Source: Pachysolen tannophilus NRRL Y-2460
Taxonomy: Eukaryota
Direction: 5' to 3'
Assembly: GCA_001661245.1 (NCBI GenBank)
Contig: KV454011.1
Span: forward strand, 186,001 to 250,000
Length of the DNA: 64,000 nt
Part shown: positions 1 through 64,000 of the stretch, in pieces
How the letters are laid out: each line of letters begins with the position of its first letter
Numbering within the stretch: position 1 is the stretch's first letter
Notes under the pieces: model-generated
Databases searched by the model: none
The model's input: the letters and a program-made list of their open reading frames with translations, nothing else
What the model was told of the DNA's origin: nothing
Translations under genes and position numbers: made by a program

Positions 1-3000
1 CATATATCAATAATAGAAATATTATTAGTGATCTTGGTATTCATATTAGCACCACATTTAAGAAGTACTTCAATTACTTCTCTATTACCGCACAATAAGG
101 CAAAATGTAGTGGAGTTAAATCATTGACATCTTTATAATCAATCCTTGAGCCTCTATTTATTAAAAACAATACTAATTTGAAATAATTCTTCATACAACT
201 CAAATGTAACAAAGTTTGCCCCTCCATAGTAACAATTGCCCAATTAGGCGATGTTATTGGTGAATTAGGCATATCTAATAATGATAAAAATTTTAGTAAC
301 ATCTCTTCAGGATTCAACGATGAATTACTGACTTCTTTTACCGTTTCGGTGGCATGAGATATCCACTCTTCATGATTTATGGAATCATTCATTTGATTTC
401 CAGTATCACCATTAGAAATAGAACCCATTGATGAAGGACCGCTGTTACTACCACCTTCACTTTCACTATTTCCTATGATTCTCTTGGCAATATTCTTAGC
501 ATCTTCTAATTTACCATTCATCTTCAATCCTACAATTTGTAAAGCTAACTCAATTAATTGTCTGTCAGTGTCATCATTATAGGTGAAGATTTGTTGTGGT
601 GCTGAAACAGTGTTATTAGCCAATTCCTCATTAGTAATATTATCAAAGTTAACCAAAACTTGACCTGCTTGACTAGCAGGAGGTAAATAAGTAACAATTG
701 TTGAATCTGACCAACAATGAGTAGCCAAAGCTCTATTTGAACCAAATTTAACTACCAAACCAGGACGGAAGTTTGATCCTAATAATGTAACTTCAACTCC
801 ACCTCTTATTGGACCTTGAGCAGGAATTATTCTTTGAATTGAAGGTAATGATGAAACAGGTTGCTGTGGTACAATAGGCAACTGTTGCTTATGTGACAAG
901 TTATTATTAGATCCTGAGGTTGATGTTATTGAAGTTACTGAAGTTTCTCTTTCTGAAGAGCCTATAACCAGTAATGAAGTATTAAATCCTCTAGGAGATC
1001 TTTGATGATCACTACTGCTGCTCATTGGTGAGATTGGATCACGTTTAATACATCTTTGCTGAGTGACACTTTCAAAATAATTATACGACGTTGGAGGAAT
1101 CGAATGAGATCCACTGATGTTCGTGTTAATATTATTACTGTTATTACTGCCAGGAACTGAATCTGTTGGCGAAGAAGGTCTCTTTCTCTTGCTTGGACGA
1201 TTAAATGATTCTGAGGATGAAGTTTGATGTTCTGAAGATGATTCTTCCAATGAAGCAGGTGATAATGGATGTTCTTTCTTAACTTTTTTAACGGCTGATA
1301 TTGTTGAAGAAGTAGATTGAGGAGAATTTGCCATAGAATATTCGGAATTTTCTCTTACATTGTTTGTAGAAGAAGTATTTGCCTTTTCAGCAGTTGATTT
1401 CTTCTTATCCATAATCATAATTGGTTTCGAAAAAGTCTTACCCAAAATCTTATCCTGATGGTCTTTCAAGACAAAAAACAATCTAAAACCTTTTGTTTCA
1501 TGATGATGTCTACAGTAACAGATAATTCTTGACATTATATCAATCTTCTTTTCGCTGACCATCATATGAGAACGGTTAATATCATTATTATTATTATTAT
1601 TATTTTCATTTTGAATTTGTTCTTCCATCATCAACGTGTTTGAATCATTTAAATAATTTTTGGAAAGTAAATCATCACAATATTCGTTAGTATCAATAAT
1701 ATTTTGAGATTGAAATGTACCAGTAGCACCAGTTGGAGGTGGGAATGATATTATTTCTTTACAATTGAATATCACTGCTCTCTTTGGAGCTACCAAGTTC
1801 CAATTAAATCCATCTTCTAAAGATCCATTTTTTCTTCTTGAAGCTCTTTTTAATTCTCTTCTGATACATCTATTACAAATATTACAATTCTTCATTGTTT
1901 CAATTAATCTCACTTGGCCTTCTTCCCTTGTAAGTGATTCAGAATCATTAGGTGATTGCAAATGTTGTTTCAGTTTTGAACGTTTATTTCCTCCAGTTTC
2001 ACCACTTGTAACGACATATGTATCTAAATATAAAATTTGACTCTTTGCAGAGTCGGGTACTTCTTCTTTTAAAAGGTATTTTGTCTTTGAAATAGTGTCT
2101 GATGGTAAATGTAATAAAAATTGTGGAGGTGCTGGAGATATCGATAAGGAAACTTTAATCTGTGTTTCTACTCTTGAATAATCAGGTAATCCTGATATTT
2201 TCAATTTGTAAGGTAATTCATCATCATTTGTTGAATCGTAATATTCCTGTGGTATCTGCAAAGAGTCTTGTTGTTGCTGTTGCTGTTGCTGTTGTTGTGA
2301 TTGTAGTTGGTCATTAGAATCGTCGTTTTCAGTGTCAATAATATTATTGTTCTGGGGAAGGGTAAAAGATTGCAAGTGTGATAAATCTTTAGGACACCCA
2401 AACTTCAATTTCATCAATTCCTGTCTTGAAAGTTCATAATTCTGGAATTCGGAAAATGATGACAGAGGCAAAGTCTGCAGCAGCAGCAGTTGTTGTTGTT
2501 GTTGCAGCAGTACCAGCATCTGCATCTGTTGTTCCTGAGATTGTTCATACATCACGCCTTGATCTTGTTTTTCCTTTCCGTTACCATTGCCATTACCATT
2601 ACCATTGTTGTTGCCAGAAGACATAAAGTCCAAATCCATCATCTCGTGTTTGAATAAATGAAATGCATCATTACCGTCAACGGCGGCAATATCGCCCAAA
2701 TCAGGTGGTGTTGTTGGCCCCACACTATTATTGCTATCATTACTACCATTAACTTGGAAAAAATATTCTTGACCTGATCCAACAACAGTGTTTATACCAG
2801 CACTATTTCTATTATTATCATGATTCTGTGTATTCAAATCTTGAGATAAAAATTGATCAAAAATATTATCACTCTTCTTATTTTTATCATCGGCGCTTAT
2901 TTCTCCATTATGACAAGAATCCACCACCATCAGCGGTTGCGTAGAATCTGAAAGAGGTGGACTTGTTGTACTATGTTCATAAAGTTTTCCATCTAAAAAC

Positions 3001-3122
3001 TCATTTAATAAATATTCATCTTCTTCATCATTCGAATTATGTTCGGTATTAGAAATTAATAATTCATCATTAAAATTCGGTAATATATTATTACCAAATC
3101 TTGAATCTTCATCCAAAGACAT
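1..3122 (-). CDS. SPT23: Spt23/Mga2-family ER-tethered transcription factor (IPT/TIG domain + ankyrin repeats); 3' end runs off the window
   Basis: Not in the ORF track. ATG at 3122 (MSLDEDSRFG...); spot checks are all in one frame down to base 1. Motifs: LPYKLKISGLPDYSRVETQIK, IPT LPSIQRIIPAQGPIRGGVEVTLLGSNFRPG, DRQLIELALQIVGLKMNGKLEDAKNIA, ankyrin VIEVLLKCGAN. Single pre-duplication SPT23/MGA2 type. Confidence 0.93.
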   Translation of the reverse strand, partial: MSLDEDSRFGNNILPNFNDELLISNTEHNSNDEEDEYLLNEFLDGKLYEHSTTSPPLSDSTQPLMVVDSCHNGEISADDKNKKSDNIFDQFLSQDLNTQNHDNNRNSAGINTVVGSGQEYFFQVNGSNDSNNSVGPTTPPDLGDIAAVDGNDAFHLFKHEMMDLDFMSSGNNNGNGNGNGNGKEKQDQGVMYEQSQEQQMQMLVLLQQQQQLLLLQTLPLSSFSEFQNYELSRQELMKLKFGCPKDLSHLQSFTLPQNNNIIDTENDDSNDQLQSQQQQQQQQQQDSLQIPQEYYDSTNDDELPYKLKISGLPDYSRVETQIKVSLSISPAPPQFLLHLPSDTISKTKYLLKEEVPDSAKSQILYLDTYVVTSGETGGNKRSKLKQHLQSPNDSESLTREEGQVRLIETMKNCNICNRCIRRELKRASRRKNGSLEDGFNWNLVAPKRAVIFNCKEIISFPPPTGATGTFQSQNIIDTNEYCDDLLSKNYLNDSNTLMMEEQIQNENNNNNNNDINRSHMMVSEKKIDIMSRIICYCRHHHETKGFRLFFVLKDHQDKILGKTFSKPIMIMDKKKSTAEKANTSSTNNVRENSEYSMANSPQSTSSTISAVKKVKKEHPLSPASLEESSSEHQTSSSESFNRPSKRKRPSSPTDSVPGSNNSNNINTNISGSHSIPPTSYNYFESVTQQRCIKRDPISPMSSSSDHQRSPRGFNTSLLVIGSSERETSVTSITSTSGSNNNLSHKQQLPIVPQQPVSSLPSIQRIIPAQGPIRGGVEVTLLGSNFRPGLVVKFGSNRALATHCWSDSTIVTYLPPASQAGQVLVNFDNITNEELANNTVSAPQQIFTYNDDTDRQLIELALQIVGLKMNGKLEDAKNIAKRIIGNSESEGGSNSGPSSMGSISNGDTGNQMNDSINHEEWISHATETVKEVSNSSLNPEEMLLKFLSLLDMPNSPITSPNWAIVTMEGQTLLHLSCMKNYFKLVLFLINRGSRIDYKDVNDLTPLHFALLCGNREVIEVLLKCGANMNTKITNNISIIDI

Positions 3123-3468
3123 TTTTTTTTTATTTTATTTCTTTTCTTAGGTTTTTTAAAAAAAAAAAACTTAATTCAAAAAAAGCATTTAAACAAAATA
3201 AAAAAATAAGAAAAGAAAAAAAAAAAATAGAAAAAGAAAAGAAAAAAGAAATAAAGATAAAGATAAATTAAATCTAAACTTAAAAATAAAAATGAATGAA
3301 ATTTTATCTTTTATCTATCTTTTTTGATTAAATTAATTAATATAAAATTAAATTTAAATAATTTTAGTCGTCTTGTTTGTTTTACTAATTTATTTTACTC
3401 ATTGACAAGGAAGAAAAGAAGCAAAAAAAAAAAGAAGCAAAAAAAAAAAATTCTCGTTAATTTACTTT

Positions 3469-3487
3469 ACGGTCAAGTTTTGACCGT
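3469..3487. promoter_or_regulatory. Palindromic CGG-N11-CCG (Gal4-type Zn2Cys6) site upstream of SPT23
   Basis: ACGGTCAA-GTT-TTGACCGT, 8-bp perfect arms, about 350 bp upstream of the SPT23 ATG. Reb1-type CGGGTAA at 3582-3588. Confidence 0.45.
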
Positions 3488-3700
3488 TTAAAAAGAAGAA
3501 AAAAGAAAAATAAAATGGCAGATTACTAAATTAAGAAATAAAAAAAAACAAATCGTGCAGTTCAGTACAACTATACCAAAACGGGTAAATTTTTTTTTTT
3601 TTTTTTGTAACTTTTTAATTTTTAAATACCTAATTTGGAAAATACTTCTTTTGGGGGGTTTCCGGGTTTTAGTTGGGATTTAAGAAGAAAAGAGTTTTAA

Positions 3701-4462
3701 TTAAGATAACCTAAATTGTCTTGCAATTGTAATACCATGAGCAACATTTTGAAGTCTTGCATCTAATAAATATCCTTCTTTATCTAATTTTATTAATTCT
3801 TCTGGGAAATTCAGTAATGGTACAGTGAATGTTTCTATGAATTCACTTTCTTCTAAAGCGGGTTTTGGGTTTATATTTCTTTCATCTTTCATATCAATTT
3901 CAACTGTAACTAAAATTAAATTTGTATTTGTAAAACCTGGGTCATTATAAACTATTGGAGAAGTATGTAAAACTTTACCAATATAACCTGTTTCTTCTTT
4001 TAATTCTCTTAATGCACATGTTTCAATTGATTCATTTGGATCAATTAAACCTGCTGGCATTTCAATACATACACCACCAACTGGTGCTCTAAATTGTTTT
4101 TGTAAAACAATTTCTGGTCCTTTAGAATTTTCAATTATAGCAATAATACCAACACCATCAATTTTTGTACCTTCAATTCTAGTCTTTCTAGAAGCCATTT
4201 CCCAATCACGAGTAACACCTTTTGGATCAGTATATTTAATTTTACCAAGTTTAACCCATTTGGCATTTCTAGATTCTAAATCTTCATAACTAATTACCTT
4301 GGCATCAGATGGATTACCTTTAGACATCTTAATAATTTTTCTAGTAGAATAATAGTACTTGGATTGTAATTGTAATTGGAAATTTAAAGATAACGGAAAT
4401 GATTTTTTTAAATTCTTAATTGTTATTGTTAATCTATTAAAACTGCCTCTACCACAATTCAT
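3701..4462 (-). CDS. YSA1: ADP-ribose pyrophosphatase (Nudix)
   Basis: Nudix box GLIDPNESIETCALRELKEETG; QFRAPV; divergent from SUS1 as in S. cerevisiae; second in-frame ATG at 4327. Confidence 0.93.
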   Translation of the reverse strand: MNCGRGSFNRLTITIKNLKKSFPLSLNFQLQLQSKYYYSTRKIIKMSKGNPSDAKVISYEDLESRNAKWVKLGKIKYTDPKGVTRDWEMASRKTRIEGTKIDGVGIIAIIENSKGPEIVLQKQFRAPVGGVCIEMPAGLIDPNESIETCALRELKEETGYIGKVLHTSPIVYNDPGFTNTNLILVTVEIDMKDERNINPKPALEESEFIETFTVPLLNFPEELIKLDKEGYLLDARLQNVAHGITIARQFRLS

Positions 4463-4727
4463 TAAACTATTTTTTTTTTTTTTTTTATTGATAAATTTAA
4501 TTATTTCATCAATTTAAAAAAGGTGATTTCTCATATATGCACAATAATACTTCTTTACTTTAAATTGAAAATTTAGAAAAATACATCACATCAAAAAAAA
4601 AGAAAGAAAAACAAAATTATACCAAAAATAAAAAAAAATTTAAAGTTTCTCTTGTGAACTCATATATATATATATATATATATATTATCATCATCATCAA
4701 CTAGAGGTTCATTCATTGATCTTTAGA

Positions 4728-5021
4728 ATGACCAATCAATCAGATATAAATACTTTGAAACTAAAAATTCAGAATGAATTAATACAAAGTGGACAATATG
4801 ATGAAATATCAAAATTTTTAAAATTTAAATTAATTGAAAATGGATGGTTTGATAATTTTAAAAATTTGGCTAGTAATACAATAAGTGAAAAGGAAAATCC
4901 AAATTTTAGTTCTTTAATAAGAGATTTAGAACCAAAAGCTTTAGAAATGGTACCGGATAACGTTAAGGAAGAAACATTGGTTAAGATAAGGCAATTTTTA
5001 GATAGTGTTATTGATAAATAG
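4728..5021 (+). CDS. SUS1: SAGA/TREX-2 subunit Sus1 (ENY2), 97 aa, intronless
   Basis: KIQNELIQSGQYDEIS...ENGW...EPKALEMVPDNVKEE...IRQFL; real ATG at 4728; next to YSA1. Confidence 0.92.
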   Translation: MTNQSDINTLKLKIQNELIQSGQYDEISKFLKFKLIENGWFDNFKNLASNTISEKENPNFSSLIRDLEPKALEMVPDNVKEETLVKIRQFLDSVIDK

Positions 5022-5309
5022 ATTGATTTATTTACTTAGGGAAAAACTTTTTTTTTCCCTCTTTTTTATTTTATTTGGCATTAGAGAAGAAGAAGAAGAT
5101 ATCGATATTTAACTCTTTACTTATCCTTTTAGAGTTGTTGTTATCGGTTATTAAACGCAGTTATGTATTGGTAATAAAAAATCAGGTAGTGTAGATTTGA
5201 ACACCCATTTTTGTCTTAATTGTAAACAATTTCTCATATATTTTGAAAACAGTAGCGGTAAACTACTATATATATTCAATAATCTTGGTGAAACGTTTGA
5301 AAAGTGGAA

Positions 5310-6142
5310 ATGTCACAGTTGAATAATGATCTAGAGAGCACGATGGTGACTACGGTGATGAATGTTAGCAATTCGTTTATTTCCAGTAAGTATGAAAATT
5401 GAAATTTTTTTTATAATAAATGGATTTTTTTCAAAATTGATTGATTCAGAAAATTAACAATTAGTTTTTCTTTTAGGTTTGGATCATTTACCTTGCGATG
5501 TTGTCAGATCGTTATGGCTTATACAATCTTTGAACTTATCTATCAATCAGAAATTTAATGATTTGAACATGTTAGTGGGTACATGTTCAGGATCGAAATT
5601 ACAGCTGCCTAATGTACTGGTACTTTCACAAATATCTTATCTTCGAGAATCTATCAATAGGTTGAAATTAGAAGTATCACTGGAATGTAAACATTTACTT
5701 TCAAAATTAAATGCACATAAAAATTATTTGGTTAATGATACAATTACAATGAATGAGATTGTTCGGTTAAGAAAAGAAAATTTAAATAAAAATGATATGG
5801 AAAGTTTTAAAAAATTTAAAATAAATTTCTTGAAAAAAATAGGTCACAATGATGTTGAATCAGAACTTAAGATGCAAAAATCAGGAAAAATAGGGCGGGC
5901 CCAACAAGAAGTCATTAATAAAAATTTAATTGCTTCAGATTCAGCTTCAATGGGTTCCTTGAAGAAAAATCAAGTTAAAACATTTGATAAAAAAAATGTA
6001 TATCCAATAAAGTTAAAACTCAAATCCTCAGCGCTTCTTTCTTCACAAAAAAAAATATCATCAAGACCTGCTATCAAGCTCAAAATAAGAACAAACAATA
6101 CGCCGCCACCACCGCCACCACCGCCACCACTGCAGCAGCCGC

Positions 6143-6174
<32 letters not shown>

Positions 6175-6648
6175 AAAAAACAAGCTCCTCTTCTGCTGCT
6201 TCCGACTGGAAGGTCTACAATACAACAATCAATTCCAGATCTGCAACAACCAAATTTATTTGAAGATACAGGACCTAAATATTGCTATTGTAGAACCGGT
6301 GACTCAGGTAAGATGATTGCATGTGATAATCCAAAATGTAAAATTGAGTGGTTTCATTATAAATGTCTTGGTTTCAAAACAAACGAAAAAGTACCAGATA
6401 CTTGGTATTGTAAACCATGTACAGAATTAATGGAAAAGAAAAAGAACAAAAATAAGAAAAAGTCAACTACAAGTGCTGCCAGTGTCACACCTGATGATAA
6501 CAAAAATAGTACAATAAAGAGAGGTAGCTCTCTGCTTAATACTGATAAATCCAGTAATGCTAATAAAAAGCAAAAAATGAAAACGAACGACATCAACATC
6601 CCTAAAATAGGTACAAGAAAAAGTTCAAGATTAAATAGCTTAATATGA
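5310..6648 (+). CDS. YNG1: ING-family PHD finger protein of NuA3; exons 5310-5385 and 5477-6648
   Basis: Spliced N-terminus SFISSLDHLPCDVVRSL resembles Yng1 SFLSTLDHLPCELIRSL. PHD YCYC...MIACDNPKCKIEWFHYKC...WYC. Intron GTAAGT (5386)...AATTAAC...TAG (5476) restores frame. Poly-Pro/poly-Gln tract near 6100-6175. Confidence 0.88.
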
Positions 6649-6743
6649 AATAACTGGCTATTTCGTATTTTAATAAATTTTTTTTTTTGTTTAACTGAAA
6701 CCAAGTTAATAATATACAAGGAAATATACATACTTCTAGTGTT

Positions 6744-8414
6744 TTATCTCCATATTTTCTCATCTGAGTAGTACAAGAAACATAACCCATTGTAGCCAGA
6801 TATAATACCAACAGCGCAATAAACACTATATATCATTAACTTGACAAATTCATATTTTTGTAGTATCTCAAATTTATGACTAACCGCATCCATAACTCCA
6901 ACAATAAATACCATCGGTATTAAACCGAATATGTAGATAAGACTCATTCTATCCAACAAGAAAACTCTTCTGGATAATGAAGATGATATTTTGGTAACCT
7001 CTTGAAATGATGCAAAATATATGATGCACCATACATAAGTATACAATAGTTTAAACATAAATTCACCTGGACCATAGAGTAATGGGAATAACGACACATA
7101 TCCAGCGCTTACCAATAATTGAAATGGCATCACTAATCGTCTATCCTGGATGACCAAAAAGGAAAAGGGGACAATCACCAACATAATTGCTTTTTCATGA
7201 ACGTGCCATCCAAACAAAAAAGACGCAGCTCCACAAAGAGTAATGGAACCTACAAATCTTTCAAAAGTTGGAGAAATCAAGAGAGGAAGTAATGAAAAAG
7301 TTTGGTAGAAAAGGGTCAACAGGAATGTTACCCAAGGTTGTATATTTGGCAAAATTAAAAAATCGACTTCTCCAACTAATCCTTTTGTCATTGACAAATT
7401 GGATGAAGAAAGTTTTAACAGAATTGATTCATGAGATAAATTTGGAGAAAACCTGGAAATTACACTTCCAAAAAATGGTAAAGAGTAAAGCCTAAGCAAT
7501 ATTCTATCAGCAAAAGAATAAATTGCCCAAATATTGGGTGCCCAATACAGATGTGTAAGTCCTCTAGAAAAGGGGAATAATCTTTGCAATAAACTTGGTA
7601 AGACACCATAGTAAATAAAGGGACCAAATGCAACACTGAAAACTCCAATAACAATCAACCCTAATTTTATTAAATTTTGCCATATTACAAAATTGACTAA
7701 ATCATTGATATTTCTAGGAATCTTCCAATTTAAACAATATGCTCTTAATAAGAAAACGAAAAAAGCTGGAGCAATGTACAAAAAAATGTGCTTGAAACAT
7801 AATAATGTAGAAAAGCAAAATGCACATAAACAATACTTTTGTAACTTTGCTGCAACAAGTGCAAATACAAGAATACCAAACATCATTCCATTGTATTGAA
7901 AATGAATATGGTCTACTATAAATAAACCTGGAGATAATGCTAACGAACTCGCAACAACAAATGATCTTGATTTATCTTTAGGTGAAGAAGAATTGACATA
8001 CCATTGTAAAGCAACAAAATAAAGTATTTCACTAATAATGACTGTAGACCTCTGGAAATATATTGTTGGCCATGAATAAACACCTTTATCAACAATATCC
8101 AAACAACCATCTTCCTTAACAATATTGGGCACAAATTGTGAAAGAAGCCATTCAAAATATGCAAAAAAGGGCGGATAATCCAAAGTCCACTGTGATGTAT
8201 TCTCCAAATACCATTGAGATAACGGTAACTTATTCGTTATAGCCAACCAATTTCTATGAACATCGAAATCTGTAGAATGGTATGAAACGAATAAAAGTAT
8301 CTTAAGTAACGTTGAAGCAACCCATATATTCCACAAAGAAAAATTCCTCTCCTCTTTCACTGTAGGAGAATCAACAGCCTTCTTGCTTTTTTTCAACAGC
8401 GACTTACACAGCAT
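6744..8414 (-). CDS. ALG8: Dolichyl-P-Glc alpha-1,3-glucosyltransferase
   Basis: YHSTDFDVHRNWLAIT, WTLDYPPFFAYFEW, DHIHFQYNG, RLFPFSRGLTH[A]YWAPN, GWHVHEKA. Confidence 0.96.
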   Translation of the reverse strand: MLCKSLLKKSKKAVDSPTVKEERNFSLWNIWVASTLLKILLFVSYHSTDFDVHRNWLAITNKLPLSQWYLENTSQWTLDYPPFFAYFEWLLSQFVPNIVKEDGCLDIVDKGVYSWPTIYFQRSTVIISEILYFVALQWYVNSSSPKDKSRSFVVASSLALSPGLFIVDHIHFQYNGMMFGILVFALVAAKLQKYCLCAFCFSTLLCFKHIFLYIAPAFFVFLLRAYCLNWKIPRNINDLVNFVIWQNLIKLGLIVIGVFSVAFGPFIYYGVLPSLLQRLFPFSRGLTHLYWAPNIWAIYSFADRILLRLYSLPFFGSVISRFSPNLSHESILLKLSSSNLSMTKGLVGEVDFLILPNIQPWVTFLLTLFYQTFSLLPLLISPTFERFVGSITLCGAASFLFGWHVHEKAIMLVIVPFSFLVIQDRRLVMPFQLLVSAGYVSLFPLLYGPGEFMFKLLYTYVWCIIYFASFQEVTKISSSLSRRVFLLDRMSLIYIFGLIPMVFIVGVMDAVSHKFEILQKYEFVKLMIYSVYCAVGIISGYNGLCFLYYSDEKIWR

Positions 8415-8807
8415 TTACCAAACAAACTCTGTATATTATATTATCTCTTTTCAAATTCCTTCTACTAATTTTGCAAATGTTTTTAAAAATTACAAAATTC
8501 TATGTGAAAAAAAAAAAAAAATGAAAAATAAAAATAAGTGAAATTTTAAAGAAGCGAGAGGTTAAAGTACCATACAATTGATAATTATAAATATTCTCTT
8601 TAAGAGTGAGCTGCTATTGATTGGAAATGAGCATATTTATGTAGATTATTTTTCTAAAAAGAGTTATACTCGGTAATTACAAAAAAGAATAAAATGAAAT
8701 AAAATTAAATATAATAAAAGACATACATACAGTTTTAAATGCTTTAGATAAATTTGCGAAAAAAAAAGTCAATAATCAAGGGGTCAACAACTTATGAAAT
8801 GATGGCT

Positions 8808-9239
8808 TCACCATTTTTCCTCTGGATTCTTCTTGAACTCTTCGTACAGCTGTTTATTAAACAAGGACAATTCCGTTTCGTTTTCAACACCGTAATCACA
8901 CAATTTCTTTTCTTGATTTTCTAAATCCAATATCCAATCTTCATCGTGCTCCATATTAATGACCAAATTCATTGTCTTGGATCCGTGCGCATGGGTATAT
9001 ATCTTCATAGTATCATAAGCAACATTCCTATATGGCCTTAAGGCACCTGTCGTATTAATTGTATTGATAATTTGATCAAATAGTTGTTTCGGAGTGGTGT
9101 TTTTCAAATCAACATGTTGTACTACATAATTTTTTACATTCCTATATGGGAAAGATCTAATTATTCTAATGGTTAAAACTGCATCCGTCAATGGACGAGT
9201 AGTCGACGTTAGTGGCTCTTCAAGATCAAACTCTGACAT
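8808..9239 (-). CDS. AIM29: UPF0538/C2orf76 family protein
   Basis: TIRIIRSFPYRNVKN, KIYTHAHGSKTMNLVIN, YGVENETELSLFN...NPEEKW; real ATG at 9239. Confidence 0.88.
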   Translation of the reverse strand: MSEFDLEEPLTSTTRPLTDAVLTIRIIRSFPYRNVKNYVVQHVDLKNTTPKQLFDQIINTINTTGALRPYRNVAYDTMKIYTHAHGSKTMNLVINMEHDEDWILDLENQEKKLCDYGVENETELSLFNKQLYEEFKKNPEEKW

Positions 9240-9427
9240 ATTCGGAAATATCCCTTGAATCAATTCATGTTTTTATTAGTAAATATAATTATGTCTTTTA
9301 AAAAATCTCATGTCTAAAAATTTTCTGAGCTTTTCCTGTCCTAAAAGAGGGTATTGAAGAAATTACAAAGTACTATAAAAAAGGGGATACCGCTGAATAT
9401 ACTAATTAATTTTATTTCTTATATATA

Positions 9428-9462
<35 letters not shown>

Positions 9463-9463
9463 A

Positions 9464-11713
9464 CTATAGATTGTTTAGAATTGCTTGTTCGTTGCAGACT
9501 TCTAGATTGTCATGATGCTGGTCTTTTAAGCTCAGGTTTCCCTTTCCTGAACTGTTGTAGCTTACAATGCTTACGTTGTCCAAAGATTCTCCTTCGCAAG
9601 ACAACGATAACCCGGAAACTTCATTGACGAATTGGTAGAAGTCATATGATCTTTCCATCTCTTCGTTTACTCCATTTTCAAGGTCATTGGAAGCCTGAGA
9701 TGATAGGCTTTCATCTTTGCTAGTAGTGCTGCTGTGAATACCATTCACTGTCTTCAAAGAACTACGCTTACTTCTACCACCACCACCAGAAGAAGAAGAA
9801 GAAGAAGAAGAAGAAGAAGAACCTGAATATCTAGGGAAATGATCTTCTATCAGTTCTATTATATTTTGGCTAATTTTTGAATTTTTCAAATCAAATTCCG
9901 TGATATAAGGCTTACCTTGACTTAATTCTTCAAAACATTTCATTGCTTCATTAGCACTCATATAGTTATTATCGTCATTGATTAAATCGTTTATTACATT
10001 GATAAATGAACCAAACCCAATTCCCATTTCTCTTTCATCACTATGCTTATATATGTCAAATATCTCTTGCACTTCTTCTAGAGCCAATTCAAAACCAATG
10101 GTTTTCAAAGATTCTGCAAATTCGCCATAATTCAAATGATTTTTTTTCCCATGATCAAATTTTTTAAAAATTATCTCAAATTCTTCAATTTGTAATGGTG
10201 TTAAATTATTATTATCATTTTCAGGTAAATTGTTTCTTGCAGAAAATTGGTTTTCAATAAATGATAATTTCTCAACAACCAAGTTTTTCAATAATGAACA
10301 TTCATATCTTAATTCATCATATGTAGATGCATTATAAAGATCATTATCTTCAATATTACTTGCAATACACTTTTCATTAAGCAGAGAAATACTTTTCAAT
10401 GGCTTTTCTAAAAGTTTTAAATCTTCGCTTAGCTGAGAAATCATTTCAAGTTGATCTTCTAAATTAGAGTTTAAATTTTCTAATTGACTGTATAATTTAT
10501 TTATCTTAACGTTGATGTCCATTGAGAGACTAGCAAAATTTTCACACATTGTTTTCTGAATTTCTTGAAGTTCTTTATTTATGGATTTTGAAACTTGTAA
10601 TTCCAATTCACTTAATTTCAACCATAAACAATCAATAAACTTTGTTGTAAGATTTTCTGGGGGGTCATAAGGGTGTAAGCAATACGTTAATAATTTTGTC
10701 TTCACGTTATTTAATAATATAATTAATTCTGATTTTTCCTTTAGCCATTTTCTCTTGAGATTATTTTTGTAGATTTTATTAAAGTTATTTTTTTCCAGTA
10801 AGATTGTTTGATAATCACCATAATCTCCTTTGCTAGTATGACATTCAATCTTTGACTGCCATTTAGAAATTTGCAAATTAAGTTCATGAATCAAGCACCT
10901 GGCTCTTTTTTCATAATTATTTTGCAAATCTAAAACACTCATTGCAATACCTATAAATTTTTCAATTTTTTCAGAACTTTTCTGTTTTTCAACTTCCATA
11001 TGTTCCATATCATGGAATTTATTATACCATTCAATTAAATATGACACCACTGTTTTCTCATCTGGTATTTCTTTCAGTAAATCTTCACAATCTAATAATT
11101 GTGGTATTCCTAATTCATTTGTAGCTATATTTAATGCCTGTTGAATATTTGACAAATTATTTGTTGGATTTAACGATTCAAAATTTAATAATTCAGGTTT
11201 ATATCTATGTATTATAGCACATAACGCTAAACCATCATTCCAACTTGTGGTAAAATTCTCAACATTAACATTTGAGTGATTTTTAGTACAGCTTTGACAC
11301 CAAAGTAATAATTCAGCTTTTCTAGAACTTGCAAGACTGTTCTTGTGATTTATCATGGAAAATTGTAAAATTAAAGACCATACTAAACCCAAGATCAATT
11401 TCAAATTCCCCTCTTGAATATCTTCTGCTCCTATATTATACAAGTTGATGCTATTATTAAATTTTATGAATTCCAAAGCGTAGTTGATATTTTCAACACA
11501 TTGAATACCTAACTTTGGGTTCTCATAAATTGGTCTTATCTTCAAATCAGTATGGTTTCGTGAAATCACAGATAATAATTCTATCAAGACAACACCATCT
11601 GATAAATCTTTGGCCAAATTCTCTACTTTCCTAGCTGGTAACTTTGAGTTTATCCATCTTAAAAAAGTCTTGTGTTGGGCCTCAGCCCATTCAGGAACCT
11701 GAATATTGGCCAT
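9464..11713 (-). CDS. Alpha-actinin-like protein (CH1-CH2 actin-binding domain, helical spectrin-like rod, EF-hands)
   Basis: QHKTFLRWIN, IGAEDIQEGNLKLILGLVWSLIL, LLLWCQ...VENFTTSWNDGLALCAIIHRYKPELL, LGIPQLLDCED...PDEK; EF-hand FDHGKKNHLNYGEF; late GKPYITEFDL. Confidence 0.88.
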   Translation of the reverse strand: MANIQVPEWAEAQHKTFLRWINSKLPARKVENLAKDLSDGVVLIELLSVISRNHTDLKIRPIYENPKLGIQCVENINYALEFIKFNNSINLYNIGAEDIQEGNLKLILGLVWSLILQFSMINHKNSLASSRKAELLLWCQSCTKNHSNVNVENFTTSWNDGLALCAIIHRYKPELLNFESLNPTNNLSNIQQALNIATNELGIPQLLDCEDLLKEIPDEKTVVSYLIEWYNKFHDMEHMEVEKQKSSEKIEKFIGIAMSVLDLQNNYEKRARCLIHELNLQISKWQSKIECHTSKGDYGDYQTILLEKNNFNKIYKNNLKRKWLKEKSELIILLNNVKTKLLTYCLHPYDPPENLTTKFIDCLWLKLSELELQVSKSINKELQEIQKTMCENFASLSMDINVKINKLYSQLENLNSNLEDQLEMISQLSEDLKLLEKPLKSISLLNEKCIASNIEDNDLYNASTYDELRYECSLLKNLVVEKLSFIENQFSARNNLPENDNNNLTPLQIEEFEIIFKKFDHGKKNHLNYGEFAESLKTIGFELALEEVQEIFDIYKHSDEREMGIGFGSFINVINDLINDDNNYMSANEAMKCFEELSQGKPYITEFDLKNSKISQNIIELIEDHFPRYSGSSSSSSSSSSSGGGGRSKRSSLKTVNGIHSSTTSKDESLSSQASNDLENGVNEEMERSYDFYQFVNEVSGLSLSCEGESLDNVSIVSYNSSGKGNLSLKDQHHDNLEVCNEQAILNNL

Positions 11714-12121
11714 ATATGTGAATATTTAAAAAATCACGGAAATATTCGCAACAGGAAAATCTTCTTCTTTAATATATTTAAAATTTCTCTTTTATTTCTT
11801 CTTTAGTGGACTCGTATAAGATCAGTTTCAAGCAATAAACTGTAATGATCAACTTGAAACGATGCGTTTTAACGTATGAAACGATTTAACATTTTAAGAA
11901 ACTTTTAGAGCTCAACCTCAACTTCAACCACAACCTCAACCTCCGCTATGGTAAAGAAAATTAGTACCACCGCGCCCTTCATGCAAGATGCAGTAAATCT
12001 GAAAAATTAACGCGTTAAATTATTAATCCAAAACAGGAAATTTTTGTTTTAAATTTGATCATTTTTCAATTGCTTTACCTGTAAGACGAGTTAAATGCTC
12101 ATCTACTTTTGTATATATAGA

Positions 12122-12151
12122 GGTTACGGTTACGGTTACGGTTACGGTTAC
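12122..12151 (+). repeat. (GGTTAC)5 hexamer tandem repeat
   Basis: ggttacggttacggttacggttacggttac, read directly. Confidence 0.9.
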
Positions 12152-12327
12152 GAATATGGGGAAACAATTCTGTAAAATGTGAACTTAATGGAGTTTAAGC
12201 GATTGTAAAAAATTCCACAATCTTAATGTATATTGATAATAATATATACTGCACAACGTTAAAATGTGCTAATACTGGTATCATGTTACTTAAGTTTGAA
12301 ATGAAACATTAGCACGACTGTTGTAAA

Positions 12328-12443
12328 CTCCCGGTGGCCAAGTTGGCTAAGGCGCGAGACTGTAATTGTTCTCACCTTCAACATTTAAAATTGAGGGTAA
12401 AATAGTAATCTTGAGATCGGGTGTTCGATTCACCCCCGGGAGA
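12328..12443 (+). tRNA. tRNA-Tyr(GTA) with 42-nt intron (12366-12407)
   Basis: Acceptor CTCCCGG/CCGGGAG+A; anticodon stem CGAGA/TCTTG around CT-GTA-A; T arm GGGTG TTCGATT CACCC; poly-T terminator follows. Confidence 0.96.
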
Positions 12444-12673
12444 ATTTTTTTTTTTATTTTTTAATTTTTTTTTTTTCACTTTTTTTGGCGTGAGGCTCAC
12501 TCATATCGAGAATATTATATATATATGTACTACAAAAAATAGGTTGGTGCCTTTGCATCCAAACTTAACATCATCAGAAAGCTAGAATTGAAATTTGTAA
12601 AAAGTAAAAATGTCCCAAAAGTATAAGAAATGTAAACTATTAGTAAGAAGTCAATAAAAGGGTATAAATAAGT

Positions 12674-12713
<40 letters not shown>

Positions 12714-12737
12714 TAGGTAGATTGTGATTTATATTTT

Positions 12738-14711
12738 CTAGTTGTAGTAACACTCTCCAGAGATTCTTTTCAATAAATCGAAATCGTATAGGTCTGCATT
12801 TTTCATATGATGATGATCTTCCACGATGGAACTGTTACTTCTATTTTCGGTGGTGAAGTCTTTGGCAATGGCACCCGTACCACTGTTGGTATCATCTAAT
12901 GAAATAAGTTGTGCATTTTTTCTAACATCCACTAATACTTTTATCTGATTTTGAGTATCTTCGGATAATTCCTCGAATTTACTATTTGCTAATAATTTCA
13001 ATCCATCTAACCATATATAAGATGCTTCTTTAGTGTCAGTGTAAAAACTTAATAATGTTTTCTTATTCTTACCTATTAGAGTAATCTTCTCGTATGAAGA
13101 TTTACTCTTAATTGTGATTAACCTAGAATTCTCTGGAACTTGCTTACCGTTATCAACAGGTGTAGCTTCAAAATTTGCAATTGAATTTATGTCTAGAACG
13201 TGACCAGTTTTGTCAATGTTTGGAGTTTGTTTCGATTTAGATTTAAATTCTTTATATATGATTGCCAAGTTATTTGGAGAAAGTATCAAGAAATACATCT
13301 GTGGTTTCCTCGAACCAGTATTATTCTGCAGTTGCTGCTGTTGCTGTATGCGGACAGGGTTTTCTGCATATACCCATGAGCCTTTAGAAAGATTTAATAA
13401 TCTTTGTTCTTTGATGAAATTCATCACTTCAGATTGTAAAAACTTATCAAAACTAGTATTCATCCATGCTGCAGAATGACGTTCTCTAATTTCTCTTAAT
13501 TGAATCTTCCTTAAATCAGCGTATGAGAATTTATTTAAGGCTCCCAAGACTTCACCCATAGAACTTCCACTACCTAACAGTGTATCTGCATGAGTATACA
13601 GTGTATGAATACTTTTGATTATAATAGGAACGTCTTTCAGTTCTGCATTCGATGTCTTCCAAATTCGAAGCATTTGAAGCATACCTACATAAAACAAAGA
13701 ATCAACACTATAAAGACGGTTTTTCAAATTTATATAATTCTTGGTCAACAACACATCATCAAAGAGAAAATCAGAGACTGCCATAGCTGCAATTGAAAGT
13801 GGGAAACAAGAGCTTTCATCAGCAAAAATTAACTGTTCCGAATATTCCTTTTTAAAGGTTAAATTTGGATCATGAAGAAAAGAAATAATATCAATTAAAT
13901 TGGTAATACTATAATTTTCAAGAATATATCTTTTTGGATCAGATGACAAACCAGCAGTGACATAATCAAATCTTGTTGATTGAGAAACTGATGGATTTAA
14001 ATTTTTGGCATATAATTCCAAGAGCTCATGTACATAAAGATGATAATTTTTGGATTTCGTATGGTAGTTTTCAGTATTTAAACAACGCTTACAATTGATA
14101 ATAGATCTTGTTAAATCTTGAATATCTTTACCAAATTTACCAAAAAGTGAACTATCTTCTGTTAACGCAGTAATACTCATGAAAAAAGTTGAATCACGAA
14201 TAGTTTTCATGAAAACAATTAATTCACCAAATTTTTTTTCAACAGCGCTACTTAATAATCTTGAAATAAATTGAATTGAAAATGAAATAGTGCTAAAAGT
14301 ATTACCTGAAATTAATTTGGCCGTTATAACATCAACAATTTGTATATTTTTACAAATTGCATTCAATACAGGAATCGTATTTGTTGAAATACTACCTTTC
14401 AACAATGCAATTGAAAAAATCAATATGCAATCAAATGTAGCTGCTTGTAAGTTTGGAGATACAATGGAAAATAAGCACTGATAAAATTTCTCATCCAATA
14501 CCAAACTCAATTCTTCTGATTGTGGCAAAATTTCAACCAACTTGGATAGTATAACTATACTGTTAACTTTCTCTAATTTGTCTGAACCAACAATATGTGT
14601 TTTCAAATTCTCAAGAAGTTTTTGTGAACTTTGGACATCCAAAGTCGCTGAGGGATTTTTCCTAATGAATTCATTAACCTTATGATTGATCGTAGTTGTA
14701 TTATCCACCAT
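12738..14711 (-). CDS. LMO1: ELMO/CED-12 homologue with C-terminal PH domain
   Basis: FPLSIAAMAVSDFL, IWKTSNAE, FIKEQRLLNLSKGSW (ELMO-to-PH junction), YIWLDGLKLL. Confidence 0.82.
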   Translation of the reverse strand: MVDNTTTINHKVNEFIRKNPSATLDVQSSQKLLENLKTHIVGSDKLEKVNSIVILSKLVEILPQSEELSLVLDEKFYQCLFSIVSPNLQAATFDCILIFSIALLKGSISTNTIPVLNAICKNIQIVDVITAKLISGNTFSTISFSIQFISRLLSSAVEKKFGELIVFMKTIRDSTFFMSITALTEDSSLFGKFGKDIQDLTRSIINCKRCLNTENYHTKSKNYHLYVHELLELYAKNLNPSVSQSTRFDYVTAGLSSDPKRYILENYSITNLIDIISFLHDPNLTFKKEYSEQLIFADESSCFPLSIAAMAVSDFLFDDVLLTKNYINLKNRLYSVDSLFYVGMLQMLRIWKTSNAELKDVPIIIKSIHTLYTHADTLLGSGSSMGEVLGALNKFSYADLRKIQLREIRERHSAAWMNTSFDKFLQSEVMNFIKEQRLLNLSKGSWVYAENPVRIQQQQQLQNNTGSRKPQMYFLILSPNNLAIIYKEFKSKSKQTPNIDKTGHVLDINSIANFEATPVDNGKQVPENSRLITIKSKSSYEKITLIGKNKKTLLSFYTDTKEASYIWLDGLKLLANSKFEELSEDTQNQIKVLVDVRKNAQLISLDDTNSGTGAIAKDFTTENRSNSSIVEDHHHMKNADLYDFDLLKRISGECYYN

Positions 14712-16062
14712 ATCCTAAATTCTAAATTTGCAAAATATAAATATCTCCAACTTCAAACTTTACTATCAATAAGTAACAGTTTATCAAAGCATAAATAGGG
14801 AGTACGGTTTATTTTTATAAAATTATCACTTATTTCTCACCTTATCCTTTTTTTTTTCACTCCTCGAGGACTGAAAAAACTATGGTCGTGCACTTTGAAA
14901 CTAAAAAATATACTAAAACGACAGCCCTTGTCTCTGGAAGTAAATGGTTTATGGAATATGGGAACAATGAACAACGACAATAAACCAGTTCAAAGATATT
15001 TGTATATAGTTCAATTCAGGTGAGAGAGATGAAGAAGAAGTAGAAGATCTTACAGGCACTAATTTTTTTTTTTTTTGTTTTTGAGTTTTAAGTCTGTTTT
15101 TCTATTTTTTGGTGTTTTCAGTGGTTTTGAACCTCTTTTCCAAGCGTAAGGTTAAGGTTTCGCTCGCTCGTCCCTGGTTATGAATGATGATCGATCAATA
15201 TGTCCCAGACCTGAACTAATTACAAACCTATACCATCTTAATGACAATTTTTCTTGTTCTAAAAGAGAAGAGACTGCAAAAATGCTGTTCCTGGATTATA
15301 TATCAACTGCTCTATGTGCTGATATAGGTTAAAACGCAGCCACCTCCTGGTTAATCCAAAATGGCCTTGCCCTTTAGCACGGCTGTTACTAACCATTATT
15401 TGTAAAGGCACATAACCATTGACCGCAGAGGTTGTCCAGGTGGTCCTCCCCAAGCATTTTCAATCACATCTTTGGTGGTTGAAATCATTTCAATTGAACT
15501 GGGAAAAAATATCATTAATTCAAAAGAAGTCTTAGACTTAGCAGGTTAAATTGCTTGGCTAGATGATGTGTCAGCTAGTAAAAAGTAGCTTTCTCTTGTT
15601 TAGAAAAAGAGTAAAATAAATGTAATGACCAAAAAAAAAAGAGAGACAAGAATTGCAATAGTCGGTCGGATAAATGTAAATTGCAGTTTAACAGAAGACA
15701 CTTTGATGAGAGTAGACATATAAGGTCTCACTATCCAAAAATACTTTGCTAATATGTTAATAACATAAATAGAATGTTTAAATATTGTATTTAACGATTT
15801 TTCTTTTTTTTCTTTTTTTTTATTTTTTATTTTTTCTATATATATGTATAAATATATATTTTCTGGCTAAAGAACGCGGAGGTTTAATATAAAATATTCA
15901 AGATTTGTACACTGATATTCTTCTTCATCATTAATATTGCTTTCATCTTGAATATTGTCTTTCAGATTGGTTTTTGGGAAAACTAGTTATTTTTATCCCA
16001 AGTTTTTTTTTTTTACTCTCCTATATGCTTCAGCAACGATAGCAGGATTCGAGCCAGTTGGA

Positions 16063-17879
16063 ATGAGCCAAACATCAGTGATAGCAAAGGGTAATACCCT
16101 GTCTTCTAAAGTTCAGCTACTGGATCAAAGAATCAAAGAGCAAGCTTTGTCATTGTGAGTATGAGTATATCCGTATAAGATTTGTTTATACCTAGGGAGA
16201 TTCCTTACTAACCTTCTTTTTCTAGATTGAAAACCATTCATGATCCGTCTAAATCCCTATATTGTAGAATAGAGCACAAAACAACTAAGATGATCTCATC
16301 TGTACAGATGTGTGATCATTCGCACTTAAAACCAGTGTGGTCGGAAGATATGATTTATTATTATAGTTGTATGTTAATGGACAGGTATTTAAACCCGGAA
16401 CTCAAGTTGGGTATTTTTAGAGATTCAGAAAGAAATGGGCCCAAACTTTCTCGTGATTGTGTTTTCCATCCTTTTAAATACCAAGATGATTGGCATTTGG
16501 CTATTTTCCATAACGTTTCGAGAAAGATCATACTTATAGATTGTAATTGTAGCTCAGAAAATTCGGTAATCTTTCAGGATGGTTGCTTGTCTGTATCCCA
16601 AATGGATAAAGATTTTTTATTCAGTATTGGACTTAAACATGCTAAAAAGTTTCCATATGTATTTAGAGTTTCAAAACTTTTCACTAGGATTTCGGATGCT
16701 AATGCTAAGAATGTCTTGGGAGTCATTTATGGTATATGTTGTACTAAAAACATCTTAGATTTTTTAGATGGCGCAAACACAAAATTTAACAAGTTTGATA
16801 TTTCATTATTTTTCACCCAGGAGTTTCAGCAATTCGATAGGCACACCATTGATAAAATATATCTAACGCCTGCTGTTTTTAATGAATTGGAAGCTATAGA
16901 GAACCTGCCGAAGGAGGCCAAGAAAAGGAAAGAAAAAAAAAGCAATAACACCATACAACTGTCGTCTTCAGAGTCATTTGTGTTAGAACATGAAAATCAG
17001 TTGCTGCAAGAAAAGCCAACATCACTGAAAAAACTGGGTGTCACGAATTATCCCACTCCACCTTTAGACCCTAGTCATAATCTAGATGTAAATAATAGGG
17101 GCACTAAGAATCGGAAAAAATTAACGAAGGCAACAACCAATAGGAAAAAACTCAAGATCACTTTAATACCAGAGGACTATTTTGTTTCTAAAGATATTGC
17201 AACACAATTTAGACGTGATATTTATGGAAACATGTATGAATTTGAGGATCCAAATCTTTTGGATCAAATGCTAGATTTTTTCCAGAAATGTTTATCAAAA
17301 GAATATAGCAAAGAGGAGTACGCTTTTTGTCCAATAATGTGTAAAGATGTTGTCAATGCCGCTATTTTCATTCTAAAAAATAGAGAGAAAAAATTTGATT
17401 ACGATGATGAATATTTCGCAGAGGATTTAAAAATTGATAACGAAAGTCAAATATTCCCTGTATTTTTACATCAGACAAATCTTTACCTCTTGGAATTTAA
17501 ATGTAAGGATAAGTATCATACTTACATTAATATCTTGGAGGTCACTAAGAAAACAAACACCAGAGATATCTTAAGTACACCGATTTTGAAAAAATTAGTT
17601 GAACGCTACGCTTTTATCAATAACAGGAAAATTATGGAGGTAAACGCAGCAAAATTTTTTCTTCCAGATTCATGTTTGCATAACTTGATAATGACAATGT
17701 TTTTCATTGTGGCGAAATCGATCAAAAATAAATCTTTTTCAATCAAAGACAAAATGGATATCACTCTGATAAATGATTTTTCAAAAAACTTAAAAGAAAT
17801 GATGTTGGCAATCGAAATGGATGACAGTCAAAAGAGAGATCGTGCTTATCTTGCGATGATGGAAACCTTACAGATTTAA
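16063..17879 (+). CDS. Orphan protein of about 581 aa, possibly two degenerate Ulp1/C48-like domains; exons 16063-16154 and 16226-17879
   Basis: ATG at 16063; phase-2 intron GTGAGT (16155)...TACTAAC (16206)...TAG (16225) joins in frame to the 550-codon ORF. The gene is well supported; its function is inferred only. Confidence 0.75.
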
Positions 17880-18098
17880 AGACCAACAACAACAACAACA
17901 AAAAAAAAGGAAGGAGTTCTTGCTATTTTATTTAACATGTTTAGTTTAGTTATTTTAATTTTTTGTTTCAATTCTTCTTACTAATTGTTCTGTATATTAT
18001 GAATTTTAGTTCTTGCTAATTCGGGTTATCTTATTTATCTTATTCAACAAATTTCTGATTGATTCATTATAAAATACAAGTTATATACAAGTTTCAAA

Positions 18099-19583
18099 TC
18101 AAACATCCAAAGATTTCAATATCTCAGACGTTTGTAAGACCCTATCGTCATCACCAAACTGTCCCATTATCTGAATACCGATTGGAACATCATTGGATGA
18201 TCTCCATGGAATGCTGATTGTTGGCAATCCTGCTAATGATGCAGGAATAGTCAACACATCATTAACGTAAGAGTTGGTTGGGCTTGAATGATCCTTTGCT
18301 TCAAAATCTTCTAATTTTGGTGCAGCAGTCATTGATGTTGGCGAGATTAAAAAGTCAATGATCCCAGTACTGTCATTGACCTTATTTCTTGACAAAATAT
18401 TTTCAAATCTAAATATCTGGTCAAATTCTACACGCAACTGTTTTCTAATTAACTGTGCCTTAATGAAATTATTTTCAAACAGTTCTGATGATAAATTATA
18501 AGTCCCCATCAATATTCTTCTCTTTACTTCATCTCCAAATCCTTTTGTTCTTGTAGGGGCAAATAATACACCGTTTTCACTATCTTTAGAAGATGAATCT
18601 GAAAACCTGAAACCATATCTTATCCCATCATATCTTGCAAGGTTAGACGATGCCTCTGCTGGGGCTAATGTGTAGTATGCAGGTAATGAGTTTTTTATGG
18701 AAGGTATTGATATTTTAATGATTTCATGACCCAGTTTTTGTAATTTCGACAAGCAGTCAAACCACGCCTTAGACACTTCTGGAGATAAATCTGAAACGTT
18801 GAATTCTTCTGCTACACCAATCTTCAAAATATTCCTGTCGGGTCTTGAATACTCTTTGGATACTAAATCATCTATCTCCAGTCTTTTCTCCGGATCTAAT
18901 GAAGTCGGATCCTTTACATCGTACTTATTCAAAATTTTGTAAACTTCACGAACCGTATCCAAATCATTAGCAATAATCCCGACCGTGTCTAAACTCTGAG
19001 CATATGCAATAACACCCCAACGTGAAATTCTCCCATAAGAAGGTTTGAAACCTAACACACCACAATAAGCAGCTGGCAATCTTACAGAACCACCGGTATC
19101 AGTTCCAATACCAAAATTTGCCAACCCACTAGCTACTGCAGCTGCAGTACCACCAGAAGAGCCACCAGCTACTCTTTTTTCCTCTGGAAATAACGGATTA
19201 AGTGTAGCACCAAAAATCGAATGGGTTGTCAGTGAACCCATTCCAAACTCGTCTAGATTCGTCTTTCCAATTATCACCGTACCGTTTTCTTCCAAAATTT
19301 TCGTTATTGTCGATTCAAATGGACTCCTATAATCACGTAGCATTTTTGATGCACAAGTCGTCGGCTCGCTCATTGTAACGATATTATCCTTTATCACAGC
19401 TAGCTGGCAACTCAACTTCCCATCAGCATTTCCCAAATCATGAATTTTGTTCAATTTGTCCTTCAATAAAGAACTGGGCCGTATACTAGTAAAAATATTA
19501 TATTTAGCTTGGCATTCTTGAATTTTATCTAAAGATCTCAATGACTTCAAGAACGTCTCCTTCAACTGCAAAGAGGAAGACAT
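18099..19583 (-). CDS. HER2: Mitochondrial glutamyl-tRNA(Gln) amidotransferase subunit A (GatA)
   Basis: Amidase signature IKDNI, GKTNLDEFGMGS, GGSSGG, GTDTGGSVRLPA; AEASSNLARYDGIRYG; ATG at 19583. Confidence 0.94.
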   Translation of the reverse strand: MSSSLQLKETFLKSLRSLDKIQECQAKYNIFTSIRPSSLLKDKLNKIHDLGNADGKLSCQLAVIKDNIVTMSEPTTCASKMLRDYRSPFESTITKILEENGTVIIGKTNLDEFGMGSLTTHSIFGATLNPLFPEEKRVAGGSSGGTAAAVASGLANFGIGTDTGGSVRLPAAYCGVLGFKPSYGRISRWGVIAYAQSLDTVGIIANDLDTVREVYKILNKYDVKDPTSLDPEKRLEIDDLVSKEYSRPDRNILKIGVAEEFNVSDLSPEVSKAWFDCLSKLQKLGHEIIKISIPSIKNSLPAYYTLAPAEASSNLARYDGIRYGFRFSDSSSKDSENGVLFAPTRTKGFGDEVKRRILMGTYNLSSELFENNFIKAQLIRKQLRVEFDQIFRFENILSRNKVNDSTGIIDFLISPTSMTAAPKLEDFEAKDHSSPTNSYVNDVLTIPASLAGLPTISIPWRSSNDVPIGIQIMGQFGDDDRVLQTSEILKSLDV

Positions 19584-19738
19584 TTCCCTCAACTTGAAAA
19601 GAGAGCAACGGAGTATTCAGAGGTATTAAAGATTGAACTATAAAAGGTGAAAAAAAAAGTCGTTGAAATATGTATATATATATATATACACCATACATAA
19701 AATATATATACGAAGTTGATAATAATTCAAATATCATA

Positions 19739-21130
19739 ATGGAAGAAGCCAAGGTTATTCCTCAAAAGAGGCCTGCTTCAGAGGCACCTGAGAAGGAGCA
19801 GACTCCTTTGAAGCAACATCATTACTCGACACGATCTACTACTGCATCTCATGATAACGATAAACAAATTGTACCAAGATTGAAACCATTGCCATATACC
19901 ACTCAGGACTTGTATAATGAATTGAAACCACCACATAAAATTGAGATTATTAACTTGCTTCCTTTGCTGAATGGCAAAGTTTTCTATACCACGGAGGATC
20001 ATCCTTTCAATAGGAGAGGTTTCAAGTATACTCCATGCAGACCTAATCCTTATTTGAAATCGTTGATGTATAGTACTACAGATTTACCACCTTATGATGT
20101 TCGAATTAGTTATTTTGACAGGTCACAAGGATGCTATATGGATGATCAAATGAAGGCAATAACTACTGATCAAGGTTGGAGAACTGCCAGGACAAACATT
20201 GGATTGAGGGAGGGAAATTATTACATGGAATTTAAAATTTTAAGAGCAAATGATTTTAACGAGAATGACTGTCACGTAAGAATTGGAATAGGAAGAAAAG
20301 AAGCATCCATGGAGGCACCAATTGGTTTTGATGGATATGGTTATGGATTAAGAGATAAAACAGGGCAAAAACTACACTTAAGCAGACCTGTGGAATTTAT
20401 GAAAGGAGGTTTTAGAACCGGTGATGTTATTGGAATGTTGGTCGAATTGCCTAGCTTGGATATACAGAGAAAAATATGTGATCTTCAAATTAAGAATAAG
20501 ATCAAATCGGATCCTTGTGAAGTAACTCTTGATGGTAATAGTGAAATTGAATATGACAAGGATATTGTAAGGGATCAGATTCCAATAAAATATAAGAGTC
20601 AGTTATATTTTGAACAATATGAATATACTCCAACAACACGGATGCAGCACTTGTTAAATCCAGTTACTGTGTTTGGAGAAAAAGCGATTCCTGATAAAGA
20701 TAAATTCAAACCTGCAATCTTACCAAACTCCAAACTATCTTTTTATAAAAATGGAGAGTTTGTCGGTACCGCGTTTGAAAACCTCTATTGTTTTTTACCG
20801 CCAAACTCTGAACAATCACAAAATCCAATTATCAGTTCACTCAAGGGTAAACATTCTAAACTAGGTAACGACGCAGACTCTTTCCCAGTTGTTCATGATG
20901 ATGGATCCTTGGGTTATTACCCAATGCTAAGTTGTTTCAAAAATGGGTGTGTGGAAATTAACCCAGGTCCCAATTTTGAATGTATTTCAGATGAAAGTTT
21001 GAAACAAAAATTGGCAGACAACCAAATCAAAAGTCTTAGTGAGAGGTATAATGAAAAAGTTGTTGAGGATATAGTTTTTGACATCATTGATGAAATCGAA
21101 TCAGAATATTTGGATGCTTTAGAAGCATAA
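19739..21130 (+). CDS. BRE2: COMPASS subunit Bre2/Ash2 (SPRY domain)
   Basis: PFNRRGFKY, GWRTARTN, EAPIGFDGYGYGLRD, RDQIPIKYKSQLYFE, LGYYPMLS; first real ATG at 19739. Confidence 0.92.
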   Translation: MEEAKVIPQKRPASEAPEKEQTPLKQHHYSTRSTTASHDNDKQIVPRLKPLPYTTQDLYNELKPPHKIEIINLLPLLNGKVFYTTEDHPFNRRGFKYTPCRPNPYLKSLMYSTTDLPPYDVRISYFDRSQGCYMDDQMKAITTDQGWRTARTNIGLREGNYYMEFKILRANDFNENDCHVRIGIGRKEASMEAPIGFDGYGYGLRDKTGQKLHLSRPVEFMKGGFRTGDVIGMLVELPSLDIQRKICDLQIKNKIKSDPCEVTLDGNSEIEYDKDIVRDQIPIKYKSQLYFEQYEYTPTTRMQHLLNPVTVFGEKAIPDKDKFKPAILPNSKLSFYKNGEFVGTAFENLYCFLPPNSEQSQNPIISSLKGKHSKLGNDADSFPVVHDDGSLGYYPMLSCFKNGCVEINPGPNFECISDESLKQKLADNQIKSLSERYNEKVVEDIVFDIIDEIESEYLDALEA

Positions 21131-21215
21131 AAATGTTATTGTTCAGAGAAAAAAGAAAAAAAAACAATTAATGCATGAAGCTTTTTTATATAAAATATAA
21201 ATGTAACTTAGTAAC

Positions 21216-22040
21216 TTAGCTTGGTTCTATACCAAACCTGATCAAATTATTCTCATTCCAATCATCTCTGTTTGGCCAATTACTCATACAATTTTCATTT
21301 GGACAAGTGGTAGAGTTTTGTGATTGAAAATATTCTTTACCACATGTGCTGTGAAACCTTATAAAGCAACTATTATTTTTACATTTAATACCAGAAATTG
21401 CAATATTCGAGCACCTTTTACATAAACTTACTAACCCATTAATATTTTCCAGATTTTTTTCCCCGTAACGTTCAAGTAAATTTGGTTTCAACTCCACCAA
21501 AGATCTCACTGATAATGAATATGTATCCGTTGTGGTATTATGTTCAAACCATCCATTATCAACGAGTTCACCCAAGAAACTTTTAACTTCCTTCATCGTC
21601 TTCGAAGACGAGGGAGATTGATAAATAATATTTTGAGCAGTGGGGGCCCTAATGGCATATGTCTCGTCCTCATCTTCCATTATCATATCTATAATATCAT
21701 TGATATACTTGATTTCATTCGGACCGTACTTGGTCAATAACCTGCTTATCTTATCGCTAAGCGTATTCACAAATAAATAATAATTTCTATTTGTATGCTG
21801 ATTCTTAAATTTTCTAATCTCAAAATTCAACTCATGAATATTCTCATTGATCAGAGTTATACATTTCTCTGCTTCCTCCTGGTAATCAACCATATCAGTA
21901 TTAGCATCAGGCTGATCCAACAAATATAACCGTTTAAACACTTGTTCAATAAAAATCTCTGTGCTGATAAATCTCACACTCATCATATATTGCACCACAG
22001 CCTTGTGCAAGTCCGTTAAAGCTACCACCTCTTCAGACAT
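21216..22040 (-). CDS. NSE1: Smc5/6 subunit Nse1 (winged helix + C-terminal RING-like)
   Basis: YYLFVNT, LVDNGWF...YSLSVRSLVELKPNL, C-x2-C...CKNNSC...H..C...CPNENC...W. Confidence 0.87.
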   Translation of the reverse strand: MSEEVVALTDLHKAVVQYMMSVRFISTEIFIEQVFKRLYLLDQPDANTDMVDYQEEAEKCITLINENIHELNFEIRKFKNQHTNRNYYLFVNTLSDKISRLLTKYGPNEIKYINDIIDMIMEDEDETYAIRAPTAQNIIYQSPSSSKTMKEVKSFLGELVDNGWFEHNTTTDTYSLSVRSLVELKPNLLERYGEKNLENINGLVSLCKRCSNIAISGIKCKNNSCFIRFHSTCGKEYFQSQNSTTCPNENCMSNWPNRDDWNENNLIRFGIEPS

Positions 22041-22192
22041 CTCCTCTGACCATTAACCTTAAGTTCAGCTGAATCACAGTTCTCTTCTCTTTAACTTCAA
22101 AGTCATTCTGATCAGCGCGTACCCATTTTTCTGTTTGTTTTTTGTTTGTTTTTTTTTTTTGGCCCTACAAAAAAAAATAACTTTCTCCTACT

Positions 22193-22361
22193 CGGAGATG
22201 CTTTGACCTTAAATCTTTTCAGAACAGGAGAATTTCTGCTATAATCGGAGAAGAAAAAAGAAAAAAAGATTTTGGAGATTTTAGAAGACTTTTCAAAGAT
22301 TTCCGGAGAATTAGTTTTGGAAATCTTAAAGGAAAACGGAGAAGTTGACGGAGAACGGAGT
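22193..22361 (+). promoter_or_regulatory. Co-oriented array of CGGAG(A) motifs in the NSE1/F-box divergent intergenic region
   Basis: CGGAGA at 22193, 22246, 22304, 22337, 22349; CGGAGT at 22356; AGGAGA at 22226; TGGAGA at 22273. Confidence 0.55.
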
Positions 22362-22610
22362 TCTTTTATACCCGTTAGGCGATGGATTGGTGGTGTTGGA
22401 AGGTGATGAGGACATATATATATATATATATATATAAATATGTGATATATGAAAGGTATAACTGGTATATTTGTTCATCTTGAGAATCATTGAGCTTATA
22501 TTTCCATTGGCAATAGCCTTGGAGGTGGAAAGAATAGTAGCTGGGTTTTTTTTGTCTTTTATTTTTGCGTTTGTTTTGGTTATTTGAAAAGCGGCAAACT
22601 CATATCCAAG

Positions 22611-24173
22611 ATGAGTTCTGGGTTGGGACCAGGAACTAAGAAATTGGACAGATTACCATTAGAGATTTTGAATAAGATTTGCTCTAAATTGACTAAAAAT
22701 GATGTTTTGAGTCTATGTTTGACTTCTAAAGCGTTTCTCCGGCCTTCTATGGCAAGGTTATATCATTCGATAACTATAATAGACAGTGGTATTTTCCATG
22801 ATTCAAATATTTCTCATTTGGAGATTTTAGGATTTTATTATAATAAACATTCAACGACAACAACTGTTGTGAAGCATAATTTAGAATTGTTGATTAGGAG
22901 CTTACTTTATTTAAACCGTGAGAACATCAAGTTGATAAAAGAAGTCAATTGTTTTAGTAACAATGAGATGAGTTATAGGTTGGTTGAAAAACTTATGAAT
23001 TTACTTCTGTTGAAATTATCATTGAAAAGGTTATGTTTACCTGTTTTCACAGAAAAAATGTTGAAATTTGATCAAGAATGTATAACTTGTTTAAGTATTA
23101 GTGGTACTTTTAATCATGTATTTGCCAATACAGATGAAGCTTTATCATGTCCTAATTTGGAATCTTTGCATTTAAGATCAGCTCTTGATAGTTATTGGGT
23201 TCATGTATTGGATAGCATTAAAGGTTATGAAAATGTTAAAACTTTAAAATTATCGGGAAATTCTATTGATGATGATTATGATGATTATGTACATCAAGGT
23301 CATGCAGAAGAAATTGAATCATTTTTCAGACTTTCTTCAATTTTTAATGATCATAAGGTTAAATTTAAAAATTTGAAAACATTGATTTTCCAAAAGATGA
23401 ATTTTCAATATCGGGCTTCAGAGTTCCCATTTCTTGATTATTCTCTTGATTTAAGTTTTATAAATTTTGAAAATTTAGAAGGTTTGGTAATTGTTGAATG
23501 TGGTAAAGGTTGTTTAGTAGATATTTCTGATAAGCAAAAATCTAAAGAAGGAATTTCTAAAATTTTTAATCAAAATGTTATAAAAAATTTAAAACTTTTC
23601 ATTTATGAAAATGGAGGAGGTTTATTTAATAAGGCTAATATTAGTCAAATGGAAAAATTAGAAAAATTACACCTTTCCAAAAGTAATTTTTTCAAATTTA
23701 ATGAAATGTTGAAAACTATAAAAAATTTGAAAAATTTAACAATGATTTCATATAATGATGAAGATTTAATTAAACATTTTTGTGACATTATTAGTAGTCA
23801 ATTTGTTGCAAATGATAAATTTTCACAAAGATTCTTAACAGACTACCAGTTTAAACCAACAACCCCAAGATCAAAGTATTCATCCAAAGAATTAAACTAT
23901 TTATTTAATTCTTACCAGATTGCAACAGATTATTTCAACGTCAATTTTCAAAACGACATTAACCCATTCGAAGATCTATATTTTAACGACAAAAGTTTTA
24001 TAAACCAATTCTTTAAAGAAGTGTTTAAACCTTTTAAAGATGAAATTATTCCAAGATTTCTCCCTCTTGCAAGCAAGATTTTCGAAACAAACTCAAACAT
24101 AACATATGTCAAGATATGTGCAATAGGCTTCAAATACAATCGGAAACTCGGCACCTGTTATATGGACAACTGA
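22611..24173 (+). CDS. F-box protein with LRR-like C-terminal region, lineage-specific
   Basis: F-box LDRLPLEILNKICSKLTKNDVLSLCLTSKAF...ARLY; LxxLxL repeats (PNLESLHL, NLKTLIF, KLEKLHL); ATG at 22611. Confidence 0.8.
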   Translation: MSSGLGPGTKKLDRLPLEILNKICSKLTKNDVLSLCLTSKAFLRPSMARLYHSITIIDSGIFHDSNISHLEILGFYYNKHSTTTTVVKHNLELLIRSLLYLNRENIKLIKEVNCFSNNEMSYRLVEKLMNLLLLKLSLKRLCLPVFTEKMLKFDQECITCLSISGTFNHVFANTDEALSCPNLESLHLRSALDSYWVHVLDSIKGYENVKTLKLSGNSIDDDYDDYVHQGHAEEIESFFRLSSIFNDHKVKFKNLKTLIFQKMNFQYRASEFPFLDYSLDLSFINFENLEGLVIVECGKGCLVDISDKQKSKEGISKIFNQNVIKNLKLFIYENGGGLFNKANISQMEKLEKLHLSKSNFFKFNEMLKTIKNLKNLTMISYNDEDLIKHFCDIISSQFVANDKFSQRFLTDYQFKPTTPRSKYSSKELNYLFNSYQIATDYFNVNFQNDINPFEDLYFNDKSFINQFFKEVFKPFKDEIIPRFLPLASKIFETNSNITYVKICAIGFKYNRKLGTCYMDN

Positions 24174-24827
24174 AAGCTGAACGCTACAAGGCTAAAAGCT
24201 ACAAGGCTTTAAACTTTTCATTTTTCATTTTTTTGGTTTTTTTTTTTGCTTTTCATCTTTTTTAATCATATTTATTTGTATTCAATGCTTGGTTATGGAC
24301 AGGACGGTTTTAGCTTTTTTATCATCTATAGGAACATATTTATTTTAATTATTTGAACACTTTTTTTTTTTATTTTTTTTATTTTTTTTAGCTTTACTCT
24401 ACATCTCTCATACATTGACTATTATCTCGCTACTTGATATCCATTTTCCTACTACTTCTAACCTGTCAATTTCAACTCTTTTATCGTTGTCGTTGTCGTT
24501 GTCTTTGAAATTACCTCCAAAAAAATCATGGTCGTGCGCAAAATCACCAATTGTTTTATTTGGTGAACGAAGGGTAGTAAACACAGTAAACAGGAAATAT
24601 TATATTGTTAATCTATAAATTTATAATTAAATTAACAAATACTTGTTTTAAAAAAAACTAGCACTTGTATTGGTTTTTAGTTCATAGGAGCTATTATTAG
24701 AGGTTGTAATTTATATCTACTGGAGGTAACTTGGTAGAAACATTTTTTTTTTTTTTATATATATTAATTTTATTTTTTTTTGTATTTTTGGATTTTGGAT
24801 TGAAGAAGGTTTGGATTTGACTTGACA

Positions 24828-25619
24828 ATGGCGTTTAACTACAATCAACAGCAGAACCCACAATACAATACTTATAAACCAAATAATTTGGAGTTTTACC
24901 AGTATTCTGGTCAGCAGCAAAATCAGCAGTATCTGGCGAACAGTTTTGTTAATCCTGGTCTTTCAGGACCAATGACGAATACTTTTAATCCTACTTCTGC
25001 TACTACTGTTGGTGATTTAACTGGATCTATTGGTGATACTCAATTGTCCCATGGGATCTTGGCTGCGTTTTCTACTTCAGGATATCCTGGAGAGGCTCCA
25101 TTATTGGAAGAATTGGGGATAAATTTCCAGCATATTAAGATGAAAACCCTAGCGGTTTTAAATTTTAGATCAAAGAATTTGGTTAATAATCCAGAGATAT
25201 TAGGTGATAGTGATCTTGCAGGACCGATTTTATTTGGTGTGATGTTAGGTGCTTTCTTATTGCTCAATGGTAAATTTCATTTCAGTTATATCTACGGTGT
25301 CGATCTTATTGGTATTATTTCTTTACATCAATTGTTTAAATTAATGGCAAATAGCGAAGTGGAAAATATCGATATTATTAAAACTGGCTCAGTTATAGGT
25401 TATTGCTTATTACCCTTGGTAATATTAAGTGGGATCAATGTTGTCATCAATTTGAATAATTTCCTTGGGTACATCTTGACTGGATTGTTCATCTTTTGGT
25501 GTACTTTTTCATCTAGTTACTTCTTCATGGTGGCATTCAAATTGAGTAACGTCAGAATCTTGATTGCATACCCATTGGCTATCCTATATAGTATATTTGC
25601 ATTGTTCATTATTTTCTAA
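24828..25619 (+). CDS. YIP1: Yip1 ER-Golgi trafficking membrane protein
   Basis: AAFSTSGYPGEAPLLEELGINFQHI, DSDLAGP, GKFHFSYIYG, SVIGYCLLPLV; next to MSM1. Confidence 0.94.
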   Translation: MAFNYNQQQNPQYNTYKPNNLEFYQYSGQQQNQQYLANSFVNPGLSGPMTNTFNPTSATTVGDLTGSIGDTQLSHGILAAFSTSGYPGEAPLLEELGINFQHIKMKTLAVLNFRSKNLVNNPEILGDSDLAGPILFGVMLGAFLLLNGKFHFSYIYGVDLIGIISLHQLFKLMANSEVENIDIIKTGSVIGYCLLPLVILSGINVVINLNNFLGYILTGLFIFWCTFSSSYFFMVAFKLSNVRILIAYPLAILYSIFALFIIF

Positions 25620-25859
25620 TCGAGCTTTTTTCTATCTATCTTTATCCATATATATATATATATATATTTATATTCATATTTATGTAATGATCTGAACACT
25701 TTTATTGATTGCATTTGAAAAGTAGATTAAATGAGTTTGTTTTCTTTTTCATTTTTTTTTTTTTTCAACTAATTGTAGAAAATGAAAAAGTAAAAAACCT
25801 GTAAAAATATCAGCTCAGTTTCTCTCTATTATATACTTTTCCCATGAACAATAAATATA

Positions 25860-27680
25860 ATGATAAGAGTATCAACGGTTTCATGTTCCTTCACAGGTAA
25901 TGCCAGTATAGGGTCCACCTATAGAGGTTTTAAAATTTTTTCAATTGCACTTTCATCCAGCGTTAAAAATCCACTTTCTTCAAATACTACAAGTATTACC
26001 AAACCTTACTATATCACTACACCAATTTTTTATGTTAATGCAGCACCTCATCTTGGCCATTTATATTCCATGTTACTTTGTGATATCAAGACCCGTTGGG
26101 TGAGATTATCAGGGAAACCTCTGTTTTTCACCACTGGTACGGATGAACATGGTTTAAAAGTTCAGATTGCATCAGAGAAAAATGATAAAAAAAATCCAAA
26201 AGAATTTTGTGATGAGTTATCAGTTACTTTCAAAGAATTAGCAAAATTGACGAATATTAACTATGATAGGTTTATCAGAACTACGGATGATGATCATTTA
26301 CAAGCAGTTAAGAAATTTTGGGATATTGTTTATGAAAAAGGTTATATTTATAAAGGTCAACATTCAGGATGGTACTCAGTTAGTGATGAAACTTTTTACC
26401 CAGAAACCCAAATAGAACTGAAAATTGATCCATTGACAAATAAAGAAAAATTTTATTCTAAAGAAACAGGTACTGAAGTGATTTATGAAACGGAGGAAAA
26501 TTATTTTTTTAAATTATCAAAGTTTAGACAACCATTAATTGAATTGTTGAAACAAAATCAAAATTTCATAATACCAAGAAATTACTATGAAATAATTTTA
26601 AAAGAATTAGAATCTGAAGAATTACAAGATTTGTCAATTTCAAGGCCTTACTCAAGATTAAAGTGGGGGATCCAGGTTCCTGAAGATCCTTCACAAGTTA
26701 TCTATGTCTGGTTTGATGCATTAGTCAATTATTTGACAAGTACTGGATTCCCATGGTCTCCAACATCTTTAATACAAAAACTGCCTTTGAATAATCCATG
26801 GCCCGCATCACATTTAATTGGTAAAGATATTAGTAGGTTTCATTGTATCTACTGGCCAAGCTTCCTAATGGCTGCTGGAATCGAACTACCGAAGCAAGTA
26901 ATTGTTCATGGTCACTGGTTAATGGGTGGTTCAAAAATGAGCAAAAGTAAAGGAAACATTGCAGACCCAATAGAAATGGCAAATTACTATGGTACAGAAA
27001 GCTTGAGATTTTTTTTAAGTGAAAATTCTGTCTTATCGAGTGACTGTGATTTCACAGAATCAAGATTAAACTTATCTCGTAATCAGTTTATCGACAAGAT
27101 TTGTAATTTAATGCTCAGATCTTTGAGTAAGAATTTCAGTATCGAAAGAGCATTGTCAAAGTATGAATCAGGTTTGTATACAAATGAACAATTCATAAAA
27201 AGTTTCGATAATCCACAAGCTGAAAAAAGTATTAAAAGCATAACTGCAGATTTAAATGTATTGTACGAACGCATGGATGAAGAAATGAAAACTTTCACCA
27301 CTCATAAGGCGATTAATGAAATTTGGAAAATCGTTCTTAAAGCTAATCTGTTGTTCAATGATGCAAAACCATGGACGTTTAAAAATGTTCAAGATTCACA
27401 AAAAGAAGTTTCTTTAATTGAAGATCCATTATCGAAACAAGATTTAATAATTTTTTTATCTTTAGAAACTATTAGAATATGTTCTATTTTACTTCAGCCA
27501 TTTATACCTGAACTATCTAATCAACTCTTAGACAGATTGAAAGTCGATTCTGATAAAAGAATGGCAAAATTTGCCAAAGTTGGTAAAGACTTAACTTATG
27601 GTAAAGGTGTGGTATTCACAAAAGGTTCAGAAGTACCACTAGTCAAGCTTCCACTAAGAGAAGGTGCATTAAATGTTTAA
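25860..27680 (+). CDS. MSM1: Mitochondrial methionyl-tRNA synthetase
   Basis: ITTPIFYVNAAPHLGH, TGTDEHG, YVWFDAL, KMSKS; Ser/Arg-rich presequence. Confidence 0.95.
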   Translation: MIRVSTVSCSFTGNASIGSTYRGFKIFSIALSSSVKNPLSSNTTSITKPYYITTPIFYVNAAPHLGHLYSMLLCDIKTRWVRLSGKPLFFTTGTDEHGLKVQIASEKNDKKNPKEFCDELSVTFKELAKLTNINYDRFIRTTDDDHLQAVKKFWDIVYEKGYIYKGQHSGWYSVSDETFYPETQIELKIDPLTNKEKFYSKETGTEVIYETEENYFFKLSKFRQPLIELLKQNQNFIIPRNYYEIILKELESEELQDLSISRPYSRLKWGIQVPEDPSQVIYVWFDALVNYLTSTGFPWSPTSLIQKLPLNNPWPASHLIGKDISRFHCIYWPSFLMAAGIELPKQVIVHGHWLMGGSKMSKSKGNIADPIEMANYYGTESLRFFLSENSVLSSDCDFTESRLNLSRNQFIDKICNLMLRSLSKNFSIERALSKYESGLYTNEQFIKSFDNPQAEKSIKSITADLNVLYERMDEEMKTFTTHKAINEIWKIVLKANLLFNDAKPWTFKNVQDSQKEVSLIEDPLSKQDLIIFLSLETIRICSILLQPFIPELSNQLLDRLKVDSDKRMAKFAKVGKDLTYGKGVVFTKGSEVPLVKLPLREGALNV

Positions 27681-27797
27681 AATTAATTACTTTCTTTTGT
27701 ATATTACGTCTAAACTATCACATGTATATAAATGTATATAAACAAAATTATAAACCTATTGTTATAATATATGACCATTTTCAATTTTTAAAAATTA

Positions 27798-29428
27798 TTA
27801 AACACAATTAATGTCGACGACCTCGCATTCTAAAGTATCTGTATCCATTAAAACTATCTGTCCAGAAACGTCAAATCTAGGAATAGAGATTAACCTGATG
27901 CTATAATTCTTTTCTCCAGTGTTGTCAACTGGAAGATTCATCATTTTTGTTTCAAATTTTGGTTGATTACCTGCAAAGTAAACATGTGGAGTCTCTTCTA
28001 AAGTGAAAGGATCTGAATCATCATAAGGGTAGCACCACAATGTGTCTGGAGCAGTTGGTACAATGTTCTGCCATACCATTGTCGATTCTAATATTGGTAT
28101 TCTCGAATCTTCCTGGCACAATGTTAATAACTCTCCTTGATTTTCGTTGACAATTTTCAGAACTTCTTCTGCACCATTATGTTTCTGATTCTCTTCAACC
28201 AGATTTTGAATCTTTGATAGGGGCACCACATACTTAAAAATATCAGTTATGTTTTCACCAGAAGTACCCAATATCCTCCATCCATCTACTTCTAACCATG
28301 CTGGATTAGTTAATCTGTTTAACTGGTTTGTTTTCAAATATTTTTTATTATTATGGAAAAAAGATTGATGTAATGGAGCCTGTGGATACGCTATTTCCGC
28401 TGGATCTGATTCCCCAGGAAGAATTGATACCGGTAACGACACCAATATTTCTTGTAAAAAGCCATCTAAAATCTGAATTGCTTCTGAACTAAAATTAGAC
28501 TTATTTGCTCCTCTATATTTAGACTTCAAATCTTCTTGTCTATCCTGGTTAATTTCGCTTATCAGAGTTGAATTTCCTGCTATCACCAATCTAGTTATTT
28601 TTTTTGAATCATCTAGTAAAAATTCCCCAATAAGAAAATTTTTCAATAATTCCAACTTGACAATATCCAAATCTGCTGGATTGATACCCAATCCTGAAAC
28701 AAAAGCAATCTTGTTACCATTAGTCCTTTCGGAAAATTTTTCATTGGTAATTTGTCTAGGTAATTGGGGTGCAGCATCTGGATAACAAATATCTACAACT
28801 TCAAATATACCAGATTTTATCTCTGCACCCAATAAACCTACAACGTTTCCTGTAACCAATAATGTCTTACGTAGAAAATCACCTTCCAAAACTGTTCTTC
28901 CACTTTCATCTTCTATCATAAACTGATCTTCATCAGGATCACTGTAACTCTCCGGAGGAGGTGGTGGAGCACCATACATATTTTGAGCAACTTCTTTCAA
29001 CACATTTGGCTTATACTTTAAATCACTGAAAATTGTACCAATTATATAACATGGTCTATTACTCTCTGTATCTAATATCCTCTCTACATATTGAGGGGTT
29101 TGACCATCAACAAAATCATTTCCCCAAACTTCCTCACATTTACGAACTAATCTTTGCCTTAACAAGTTTAACCTATGGAAATACAACGAATTGAACTGTC
29201 TGTTAAATGCCCTTGAAGATTTTGGCAAGGTATATAAATTCTTGTTCTTATAATCTGTTGGTTCAAATGACACATTACGCTTCATACCTGTCGAACTCTT
29301 CTTGTTGTCGGATGACGATTCACTTTAAATATACATACAGTATTAATTAGTAAAAAATGTCACTATAACACTATTCAATACGATTTCAAATATACTCACT
29401 CATACGTAACCAAAAAATCAGAAGTCAT
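27798..29428 (-). CDS. POL31: DNA polymerase delta B subunit; short exon 1 from 29428, exon 2 from 29322
   Basis: IEDESGR, PTAPDTLWCYPY...DPF...PHVYFAGNQ. Intron donor GTGAGT (29399) or GTATGA (29405), branch TACTAAT (29346-29352), acceptor AAG (29323). MCB ACGCGT at 29558-29563. Confidence 0.92.
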
Positions 29429-29788
29429 TGCTTATCTTCAAGCAGACTGTTGCAAACATACAAATCTTTCAACCGATAAATATCAAGTCAAAAATAATAT
29501 GGAAAATAGGAAAATTACCATCTCTTCAATTTTTCACTTGATCTCTTGCTTTTAAAGACGCGTTCTCAGACAGAGAAAAGCAGGTGTGACATGTGACATG
29601 GCATGAAAACCAGAAAGGTGACGTGACACTTCTGTTTCCATTACAAAACTATTGCAAAACTACGACGAGAATCAACGATTCATTAAGATTTATTAATATA
29701 TATTTAAAATTGAACCTATACAAGTAACTCCCTAATAAACCCAAGAACACTAAGCTGCACTAAGCTGCAAAAAAAAAAAAAAATAAAG

Positions 29789-31870
29789 TTATAACCATTC
29801 AGCATCTTCTTCATCAGTGATGCCAAGGTCGAAGTTCATAGCAGCCTCTTCTGCCTTTTTTTGAACTTCGGTCAATCCAGTTAAATTCTCCAAATATTTC
29901 GAATCATTCAATGCCTCTTTAACAAACTCCCATCCTTTTTCTTTATATTCGCTTAATACGGCTAAGGAGCAGGCAGAACAATACTGGTAACTCGGTGCAC
30001 TTAGCTTGATGTTATTGAAATTATGTAAAAAACCTCTAATCTGGTGTGGTAATGATCCCAATATAGTGTCTGAGTCTGTACTCTTATCAGAAGAAGCCGG
30101 TGCATGTTGTCTCAAGGGATGTTGCAATATTGAAACTAAAAGTTCTACTGTCAACGCTGAGGCAATTAAAGCGGCTCCGGGTCTAGTGACAGTACACATT
30201 TGATCTAATGTTCGATCCGTTAAACTATCAGAAGGCGCCACAACGTCATTACAAAAATAACAACCTAATCTATTTTCTTTCTCAGTTTCAGTTTCAGTTT
30301 CCAGTGAAGCATCAAATTCTTTAGAAGAAACACATCCATGTCTCATAACCAAATAACTATCAAATCCCAAGGCTGCATTCATAACAATCTTATCTTTTAC
30401 ATTGGCAACAACCGTAGGTAACCATCTAGTTTCTCGAGAATCCATTAACAAAAAAATCACGTCATGCTCTTCAATCAACTTAATCAATAATTGATAGTCT
30501 CTTTCTTGTTTTGCCTCGTTTGTTATTGGATGTCCAGCCATCGGTACTTCCAAATCATATCCTTTTGAATTGACTGAAGGATATATTTCCTTTATTGCTT
30601 CTGCTGCTCTAATAGCTTTCGAAACACCACCATTAAGACAATCTTTAAATTGAAATAAAGGTTGTCTTACTGGGTTAGAAAAAGAAACTTTACCATTATC
30701 AATAAAAGTTATATTCCTAAAACCCCATCCTAGTAAGGCTCTTGCAACATATGAACCTAAAGTTCCTGCACCCAACAATAAACATTTGGTTTCTTTCAAG
30801 ACACTAAGATTTATCTCTGGGATAACTCTCCATTTCATCAATTTTAAATTTAAATCAACTGCCTGATCAGCTAATTGTACAGGGTTGATTAATGAGCCTA
30901 AATCTGCAAGTTTTGGTCCCAATTTCCCCTGAGAAGTCCTTTCCCAACCTGTTACCTTTGGCATCTCGGATTTTAATATATTTTCTGGTGAAGAAACTAA
31001 ATCCAATATAAAACTTGAACTGGTGACTCGATAAACTAATACTTTAACTTTAGTATAACCATAAATATTTAACATAGTTAAACAATTTTGTAAACCCCAC
31101 GAGACATTTTTACCCACACAGCAAGTATCTACCATACCAATAAATATTTCATTATCATCATTATTTATAATCTGTGATAAAGATTTGATTACAATGTTCT
31201 CATTATCGTTATTAGTTTCATCTATAAGGAAAAATTGTTCATTCTTACCACTTGTAATCCATTCCTTCACAGCGGAATCAAATCTTGTAACTTTATCTTC
31301 TAAATTCTCCAATAACCAATCGGAGTGCAATAGGGGGAAATTGAACCAGTAATAGAATTTATATTTTTTCAAATCAGAAAATGCCAAAATTGTGAAACTA
31401 GTCAATTGGTTTAATTTTTCCAAAATCGATCTATCCACAATTGTTTCATATAATCTAGCACCTTGTTTTTTCAAAAAATCATTTTTATTAATTTTCTTAA
31501 AATCTTCAATTGTGTTAAGATTGAACAAGAAACCTTGAGTAATAAAATTTGAATTCTCGGGTCTATTAAATTAAAATAAATGAATTTAGTTAATAATCAA
31601 ATTCTGCAAAACCAAAAAAAACAAAAAAAGAAGTAATACTTACGATGCTTCGCTAAATTCATCAAAACTGGCAAAACTCAAATCGTTTAACGTTATAATC
31701 GGACCCTGTTCCCTCCCAATAGTTTTAAAATCATATGAACCATAAACAGTCTTAGAAGATGTATCTAACCTGTAGTCATTTAATTTTAAATCTGATAACT
31801 TTTGGAAAAATGAAGAGTCAACAAAAGAATGCGGACTAATAAACTCCAATTTACGTGACATATCTGACAT
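29789..31870 (-). CDS. ATG7: Autophagy E1-like enzyme; exons 31870-31644 and 31562-29789
   Basis: DSSFFQKLSDLKLN, DLKKYKFYYWF, GAGTLG, VSFSNPVRQ, RTLDQMCTVTRPG. Intron GTAAGT (31643)...TATTAAC...TAG (31563) joins the two ORFs in frame. Confidence 0.95.
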
Positions 31871-32124
31871 ATTCACCGTCTAATAACTATATCCTACTGA
31901 CAAGAATTCATATATATATATATATATAATTATCTAGATATCAACTTGAAACTTTCTTTTAATCACAACTTATTTAATCATCTTTCTGTGTCGCTTATAT
32001 TTCTTTCTATACATTAAATAGACTAAAATTAAGCATAATCATGTTGGCACGTGACTAATGCCCGTCAATTGGCAGAACCATCTCTTCCACCCACAACTCC
32101 ACCTGCTCCATATCCACCATTTGC

Positions 32125-33726
32125 TCAATCTGCGCTATCTGTAGCATCTGCATTCCTATCGTCCAAGGTCATGTCATCCAACTCATCTAGCAACTCGTCG
32201 ATATCGATGGCTGGTCCATCTTCACCTGCATCATCTCCTTCTTCATCATCTTCATCCATCTCTGCAGCATTTTGAGAATTATATCTTTGTTGCAGAAGAT
32301 CATTTTGGTTGGCTTTATACAAGTTTATTGCCTGTCTCATCTCTGCATCTTCTTCTAATTCTTGTAAGAAGAGTTCGTAATCTCTTTCTGCTCTTTCTGC
32401 ATCTTGTTTTGCAGCACGAGATTCTGTGTTAGCGGCAACTATATCTTTATGTTCTCTTGCCATTCTCTTTAATTTCCATTGTCTATTCTTGGATTTCTTG
32501 TTCTTTCTTTGATAATGTTTCTTCACGAGTACAACATCAGGAGCATTATCAACATCTAAACTATCCCATAAATCAGAATTAAAATTTGAGTTTGCAATAT
32601 AATAACCCATTGCTGAATCTCCTGGGTGTAATATACCACCAAGATGTGATCTTATATAAAAAGTTTGATCATTAGAACCTAAATCTGCTGCTCTAGCAAC
32701 AGTAATATCTGCTAATACATGTTTCCCCTTAGATTCTCCAGTAGGTTCCACATCTAAAACTATAAATTCAACAAGTTGAGTAACATCACATAATGAAGGG
32801 AAAGCATCTCTCCAATATACTCCCGGAGTTAAATCTGCAATTTGTAAAGTTGTAGGATCAATAAATTGTAATGAATTTGAAACTTTTGAACATAATACTA
32901 TTCTTGAAATATTCCCTAATGAATGAGCCAATTTTCTTGGCAATATTACTAAATCATCTCTACAAATAGGAATGATTTCCACAGAAAATGTAAACTTATA
33001 TGAAGATGAACCTGAATGTATATCCATAGAAACCAACTCTTCAGATTTTTTACTTTTAATAGGCACAACAGAATTAAGAAAATCAAGCATTTTAGTAGCA
33101 TGATTCCTCTGAGCATAAAAAAAATCTAATCCATCTTTAGATTCTTGAATAGAAATGGTATCAACGTGTGCATTATGTTTTAAAATTAACTGTTCAAGAT
33201 ATAAAAAAGTTCTCTTATGTGGAACTTTTTGTCTAATTTGAACTGTTGCCCTCCAAGTATTTGTAGTATATGATTTTGCACAATCTGGACATTGCATAGC
33301 AACAACAACGTACTCAACTTCAAAACTTTGCTGAACAATAGTATTTGTCATAGCCTCACCTTGAACTGTTAACTTCACTCTAACTCTACGAGAATGAGGT
33401 TCTGTCCAAATAAATGAAGCATCCACCAATCTAACTTTTGTTAATCCTTTTAACCTTCTAAGACATAATGCTAATAATTCTCTGGATTCTAATTCTGCTC
33501 TGATCCATTGTCCCGGTGGCTGCAAAAACCTTTCACAGTTACGACAAAAGGAAAGATTTGCTTCTCTTGGAATACCCTCTGTAATATCAACGGTTAATTT
33601 AATACAATCATAACACATTACTAAACCTGTTGAACCATCCATAGGAATACCACAGTTACAACATAATACTGTCGCAACTGCTTGACCCTCATGGCTATGC
33701 GGTTGGAGCTGAGTATAGTTAGACAT
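32125..33726 (-). CDS. NMD3: 60S export adaptor Nmd3
   Basis: LCCNCG...MCYDC, FCRNCER, LESRELLALCL, FIWTEPHSRR, VQIRQKVPHKRTF; C-terminal NES-like LLDELDDMTL. Confidence 0.97.
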   Translation of the reverse strand: MSNYTQLQPHSHEGQAVATVLCCNCGIPMDGSTGLVMCYDCIKLTVDITEGIPREANLSFCRNCERFLQPPGQWIRAELESRELLALCLRRLKGLTKVRLVDASFIWTEPHSRRVRVKLTVQGEAMTNTIVQQSFEVEYVVVAMQCPDCAKSYTTNTWRATVQIRQKVPHKRTFLYLEQLILKHNAHVDTISIQESKDGLDFFYAQRNHATKMLDFLNSVVPIKSKKSEELVSMDIHSGSSSYKFTFSVEIIPICRDDLVILPRKLAHSLGNISRIVLCSKVSNSLQFIDPTTLQIADLTPGVYWRDAFPSLCDVTQLVEFIVLDVEPTGESKGKHVLADITVARAADLGSNDQTFYIRSHLGGILHPGDSAMGYYIANSNFNSDLWDSLDVDNAPDVVLVKKHYQRKNKKSKNRQWKLKRMAREHKDIVAANTESRAAKQDAERAERDYELFLQELEEDAEMRQAINLYKANQNDLLQQRYNSQNAAEMDEDDEEGDDAGEDGPAIDIDELLDELDDMTLDDRNADATDSAD

Positions 33727-33810
33727 CTTATCAATCCTATCTCACTATAACTACCACTTTTGAATAATTTGATATTTTCATATATTTTTTTTGTAAAAAA
33801 GATATATTTT

Positions 33811-33850
33811 GATGAGCCTCACCTTTCTCTCTGCAAGTGAAAAATTTTTT
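33811..33850. promoter_or_regulatory. PAC + RRPE ribosome-biogenesis elements upstream of NMD3
   Basis: GATGAG at 33811; TGAAAAATTTT at 33838. Confidence 0.65.
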
Positions 33851-34003
33851 TCTTTATTTTTTTTTTTTTTTTTATTCTATTTAATTATTTTCACCTTTTG
33901 ACTTATAATAAATTTTATAGTTGAATCTATAGTGAAAAGAGGCAGCTATATATTCAAAAGAATAAATTTCAAAGGATAAATAGAAAAATCATAATAGGAC
34001 GAT

Positions 34004-34453
34004 ATGAGTATAGATGGTAGTAGTGATGAACGAGAGGGTCTCTTGTCGAGATTTAAGAATCTTGAAGGAAATGTTGTTGTTGAGAATAGGACATCTGAGC
34101 CTAGAGATGTTCTCGCGATTGAACGAACTACTTTAAGTTGGATACGATTATCAAGTACATTGCTATTCGGTACAGTGGCCATCATTTTAAATTATAGATT
34201 TGAAAATTCAGATGGGGATGGGAAAGGTTTTACCAGAAGTAAAGGGTATATAATATCAGTTGGTTCGATTTTTTCAGCATTATCGATTTGTGCATTATTA
34301 TTGGGAGGATATAATTATTTTGAAACAGTGAATCATTGCATCTCACAAAGAATTAATACTGTGAAATCAATGCCAACTTTTATATTTGTGCTGATTCTAG
34401 TTACCAGTTTATTAGCAGTCAGTATAAGTCTAATCGTAGATAGTGACTTTTGA
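34004..34453 (+). CDS. DUF202-like small three-TM membrane protein
   Basis: ENRTSEPRDVLAIERTTLSWIR resembles the DUF202 RD.LA.ERT.LaW.R motif; three hydrophobic segments. Confidence 0.78.
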   Translation: MSIDGSSDEREGLLSRFKNLEGNVVVENRTSEPRDVLAIERTTLSWIRLSSTLLFGTVAIILNYRFENSDGDGKGFTRSKGYIISVGSIFSALSICALLLGGYNYFETVNHCISQRINTVKSMPTFIFVLILVTSLLAVSISLIVDSDF

Positions 34454-35362
34454 TATTATATATCATCAACCATGCATCATACTTTTTAAAACTCAGGCAG
34501 TGAACTGCAAAAAGATTTCATTTACTTACATATTATTTTCAATTCTACTCTTTACTCTACGCGCTCGACGCGTGAACGATTTAATCCATATTTGATATAT
34601 TTAGTACCCATATATCCCTCTCTATAAATAATTAATACCGATTCTTTTTAAAATTTTTGCCTTGCATTATCGTTAGCCTTTAATTCTGTGCATACATATA
34701 TATCTTGATCAGTTTTCGCCTCAAAAAAGCTGGAAACCACACACAAAAATATTCATATTTATATATATATATATATCTTCTTCATTCCCCTGTTATATCT
34801 TCTCTTAAGTGAACTATCGCTATCAGTGAATAGGTACTGAATTTTCAACCCCATTAATTCAATACGAAATTATACCCTCTCTTCTTTCTATAGGCTAGAC
34901 TAGACTAGACTCCTAACCGTTTTAAGACGAAAGGACAAAAACAATTCACGTGATTTGTCGGGTTTTTTAGAAAAAAACTTGGCGGAATTTTTGGCGGAAT
35001 TACTCTGTATAACTTTAGCGTGTCAATAACGGAGGCATCGCCAGTTCAATTTTTGGTTGAGAAATTATTTTTTTTTTTTTTTTTCTTTTTTATGTTTCTC
35101 TATAAAATTTTATTATTAGTATTATTAGTTACTAATTATTGTTCAGAAAGTGATTTAAATATTTAAAAATTGGTCAGAGGTAGTTATAATTTGGTTTATT
35201 GTTTGGCGGTTATTTTTGTCGATTTGGAGCAGTAATTATTTATAGAGATTTTTCAATTTTTGGTTTGTATTTTGTGTGATTATTGGGAACTTGTTTGTGT
35301 GTGTGTTTTTTTTTTTTTATTTTTATTTTTATTATTATTATTATCAGCTCTATTATTAAAAA

Positions 35363-36970
35363 ATGAGTTTTAGAATAAGAGAGCAAAGGTGCAAACATTG
35401 TAAAGGAACACATTTTTCAAAAGATTTGTCTACGCCAGCGGCAGATTTGGTTTGTACGACATGTGGTCAAGTTCAAGAAGAAAATCCAATAGTTTCTGAA
35501 GTTACATTTGGAGAAACATCAAATGGTGCTGCTATGGTTCAAGGTTCTTTTGTTGGTGCAGATCAGAAAAGAGCTGGTGGTAGCGGTGGGGTTGGAAGAA
35601 CTACTTTGGATTCAAGAGAGCAGACTTTAGCCAAGGCAAAGAGAAGAATTAAAAATGTGGCAACGGTATTAAAGATTCCAGATTATATTTCAGATGCTGC
35701 TTTTAGTTGGTTTAGATTGGCTTTAACAAATAATTTTGTTCAAGGTAGAAAATCTCAAAATGTTGTTGCAGCATGTTTATACGTTGCTTGTCGTAAAGAA
35801 AAAACACATCATATGCTTATAGATTTTAGTTCACGTTTACAAATTTCTGTATTTTCAGTTGGTGCAACTTTTCTTAAAATGGTTAAAGTTTTAAATATTA
35901 CAGCTCTTCCATTAGCTGATCCTTCATTATTTATTCAACATTTTGCAGATAAATTAAATTTTGGTAAACAAAAAGTTAAAGTTATTAAAGATGCTGTTAA
36001 ATTAGCCCATAGAATGACTGAAGATTGGATTCATGAAGGTCGTAGACCTGCTGGTGTTGCAGGTGCATGTCTCTTATTAGCAGCAAGAATGAATAATTTC
36101 CGTAGAACTCATGCTGAATTAGTTGCTGTTGCACATGTTGCTGAAGATACTTTACAGAAAAGATTAAATGAATTTAAACAAACTCATGGTGCAAAGATGA
36201 CTGTGAAAGAATTTAGAGAAGCTGAAAATATTGAGGCATGTGATCCTCCATCTTTTACTAAAAATAGGAATAAAGATTTATTAAAACAAAGACAATTAGA
36301 AAAATCTGAACGTTTGGCAATGAATGATAATATGATTCAAATGTTATTAAAAGATGGAAGTATTTCAACAGATGAAATTAATGATCAATTAAAAAGAATT
36401 GAAGCAAGACAAAAACAAGTAAATCAAGAATTGAAAAAAGTTTTAGATGTTCCTATAAATAAACTTGTGAAATTTAAAATGCCAGACATAAAAACTGAAG
36501 ATTTATTAGCAAAAATCTCTTCGGAAGAAGTTAATTTGGAAGATGTAGATGATAATGAAATTGATGGATTCTTATTAACAGCAGAAGAATCAGATTTGAA
36601 AACTCGTATATGGCATGGTTTAAACCATGATTTCTTAAAAGAACAACAAAGAAAAAAATTGAAAGCAGAAGCTGATGCCATTGCCGGTCATGGTACTAAT
36701 AAGAGGAAAAAGATAAAATTAGAAGAAAATAAAGAAGGAAGTGATGGAATTAACAATATTCAATTAGATGGAGATGAAGTTTTTGGAAATGTCAAAGGTG
36801 CTAAATTTGAAGCATCAATAGATGAAAACAATAATAACAATAACAGCTCATACTCTTCATCAACACCAACAACGAAAGAAGTCGGAGCTGCTGCTGCTGC
36901 AAGAAACTTTCTTTCAAAGAGAGCTTTCAGTAAAAAATTAAATTATGATGCCGTCCTGAATTTATTCTAG
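35363..36970 (+). CDS. BRF1: TFIIIB subunit Brf1
   Basis: Zn ribbon CKHC...CTTCG, ENPIVSEVTFGE, AACLYVACR, GRRPAGVAGACLLLAARM, FSKKLNYDA. Confidence 0.96.
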   Translation: MSFRIREQRCKHCKGTHFSKDLSTPAADLVCTTCGQVQEENPIVSEVTFGETSNGAAMVQGSFVGADQKRAGGSGGVGRTTLDSREQTLAKAKRRIKNVATVLKIPDYISDAAFSWFRLALTNNFVQGRKSQNVVAACLYVACRKEKTHHMLIDFSSRLQISVFSVGATFLKMVKVLNITALPLADPSLFIQHFADKLNFGKQKVKVIKDAVKLAHRMTEDWIHEGRRPAGVAGACLLLAARMNNFRRTHAELVAVAHVAEDTLQKRLNEFKQTHGAKMTVKEFREAENIEACDPPSFTKNRNKDLLKQRQLEKSERLAMNDNMIQMLLKDGSISTDEINDQLKRIEARQKQVNQELKKVLDVPINKLVKFKMPDIKTEDLLAKISSEEVNLEDVDDNEIDGFLLTAEESDLKTRIWHGLNHDFLKEQQRKKLKAEADAIAGHGTNKRKKIKLEENKEGSDGINNIQLDGDEVFGNVKGAKFEASIDENNNNNNSSYSSSTPTTKEVGAAAAARNFLSKRAFSKKLNYDAVLNLF

Positions 36971-37364
36971 GTATAGGTAATGGGGTTTTTTTTTCTTTCT
37001 TTTCTATTTTTTAACGTATACATTTTATAAACTAATTTAACTAATGAAATCATAGAATACTACAATATTTCTTCTACTAGATTATAACTATACCTTGTCT
37101 TCTTCTTGTATTGAAGTTGGTGCTCTCTTTTAAAAGTAGTGAATTTTTTTATTTTTCAGTTTTCACATTCAAAAGTGGACAAAAAAATTACAGGCCAAAA
37201 GTTGAAAATCAAGTGAAAAGAAAAGGCCTTAACAGTAAAAGAATTGATAACAACTTGTTCAAGTTTTTAATTTATTTTTTTTTTCTGCTTTTCTTCATTT
37301 TTTTAATTTTTAGTTTTAATTCTATAGAGTTCTTGAATGGCTGAAAGGCTTGATAAGTTGAATT

Positions 37365-39209
37365 ATGATTGATCAATTTTGTATATTTACACCTTCTGGA
37401 TTGGTTCTTTTCAAGTATCAATTAAGAAGAATACCGGCTGATATTTTGAACACGTTTATATCCAATGTATTTATATCTGAAAGAGAGGCTTTAGTTGGTA
37501 TTAATAATCAAGAAGATTCGGACTCAGAAGATAGAGACGAAGGAGATGTTGAGGAGAAAGCTGGTGCCAATATTAAGACCCATAATGTGAAAGGTTTTTC
37601 TATAAAATATTTGAGGAAAAATGATCTTATATTTACTTTGATTCATGATTCGATAATATATTTGAACAATTCACAGCAATTCTTGTCTACTATAAGTAGC
37701 TTATTTATTGAAATGTTTGGAGATGAAATACTAGAGAATTTGAAGAATAATAGTTTTGAATTGATCGATCCAAACGAAGATAATTTTATAAAATTTGAAA
37801 AATTTTTTGAAATAAAATTAAACGAGTTCCAGTCGGATAATAACAATAATACTAATACTAATAATGAACAATTACAGAAAGAATCTCATGAAGAATCTCG
37901 TAATATTATTGCATCACCTGGCTCGCCTAAATCATTGCTGAAAAAAAATATCAAGAAGAGTAATAAGAAAGGTAGAAAATGGGGAGCAGATGGTACTATT
38001 ATAGATGATTATGGTGACGTAGATAATGATGTCAATCTTGATTTTTCTTCTAAAGCTGATACTAACTCTTCTTCTCTCAAAAATGACGATGTCAATTTGA
38101 AGTTACAGCAACTGGTTGGGGATAAAGCTCATTTTGGTAGTAAAACAAGAACAGGTGAATTCTTAGTCAGTGATTTAAGTGAAGAAATGGACAATATATT
38201 GAAAAACTCATCAAAGAAAAATTCAGGATTATCGAATTCTAGTTCTAATACAACAACTTCTTCACAGCCATTTGGTTTTTTAAGAAATTATATTGGTGGT
38301 AAAAAAATCACAAAAGAAGATGTAAATAAGACCACTCAATTATTGATAAATCATTTGATAAAAAAAAATGTTGCACCTGAAGTTGCCAAGAATTTGGTAT
38401 CTAACGTTGAAAAAAATTTGGTTGGCTCCACAACAAAGAATTTCACATCAGTTGAGACAACAGCAAAGAAATCACTAGAAGGAGCGTTGACAAAATTATT
38501 AACACCAAACTCATCGATTGATTTGTTAAATGAAATTCAGGCAAAGAAAAAATCAGGTAATTTACCTTATGTAATTTCAGTTGTTGGAGTAAATGGTGTG
38601 GGGAAATCAACAAATTTATCAAAATTGGCTTTTTGGTTATTACAAAATAATTATCGTGTCTTAATCACGGCATGCGATACTTTTAGATCTGGTGCTGTAG
38701 AACAACTACGAGTACACGTTGATAACTTGAAAAACTTGACAAACAATAATGATGATAACCAAATGGTAGATTTATTTCAAGAAGGCTATGGAGGTGCAGA
38801 TTTGGTTTCAAAAATTGCCAAAGGAGCCATCAAATATGCAATGGAAAATAATTTTGATATAGTTTTAATGGATACTGCTGGAAGAAGACACAATGACTCG
38901 AAATTAATGGCACCTCTACAAAACTTTGTCAAGCTGGCAAAACCTGATAAGATCATAATGGTTGGCGAGGCGTTAGTCGGTACTGATTCTGTCCTACAGG
39001 CTAAGAATTTTAACAATGCCTTTGGTCCAAACAAAAATTTAGATTTTTTTATCATTTCAAAATGTGATACTGTCGGCGATCTAATTGGAAGTATGGTAAA
39101 TATGGTCTACGCTACAGGAATACCGATCCTCTTTGTTGGAACTGGCCAAACTTACACAGATTTAAGGACCTTAAGTGTCGAATGGGCAGTCAACATGTTG
39201 ATGAGCTGA
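37365..39209 (+). CDS. SRP101: Signal recognition particle receptor alpha subunit
   Basis: N-terminal longin MIDQFCIFTPSGLVL; GTPase GVNGVGKSTNLSK, DTFRSGAVEQL, DTAGR, GTGQTYTDL. Confidence 0.96.
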   Translation: MIDQFCIFTPSGLVLFKYQLRRIPADILNTFISNVFISEREALVGINNQEDSDSEDRDEGDVEEKAGANIKTHNVKGFSIKYLRKNDLIFTLIHDSIIYLNNSQQFLSTISSLFIEMFGDEILENLKNNSFELIDPNEDNFIKFEKFFEIKLNEFQSDNNNNTNTNNEQLQKESHEESRNIIASPGSPKSLLKKNIKKSNKKGRKWGADGTIIDDYGDVDNDVNLDFSSKADTNSSSLKNDDVNLKLQQLVGDKAHFGSKTRTGEFLVSDLSEEMDNILKNSSKKNSGLSNSSSNTTTSSQPFGFLRNYIGGKKITKEDVNKTTQLLINHLIKKNVAPEVAKNLVSNVEKNLVGSTTKNFTSVETTAKKSLEGALTKLLTPNSSIDLLNEIQAKKKSGNLPYVISVVGVNGVGKSTNLSKLAFWLLQNNYRVLITACDTFRSGAVEQLRVHVDNLKNLTNNNDDNQMVDLFQEGYGGADLVSKIAKGAIKYAMENNFDIVLMDTAGRRHNDSKLMAPLQNFVKLAKPDKIIMVGEALVGTDSVLQAKNFNNAFGPNKNLDFFIISKCDTVGDLIGSMVNMVYATGIPILFVGTGQTYTDLRTLSVEWAVNMLMS

Positions 39210-39268
39210 AGTTATCTGCGAAAATATATACAGTAGTGCGTGATAATACAATTTCTGTTTCGGGAAAT

Positions 39269-39309
39269 CTCATCTCCTAGCTGAAAATTTTTTATTTTGT
39301 GAAAATTTT
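39269..39309. promoter_or_regulatory. PAC + two RRPE elements upstream of NUG1
   Basis: CTCATC at 39269; TGAAAATTTT at 39282 and 39300. Confidence 0.65.
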
Positions 39310-39417
39310 TTGGTGTAGATAAAGAAGACTATCTATATTATCATATCAAGAATTAGTTAGAATATATAATAAATAATATTTAAATTGTATATTTTAGCAT
39401 TATAGGTCGATCTGAAT

Positions 39418-41100
39418 ATGAGAGTAAGAAGTAAGTTTAAAAAAAAAAAAANAAAAAGAGAGAGAGGGAGATGATTTTGTTATGTATTAGATTTGAGTTT
39501 GTATACTAACTTTTTTTTTTTTTTTTTGATTTGTTAAGAGCCATCTTCCAAGAGAACCAGTACTCGTATGAGAGAGGGTATTAAGAAGAAAGCAGCTGCC
39601 CACCAAAGAAAACAAAGGAAATTATCTAAGAAAGATCCAACATGGAAGTCGAAGCAAAAGAAAGATCCTGGTATTCCAGCAAGTTTCCCATACAAAGATA
39701 AAATTTTATTGCAAATCGAAGAAAGTAGAAGACATGAGCAAGAAGAAAAAGAAAAAAGAAAATTGGCTAAGAAGAATGCAGCCGCTGCTAGTGGTGATGC
39801 ATATGACGAGGCGATGTCAGAAGATGATGAAGATGAGCAAGACGATGGAGCTAACGGTTTGGCAGCGTTGTTAACTTCGGCTCAGCAGGCTGCAATAGAA
39901 TATGAAGGTGGTTCGCCTGATAAAGATGATATCGATGAAGATGGAATGGATGAAGATCATGAGGTCATTGAACATGATATTGATTTTTTCGCTAGTGATA
40001 ATGAAGATGATGAAGAAAATAATGCTGCTGTTGACAAATCTAGGAAAGCATATGATAAAATTTTTAAAGCGGTTGTTGAAGCTTCGGATGTGGTATTATA
40101 CGTTTTGGATGCAAGAGATCCAGAATCAACAAGATCCAAAAAAGTTGAAGAAACAATTTTACAAAACCATTCGAAAAGATTGATATTGATCTTAAACAAA
40201 GTTGATTTGGTTCCTGAAAATGTTTTGAAACAATGGTTAGATTTTTATCAGTCATCATTCCCAACGATTCCTTTAAAATCATCATTTACTGCTTCAAATT
40301 CATCAAGTTTCAATAAAAAATTAACACAGGCCGTCACTTCCAATTCTTTGTTACAAGCATTAAAGGCTTACGCAAACAAATCAAATTTGAAAAGATCTAT
40401 TATAGTTGGTATTATTGGATATCCAAACGTTGGTAAATCCTCTATTATCAATTCTTTAGTATCAAGACATGGAGGAAATAAAGTAGTTTGCCCAGTGGGT
40501 AATCAAGCTGGTGTTACTACATCATTAAGAGAAATTAAAATTGATAATAAATTAAAAGTTCTTGATTCCCCAGGTATTGTTTTCCCATCAACCGATAAGA
40601 AACAATCAAAAATAAAACACGAAGCTCAATTAGCTTTGTTAAATGCAATTCCTCCAAAACAAGTTAAAGATCCAATTTCTGCAGTAACATTATTGGTTAA
40701 AAGAATATCAAAGCAACAGGAGATGACTCTTGCTTTTAGAAAATATTATCAATTACCTCCAATAATTAAACCAACAGCTGAGGAATTTGCTAAAGAAGTA
40801 CTCGTTCATGTTGCCCGTAGGTTAGGAAGGTTGGGCAAGGGAGGTATACCGAACTTGAAAGCCGCTGCATTGGCGATATTAAATGATTGGAGAGATGGAA
40901 AATTTGTGGGATGGACATTACCTAAAAACTCAAGAGAAGCTGCTGCTGCTGCTGATTCTGCTAATGGACATGATGTTAAAGAAAAATCAGCAAGTCAAAA
41001 TGGAATTCCTCCTCCAAAAGTTGAACAGACTACTATTGTCAAGGAATGGTCTGCGGAATTTGATCTTGATGGATTGTTTAACGGAGTCTTTGGTGAGTAG
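39418..41100 (+). CDS. NUG1: Circularly permuted GTPase Nug1 (60S biogenesis); exons 39418-39430 and 39539-41100
   Basis: Spliced N-terminus MRVRKPSSKRTSTRMREGIKKK; KKDPGIP, LDARDP, NKVD, GYPNVGKSS, DSPG. Intron GTAAGT (39431)...TACTAAC (39504)...AAG (39538). Confidence 0.95.
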
Positions 41101-41247
41101 GATAAGGAAAAAATTAAAGATTAATTCTTCAGCTTACAGTTAAACATTTTTTTTTTTACATGCTATATATATACATATATATTTTTCCTTTCATTGTCAA
41201 AATATAAATAAAACTATAAAAACTTTATGCTAATAATGGTACTTATT

Positions 41248-42807
41248 TCATTCAGAATATTTCTCAAGGATACCTTCTGCCCACCTACTTAATAATAATT
41301 CCTCAACGTAGTCCCTTTTACGAAAGTTGTCGCTACTTTCATGATGTGTTTGATTTTGATTGTTTTCGTTTTCGTTATTCAATTTTCTTGAATTTTCCCA
41401 TTGATGTTTTTCTTTTCTTAGTTGAATCAATTCTTTTTCGTTTTCCAACAAGATTTTAGGAAAAGTCTTCTCCTTTAGCACCGGATTTGATGATGTATAT
41501 ATTTTCTTGGTAAGATTTTTGTAGAATTTTTGGAAAAGTTCTTTATTTCTTTCATTTTCATCAATTATCATATTTTGCAAAAAAATTGTCTTGAAATTAA
41601 CTAAATTATCATATTGAAAAGTTGTCAAGTTATTTTTTGCTGATATTTTATTGAAGGACAGATTTAAAATACTACTCAAGTCATGTCTTAATTTTTGAGT
41701 CTTGAAATATTCTGATTTTACTGTTGAATCTTGTTTCTTTACATTTTTCAAAGTATTTCTTTTCAAATCTTTAGAATCATCATGTATTACTGTGTTTCCA
41801 TGTTCTCCTAATTTTAAGGTTTCTATATCAAAGTCAAACTCAGTTACTTCATCTCCATTTATGCTCACAGTATTTGTCTTTTCAATTGTAGATACATAAA
41901 ATTTTTTATTTTGCAGATTATTGATACCATTCTCTAAATTCCATAATTTCCTTCTTTCCACCAATTCTGCTATTTCTTGAATTGAAACTTTGGAACCTTT
42001 AATGCAAAATTTATGTTTTAATAACTGTTTTGTTGATAATCTCTTATTGGGATCTCTTTGTAAGCAACATTCTATGAAATCTTTGAAAGTGGCTGAAAAT
42101 TCTTCTCCAATTAATCTTGGTGGTTGATTTTTCTCAATTATGTAAACTACTTGCATTGGATGATACTCTGAAAGTGGTGGTCGACCATTTGCTATTTCTA
42201 ATAATGTGATCCCCAAAGACCAAATATCTGCTCTGAAATTATAATTCTGATGGAGTATAACTTCAGGTGCCATATAATAAGGGGTCCCAATATAAGTGTT
42301 TCTTATGGAAAGCTTATTTGAAAGCTGAGTGGATACTCCGAAGTCTGCAATTTTTACTTCAAAATTTTCTCCTATTAAAATGTTACCAGGTTTTAAATCT
42401 CTATGAATTTTCCCTGTTTCATGCAAGTAATTTAATGCCAATACCAATTCATAACAAATTTTGCTTATTACAGATTCTTTAAATGGACCAGGAACAATCA
42501 AATCTGCCAAAGAGCCTCCAGGAAGAAACTCCATAATGATCCATAATTTAAAACCTTTCACAAAACATCCATAGTATTTAGTAATATGATCGCTATTACA
42601 CATGGATAATAATGCTATTTCATTTTTAAACTCCAGTATATCTTCATCTGATTCTAAGTCTACTTGCTTAATGGCAACTTGTTTTTTAGTTAGTTTGTCG
42701 ACACCACGGTAGACCGCACCGTAAGCACCATGGCCTAATTCTTCAAAAACATCGAATTGGTCAAATGAATATAGTCTCTTCGTAGGAGACGATGAAGTAG
42801 CAGACAT
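41248..42807 (-). CDS. SPS1: Ste20/GCK-family kinase, Sps1/Sid1-like
   Basis: GHGAYG, VAIK, HRDLK, DFG, GTPYYMAPEV; C-terminal VEELLLSRW; MSE-like CACAAAA at 43029 upstream. The symbol is less certain than the family. Confidence 0.75.
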   Translation of the reverse strand: MSATSSSPTKRLYSFDQFDVFEELGHGAYGAVYRGVDKLTKKQVAIKQVDLESDEDILEFKNEIALLSMCNSDHITKYYGCFVKGFKLWIIMEFLPGGSLADLIVPGPFKESVISKICYELVLALNYLHETGKIHRDLKPGNILIGENFEVKIADFGVSTQLSNKLSIRNTYIGTPYYMAPEVILHQNYNFRADIWSLGITLLEIANGRPPLSEYHPMQVVYIIEKNQPPRLIGEEFSATFKDFIECCLQRDPNKRLSTKQLLKHKFCIKGSKVSIQEIAELVERRKLWNLENGINNLQNKKFYVSTIEKTNTVSINGDEVTEFDFDIETLKLGEHGNTVIHDDSKDLKRNTLKNVKKQDSTVKSEYFKTQKLRHDLSSILNLSFNKISAKNNLTTFQYDNLVNFKTIFLQNMIIDENERNKELFQKFYKNLTKKIYTSSNPVLKEKTFPKILLENEKELIQLRKEKHQWENSRKLNNENENNQNQTHHESSDNFRKRDYVEELLLSRWAEGILEKYSE

Positions 42808-43871
42808 TTAATACCTCTCGTTTCTTTTAACTACTGTATGATAATTATGATAAATGTTCTAAAAATAATAAACCAATACCTGTCCCTAAAAGCTGGCTTA
42901 TTTTCAATCCCGTGAAAAATTATTGACGAGTGATATTTTTTGACAAATTTAGACAATTTTAGACAATTTTAAAAAATTCTTCCCAGCTTTTACCTGATGT
43001 GCAAACTCCAATAAAAAGCAGCTTTCTTCACAAAATCAAATGCTAAAAACATAAAAACATCAAAATTAGAAATATCTATTGAATACAAGCATTTGCAATT
43101 ATATCTAAAGAACAACTCTGAATCTTTAATCAAGGATGATGAAAACAAGCTCTTTTATTGTCAAGAGCTCATCAGTATTATTGACCACATTAGGAAAGTT
43201 GTAAACAAAAGCTTATTTAGTAGTTCGTTAAATACCGAACCCCTTTTAACCCCTTTGTTTAATACCTCATCACTCGTTTGAATAGCAAAGTTTCATCAAT
43301 ACAGCAAACGGCTTGTTCTATCGGTGTTTATAGTGGTGTAAGGAAGTTGGAGGTATTAATCTAGCTATGGGCAAGGATTTGTATGTTGAAAAAGGTTTAT
43401 TGTGGTTGTTGTTGGGGAAGAGATAAGAAGAGTTTACTTTTTTTTTTATCTGTAAATCTTAATGATGTTTCCCCTTTCCCCTTCTGAAACCTTCTTATAG
43501 TTCTAATATATTTTTTGTTATTTTGAGAGTCAGCTTTAATATTTACTAGTAATGAAGTATCTTTTGCCTTGATCTTGAATTTTATTGTAGTTTTATTCAT
43601 TTTGGAAGTTTTAATACCGTTTCATGCATAATTATTAACAGATCAAAAAAACACTCAAACATTATATCAAAAAGATCTTTATTGTTTTATCTTCTGATCA
43701 ACAGAGTATTTCTCTCTGATGCTTTCCCTTAAAAATGGAGTTGTGTTTCTTTTTTTTTTTTTTGTTATGTTATTTAAGGTAAATCGTTTTTAAAAGGTGC
43801 TGAAGAAGCTTTTTTATAAAAACTATTTTTCTATTTTCCTTGATAGTATTTTTGAAGTCATATTCACAATT

Positions 43872-44801
43872 ATGATTCCATCTACTTTGTTACGCTTGAT
43901 TACCTTGTTAACTGTGGTTGTTTTTCTAAATGGAATAGATAGTGCCAGTATTGAAACCAAAAGAAGTGAAATGGTATTCCAAGAAGTAGATACTGTTTCT
44001 TCTGGAATCGAGCTAACAAGTTATTTGAAAGCGGCAACCTCTCAAAATGGACAAATTGGAGTTAACAACTCTTCACAATTATTTGTTGAAATAGATTCTG
44101 ATTTTTATCAAAAATTAGATACTTCAGCTATTCCCTACCCAATCTATATCAATGATACAAACGTTTACCTAAGTAAACCTTTCCCAATTGATACAGAAGC
44201 TCAGGGTATATTTGACGATTGGCTAAATGATAATCCCAACAAGCACAAGAAACCTTCCAAGACACCAAAGAAAAAAAACCCGAAAAACGCTGTTAGGTAT
44301 GAGGTTAAGGCAAACTCAATTTCCAATCCAAGGGTTGCTGCTGCTTTCCCAATTTCAGTTTGTCTTGACTCAACAGAAGGTGCAGGTGGTAAAATTGCTA
44401 AAACTGGTACTGTTACTATAAGTAGCGGTGTAAGCACAGATGTTAGTTTAAGAGATGCTATATTGGGTCTTTTACATGTGAAAGTAGGTTATTCCACAAG
44501 TTTATCGCTTTCATTTCAATTTTCATGTTCATGTAATCTGGAAAAAGGTGAAACAGTTCTGATGTATCTTGAACCTTGGCAAATTACTGCTGATACCCTG
44601 CATAGGAAAATTTACGAAACTGAAGGCCTTAGAGCATATGAACTGAATTGGTCTCCAAATTTTATAAGCAAATGGATAATAGACGTACCTCCAGGTACCA
44701 CTTGTATAACCACCAATTACTTACAATGTAATTATTTTGACCCAGATCTCGAATCAGATACTTTAAGTTACGAATATCCCAAGACACACATAGAACCTTA
44801 G
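43872..44801 (+). CDS. Orphan secreted protein (309 aa) with signal peptide, Kex2 KR site and Ser/Thr-rich beta region
   Basis: First ATG at 43872: MIPSTLLRLITLLTVVVFLNGIDSASIETKR; five Cys in the C-terminal half. Confidence 0.75.
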   Translation: MIPSTLLRLITLLTVVVFLNGIDSASIETKRSEMVFQEVDTVSSGIELTSYLKAATSQNGQIGVNNSSQLFVEIDSDFYQKLDTSAIPYPIYINDTNVYLSKPFPIDTEAQGIFDDWLNDNPNKHKKPSKTPKKKNPKNAVRYEVKANSISNPRVAAAFPISVCLDSTEGAGGKIAKTGTVTISSGVSTDVSLRDAILGLLHVKVGYSTSLSLSFQFSCSCNLEKGETVLMYLEPWQITADTLHRKIYETEGLRAYELNWSPNFISKWIIDVPPGTTCITTNYLQCNYFDPDLESDTLSYEYPKTHIEP

Positions 44802-45234
44802 GTACAATCTTTTAACATATTTCAATTCTAAAATTTTTTCACAATTTTTTTTGTTATATATATATATATACATATATATATTTAGAAACTGTTCTTAATA
44901 TGATTACAATAAAGACAAAATCTATGCTATAAGTAGAAATATAACAACTGTAGCCAGCAAATAGCAAATATTCGATTGTATTTGCTTGTATCATTTAAGT
45001 GTTGTAAAGCAGAGTCTTTAAAAGCTCTTTTGTGAAAATTTGATGTATGAAAAACAAAAAAAATTCTTATCAAAAAGAAAATAGAAGAATAGAAGATTAA
45101 TTGTTTTAATACTAATTAAATAAAACGTTGATCAGTGATAGTCAAGAAGATCTAATTATATACTTAGGCAGTTAATAATGGTGATTAATAGATTGAATCT
45201 GTATTATTGATAATTTTGCTTATGGAAAGAAGAA

Positions 45235-46476
45235 ATGAGTTTAAAGAACATAATGATACCCAGAATGAATACACTTATATGTTCTTCTTTTAGAATGCAA
45301 TCAGTAAAGTATTTTACTACACTTTCATCAAAGTTATTTCAAAATCATTTCCCCAATATTAAGCTTTCTCAACAAGATTATTATAACAAGATATTGTTAA
45401 CTAAGAGTTTGGGACAGAAAACCTCATTAAATGGTTCATCTAATTCCACTTCAACATATTTAAGATGTATAGAATTTGACTCCGATGGTAAAATGACAAA
45501 TGTCCCATCTGATATAAAGAAAAAAGAATTGATAATGAACCATGATTTACTTCCCAGAGACTTACGGAAAATTGATAAAGGTTATGATGATATTGTTCCG
45601 TCCATACTAATTAGACCTTCTTCCATATTAATCAATATTTTACATATAAAGGCTCTAATAAAAGCAGACTCAGTAGTATTGTTTAACCATGGATCTTCTG
45701 ATTCTCACACATATTCAACTTTTTTAAAAGATTTAGAGAGAAAATTAAAGACTCATTCAAAAGTAGCAGGATTGCCTTTTGAAATAAGGGCATTGGAAGC
45801 CATTTTTATATCTGTGGTTTCCAATTTACATTCTGAAATGAAAGTTCACACAACTGTGATAAAAGGAATATTACAAGAATTGGAAAATCATATAGATAGG
45901 GCTAAACTACGATACTTGTTAATTCAATCAAAAAAACTATCACAATTTGATCAAAAGGCCACATTAATTAGAGATCTTATAGATGAATTATTAGAGCAAG
46001 ATGATGAATTGGATGCTTTATATCTTACAGCGAAATTGAAAAATAATCCAAGACGTGGTGATGATCATCAGGAAGTGGAAATGCTTTTAGAAAGTTATTA
46101 TAAACATTGCGATGAAATTGTACAAACAGTGGAGAATTTGACGTCGAATATAAAGACAACAGAAGAAATCATCAATATCATTTTAGACTCAAATAGAAAT
46201 CAGCTTATGGTTTTAAGCTTACGGTTTTCTTTAAGTCTTTTGAGTTTTGGATCGTTGTTATACGTTGCTTCACTTTACGGAATGAACTTGGAAAATTTTA
46301 TTGAAGAAAAGGATTATTGGTTTTGGGTGATTGTTATTGGAACAAGTGTAGGCTGCGCTGGTCTTTTCAAATTTGGAATTACAAGATTAAACAAATTGCA
46401 AAAAGTTACTATGACAGGCGATGATTTGAGGGGTCCATTGTCAAATTTGCATCATTTGGAAAAACTCAAGAAATAG
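45235..46476 (+). CDS. MFM1: Mitochondrial CorA/Mrs2-family Mg2+ transporter, Lpe10/Mfm1 type
   Basis: LLPRDLRKID, LPFEIRALEAIF...SEMKV, EVEMLLESY, YGMN motif, two C-terminal TMs. By recall it is closer to Lpe10 than to Mrs2. Confidence 0.8.
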   Translation: MSLKNIMIPRMNTLICSSFRMQSVKYFTTLSSKLFQNHFPNIKLSQQDYYNKILLTKSLGQKTSLNGSSNSTSTYLRCIEFDSDGKMTNVPSDIKKKELIMNHDLLPRDLRKIDKGYDDIVPSILIRPSSILINILHIKALIKADSVVLFNHGSSDSHTYSTFLKDLERKLKTHSKVAGLPFEIRALEAIFISVVSNLHSEMKVHTTVIKGILQELENHIDRAKLRYLLIQSKKLSQFDQKATLIRDLIDELLEQDDELDALYLTAKLKNNPRRGDDHQEVEMLLESYYKHCDEIVQTVENLTSNIKTTEEIINIILDSNRNQLMVLSLRFSLSLLSFGSLLYVASLYGMNLENFIEEKDYWFWVIVIGTSVGCAGLFKFGITRLNKLQKVTMTGDDLRGPLSNLHHLEKLKK

Positions 46477-46606
46477 AGAAGTAATGATTTTCTACGGACC
46501 TCATCTGTATGATATATACATATATATATATCTATATATATCTATATATATTTATTTATGTTTCTATATGACTTTTCAATGAATTTGAATATTTAATGTA
46601 CAAAAA

Positions 46607-48964
46607 CTATTTTTTATTTCTGTTAGAAGACAGAGAGGAAGAAGTGGAGTCTTTTTTATTATCCTTGGTATCTTTATCATCAAGCTTATTTCTATCTTGA
46701 ATCTGCTGTCTAATATTATCCACTAAGGGCCTCTTTGAGACTAGCGAATCAGATGAAGAGTAGTCAAGACTGATATCCTTATCATGATCAACATCACCTC
46801 TGACATTGTGACCATTACCACCATTGCTATTATAATTCCTTCTACCTCCTCTGTCTTGATTATATGATCTAGAGTTATATCCAGCGTCGGGGTAGTACAG
46901 ATCTCTGTTATAACTTCTATAAGAGCTATCACCATCAAATCGCAGCCTTTTGCTAGGATGATCGTCTGGCCCGTTATTATTACCAGAAACGTATCTGGAA
47001 TTATAGTCAACTTCATATCTTTTCTGTTGAGAGTAGCCTTCTGGTCTTTTCCATGACAGCAAATGCTCCTCTGGTCGTCTTGATGGAATTTGAGCTTGCT
47101 CTTCTCGAGTCTTTAATGAAGGTGTTTTTGGTAAAGAAGGCGGTTTATTGGACAGAGAAGCATCAGCAGATGTCAAGGCAGAATATGGATGTTTTTGATT
47201 TGATTTTATTGAATCTTTATCTGATAACGGCTGTGGCTGAGGAGGAAGCTTTGCATCACTATTTCTGAGCGCGGATGGTCCAGTTGGTGGTCTAATATTT
47301 GAAGAGACGTTGCGATCATCTTGATGATCTGCTTGGTCATCGTCATTCGATGCTCTCCTTCTTGAAAACGGGTTTTCTGCTGCACCTCTATTTTGAGGAG
47401 GATTTGATGATGATTCACCTCTATTGTTAATTGCTGATAACGGTTCTCTGAGATTATCATGGTTATCATAACCAGTTGGCAGTGGTCTCTTATACTCGTA
47501 ATGGTTATCATCATTGCGTCCCCTTCCAAAATTTCTAGAATTGCTTCTTCCAAAATCATCTCTAGCTGGTGGGTGATATCTTCTCTGAGATTGCGAATAT
47601 TGGGGACCTGATGCCGGCTGCTGAGGAATATTTGGATATCTTGACCCAGAATTGACCAAAGAGGCTGGTCCCTTAGGCAAGGGATGGGATAATCCTTGGG
47701 GTCTAACTGGCCTAGAAGGTTGTGGAGCAGCAGCAGGAATTGGAGGGTGATAATGTTGCCTTCCACCAGCTGAGTTTGTAACTAACCTTTTTCTCTCTTC
47801 TCTAAATTTCTCATTGTCCATTTCATGACTTTCTTCAAACTTAGGCAAGTCTCCCGGTTTACAAGGTAATGGATTAACTTTAAAATAGATATCTTCCAAT
47901 GCATCCAATGCATTTATTCGTTGATAAGGGTCCAATTTGAGTAATTTATCCAATAAAGATAATCCTTCTTTACCCATCTCACTGAATTCTGTCTCTAAAG
48001 TTCTTGTGGTAGAATTAAACTGGAACGTTGAAGCTCCAGGAAGTTTATCATATCCGGGCCAGTTTTTATTGTTAGGCCGGCCTAATAGTTTAAAAATTAA
48101 ATGTCCTTGATCTGTATCAGAGCGACCTTGAAGAATAGGTGTCTTTTTAAACATTTCTGCAAATACACACCCTACCCCCCATATATCGACGGATGTTGTA
48201 TACCTTTGCTCACCCAATATCAATTCAGGAGCTCTATACCATCTTGTGACAACTAATCCAGTATATTGTCTACTATTCCCACTGGGCCCACTACCCAATT
48301 GTGGTGGGCGACCAAGATAATTTCTTGCAAGTCCAAAATCGGCTATTTTCAATATACCATTATGGTCAATTAAAATATTTGCTGCTTTTATATCTCTATG
48401 GAAATAACCCATTTGGTGAATATAATTAACACCTTTCAAGAGTTGAATCATAAAACATTTGATATGTGATATTTTCAAATGAACCCTAGGATTTTCTAAT
48501 AACCCAGACAAGTCGTAACTCATATATGGGGTGACCATGTAAAAACTTCCCCTTTTAAAACCCGAATCTAAACTTGATCCAACTCGTTGGTCAGCAGTTT
48601 CGTGTAACACCTCAATTAGTTGTAAAATATTTTCATGCTTCAATAATTTTAATATTCCAATTTCTCTTAATGCGGTTATGGGAAACCCTTCCTTATCATT
48701 ATGCACAATTAATTTCTTTAATGCCACTAATCTACCTGTCTTAATATGCCTTGCCTTTTGAACTTCACCAAAAGTACCTTGACCTAATTTCGAAATTATT
48801 TCGTAATTTCTTAAAGTACTCATACCCACAAAGTTACCGTTCACACTGCTATTCACCGGAGTGGATGCCCTTTCTCTCTGCCGTACTTTCTCATGAGAAC
48901 TCGATATTTTCATTTCATACTTTTCATCGGACATATTGGAAGAATTTGGGATCAGCTTATTCAT
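46607..48964 (-). CDS. SGV1: CDK9-family kinase Bur1
   Basis: GQGTFGEV, EGFPITALREI, HRDIKAANILI, YTGLVVTRWYRAPEL, FEESHEMD; long low-complexity tail. Confidence 0.92.
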   Translation of the reverse strand: MNKLIPNSSNMSDEKYEMKISSSHEKVRQRERASTPVNSSVNGNFVGMSTLRNYEIISKLGQGTFGEVQKARHIKTGRLVALKKLIVHNDKEGFPITALREIGILKLLKHENILQLIEVLHETADQRVGSSLDSGFKRGSFYMVTPYMSYDLSGLLENPRVHLKISHIKCFMIQLLKGVNYIHQMGYFHRDIKAANILIDHNGILKIADFGLARNYLGRPPQLGSGPSGNSRQYTGLVVTRWYRAPELILGEQRYTTSVDIWGVGCVFAEMFKKTPILQGRSDTDQGHLIFKLLGRPNNKNWPGYDKLPGASTFQFNSTTRTLETEFSEMGKEGLSLLDKLLKLDPYQRINALDALEDIYFKVNPLPCKPGDLPKFEESHEMDNEKFREERKRLVTNSAGGRQHYHPPIPAAAPQPSRPVRPQGLSHPLPKGPASLVNSGSRYPNIPQQPASGPQYSQSQRRYHPPARDDFGRSNSRNFGRGRNDDNHYEYKRPLPTGYDNHDNLREPLSAINNRGESSSNPPQNRGAAENPFSRRRASNDDDQADHQDDRNVSSNIRPPTGPSALRNSDAKLPPQPQPLSDKDSIKSNQKHPYSALTSADASLSNKPPSLPKTPSLKTREEQAQIPSRRPEEHLLSWKRPEGYSQQKRYEVDYNSRYVSGNNNGPDDHPSKRLRFDGDSSYRSYNRDLYYPDAGYNSRSYNQDRGGRRNYNSNGGNGHNVRGDVDHDKDISLDYSSSDSLVSKRPLVDNIRQQIQDRNKLDDKDTKDNKKDSTSSSLSSNRNKK

Positions 48965-49180
48965 TTAAATGATAACCAACACAAGGACTCAACAGACTGT
49001 GAAATAAATAAAAATAAAAAAATTAAAAAATAAAAAATATTTAAAGAAAATCAAGAAAAAAAAACGAAAAATTTAAATATTATGTTTCTCTATAGTATCT
49101 CGTCCCTCTTTTAAATCAACAAAACCAAGTAACACAGTTAAATACAGCTCAATTATTATGTCTATAAACTAACAGAGTCC

Positions 49181-49211
<31 letters not shown>

Positions 49212-49433
49212 TTGATACAATGAATACTGTTATCATCTTGGTACTTGTTCAGATTAAGTTGAAGGACTTTTGACAATAAAAAAAATTATTTTTACGTGTA
49301 AATAAAATCAAAAAAAAATCTGGCGGTGACACGTCACTTTTTATAGTGACATAGGAAGTGTCACGCCAAACGACAAGAACACTAGCACCAGTTAGCACCA
49401 GTTAGCACCAGCAGCAGCACTAGCAGCAGACTT

Positions 49434-50720
49434 TTACCATCCTCTCCATGGCACCCAGATATCTACAACAACATCGCTTCCATCTACAATATAGTACCAC
49501 GGGTATTGAGCAGCCGTTATGCAAGAATGCTGAGGAACAATTCTAAGTTTAGTTCCTAACGGAATAAATTCAGTTTTGATGTTCTCATCCAAAGGTACCA
49601 AGATACCATGTTCTTGACTTATTCTTCCAACTATCCAGTTTTCATAGCCTTTTGGATCTGTTATTCTTCCGTGTCCTGGTAAAGGTCCTGATTCTCTACT
49701 TAAAGCGAGAACGCCTGCATTGATTAGCTGTTCTCCCGGTGGTTTATCACCTCTATTGGGGTAAAACGATACAATCTCAGCAAGTACACTCACAGAAACA
49801 TCATCTATATTCACCAATCCGGTGGCCACTTGTTGTAAGTCACAACAAGGATAGTTACCTGCATGTAATTCTAGAATACCAGATAATTTTTCACCCAATT
49901 TTTCTTCTATTTCCAGAACTGATATGAATGAAGAAGAATGAGCTGTTGGTGTTGCACCTACTGATATTTGGAAACTCATGGGATCTTGACTAGGATCTAT
50001 TTCAAGAGCAGTCTTGGCGGCTTTATTAGCATGGCGTATTTCATCTATAAGAATCTTCTTTGCAGTTTCAACGGTCTTAGAACCATAAGAATGTCCAGCA
50101 TGACAATAAAACCCATAAACAGATATACATTTTTTGTACTTTTCCTGAGTCAAAGCCCTTGTCAATGTTTCTCTTAAAAAAATTGAATCATTGACTAATC
50201 CAGCACGATCACTTCCCATATTAATCTTTATAAAAATTGACCATTTCTTAGTGACATTTGAATTTTGCTCAAAAAATTCAGACAATACATCCAATTGTTC
50301 TGCATTATCCAACATCAACCTTAAATTAGGAACTTGGGTAGCCAAATCGGCCAATTCAGCCAATCTTGATTTCACAACAGGTAAACTGAATAAGATATCA
50401 TTGATCAAACCTTGTTGAACCAAGGGAATTAAGTTCCAAGCTTCCATTAAAGTAGAAACTACAATCTTGTCCGTTTTAAAATTTTTGGTCTTTAATTGTA
50501 AAGCAACTCCCTCACTTGTTTTATGAGTCTTGACATGAGCCCTAAACTCAACTTTCAATTTCAGTGCATTCTCAAGCATTCGACAAGCATTTTGGGCAAA
50601 TTTACTTTTATCGATAATATAAGCTGGAGTCGCCAACTCGTCCAATTTTTTACCCTTGAATTCCTTCAATAAAATACCTTTATTGGGTAATGTTGTCAAT
50701 GATGATGAATATAGCGGCAT
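49434..50720 (-). CDS. DSD1: D-serine dehydratase (fold-type III PLP, Zn-dependent)
   Basis: FRAHVKTHKT (PLP lysine), YCHAGHSY, ISVGATPT, ELHAGNY..CDLQQ, SQEHG, PQHSCITAA. Confidence 0.9.
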   Translation of the reverse strand: MPLYSSSLTTLPNKGILLKEFKGKKLDELATPAYIIDKSKFAQNACRMLENALKLKVEFRAHVKTHKTSEGVALQLKTKNFKTDKIVVSTLMEAWNLIPLVQQGLINDILFSLPVVKSRLAELADLATQVPNLRLMLDNAEQLDVLSEFFEQNSNVTKKWSIFIKINMGSDRAGLVNDSIFLRETLTRALTQEKYKKCISVYGFYCHAGHSYGSKTVETAKKILIDEIRHANKAAKTALEIDPSQDPMSFQISVGATPTAHSSSFISVLEIEEKLGEKLSGILELHAGNYPCCDLQQVATGLVNIDDVSVSVLAEIVSFYPNRGDKPPGEQLINAGVLALSRESGPLPGHGRITDPKGYENWIVGRISQEHGILVPLDENIKTEFIPLGTKLRIVPQHSCITAAQYPWYYIVDGSDVVVDIWVPWRGW

Positions 50721-51214
50721 GGTCCTAATTCAATTGATTATGGTTTCTTGGTATTATTCAATGAAAAGCTCATGATTAATACTTCAAAATTCGCTTCTTT
50801 TTTGTTTTTTGTTTTTTCTGTTTGGTGGGGTAGGGGACCGGAAAAACACTAAAATTTTCACTTCTTCACCCGTGATGTCGGCAAAAAAAGATTCTTATCT
50901 CTACCGCCCGTTTGCCGTGGAGGTGGCTCGTTGTTCCTGCCTAATTTTTTCTAAAAATTCTACCAGCTGCCGCCTGGTTGCCCTTTGAAATACCCCCTTT
51001 CTCCCCCTATGAAGAAAAGAACTAAAGATGGGAAAGATAGGCCTGAAAGCATTAAGATGGAAAAATGATTTGCACTTTTAGTGATAAGGAAGCACTAAGA
51101 GAATATAATTGATATCTCAGTAAAAGCTACTTAAAGAGAAAGAAGAAAAGTTATTTTTTTATTTTTTTTTTGTGAGTTGTGAATTGTTAAATATTTGCAA
51201 GATATAGGGGGAAA

Positions 51215-52294
51215 ATGAACCAACACATTTTACAAGCAGATTATTCCTTTGCAGGTGGTGTCCCCGCTACCCCTTTTAAAATTCATGATTCAATTTCAAG
51301 TAGGATAGATAAAGAGTATGTTCAATTTTTTGATGAGCACTTGACTGAAAATGCGAATATTCTTTATACACATCGGGTTCCTCTAACAGAAATCAGAAAA
51401 GGTGGGAATGTTATGCCTGGTCAATCGCCATTGAGTTCTATCGCTAAAACATTTGATATTGAAATTTTACGGGAATTTATTAAAGAAGAGGCTTTCTCTG
51501 CACCAATTCCTGCAAGAGTCTTTGTCCCCATGGGTGAGAAACCAAAAGAAGGTTGGCCTTTATTTATTTGGTTTCATGGTGGTGGTTGGGTCTTGGGTAA
51601 TATAAGTACTGAAAATTCATTTTGTACAAAAATTGCATCGTTATCGAAATGTATTGTTATGAGTGTTGACTATAGATTAGCACCTGAGAATCCATTCCCT
51701 GCAGCTGTTAATGATGCATATGAAGCATTATTGTATGGTTTTGGGAAAGCTACTTCCGAACTAGGTATTAATCCAAGAAAGATAGCTATTGGTGGATCCT
51801 CTGCAGGTGGTAATTTAACAGCTGTTATTACTCATAAATTTTCCAACTCGACTTTTGCCGATATCTTCCCACCAGTGGTTTTCCAGCTATTGGTTGTCCC
51901 CGTTACTGATAACTCTGCTACTCCTGAGTCTCAACCTTCTTGGAAAGAAAATGAATTTACTCCACAATTACCTGCCGAGAAAATGCTTTGGTATAGAAAA
52001 TTATACCTACCAAATGGAGATGAAGATTTACAAAACCCAGAAGCTTCACCTTTATTTTATCCAGACAACAGTTTTACAAAACTTCCTCCATGCTTGATCT
52101 TAGCTGCAGAATGCGATGTACTAAGATCTGAAGCTGAAGCCTATAATGAAAAATTAATTAAAAACGGAATAAATTCGAAAATCATTATTTACTCCGGTGT
52201 ACCACATCCAGTTATGGCCATGGATGCTGTTTTACAAAAAGGAAGAGATCTAGGTAAAGATGCCGCGGATGCGATTCGTGATGCCTTCTATTAA
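51215..52294 (+). CDS. HSL-family alpha/beta hydrolase (esterase/lipase)
   Basis: HGGGW oxyanion motif, VDYRLAPENPFPAA, GGSSAGG nucleophile, ECDVL (Asp), GVPH (His). Confidence 0.9.
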   Translation: MNQHILQADYSFAGGVPATPFKIHDSISSRIDKEYVQFFDEHLTENANILYTHRVPLTEIRKGGNVMPGQSPLSSIAKTFDIEILREFIKEEAFSAPIPARVFVPMGEKPKEGWPLFIWFHGGGWVLGNISTENSFCTKIASLSKCIVMSVDYRLAPENPFPAAVNDAYEALLYGFGKATSELGINPRKIAIGGSSAGGNLTAVITHKFSNSTFADIFPPVVFQLLVVPVTDNSATPESQPSWKENEFTPQLPAEKMLWYRKLYLPNGDEDLQNPEASPLFYPDNSFTKLPPCLILAAECDVLRSEAEAYNEKLIKNGINSKIIIYSGVPHPVMAMDAVLQKGRDLGKDAADAIRDAFY

Positions 52295-52815
52295 TTAGCC
52301 TCAAACTCCCATTCCCAGTCCCATTCCAATTCCCTTTTCCAGTTCTATCAACTAAATCTGATAAAGAAGTAACCCGTTCGGCTATGTCGCATGAAATCTT
52401 ACTCTTACTAATAACAATACCATGTCATTTTGTCGTTATTTTTTTTTTATTTTATTTTCCCACCTCTGTCGTGTGTCATTTTGTATTCTTTTTTAAAATT
52501 CCTTGGCCGTCAAATAACGTGCAAGGTAACAAACGACATATGTAATAAATAAACTGTTAGAATCGAACCAACGAATATGAATGGCCAAATTCGTTGAGAG
52601 TACCAATTTTTGTAGTTCATTCAGCCTCGCTTTTAAAGTATTAATATTATTTAGACTTTTTCGGAAGTATTCGACTGCATCTTTTATTGTATGAGTATAT
52701 TAAGATCTAATTTCGCTTTAAAATAGGAAAAAAAAAAAGAAAATTTTTATCTTTTTGATCAGTTAAAAGAAAATATATTAATAAAATATAATATAATATA
52801 ACAATTTGATTGATT

Positions 52816-54147
52816 ATGTTTGCACTAGAGAACTATTTTTCTGCGCAAGCTTTCTTTATCATATTGAGAGAGACTTTAGAGTCTGCAATAATTGTTTCTG
52901 TGTTGTTGGCTTTTTTGAAACAAAGTTTGTTATCGTATAATCATCAAACAGTTGATCATAACGGCGGTAATGTTCAAGCGCCATCACGTGCGGATGTGAA
53001 TGAAGATCAAGATGAAGATGAGGTTGCACTTCGATATGAACTTAATGAAACTTTGTATAAGAAGTTGAGACTTCAAGTATGGCTTGGTAGTTTTGCTGGT
53101 CTTTTTCTTTGTTTAATGATTGGAGGTTTATTTATAGTTGCTTTTTACTTATTCGAAACAGATTTATGGTCTTTAACGGAACATTATTGGGAAGGAGCTT
53201 TTAGTGTATTTGCCTCGGTGGTAATATCAGTTTTAGGATTAGCTATGTTAAGATTGAATAAGTTAAGAGATAAATGGACTATTAAATTATCCAAATTATT
53301 GTTGGCTAATCATACTACAATTAGTAATAGTTTAGAAAATTCTCCTGAAAATATGGGGAATACTAATACAACAATTACAAATAATAGTTTCAATAATCCT
53401 ATTAAGGAAAATAAATCCAATAATTTCATAAACTTTACGGAAAAATATTCAATGTTTTTTTTGCCATTTATAACAACTTTAAGAGAAGGTTTAGAAGCAG
53501 TGGTATTTATTGGAGGTATCGGAATTAATTCACCATTATCTTCGATTCCTTTATCTTTAATTTTAGGAGTCCTTTTTGGAGTAGCAATAGGAATATTCTT
53601 ATATAAGAGTGGTGATTCTATGCCTTTGAAAATTTTCTTAATCTTATCAACTTGTTTCTTATATTTAGTTGCTGCAGGTTTGTTTTCAAAAGGTATTTGG
53701 CAATTTGAACTTCAACATTATATAAACCTTTGTAACGGTCAAGATATGTCAGAAGTTGGCTCTGGACCAGGTTCTTATGATGTTACAAACTCCATATGGC
53801 ATGTAAATTGTTGTAATGGTGAAATTGATGGGGGTTGGATGTTATTCAGTGCTATTTTAGGTTGGACCAATAGTGCAACTTATGGTTCCTTTTTTGGTTA
53901 TATTCTGTATTGGATCTGTGTTATTGTTGTATTAAAAGGATTATTATACGAAGAAAGAAATGGAATATTGCCATTTATCCCAATTAAATGGCAAAAGAAG
54001 AGAATGGGTAAAAGATTGAACTTTATGAGATTGGCTCAAAAAGTTAGTGACTCAAATAGCCCACTAAATCTCAGTAATTTAAATCAAACTATCAATATTA
54101 ATAATGATAGACCATCTTTAGATAGTTCTACTCCGTTGATACCATAG
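52816..54147 (+). CDS. FTH1: Ftr1-family iron permease, vacuolar Fth1 type
   Basis: REXLE motifs RETLE and REGLE; MFALENYFS start; GSGPGSYD, WHVNCCNG, LGWTNSATYGS; ATG at 52816. Confidence 0.88.
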   Translation: MFALENYFSAQAFFIILRETLESAIIVSVLLAFLKQSLLSYNHQTVDHNGGNVQAPSRADVNEDQDEDEVALRYELNETLYKKLRLQVWLGSFAGLFLCLMIGGLFIVAFYLFETDLWSLTEHYWEGAFSVFASVVISVLGLAMLRLNKLRDKWTIKLSKLLLANHTTISNSLENSPENMGNTNTTITNNSFNNPIKENKSNNFINFTEKYSMFFLPFITTLREGLEAVVFIGGIGINSPLSSIPLSLILGVLFGVAIGIFLYKSGDSMPLKIFLILSTCFLYLVAAGLFSKGIWQFELQHYINLCNGQDMSEVGSGPGSYDVTNSIWHVNCCNGEIDGGWMLFSAILGWTNSATYGSFFGYILYWICVIVVLKGLLYEERNGILPFIPIKWQKKRMGKRLNFMRLAQKVSDSNSPLNLSNLNQTININNDRPSLDSSTPLIP

Positions 54148-54410
54148 AAGATAAAGATATGAAAAAAAAAAAGGAAAAAAAAGGCAAAATAAGGAAAAAG
54201 TCATGGGAGATAAAATACCATTTTTTAGTTAATTAGCATTTAAGGTGTGTTATATAATATATTAAATTCTTTACTTTTCTTTACGGTGTTTAAATGTTAA
54301 ATTTATTGCAATTAATTCAAATTTATTACCAATAATATAGAGTGAGTGGTAAAAACTGTATGGGTAAAAATAGATAAAATAAAATAATAATAATAAAAAA
54401 AAAATTAAAG

Positions 54411-54482
54411 CTCCGCGACGGGGAATTGAACCCCGGTCTACCACGCGACAAGCGGTAATTCTAGCCACTAAACTATCACGGA
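54411..54482 (-). tRNA. tRNA-Asp(GTC)
   Basis: Reverse complement TCCGTGATAGTTTAGTGGCTAGAATTACCGCTTGTCGCGTGGTAGACCGGGGTTCAATTCCCCGTCGCGGAG folds as a cloverleaf; T-run downstream. Confidence 0.96.
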
Positions 54483-54705
54483 CAATTAATTATTTGTTGC
54501 AATCTCAGTTGTCTAGTTCACGTGGGCTTACCACCAAATGAAAGATAATTGTATTACTTTCTTTTTTTTTATCTTTTTATTTAATTAGTTAGATATTGTT
54601 CCAGCAATTAACTTTAAAGAAGAAAATGAACATTGGTAGTTTAGGAAAAAAACCGTTGGTTCGTAAATTTTGTTAAAGAAAAAGTGAACTGTTGATAAAT
54701 AAGAA

Positions 54706-54777
54706 GCCGTTATGGCCAAGTGGTAAGGCACCGCACTTGTAATGCGGCGATCCGCGGTTCAATCCCGCGTGACGGCA
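54706..54777 (+). tRNA. tRNA-Thr(TGT)
   Basis: GCCGTTA/TGACGGC acceptor; CCGCA-CT-TGT-AA-TGCGG anticodon arm; CGCGG TTCAATC CCGCG T arm; poly-T terminator. Confidence 0.96.
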
Positions 54778-55648
54778 ACTTTTTTTTTTTTTTTTTTTCT
54801 TCTTTTTATTATATTGTTTTAACTAAGACAGACAGATGGATAAACTTTTTTACTGAAGCCGATGGAACTTGAATGATCCCTTATTTTTCTTTCTTAAATG
54901 TTTGAATGTCTAGTTATAATAATGGAAAACTAAATTTTTTTTTTTGTAAAAACTTGTTTTCTTTTCTTTATTGAGTTCAATGTTAGCAAACATTTTCAAG
55001 TCATGCAAATGTAGAGCATGATATTATCTGCTATCTTTTCTGCTATGTAAACAATTTTTCAAGATGTTTTTTCAGATTGAAAAGACGGTAAACCATACCC
55101 AAAACAAATAGTGAAACTAAAATGGAATTTTAAATTTTACAAAGTAGAGCATATTTTGAAATTGAGAACTTTTACAAAAACTCTGAATATAATCAATAAA
55201 TTTTTAAAATTATAGATCAATAACTTAACAGTTCTGTTTTCCTTTTGTTTTTTTTTTTCCCAGAAACTTACAAACAAAACACAAATCTGAGCTATTATAT
55301 ACTCTATTCTACTCTACTTTGCTTTAAAAATTAAAGGTTTATGAATAAATATTAATTGAAAGTAAGGAAATAGAGGGGGTAACAACCCCCTTTTTTTTAT
55401 TTCAAATAGTAGTGCTCCATCTACTAATTGAAACCCATCAAAATTGGTAGAATTCACTTAAAAATCTTAAGAATTTATACCTTAATTACCGTGGCGGCGA
55501 GTGGCGACAAAACCAAAGATGAAGCCGGTCCTACAGCAACAATAACAATTACTACAATCAGTTCTTAATTATTCTCTTTACCTTCATTAAAAGACAACTA
55601 ATATACAATATCACTAAGAGAAAAACGATATATACCCTCAATAAATAG

Positions 55649-55682
<34 letters not shown>

Positions 55683-55803
55683 GAGCTTAGTAAGAAGAAA
55701 AAAATAAAAAAAAAAAAACACAAAGAATCATTATAATTGAAACGAAACAAAACCCAATCCATCAAAAATAAAACGAAAAAAAAATTCAACACGAGAAACT
55801 TTT

Positions 55804-56199
55804 TTAAGCTGAAGTGGATGATGAGTATTTTGTGACAGCACGAGTACCTTCAGAAACAGCATGTTTAGCCAATTCACCTGGTAAAATCAATCTAACAGCA
55901 GTTTGGATTTCTCTAGCAGAAATAGTAGATTTCTTATTATAAGCAGCCAATTTAGAAGCTTCTGAAGCAATTCTTTCAAAAATATCATTAACAAACGAAT
56001 TCATAATCGACATTGCCTTTTGTGAAATACCAGTATCTGGGTGAGTTTGTTTTAAAACTTTGTAAATATATGATGAATAAGTTTCCTTTCTTGTCTTGGT
56101 TCTCTTTTTCAGATCTCCACCAGTAGCAGTTTTCTTAGCAGCTGGTTTCTTTTCAGCTGGTGCTTTAGAAGCAGGTTTCTTTTCAGCTTTTGGTGCCAT
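55804..56199 (-). CDS. HTB1: Histone H2B
   Basis: [23 protein letters not shown]...[13 protein letters not shown]; divergent pair with H2A. HTB1 vs HTB2 numbering cannot be decided. Confidence 0.97.
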
Positions 56200-57160
56200 T
56201 GTTTAATGATTATTTAGTAATTGATTAACAAATTTTTAAAAAAGGGAAAAAACTTAAAAAAAAAAAGTGAATTTTTTAAGTGAATTTAATCCTGTAAATT
56301 GGAATGATGATGGAAAAGAAACAAATTTTTAAAAATAAAAAATCGATTCATCAGTGGGATAATCTAATCTTTTTATATCATTTGGTAAAGTATAAGCCGC
56401 TAAAACGTTCTTATACGTCTTATGCAGATATAATTGGTGAGAATCATTTTTTTTAATGTTGTAATAGGTTAAAAAACCAGCAAAATTCAGCAAAACATAA
56501 CAAAGAAAACAAAAAAATATATAAACAAACAACAACAACACGACTAAAAAATTAAAATTAAAGTAAAAAACAACTTTTATCATATAAAAATAGGACGTGT
56601 AAATTTGAGAATATGCAAAAGATCAGTATAGAATTTACTCAGTTGTAAAATGCATAACTATGATGTACAAAGATAAACACTAGGGCGCTTACGTGTAAAA
56701 CACAGTACCACGTAATCGAAATCAAAACAAAGAAAAATAAATATAAATAAATAAAAATAAATAAACAAAACAGAAAAAACATTTTATTGGCTGAATAGCG
56801 CTCAAATGTGTAAATGCCATCACTGGCAATGGTAAACAGTTTTCCTGAAATTCATACATTGTTATTTATTTTGTTTGTTTGTTTGTTTTGATTAGTTGGT
56901 TGTTTCGTTATTACGTTATAAATTTTTGTAAAATTGGCATTATCTACACTACTGGTTTATTATTTTATTTTTATTTTTTTTTAGTTTTCGCCATTTGGTA
57001 AAGATTATAAAAAGCCCACAGAATCCGTTGCTTAATAAAAGAATTACTTCCTTTTTTTTCTTTTCCAACATCGATTGTTTAAACATCAATAAATTCAGAA
57101 AAAAGTTTCACTTTTTTTTTTGTCTTCTTTTTCTTTTAATCAAATTTATAATTAATCATA

Positions 57161-57556
57161 ATGTCAGGTGGTAAAGGTGGTAAAGCCGGTTCATCAGCTA
57201 AGGCTTCAACTTCAAGATCAGCAAAAGCTGGTTTAACTTTCCCAGTCGGTAGAGTTCATAGATTATTAAGAAAGGGTAACTATGCTCAAAGAATTGGTTC
57301 TGGTGCTCCAGTTTATTTAACTTCTGTATTAGAATATTTAGCTGCTGAAATCTTGGAATTGGCCGGTAATGCTGCTAGAGATAATAAAAAATCAAGAATT
57401 ATTCCAAGACATTTACAATTAGCTATTAGAAATGATGAAGAATTAAACAAATTATTGGGTCATGTTACCATTGCTCAAGGTGGTGTCTTACCAAACATTC
57501 ACCAAACCTTGTTACCAAAGAAAACCGGTAAGGCTAAAGCTTCTCAAGAATTATAA
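57161..57556 (+). CDS. HTA1: Histone H2A
   Basis: [29 protein letters not shown]-terminal SQEL. Paralogue numbering cannot be decided. Confidence 0.97.
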
Positions 57557-57927
57557 GTTAATTTAATTTTATATTTTGGGGTTCCTTTTTTTTTATTTTC
57601 ATAAGTGCGTGGTTGCTTTTACTTTTAGTTTTCGTTTTTTAATGAGTTTTTGAATTCGGTCTTGTCTCTGCTTTTTTTTTTTTTTTTCTTTTTTTTTTAT
57701 TATTTTATTTTACTTCTTTTTTATTTTAATGATGGAAATTAAGTAAATATTTGTATAATAGGTTCATACATTTAATTGAATGTATATGATTTCACTTTGA
57801 TATATTAATTGTTGTAGTTATTGTATTGTTATTATCAAGTTATCTTATATAGTTAACTCTACTTTTATTCAATTTCTATTGTCTTATCTATATACATGAA
57901 ACCTATAAATTATTTATCATTATATCA

Positions 57928-60117
57928 TTATTCTAATTTTTTGATGTGATATTCTTGTAGGGTGATATCACTAACATCGCTAGGACTATTGACAACGGCA
58001 TCAGCACCTGTTTTTGTCTTGGGAAAGGCAACAACGTCCCTTATACTTTCCGAGTTTAATAGCATTGCACACATTCTATCAAAACCTATAGCTAATCCAG
58101 CATGTGGTGGACATCCAATATCAAAAGCATTTAATAAATGACCAAATAATTGTTGGTAATTACCAATTTTTAAAATGTTATTAAAGATATATTTCTGTAA
58201 ACTTGTATCGTGAATTCTTCTTGAACCTCCTCCTAATTCAACCCCATTAATAACTAAATCGTAATGTTCACCATGGACTTTTAATGGATTAGTAGATAAT
58301 AAATCATAGTCCTTTGGATTACACATCGTAAATGGATGATGTGTGGAAGTTAAATTATAGTAGTTATAAACGGGATACCCATTACTATCGGTTTCTGATA
58401 TTTCTAAAGGTGAAAATAATGGGAAATCAACAATCCATGATGCTACAAAGACATCTTTAGGTTTCACTGATTCAGTTATATCTTTGTTTTCAAAGTTTAA
58501 AAGTTTTCTTCTCCATTTAGTTGGATAAGCTTCAATTGATAATTGTCTGAATCTACCTAAAGGAGTAGGGTTTTCATAAGGGAGTTTTGATCTCGTTGAA
58601 CCTGCAATTATATCTCCTTTTTGTAAATTCAATTCTAAAATTAATTTTTGCAATTTAGTATTTGATTCAAATTTAACAATTTTTTCAAAATTCTTGTACC
58701 AATTTAAACAATCTTGATCTGATTCAATAGATACTGAAATAGGAATTCTTGATTTATAATTTTGAGCATCAAATAATGATGTTTGTGTTTCTTTTGTATT
58801 ATTGAATGCATTTCTTAAGATACAAATTTCGAAAATTGGGAATTCTTCCAGTTTTTCTCCTATGACTTTAACACCATACTCTTCAAAAGTTAAAGGTTTA
58901 AAAGTTAAACCACTTCTTAAATCGGGTTTATCAATACCAAAATTTTCCAATGCTTTCAAATAAGGTATTTTTGTGAAATTATCATTCAGATCCAAGTGAT
59001 TTACTTTTATTAAATCACCATCTTTATTTAATTTGAAAAAATTTAAATTTCGAACATCTTGCCAAACATTTTTAACAACTTGTTCAACATTTAACATCAC
59101 ATCTTCTGCATTACTAAAGGCCAATTCCATATCTACCTGAGTAAATTCTGGTTGTCTATCTTTCCTTAAATCTTCATCTCTAAAACATTTTGCAATCTGA
59201 TAATATTTATTCACACCACTTGCCATTAATAGTTGTTTATACTGTTGTGGTGATTGGGGTAAAGCATAAAATTGTCTTGGTTTCCTTGTAGGAACTAAAA
59301 ACTCTCTAGCACCTTCAGGAGTTGATTTAAATAATAATGGAGTTTCAATTTCAATGAAATTTAAAAGATTTAACGTTTTTCTAACTATACTAGCAGTTTT
59401 AGATCTTAATTTCAATGCATCTTGATAATATTTTGAACGTAATTGTAAATAGCGTAAATTAGCTGGGAAATCTGAATTTTTTTTAATAGTTTCCAATAAT
59501 TTTGAAGGTAAATCATTAGACTTATTCAATATGTTATACTCTTTTAAGATTAAATCCCATTTACAATCTGTATCTTGCTGTTTAACTTGATTTTTAGCTT
59601 CCCTTCTTATAGCAATAGTTCCTGTAACACTTATAGCATCTTCTAAAAAAGCAGTTTTCAAAAATTCCAAACATTTTTTAGAAGAATCTTCTGAGGCAAG
59701 AAGTTGAGTAATATCTCCATTACCATCTCTTAATTCCCCAAATATTAACTTTTTGGAAACTTTCCTAGGTTTCCTACTAATCCAACCGTTTAATGTTACT
59801 TCTTTACCTATTAATTCATCTAGCTGTGAAGTTATCTCTTGCACTGTATGAGTTTTTTTCTTAAAAATAACTATAAAATTGTAAAAAAGTTAGTTTGTTT
59901 ATTTCACATTATTAACTGGAATTTAATTACCAATTATCATTAACATACATTTCCTCAAAAGATTATCTTTATCTGGTAACTCGGTTTCCAAAGCATTTTT
60001 TGAATTAAAAGTTGTTCTTGACAAAGAAAAATTCCTAAACCTCAAAGACAACAATACAAAACATTTTGAATTAGAACCATATTTTTTTAAACACCTGATA
60101 TTTCTGGCCAACATCAT
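57928..60117 (-). CDS. MSD1: Mitochondrial aspartyl-tRNA synthetase; exons 60117-59949 and 59870-57928
   Basis: TPEGAREFLVP, LPQSPQQYKQLLM, CFRDEDLR, HHPFT, GGGSRRIH, PPHAG. Presequence exon joined by intron GTATGT (59948)...AACTAAC...TAG (59871). Confidence 0.94.
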
Positions 60118-60382
60118 TTCTTCTTCTTCGAAAAAAAAAAATGCCCTCCCAGAAATCACCAATAAATGGTCAAACAATTGTTGAAAACTTGAGTTCAATC
60201 TACTTATTTTATAGAGGTATTAAATATTATTATGTACTTAATCGTTCGATCTCATCTGCAGAGAAAGTGAAAAAAAAAAAAAAAACGAAATTTTTCAGTA
60301 AAAAACGATATTAATCAGATAGTTAAATTGATTTTTTGTATTAAATTATTCTATTCTAATATACAGGTGTTGTGATTTCTTT

Positions 60383-61721
60383 TTAATGTTGACCGTCATG
60401 AGCAGCAGGTTCCAAATTTCCTTCATCTATGTCCATTTTTTCTTCGTTTTCATTTTCATTTTCGATTTCGTTTTCGTGTTCGATTTCAACAGCTACTGGG
60501 GTATCGTCTCTACTACTTTTCAAGTCTTCAGTGTCTTGTTTCAAATCTCCATTTGCAATCAAATTATCTCTTTTCGATTTGATGAAATTCTCGTTCAAGT
60601 CCCATACTTCTAGATTACCATTCATTGAAACGGCAGCTAGAATTTTACCTCCATCGAATGTATCAATTTGTAATACTGGAGATTTTTGATGCTCGTCACC
60701 TTTAATCTTCAAGATATTCAAGATTTCCTTTGTTTGTAAATTCCAAATATAAATGTTACCATTATCAGATCCTGACAGGATTAGTGGTATATATTCATTA
60801 GAAGTTATGAATCTTGTACCACAAGTATATTTTTCGCAAACAATTGTCTTTTTAGTCTTTAATATTTTGGAATTCATATTATCTAGACCACTACCCTTAG
60901 AGCCATCATTATTTCCATCATCATTCTTGACTTGTTCTCCTTCACCAATAAAAGTCTTTACTACTTTATTATTCATATAATCCCATAATCTAATGGAACC
61001 ATCTAATGTACTTGCCAAGATATATTTCCCATTTGGTGAAAATCTAACATAACTAACGGGGAAACTTGATCCACCACTATACTCATAGATTAAAGTCTTT
61101 AAACATTGACCAGATTCTGTATCAAATAACCTAATTAAACCATCAAAACTTGCACTTACTATAATAGTACCATCCCAGCTTACATCCAATGAAGAAATAG
61201 GATCTGAATGTGCTGATAAAGTTTTCAAACATTTCCCCCTCAAGACATCCCAAATTCTTATAGCTTCATCTGAAGATCCACTTATTAATAAATTCCCCTT
61301 GTAATTAAATTCAAGACAAGTTATATGATACGTATGACCTTTTAATATTCTAATACATTTACCATATTCCACTGACCAAATTATTATTGTTTCATCGTCA
61401 GATGCAGATGCAATATATTTTGAATCTGGTGACCAACAAATATCTGAAACCCCTTTTGAATGACCTTTTAAACTTTTCTCAAAATTACCAGTCTTAAGAT
61501 CCCATATCTTGATCAACTTATCAGAAGCTAATAATTTTCAGTTAGTATTTAGTATTTACGAAAAAAAAAAATTTATTAATTTAAACAAATTACTTACAAC
61601 CTGTAGCAATATATTTACCATTTGGACTCAATTTAACTGAAGTAGTAAACTCATCATGAATTTTATCCAATGAATACCTCCTTATATACAATTTCCCTAG
61701 ATCTATATTATCCAATGTCAT
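60383..61721 (-). CDS. SWD3: WDR5-like WD40 COMPASS subunit; exons 61721-61598 and 61527-60383
   Basis: WD40 repeats GHSKGVSDICWSPD, AHSDPISS, TESGQCLKTL, FSPNGKYIL, EKY. Intron GTAAGT (61597)...TACTAAC...TAG (61528). Next to UMP1. Confidence 0.9.
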
Positions 61722-61916
61722 ATCTTGGTATTGGTATTATATCATATATATATATATATATTTAATTAGTAGTTGTAGTTGTAGAAATTAAACGCCCTGT
61801 TAAATTTTTCCATTTTTAAAGTGGCAATTTAAATAAATTAATATTGAAATTTTTATATTTATATTTATATATTAATACAACAAGGAGTAGGAGTAGAGCA
61901 ATTGAATAAGTGAAGA

Positions 61917-62464
61917 ATGGTATGTTTGATACTAGTGGGAGAGATTTTATTTATGAATTGATTAATTTTTAAAGGATTGGTTACTAACGGTTTGATTTGG
62001 TTTTTTTTTTTAATTTATTATTATAGTCATTGAGGTTAGTTCCAGAGAATGATTTTCATTCAAAAGTAGATTCGGTGAAATTTGGTGAAGCTGCACCATC
62101 TGCACCAGCATTACAAGATATCTTGAGAGCAAAACAAGGTCCTCTTTCTATTGCATCGCAAGTCAATGGGAGACATCCTTTGGAATCAAGAATTAAAAAT
62201 TGGGAAGAAACAGAACAAAATATGAAAATGGAACAATATAGACGTATTTTTGGCGCTGGTGAGCCAATCAAGAGAAAGATGGATTTATCTATTGTTGAAA
62301 GTACAGATTTTAAACCTTCTGTATTAGGTGGTTCTTCCAATATTCATAAGAATATATTACTAAATAAAGATTCTACAATTGATTGGGAAGATATTTATGA
62401 TGGATTTGAAACAAAAAATCATATGGATTACCATTCTGAATTAGAAAAAAAAATGGGAATCTAA
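61917..62464 (+). CDS. UMP1: Proteasome maturation chaperone; exon 1 is ATG only (61917-61919), exon 2 62027-62464
   Basis: RHPLESR, EQYRRIFG..EP, ILLNKDSTIDWEDIY. Intron GTATGT (61920)...TACTAAC (61982)...TAG (62026). Confidence 0.93.
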
Positions 62465-63062
62465 TAACGGAAATTAAACTAAAAAGAGACCCAAATTTTT
62501 GAGATGGTCTAAATAGGTTGAATGAAAACAAACAAATTTAATTAAATTTATATAATTTTTTAACTTGGTTTATTTTAATTCCAACCCGCAAATTTAAGTC
62601 CAACCGCTTTGTAGAAAACACTGATGGAAACCACAAAGACTCTTTTCTACCTATTACAATCTCTAATACAGTTTCTAATACACTTGTTGTAATTGTCATT
62701 GTAATCGTCAACATAACACCCTGCATCATCTTAACAACTCACACCATCGCATAAACCCCACACCACTCACACCACTGGTACCAACAAGTCGTGCACTTAA
62801 AACACAAAATATTTTTTTTTAAAATTTTTTTTTTTTTTTTGTTTTTTTTTTTCGATTCGATTTTTTCTTCTTTTCTTTTAATAAATTTTTAGTGTTTTTT
62901 AATTATTTTAAATTTTATTAAATCATTTAAAAAGAAGAATTTTTTTTTTTTTTTAAATTTATTAAAATATAAAAAGATATAAATTCAGAGAGGTGAATAT
63001 ATTTATTAAGCTATTAATCGCTAAAGAAAATTATTAATAAAAGAAAGAAATATTATTTAATT

Positions 63063-64000
63063 ATGTCACAATCGTTTGGCCCAGCATGGTAAGTAGTAAA
63101 ATCTTTTAAATTTTTTTTTTTGTCTCATCGCACAAATACAAAATATAAAAAATACAAATACAAAATATACAAATTACAAATTACAAAATACAATATACAA
63201 AATACAAAATTAAATAAAAAATTTTTCAAAGACCTTTAAAAGATTTTATTATTATGGTAGTTACTAACAATTTGATAATTTATTTAAATTTTGATTATAG
63301 GATGCGTCCAAAGAATTCCGAATCTGGTAGTAATAGTGTTAATGATAATTTAGGTTATCATTTGTATCAAGATAAGGAAAAAGATTTAAAGGTGAAAAAT
63401 TCTTCATCATGGACTTCTTCTACAGGGTTGGTTTCTATAGATCATGGAAATGGACATCTGAATGGGAATGGAAACGGGAATATGAATATGAATATGAATG
63501 GGCATATGAATGGGAATATTAATGTGAATGGACATCTGAATATTGGTGAGGGTATTGTTTCTGGTGCAGTGTTTCCCTCTCGCCAGTCAACAGTGACTCC
63601 TGCGTTGAGTATTTCAGATACTATTAATACGTTATCTGTACCAAATAGTCCTACTAATAATGCTTATATTAAGCATAAATTGAAAAATATTTCTGAAATA
63701 CCAGTTATTCAAGGTAGTAACAAATATTCCATGGAAGAAATGTTTAATGTTTGGTATAAATTGAAATCACAACAAGAAATTGTAGTTGATAAATCTTTTT
63801 TAGATGATAAAGATCAAGAAGAGTTGAAAAAATATCGTTCTAGTGATCCTGAAAATGAAATCTTACATTTAGAAATTGCAAGGGAAAAATTGAATAAAAA
63901 AGTAGACTCTGATATAACCTTGAGTCGATTGGAAATTAATGATGATACAAACTCTTCTAATCTTGCTCAAGTAGTTGCCCTTCCTGAAAAAAATGGGTTA
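63063..64000 (+). CDS. SMY2: Smy2/GIGYF-like protein, 5' part; exons 63063-63088 and 63301 to window end
   Basis: Not in the ORF track. Spliced N-terminus MSQSFGPAWMRP resembles GIGYF FGPEWLR; KYSMEEMF resembles the GIGYF Y.REEML motif. Intron GTAAGT (63089)...TACTAAC (63262)...TAG (63300). SWD3-UMP1-SMY2 neighbourhood. The GYF domain is not within the window. Confidence 0.68.

Follow-up and report, generated by a model that had tools for sequence, protein, structure and literature searches.

Alanine as the probable reading of CTG codons in a 64,000-nucleotide window of budding-yeast DNA

The window, by which we mean the whole stretch of 64,000 nucleotides analyzed here, very probably comes from the nuclear genome of a CUG-Ala-clade budding yeast, in which CUG is read as alanine (NCBI table 26); the source is most likely Pachysolen tannophilus or a species close to it. 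A standard or bacterial table applied to the window would give leucine where the cell has alanine. The wrong table affects 85 codons in 27 of the 32 gene models, including an invariant alanine of ALG8, and table 26 is the table to use for reading this genome. Alanine decoding of CTG has been described before, the public annotation of this genome makes use of it, and its novelty here is little. The preliminary description of this DNA had rated the phenomenon as rare but already described, and rightly so: the reassignment was published in 2016, has been confirmed by proteomics, has its own NCBI table and is present in the public records of the contig. Nothing in it is scientifically new.

Alignment columns at the CTG codons

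The gene models of the window hold 85 CTG codons among 14,916 codons (0.57%), and 71 CTG codons lie within the 27 ORFs that reach 150 codons or more. At least one CTG is present in 27 of the 32 gene models or fragments (84%), which bears out the earlier call for retranslation of the proteins. Before translation, CTG was masked as X, so that the codon was unable to bias the alignments. The masked proteins were aligned with 119 relatives for ALG8 (besides the window's own entry), 150 representatives for HER2 and 119 relatives for MSM1; for histone H2B, 11 close homologues were taken from a cluster look-up. A tally after Codetta was then obtained as the sum of log(column frequency/background) over the sites of each codon. 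Ten alignable CTG sites were scored, out of 14 in the four proteins and 85 in all gene models, whereas ALG8-2, ALG8-6, ALG8-332 and MSM1-308 (sites are named by protein and codon number) were dropped for a sequence coverage below 70%. The coordinates of the features are collected in Table 1. All five codons cited in the preliminary description proved to be in-frame CTG codons on the minus strand.

Table 1. Positions in the window of the genes, CTG codons and tRNA genes discussed in the text
Feature	Position	Strand	Basis
ALG8 (Alg6_Alg8 glycosyltransferase), 556 codons, 5 CTG (codons 2, 6, 289, 332, 365)	6744..8414	-	Pfam PF03155, E 5e-171
ALG8 codon 289, RGLTH[CTG]YWAPN	7548..7550	-	in-frame CTG
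ALG8 codon 365, CTG counter-site, hydrophobic column	7320..7322	-	weighted alignment column
HER2/GatA-type amidase, 494 codons, 4 CTG (codons 118, 235, 284, 368)	18099..19583	-	Pfam PF01425, E 1e-122
HER2 codon 368, in-frame CTG	18480..18482	-	
HER2 codon 284, in-frame CTG, counter-site of the preliminary description	18732..18734	-	
HER2 codon 118, in-frame CTG	19230..19232	-	
MSM1 (mitochondrial MetRS), 606 codons, 4 CTG (codons 88, 187, 308, 497)	25860..27680	+	Pfam PF09334
tRNA-Asp (GTC)	54410..54482	-	ARAGORN; Rfam RF00005
tRNA-Thr (TGT)	54706..54777	+	ARAGORN; Rfam RF00005
Histone H2B gene	55804..56199	-	PDB matches
Histone H2B codon 30, GGD[CTG]KKR, in-frame CTG	56110..56112	-	

Over the ten CTG sites, which are a small sample, the tally gives +5.3 nats for alanine, -3.2 for serine, -7.5 each for glutamine and threonine, and -9.0 for leucine, placing serine 8.5 nats and leucine 14.3 nats below alanine. 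Alanine ranks first whichever single CTG site is removed, and the smallest gap between alanine and serine in this leave-one-out series is 3.8 nats. A control tally on the three deep alignments (ALG8, HER2 and MSM1) returned the standard residue for 59 of the 60 other sense codons, the sole miss being CGC, with a single site. The tabulation of CTG columns in the manner of Codetta, which had been proposed as a check on the alanine reading, picks alanine.

Strongly conserved columns separate the candidate residues as follows. Columns with at least 85% alanine hold two of the ten CTG sites, namely ALG8-289 and H2B-30; by comparison, such columns hold 35 of 90 Ala-codon sites, one of 152 Ser-codon sites and none of 172 Leu-codon sites. 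None of the ten CTG sites is found in a column of at least 85% leucine, where 57 of the 172 other Leu-codon sites are found, and by a hand estimate this absence would have a probability of about 0.02 (0.67^10) if CTG encoded leucine. Columns of at least 85% serine likewise contain none of the ten CTG sites, as against 40 of 152 Ser-codon sites. A genome-wide concentration of CTG in conserved leucine or serine columns had been named in advance as the pattern that would speak against alanine; in the window, none of the ten alignable sites lies in such a column at this threshold. When counted by column in the three deep alignments, CTG occurs in none of 52 conserved leucine columns and in none of 30 columns of at least 85% serine.

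At the level of individual sites, ALG8-289 falls on the conserved alanine of the HAYWAPN motif, as had been recognized from the letters of the sequence. All 119 yeast homologues have alanine in this column, as do all 78 loci that cover the site among 80 metagenomic fungal ALG8 loci (34-58% identity). H2B-30 is alanine in all 11 other members of its 90% cluster, these close homologues including C. boidinii, Clavispora, Scheffersomyces and Ambrosiozyma, and glycine in S. cerevisiae H2B; the H2B tail had been described as otherwise free of leucine, and no leucine occurs in the tail before codon 30. HER2, which matches the mitochondrial GatA subunit of PDB 4n0h with an E value of 3.5e-149, contributes four sites. 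The proposed match of HER2-368 to a yeast alanine is correct for S. cerevisiae, and the weighted column (150 representatives) reads A 0.44, S 0.20 and Y 0.11. The description of HER2-118 as a small-residue position is accurate for S. cerevisiae, with glycine, and for four bacterial GatA chains, with serine (two of these chains being the same Thermotoga protein), but does not extend to the column as a whole, which is variable (H 0.21, S 0.21, T 0.11, A 0.11, F 0.08, G 0.07). HER2-284, offered as a counter-site, is indeed leucine in S. cerevisiae and also in two of three distinct bacterial GatA proteins, in a column of L 0.24 and A 0.18, and the column of HER2-235 is variable.

The columns of the three MSM1 sites read T 0.44, S 0.38 and A 0.13 at MSM1-88, E 0.63 at MSM1-187, and Q 0.36, G 0.15 and L 0.14 at MSM1-497. 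ALG8-365 is the one CTG site in a majority-leucine column (weighted L 0.54, F 0.17, I 0.15, A 0.03), whereas none of 90 ordinary Ala-codon sites lies in such a column. The same position is alanine in the nearest relative, P0002, in a near-identical context, and the 76 metagenome loci include isoleucine 24 times, leucine 16, alanine 13, valine 10 and serine once. Eight further CTG sites could be placed in PDB alignments of POL31, SRP101, NSE1 and DSD1; all of them fall in variable or gapped columns, opposite D, V, N/V, R/D or gaps, and are uninformative, as is, for CTG, the alignment of ALG8 to the ALG6 structure.

Public protein records and lineage

Public records agree with table 26. NCBI and UniRef records from the same contig (2,514,465 bases) show alanine at 18 of 18 CTG codons in five of the six window proteins examined, and the recorded ALG8, MSM1 and ORF 43872 products have alanine at every CTG (five, four and four codons, respectively). 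Exact matches to HER2 and H2B as translated with table 26 exist in public records (NCBI, UniRef, nr), whereas table-1 and table-12 versions of these two proteins, the two that were tried, are absent from public records by exact look-up. For the POL31 ORF (27798-29285, minus strand), no public record was found under table 26, 1 or 12; a different start or an intron is probable in the deposited gene model. The alanine in these records is the depositors' choice of code and no independent experiment; the translation tool itself labels table 26 'Pachysolen tannophilus nuclei: CTG=A'.

Among named organisms, the window proteins best match Komagataella, Candida boidinii, Kuraishia, Ogataea and Pichia (55-66% identity), and closer relatives exist at 71% and 63% identity. 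In an ALG8 tree of 22 rows, which include no named Ala-clade sequence, the window forms a pair with P0002 (support 100/99) and is separated from the core Ser1 clade (100/100), with a support of 47/88 at the deeper node. Krassowski et al. report that the Ala clade (Pachysolen, Nakazawaea and Peterozyma) splits deeply from the Leu2 clade within Pichiaceae, the latter including Komagataella, Ogataea, Pichia and Kuraishia (PMC5951914). With Leu2-clade Pichiaceae nearest and the core Ser1 clade excluded, the relatives of the window appear to fit this published position of the Ala clade. The origin from the Pachysolen clade that the preliminary description had put forward is supported by the table-26 records and the alanine columns and is in keeping with these relatives, and its assignment of CTG to alanine under table 26 is upheld by alignments favoring alanine over serine and leucine and by the CTG=Ala translation of the contig's public proteins.

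Mechanism and rival decodings

According to the literature, decoding as alanine would be performed by a tRNA with the anticodon CAG that is derived from tRNA-Ala and retains the alanine identity set (G3:U70, A73 and no long variable arm); as the anticodon is not read by AlaRS, such a tRNA(CAG) would be charged with alanine. The tRNA(CAG) of P. tannophilus is reported to bear alanine identity elements, and LC-MS/MS in this yeast is reported to have found alanine at 97.2% of 907 fully supported CUG positions (PMC4937558). The two tRNA genes in the window, tRNA-Asp and tRNA-Thr, are neither of them the CUG decoder. The same report describes CUG codons as having arisen anew once the ancestral tRNA was lost, and counts 16,824 CUG positions, which affect 80% of the 5,288 genes (PMC4937558). 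In the window, the CTG codons would likewise be mostly new and placed at alanine-tolerant, often weakly conserved positions, and it would be because of this that only some of them stand in conserved alanine columns and a few in columns that are hydrophobic or serine-rich in other yeasts. The published account is matched both by the density of CTG in the window and by its spread across weakly conserved sites.

Compared with the known codes, the window resembles NCBI code 26 (Pachysolen tannophilus nuclear) in that its CTG codons occur in invariant alanine columns and avoid conserved leucine and serine columns, in that their share of codons and of gene models is near the published figures, and in that the nearest named relatives are Leu2-clade Pichiaceae and the public records use table 26; no difference between this code and the window was found. 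With NCBI code 12 (CUG=Ser, Candida/Debaryomyces Ser1), the window shares the reassignment of the same codon, putatively via a tRNA with the anticodon CAG, and a CTG that is rare and mostly found at positions of weak conservation, including serine-rich ones. In contrast to that code, CTG in the window occupies invariant alanine and no conserved serine columns, and the lineage is outside core Ser1.

Serine decoding (table 12), the code of the Ser1 clade (Candida/Debaryomyces) and of the Ser2 clade (Ascoidea/Saccharomycopsis), is the reading to which several variable columns lean. Serine outscores alanine at four of them, MSM1-88 (S 0.38 against A 0.13), HER2-118 (S 0.21 against A 0.11), HER2-235 and MSM1-497, and the nearest relatives at the reliable CTG sites carry A, A, S, S, S and Q, that is, serine at three sites. 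The margin of alanine over serine depends largely on the two invariant-alanine sites, and without them alanine and serine would be nearly level. Pachysolen itself is reported to have first been given the serine code by a conservation analysis in 2014 (PMC4986446), because of the same ambiguity between alanine and serine columns, and the two codes are therefore easily confused; proteomics is reported to have corrected that assignment later (PMC4986446, PMC4937558). What decides against serine here is that it would have to be placed at ALG8-289, which is alanine in 197 of 197 sequences, and at H2B-30, alanine in 11 of 11. Given the single Ser-codon site among 152 in columns of at least 85% alanine, finding two of ten CTG sites there would have a probability of about 0.002 under a serine code (hand estimate). 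The empty conserved serine columns, the deficit of 8.5 nats in the summed log-odds, the position outside the core Ser1 clade and the absence of table-12 HER2 and H2B from public records point the same way, and serine decoding is considered very unlikely. The standard code, under which CTG would be leucine and its sites in alanine columns chance substitutions, can draw on ALG8-365 and HER2-284, both of which look leucine-like (L 0.54 in the one; L 0.24 and leucine in S. cerevisiae in the other). It is strongly disfavored, to the point of being nearly negligible, by the lack of any Leu-codon site among 172 in the alanine columns that hold two of ten CTG sites, by the vacancy of CTG in leucine columns occupied by 57 of 172 other Leu-codon sites, by a score 14.3 nats below that of alanine, and by public records in which table-1 HER2 and H2B are missing.

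Ambiguous decoding, chiefly as alanine with a functional share of leucine or serine, as reported for Ascoidea asiatica, would account for the mixed preferences of the columns at CTG sites, and dual decoding is reported to exist in another yeast (PMC6041473). Mass spectrometry of P. tannophilus is nevertheless reported to have found CUG no more ambiguous than AUG (PMC4937558). Nothing in the window requires a second decoding, mixed columns being expected of new codons at tolerant sites, and such ambiguity is judged to be exceedingly unlikely. A minor leucine (or serine) decoding that persists in the strain, tolerated or used at the hydrophobic ALG8-365 and at HER2-284, seems equally far-fetched; if true, it would make the Ala clade the second case of dual decoding.

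Gene content and further observations

The window has a G+C content of 31.2% and carries dense, intron-poor budding-yeast genes. Pfam families identify ALG8, a GatA/HER2-type amidase, NSE1, mitochondrial MetRS, POL31, ATG7, NMD3, BRF1, SRP receptor alpha, a GNL3/Grn1-type GTPase, two kinases, MRS2, D-serine dehydratase, FTR1 and mitochondrial AspRS; gene names that go beyond the Pfam families are our own reading. A divergent H2A/H2B pair is also present. A single N occurs at 39452, in the spacer that separates the gene for SRP receptor alpha from that for the GNL3/Grn1-type GTPase.

ATG7, MSD1 and a WDR5/SWD3-like WD40 gene (31643, 59948 and 61547-61597, all on the minus strand) look truncated as ATG-started ORFs. 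Splice-donor-like GTAAGT or GTATGT motifs occur upstream of each of the three ORFs, joined in the WD40 gene by a TACTAAC branch site. The idea that these split genes are an oddity was rejected, as the splice signals point to ordinary 5' introns.

The ORF at 43872-44801 (plus strand) has 309 codons, an N-terminus resembling a signal peptide, and four CTG codons in a span of 36 codons. It belongs to no Pfam family, and a deep search at E<=1e-8 over 5.8 billion clusters (lengths 169-541 only) returned the window's own protein and no relative, hence no alignment was available for it. The public record nonetheless lists it as a protein. At 2424-2543 (minus strand) and 5569-6648 (plus strand), runs of CTG directly adjoin runs of CAA/CAG. 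The stretch in an SPT23/MGA2-like ORF reads CTG GTA CTG CTG, five CAA, four CTG and CAG, while ORF 5569 has a poly-Pro/poly-Gln tract flanked by CTG. Under table 26, these CTG runs become short poly-Ala segments beside poly-Gln.

Among the homologues of ALG8, HER2 and MSM1, a few (such as P0053, P0099, P0113, which is named Australozyma, P0124 and P0193) show leucine in columns of at least 85% serine, as is expected if CUG-Ser yeasts are publicly translated with the standard code. The metagenome scan with the ALG8 alignment, which gave the 80 fungal loci, yielded almost no homologues of the neighboring window genes. Two neighbor pairs of the window, YIP1-like/MSM1 (24828-27680) and ATG7/NMD3 (29789-33726), presumably match the gene order of S. 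cerevisiae. One Candida record (P0356) has a Yip domain fused with MSM1, suggesting that the adjacency of Yip and MSM1 is old.

What the first reader, a model, noticed from the sequence alone, without database searches (positions are those of the whole stretch)
16063..17879. Orphan with two tandem, apparently catalytically dead Ulp1/SENP (C48)-like domains
Seen: domain 1 has WSEDMIYYYSCMLMDR, CVFHPFKYQDDWHLAIFHNVSRKIILIDC and ANAKNVLGVIYGIC. Domain 2 has IMCKDVVNAAIFILKNR, QIFPVFLHQTNLYLLEF...INILEV and DSCLHNLIMTMFF. A Lys-rich, NLS-like linker separates them. Known: C48 proteases have the ordered blocks WLNDEVINFY, IFIPI...HW.L..I......I.Y.DS and QQ.N..DCG. The order and hydrophobic pattern fit twice, but the catalytic His and Cys appear substituted. 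Inference: a nuclear pseudo-protease that binds or shields SUMO/ubiquitin-like conjugates, or a domesticated transposon-borne Ulp domain. I recognise no yeast orthologue. It has a clean canonical intron, so it is probably expressed. This is my top candidate for undescribed biology, but the similarity is by eye only.
Basis: inference. Interest (0 to 1): 0.72.

Follow-up and report, generated by a model that had tools for sequence, protein, structure and literature searches.

The report
Twin-domain dead SUMO-protease-like yeast protein
A yeast gene shared by Pachysolen and the Pichia/Komagataella group encodes two copies of the SUMO-protease fold that have both lost their cutting residues, so it probably grips or scaffolds proteins instead of cleaving them; I found no description of this family.

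Summary
The gene is real (two exons, 581 aa, CUG=Ala), but it is not an orphan. A profile-free scan of 1.84 billion representatives found 18 relatives; all 11 clusters with a species name are Pichiales yeasts, including Komagataella phaffii PAS_chr1-4_0036. An AlphaFold2 model built only from these relatives gives two CE-clan (Ulp/SENP) folds: residues 39-246 match SENP7 (Z 12.0) and 347-562 match NEDP1 (Z 11.8). In 17 aligned members, domain 1 has no His at the catalytic position and Val/Leu at the Cys position; domain 2 conserves no catalytic Cys, His or Trp. Domain 1 keeps both tunnel aromatics and, in 11 of 17, the acid that binds SUMO, but its VR-2 substrate segment is halved. The K. phaffii gene is non-essential and transcribed in vegetative growth. 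Best reading: a host-derived nuclear pseudo-protease adaptor that binds a ubiquitin-like conjugate, most likely SUMO (about 0.4); a plain scaffold is the main rival. It has the C48 fold but fails C48 protease membership. Binding, location and partners are not shown.

The parts
16063..16154 (+). Exon 1 (30 codons plus 2 nt); poorly conserved N-terminal arm
   Evidence: mean identity to homologues 0.13; matches record P0002
16155..16225 (+). 71-nt phase-2 intron, GTGAGT donor, TACTAAC branch at 16206, TAG acceptor
   Evidence: only canonical donor among 3 that keep the frame
16226..17879 (+). Exon 2, to the stop codon
16248..16871 (+). Domain 1 (residues 39-246): CE/C48 fold, catalytic His and Cys positions substituted, N-terminal hairpin and constant helix kept, VR-2 shortened
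   Evidence: Z 12.0, rmsd 3.8, 180 aligned to SENP7 3eay; Atlas score 0.94, 172-176 shared features with C48-bearing clusters; columns
16338..16349 (+). W69..D72, equivalent to the WLND motif of Ulp proteases (tunnel Trp and SUMO-contacting Asp)
   Evidence: W 9, F 6, I 1, gap 1 of 17; acidic in 11 of 17; register inferred from motif order
16437..16496 (+). Invariant G102-P103 loop, H112-P113, then D119 (catalytic His position), W120, H121
16701..16739 (+). Central helix N190-C202 with N193-V194-L195 in place of D-C-G
   Evidence: N 17/17, V or L 17/17, L 17/17; helix 190-203
16881..17153 (+). Variable linker (residues 250-340), low model confidence, basic NLS-like clusters KKRK (16920) and RKKL (17112, 17142); many homologues add an acidic SIM-like patch that this protein lacks
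   Evidence: linker 19-245 residues across 17 members
17172..17831 (+). Domain 2 (residues 347-566): CE/C48 fold with no conserved catalytic or tunnel residues; own conserved motifs (EFDE, QIFPL, RLVE.Y)
   Evidence: Z 11.7-11.8, rmsd 3.7, 180-182 aligned to NEDP1 2bkq; columns

Best explanation
A host-encoded, non-catalytic member of the Ulp/SENP fold family: a fourth, two-domain copy kept beside Ulp1, Ulp2 and Den1 in Pachysolen and the Pichiales. Shown here: two CE folds, loss of the catalytic residues across the family, conservation confined to the two domains, single copy. Inferred: the basic linker takes it to the nucleus; domain 1 uses its retained substrate side (N-terminal hairpin, constant helix with the acid, two tunnel aromatics) to hold a ubiquitin-like modifier, most likely SUMO, on a conjugate without cutting it, with the invariant Leu after the lost Cys plugging the old active site; domain 2 has become a docking surface for a partner; the acidic hydrophobic linker patch of many homologues adds a second SUMO contact. 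It would thus read or shield a set of SUMO conjugates in growing cells. Fold and catalytic death are well supported (about 0.9); the confidence given is for the whole mechanism with SUMO as ligand.
For: Fold; the model came from 23 family sequences with no template and no C48 sequence. Dead site: 0 of 17 His at the His position, 17 of 17 Val/Leu at the Cys position; no conserved Gln before the helix. The genome already has three intact C48 genes, as K. phaffii has three Ulp1/Ulp2 matches (PMC11593471 passages). Domain 1's best structural matches are SENP7 and 5lnb (Ulp2, recalled). Conserved columns of domain 1 cluster on the substrate side and old active site. Precedent: Ulp1 C580S binds Smt3 and its conjugates and needs D451 (PMC3216068 passages). 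K[KR]x[KR] in 12 of 17 linkers against a shuffle mean of 7.5 (3 of 1000 shuffles reach it). K. phaffii gene is transcribed, found in the polysome fraction, and 3.2-fold lower at 0.015/h than in excess glucose (log2 -1.69, adj. P 9e-8).
Against: The VR-2 segment, which makes major contacts to the modifier in eukaryotic CE proteases (PMC4961225 passages), spans 20-24 residues in 17 of 17 members against 37-39 in the genome's own Ulp1, Ulp2 and Den1, so canonical SUMO docking cannot be assumed. The D451-equivalent is not acidic in 6 of 17. A strict SIM pattern (recalled) hits 2 of 17 linkers, no more than shuffles (220 of 1000 reach it); the relaxed pattern that hits 9 of 17 was fitted after seeing the alignment, and the Pachysolen linker has neither. 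Domain 2 scores as well with NEDP1 and with viral and bacterial CE enzymes as with SUMO proteases, so the fold does not name the ligand. The gene is non-essential in K. phaffii in two screens. The residue register rests on motif order and secondary structure; no residue-level structural alignment was returned.
Confidence: 0.4

Rival explanations
1. Pure scaffold: both domains have dropped modifier binding and serve as structural subunits of a nuclear complex, as the dead papain-like domains of Sad1/USP39, PAN2 and Rad33 do.
For: VR-2 of domain 1 is halved; domain 2 has lost the tunnel Trp residues and has new conserved surface motifs; PMC10318531 passages name such scaffolding dead domains.
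Against: Domain 1 keeps both tunnel aromatics and mostly the acid of the constant helix, which need not persist in a plain scaffold; SIM-like acidic patches recur in homologue linkers (post-hoc pattern).
Confidence: 0.3
2. It binds a different modifier (Rub1/NEDD8, ubiquitin or Atg8), with the remodelled VR-2 loop setting the new specificity.
For: Domain 2's best match is NEDP1; variable regions set modifier choice in CE enzymes; invariant G102-P103 sits in the shortened VR-2.
Against: Z differences under 1 are ties; domain 1, which keeps the substrate-side residues, scores best with SENP7/5lnb.
Confidence: 0.12
3. Regulatory partner of an active paralogue: it binds Ulp1, Ulp2 or Den1 and targets, activates or restrains it, as dead paralogues do in other enzyme families.
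For: Co-occurs with three active C48 genes in Pachysolen and K. phaffii; general precedent from recalled pseudoenzyme biology.
Against: No linkage to any ULP gene; non-essential although ULP2 is called essential in K. phaffii.
Confidence: 0.1
4. Not dead but rewired: the near-invariant H112, H121, C137, N193 and C202 of domain 1 form a new catalytic or metal site.
For: H112 17/17, H121 16/17, C137 17/17, C202 17/17, N193 17/17.
Confidence: 0.06
5. Origin rival (compatible with any function above): the domains came from a transposon- or virus-borne Ulp gene and were domesticated, not from duplication of ULP2/ULP1/DEN1.
For: Nearest Atlas clusters are degenerate C48 sets from animals and plants with only 16-23% Pfam carriers, plus a giant-virus cluster; giant-virus CE proteins score up to E 6e-6; neighbourhood differs between Pachysolen and K. 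phaffii.
Against: Single copy, no transposase ORF or terminal repeats around it; present across two yeast orders; domain 1 best matches cellular SENP7/5lnb among solved chains, though mobile Ulp domains are scarcely solved.
Confidence: 0.15

Closest known systems
Ulp2 / SENP6 / SENP7 SUMO-chain proteases (C48, PF02902)
   Same: Domain 1 fold: Z 12.0 to SENP7 3eay and to 5lnb (Ulp2, recalled), 180-194 residues aligned; W..D helix, P-x5-x-W hairpin and D-C/S strand end in the same order.
   Different: 9-12% identity, no Pfam hit, no His/Cys/Gln, VR-2 halved, two domains instead of one.
Den1 / NEDP1 / SENP8
   Same: Domain 2 fold: Z 11.7-11.8, rmsd 3.7, 180-182 aligned.
   Different: 8% identity; neither tunnel Trp nor catalytic residue conserved; the genome has its own intact Den1-like gene.
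Engineered Ulp1(C580S) SUMO trap
   Same: Shows that a catalytically dead Ulp domain can bind Smt3 and its conjugates through D451 (PMC3216068 passages).
   Different: One engineered substitution in an intact binding surface; here the site is naturally rebuilt and part of the surface is deleted.
Natural dead papain-like domains (Sad1/USP39, PAN2, OTULINL/FAM105A, Rad33)
   Same: Conserved protease fold without catalytic residues, kept for binding or scaffolding (PMC10318531 passages).
   Different: Those derive from USP, OTU or transglutaminase-like folds; the passages seen list no inactive C48 family, and this one is two-domain and lineage-restricted.
UniProt automatic label on the Pichia kluyveri member
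   Same: One member is already named 'Ubiquitin-like protease family profile domain-containing protein'.
   Different: An automatic label on one protein; Pfam finds nothing in it; it does not note two domains or loss of catalysis.

Membership tests
Ulp1/SENP protease family C48 (PF02902) | CE-clan fold | tested here: met
   Domain 1 Z 12.0, domain 2 Z 11.8; top 29 of 48,161 chains are CE-type entries by title (28 recognised from recall, Lem17 not), first other row Z 5.2
Ulp1/SENP protease family C48 (PF02902) | Pfam PF02902 match | tested here: not met
   0 of 19 members at E 1, 0 of 7 more at E 10; not among the 3 genome matches
Ulp1/SENP protease family C48 (PF02902) | Catalytic His directly before the Trp | tested here: not met
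   Domain 1: 0 of 17 His; domain 2: no conserved His-Trp. Register inferred from motifs
Ulp1/SENP protease family C48 (PF02902) | Catalytic Cys at the start of the central helix (DCG) | tested here: not met
   Domain 1: N-V/L-L in 17 of 17, one stray Cys at 191 in 1 of 17; domain 2: Cys514 in 1 of 17
Ulp1/SENP protease family C48 (PF02902) | Catalytic Asp/Asn | tested here: inconclusive
   Domain 1 position 136: D 4, N 9, H 4 of 17; domain 2 register uncertain
Ulp1/SENP protease family C48 (PF02902) | Oxyanion Gln upstream of the Cys | tested here: not met
   Gln in the five residues before N190 in 1 of the 17 rows that cover them
Ulp1/SENP protease family C48 (PF02902) | Two tunnel tryptophans over the di-Gly channel | tested here: inconclusive
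   Domain 1 keeps them (W/F 15 of 17; W 16 of 17); domain 2 does not
Ulp1/SENP protease family C48 (PF02902) | Full VR-2 substrate-binding segment | tested here: not met
   Domain 1: 20-24 residues in 17 of 17 against 37-39 in own Ulp1/Ulp2/Den1
Ulp1/SENP protease family C48 (PF02902) | Cleaves SUMO or NEDD8 | not testable with these tools
   needs an assay
Pseudo-deconjugases (dead DUB/ULP folds) | Protease fold, catalytic residues lost, gene conserved | tested here: met
   identity to homologues 0.29 and 0.20 in the domains against 0.16 in the linker
Pseudo-deconjugases (dead DUB/ULP folds) | Measured lack of activity and a binding or scaffolding role | not testable with these tools
   needs an assay
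SIM-bearing SUMO readers | Canonical SUMO-interacting motif | tested here: inconclusive
   Strict recalled pattern 2 of 17 (chance level); post-hoc relaxed pattern 9 of 17, 0 of 1000 shuffles; none in this protein's linker
Transposon-borne Ulp1 domain | Transposase neighbour, terminal repeats or several copies | tested here: not met
   One copy; flanks match elsewhere only by a T-rich tract; only short low-complexity repeats; neighbours are PH_12, amidase, SPRY and Nse1 genes

The most novel reading that the evidence does not exclude
A natural SUMO trap: a conserved host family of tandem dead SENP domains that clamps SUMO conjugates or chains and shields them from Ulp1/Ulp2 and SUMO-targeted ligases, i.e. 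a dedicated anti-desumoylase evolved from the proteases themselves, present in the workhorse yeast K. phaffii and missed by sequence searches that counted three Ulp genes there.
Probability: 0.2. Interest if true: 0.8.

Novelty: new variant of a known kind. Interest (0 to 1): 0.55.

Why it matters
Dead USP and OTU domains are known regulators and scaffolds, but the searches made here turned up no described natural dead Ulp/SENP family in eukaryotes and no two-domain form (open-licence library only). If it binds SUMO, it adds a reader or shield to the SUMO cycle that S. cerevisiae appears to lack. It is easy to test: K. phaffii has one non-essential copy and good genetics. The limits are that the family is seen only in two yeast orders and has no known phenotype.

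Tried and rejected
Word-index homologue searches found only the query itself three times, although relatives are in the collection; they are no evidence of orphan status. Sequence searches of the PDB gave nothing or only linker-composition hits. Profile-profile comparison with a 3-sequence C48 alignment was not significant (E 0.18; E 0.3 for domain 1, though collinear over 152 columns; E 0.33 for domain 2). The single-sequence model was unusable (pLDDT 34). Complex prediction of residues 38-581 with a stand-in yeast Smt3 gave no verdict (score 0.00, alignments not used); it is no evidence either way. No RNA holder listed. The metagenome scan for relatives found none among 591 pattern matches. 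The K. phaffii organelle atlas supplement returned no match even for ULP1 and the FLO paper's supplement none: uninformative. A predicted lncRNA pairing lists the K. phaffii gene: not pursued. The UFC1 Pfam hit (E 0.06-0.08) was rejected as chance. Earlier scan findings: none. No tree was built, as identity to true C48 enzymes is 4-16%. bioRxiv supplements (for example the 2024 K. phaffii CRISPR screen) were closed and may hold condition-specific fitness data.

Full report
Observation. The region holds a two-exon gene on the + strand: 16063-16154 and 16226-17879, joined over a 71-nt intron with GTGAGT donor, TACTAAC branch and TAG acceptor, giving 581 codons without an internal stop. The same protein is on record as PACTADRAFT_73296 of Pachysolen tannophilus, with the 8 CTG codons read as Ala. 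Three GT donors keep the frame, and only 16155 is canonical; homologues conserve T51-K52-M53 and the residues before them, upstream of the first exon-2 ATG, so the reading frame must start in exon 1. All seven quoted peptides lie where stated. I have no RNA evidence for this species.

Not an orphan. HMMER over 1.84 billion representatives returned 19 proteins at E up to 0.001: the query and 18 relatives of 19-36% identity. Eleven of the 18 clusters carry a species name, all Pichiales genera or Candida species of that group (Komagataella, Ogataea, Pichia, Ambrosiozyma, Martiniozyma, C. boidinii, C. arabinofermentans; group assignment partly recalled); 7 have no species name. Pachysolen is in Alaninales and Komagataella in Pichiales, both Pichiomycetes. 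The search used one sequence, so absence from other yeasts is not shown. The gene is single-copy in its genome. Conservation falls in two blocks (mean identity 0.29 and 0.20) around a linker of 19-245 residues (0.16).

Fold. Pfam finds no C48 in 19 plus 7 members, and sequence or profile comparisons with C48 and between the two halves are not significant. AlphaFold2 on a 23-sequence family alignment, without templates, gave mean pLDDT 69.3, mostly 70-94 in the two domains and under 50 for 273-340; pTM 0.44 says the relative placement is unknown. Foldseek gave 6 hits at E up to 0.001, all Ulp/SENP or SseL entries. The wide structural search put 29 CE-type entries on top (Z 11.7 to 6.0; 28 recognised from recall, Lem17 not) and the first other row at 5.2; 28 of the 29 span domain 2 and one mixes both. 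The second look showed domain 1 separately: of 50 rows, 3 align to residues 39-256 (SENP7 3eay Z 12.0, rmsd 3.8, 180 aligned; 5lnb Z 12.0, Ulp2 by recall; 7r2e Z 11.9), 46 to domain 2 (NEDP1 Z 11.8) and 1 to both. Chains 5lnb and 7r2e thus fit either half. The language-model search agrees for domain 1 alone: score 0.94, 172-176 shared features, 25 of 30 hits in clusters where 16-23% of members carry PF02902; for the whole protein it was weaker, with recognition below the tool's mark.

Catalytic sites. No residue-level structural alignment was returned, so the register is inferred from motif order against the genome's own three intact C48 proteins and from the model's secondary structure. In 17 near-full-length members (fragments P0016, P0017, P0019, P0020 were left out or replaced by longer cluster members), domain 1 shows no His before the conserved Trp, Val or Leu at the Cys position in all 17, Asn for the preceding Asp and Leu for the following Gly in all 17, and D/N/H at the Asp position. 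No Gln is conserved before the helix. It therefore has the C48 fold but fails C48 protease membership.

What is kept. Domain 1 retains the N-terminal hairpin, the first tunnel aromatic (W 9, F 6 of 17), the second (W 16 of 17) and an acid at the D451 position (11 of 17). Ulp1 D451 forms a salt bridge to Smt3, and Ulp1(C580S) binds Smt3 conjugates (PMC3216068, passages seen). Against this, the segment between the first two core strands, called VR-2 and described as a main modifier contact (PMC4961225, passages seen), is 20-24 residues in all 17 members and 37-39 in the three active enzymes, and carries an invariant Gly-Pro. Linkers carry K[KR]x[KR] in 12 of 17 (shuffle mean 7.5; 3 of 1000 reach 12). 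A strict SIM pattern is at chance level (2 of 17), a relaxed one chosen after seeing the alignment hits 9 of 17 (0 of 1000 shuffles), and neither hits the Pachysolen linker.

Data from the K. phaffii member (orthology inferred from its being the only Komagataella cluster found; no reciprocal search was run). PAS_chr1-4_0036 is non-essential by transposon sequencing (probability 0.998 in the main table, 0.999 in the YNM sheet) and has no row in the S. cerevisiae orthologue table (PMC6033949, supplement rows seen); a CRISPR screen gives p 0.14 (PMC13343958, supplement row and passages seen). On microarrays it is unchanged in glycerol and methanol, and lower by log2 1.69 in limiting glucose at 0.015/h than in excess glucose, with signal in the polysome fraction too (PMC4408588, supplement rows and passages seen). 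So it is a vegetative gene, lower in slow growth. K. phaffii has separate matches to ULP2 and two to ULP1, and a study that searched with Ulp1 found three Ulp-like genes (PMC11593471, passages seen, no locus tags in them); this gene appears to be an unrecognised fourth.

Surroundings and origin. The neighbours are ordinary genes (PH_12, amidase, SPRY, Nse1). The amidase and SPRY genes are adjacent in K. phaffii as well, but the family gene lies elsewhere there. There is no transposase ORF, terminal repeat or second copy. An old host duplication is the simpler origin; a mobile source is not excluded, as degenerate C48 clusters and giant-virus proteins are among the nearest look-alikes. Whether the two domains arose by internal duplication or by fusion of two different C48 genes cannot be told: their best matches differ, but by less than one Z unit.

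Mechanism. Most likely (0.4) it is a nuclear, non-cutting adaptor in which domain 1 holds SUMO on a conjugate through a remodelled substrate site and domain 2 docks a partner. Rivals are a plain scaffold (0.3), another modifier (0.12), a regulator of an active Ulp (0.1) and a rewired catalytic or metal site from H112, H121, C137 and C202 (0.06). Fold, loss of catalytic residues and conservation are shown by computation; location, ligand and partners are inferred.

Novelty. Locus tags of the K. phaffii and Pachysolen genes gave no main-text hit (the search joins underscores, and such tags did turn up in supplements). Five topic searches showed no natural dead Ulp/SENP family among the titles and abstract openings listed (at most 20 papers listed per search); passages of two reviews name dead USP, OTU and transglutaminase-like domains but no dead C48 (PMC10318531, PMC10919355). 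The library lacks most subscription papers. One member already bears an automatic Ulp-domain label. Verdict: a new variant of a known kind, interest 0.55.

Noticed in passing
L011 759-1200: The genome's SMT3-like gene appears to carry an intron after codon 80 (GTAAGT donor, TACTAAC branch), whereas four yeast SMT3 genes from metagenomes are uninterrupted.
   Followed up: partly
L002 2564-3598: The genome's ULP1 lies next to a Mannosyl_trans3 gene, and the K. phaffii family gene lies next to an MNN2 match. It could trace an origin beside ULP1 or be chance, as this is a multi-gene family.
   Followed up: partly
fold search of the model: The top viral hit, an uncharacterised 686-aa Pithovirus protein (A0A481YN35, E 6e-6), aligns over 730 columns, so it may be another protein with two CE domains.
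   Followed up: no
L004 1366-2655: An intact Den1/SENP8-like C48 gene, a third active-looking Ulp-family member; K. phaffii has a second ULP1 match that may correspond.
   Followed up: partly
window 43794-44801: A 335-codon ORF with an apparent signal peptide and several cysteines has no Pfam match at E 0.001: an unannotated, probably secreted protein.
   Followed up: no
window 9464-11725: An alpha-actinin-like gene (two CH domains, EF hands), a family that S. cerevisiae lacks (recalled).
   Followed up: no
window 54148-57927: A 3.8-kb stretch of 27.6% GC without a long ORF, holding two tRNA genes at 54410-54482 and 54706-54777.
   Followed up: no
homologues P0012-P0015, P0018, P0048, P0067: A block of KRxK, a 12-16 residue spacer and PIEI(N/D)(D/E) followed by acids is kept inside an otherwise free linker in 7 of 17 members: a coupled NLS-like and SIM-like unit, absent from the Pachysolen protein.
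   Followed up: partly
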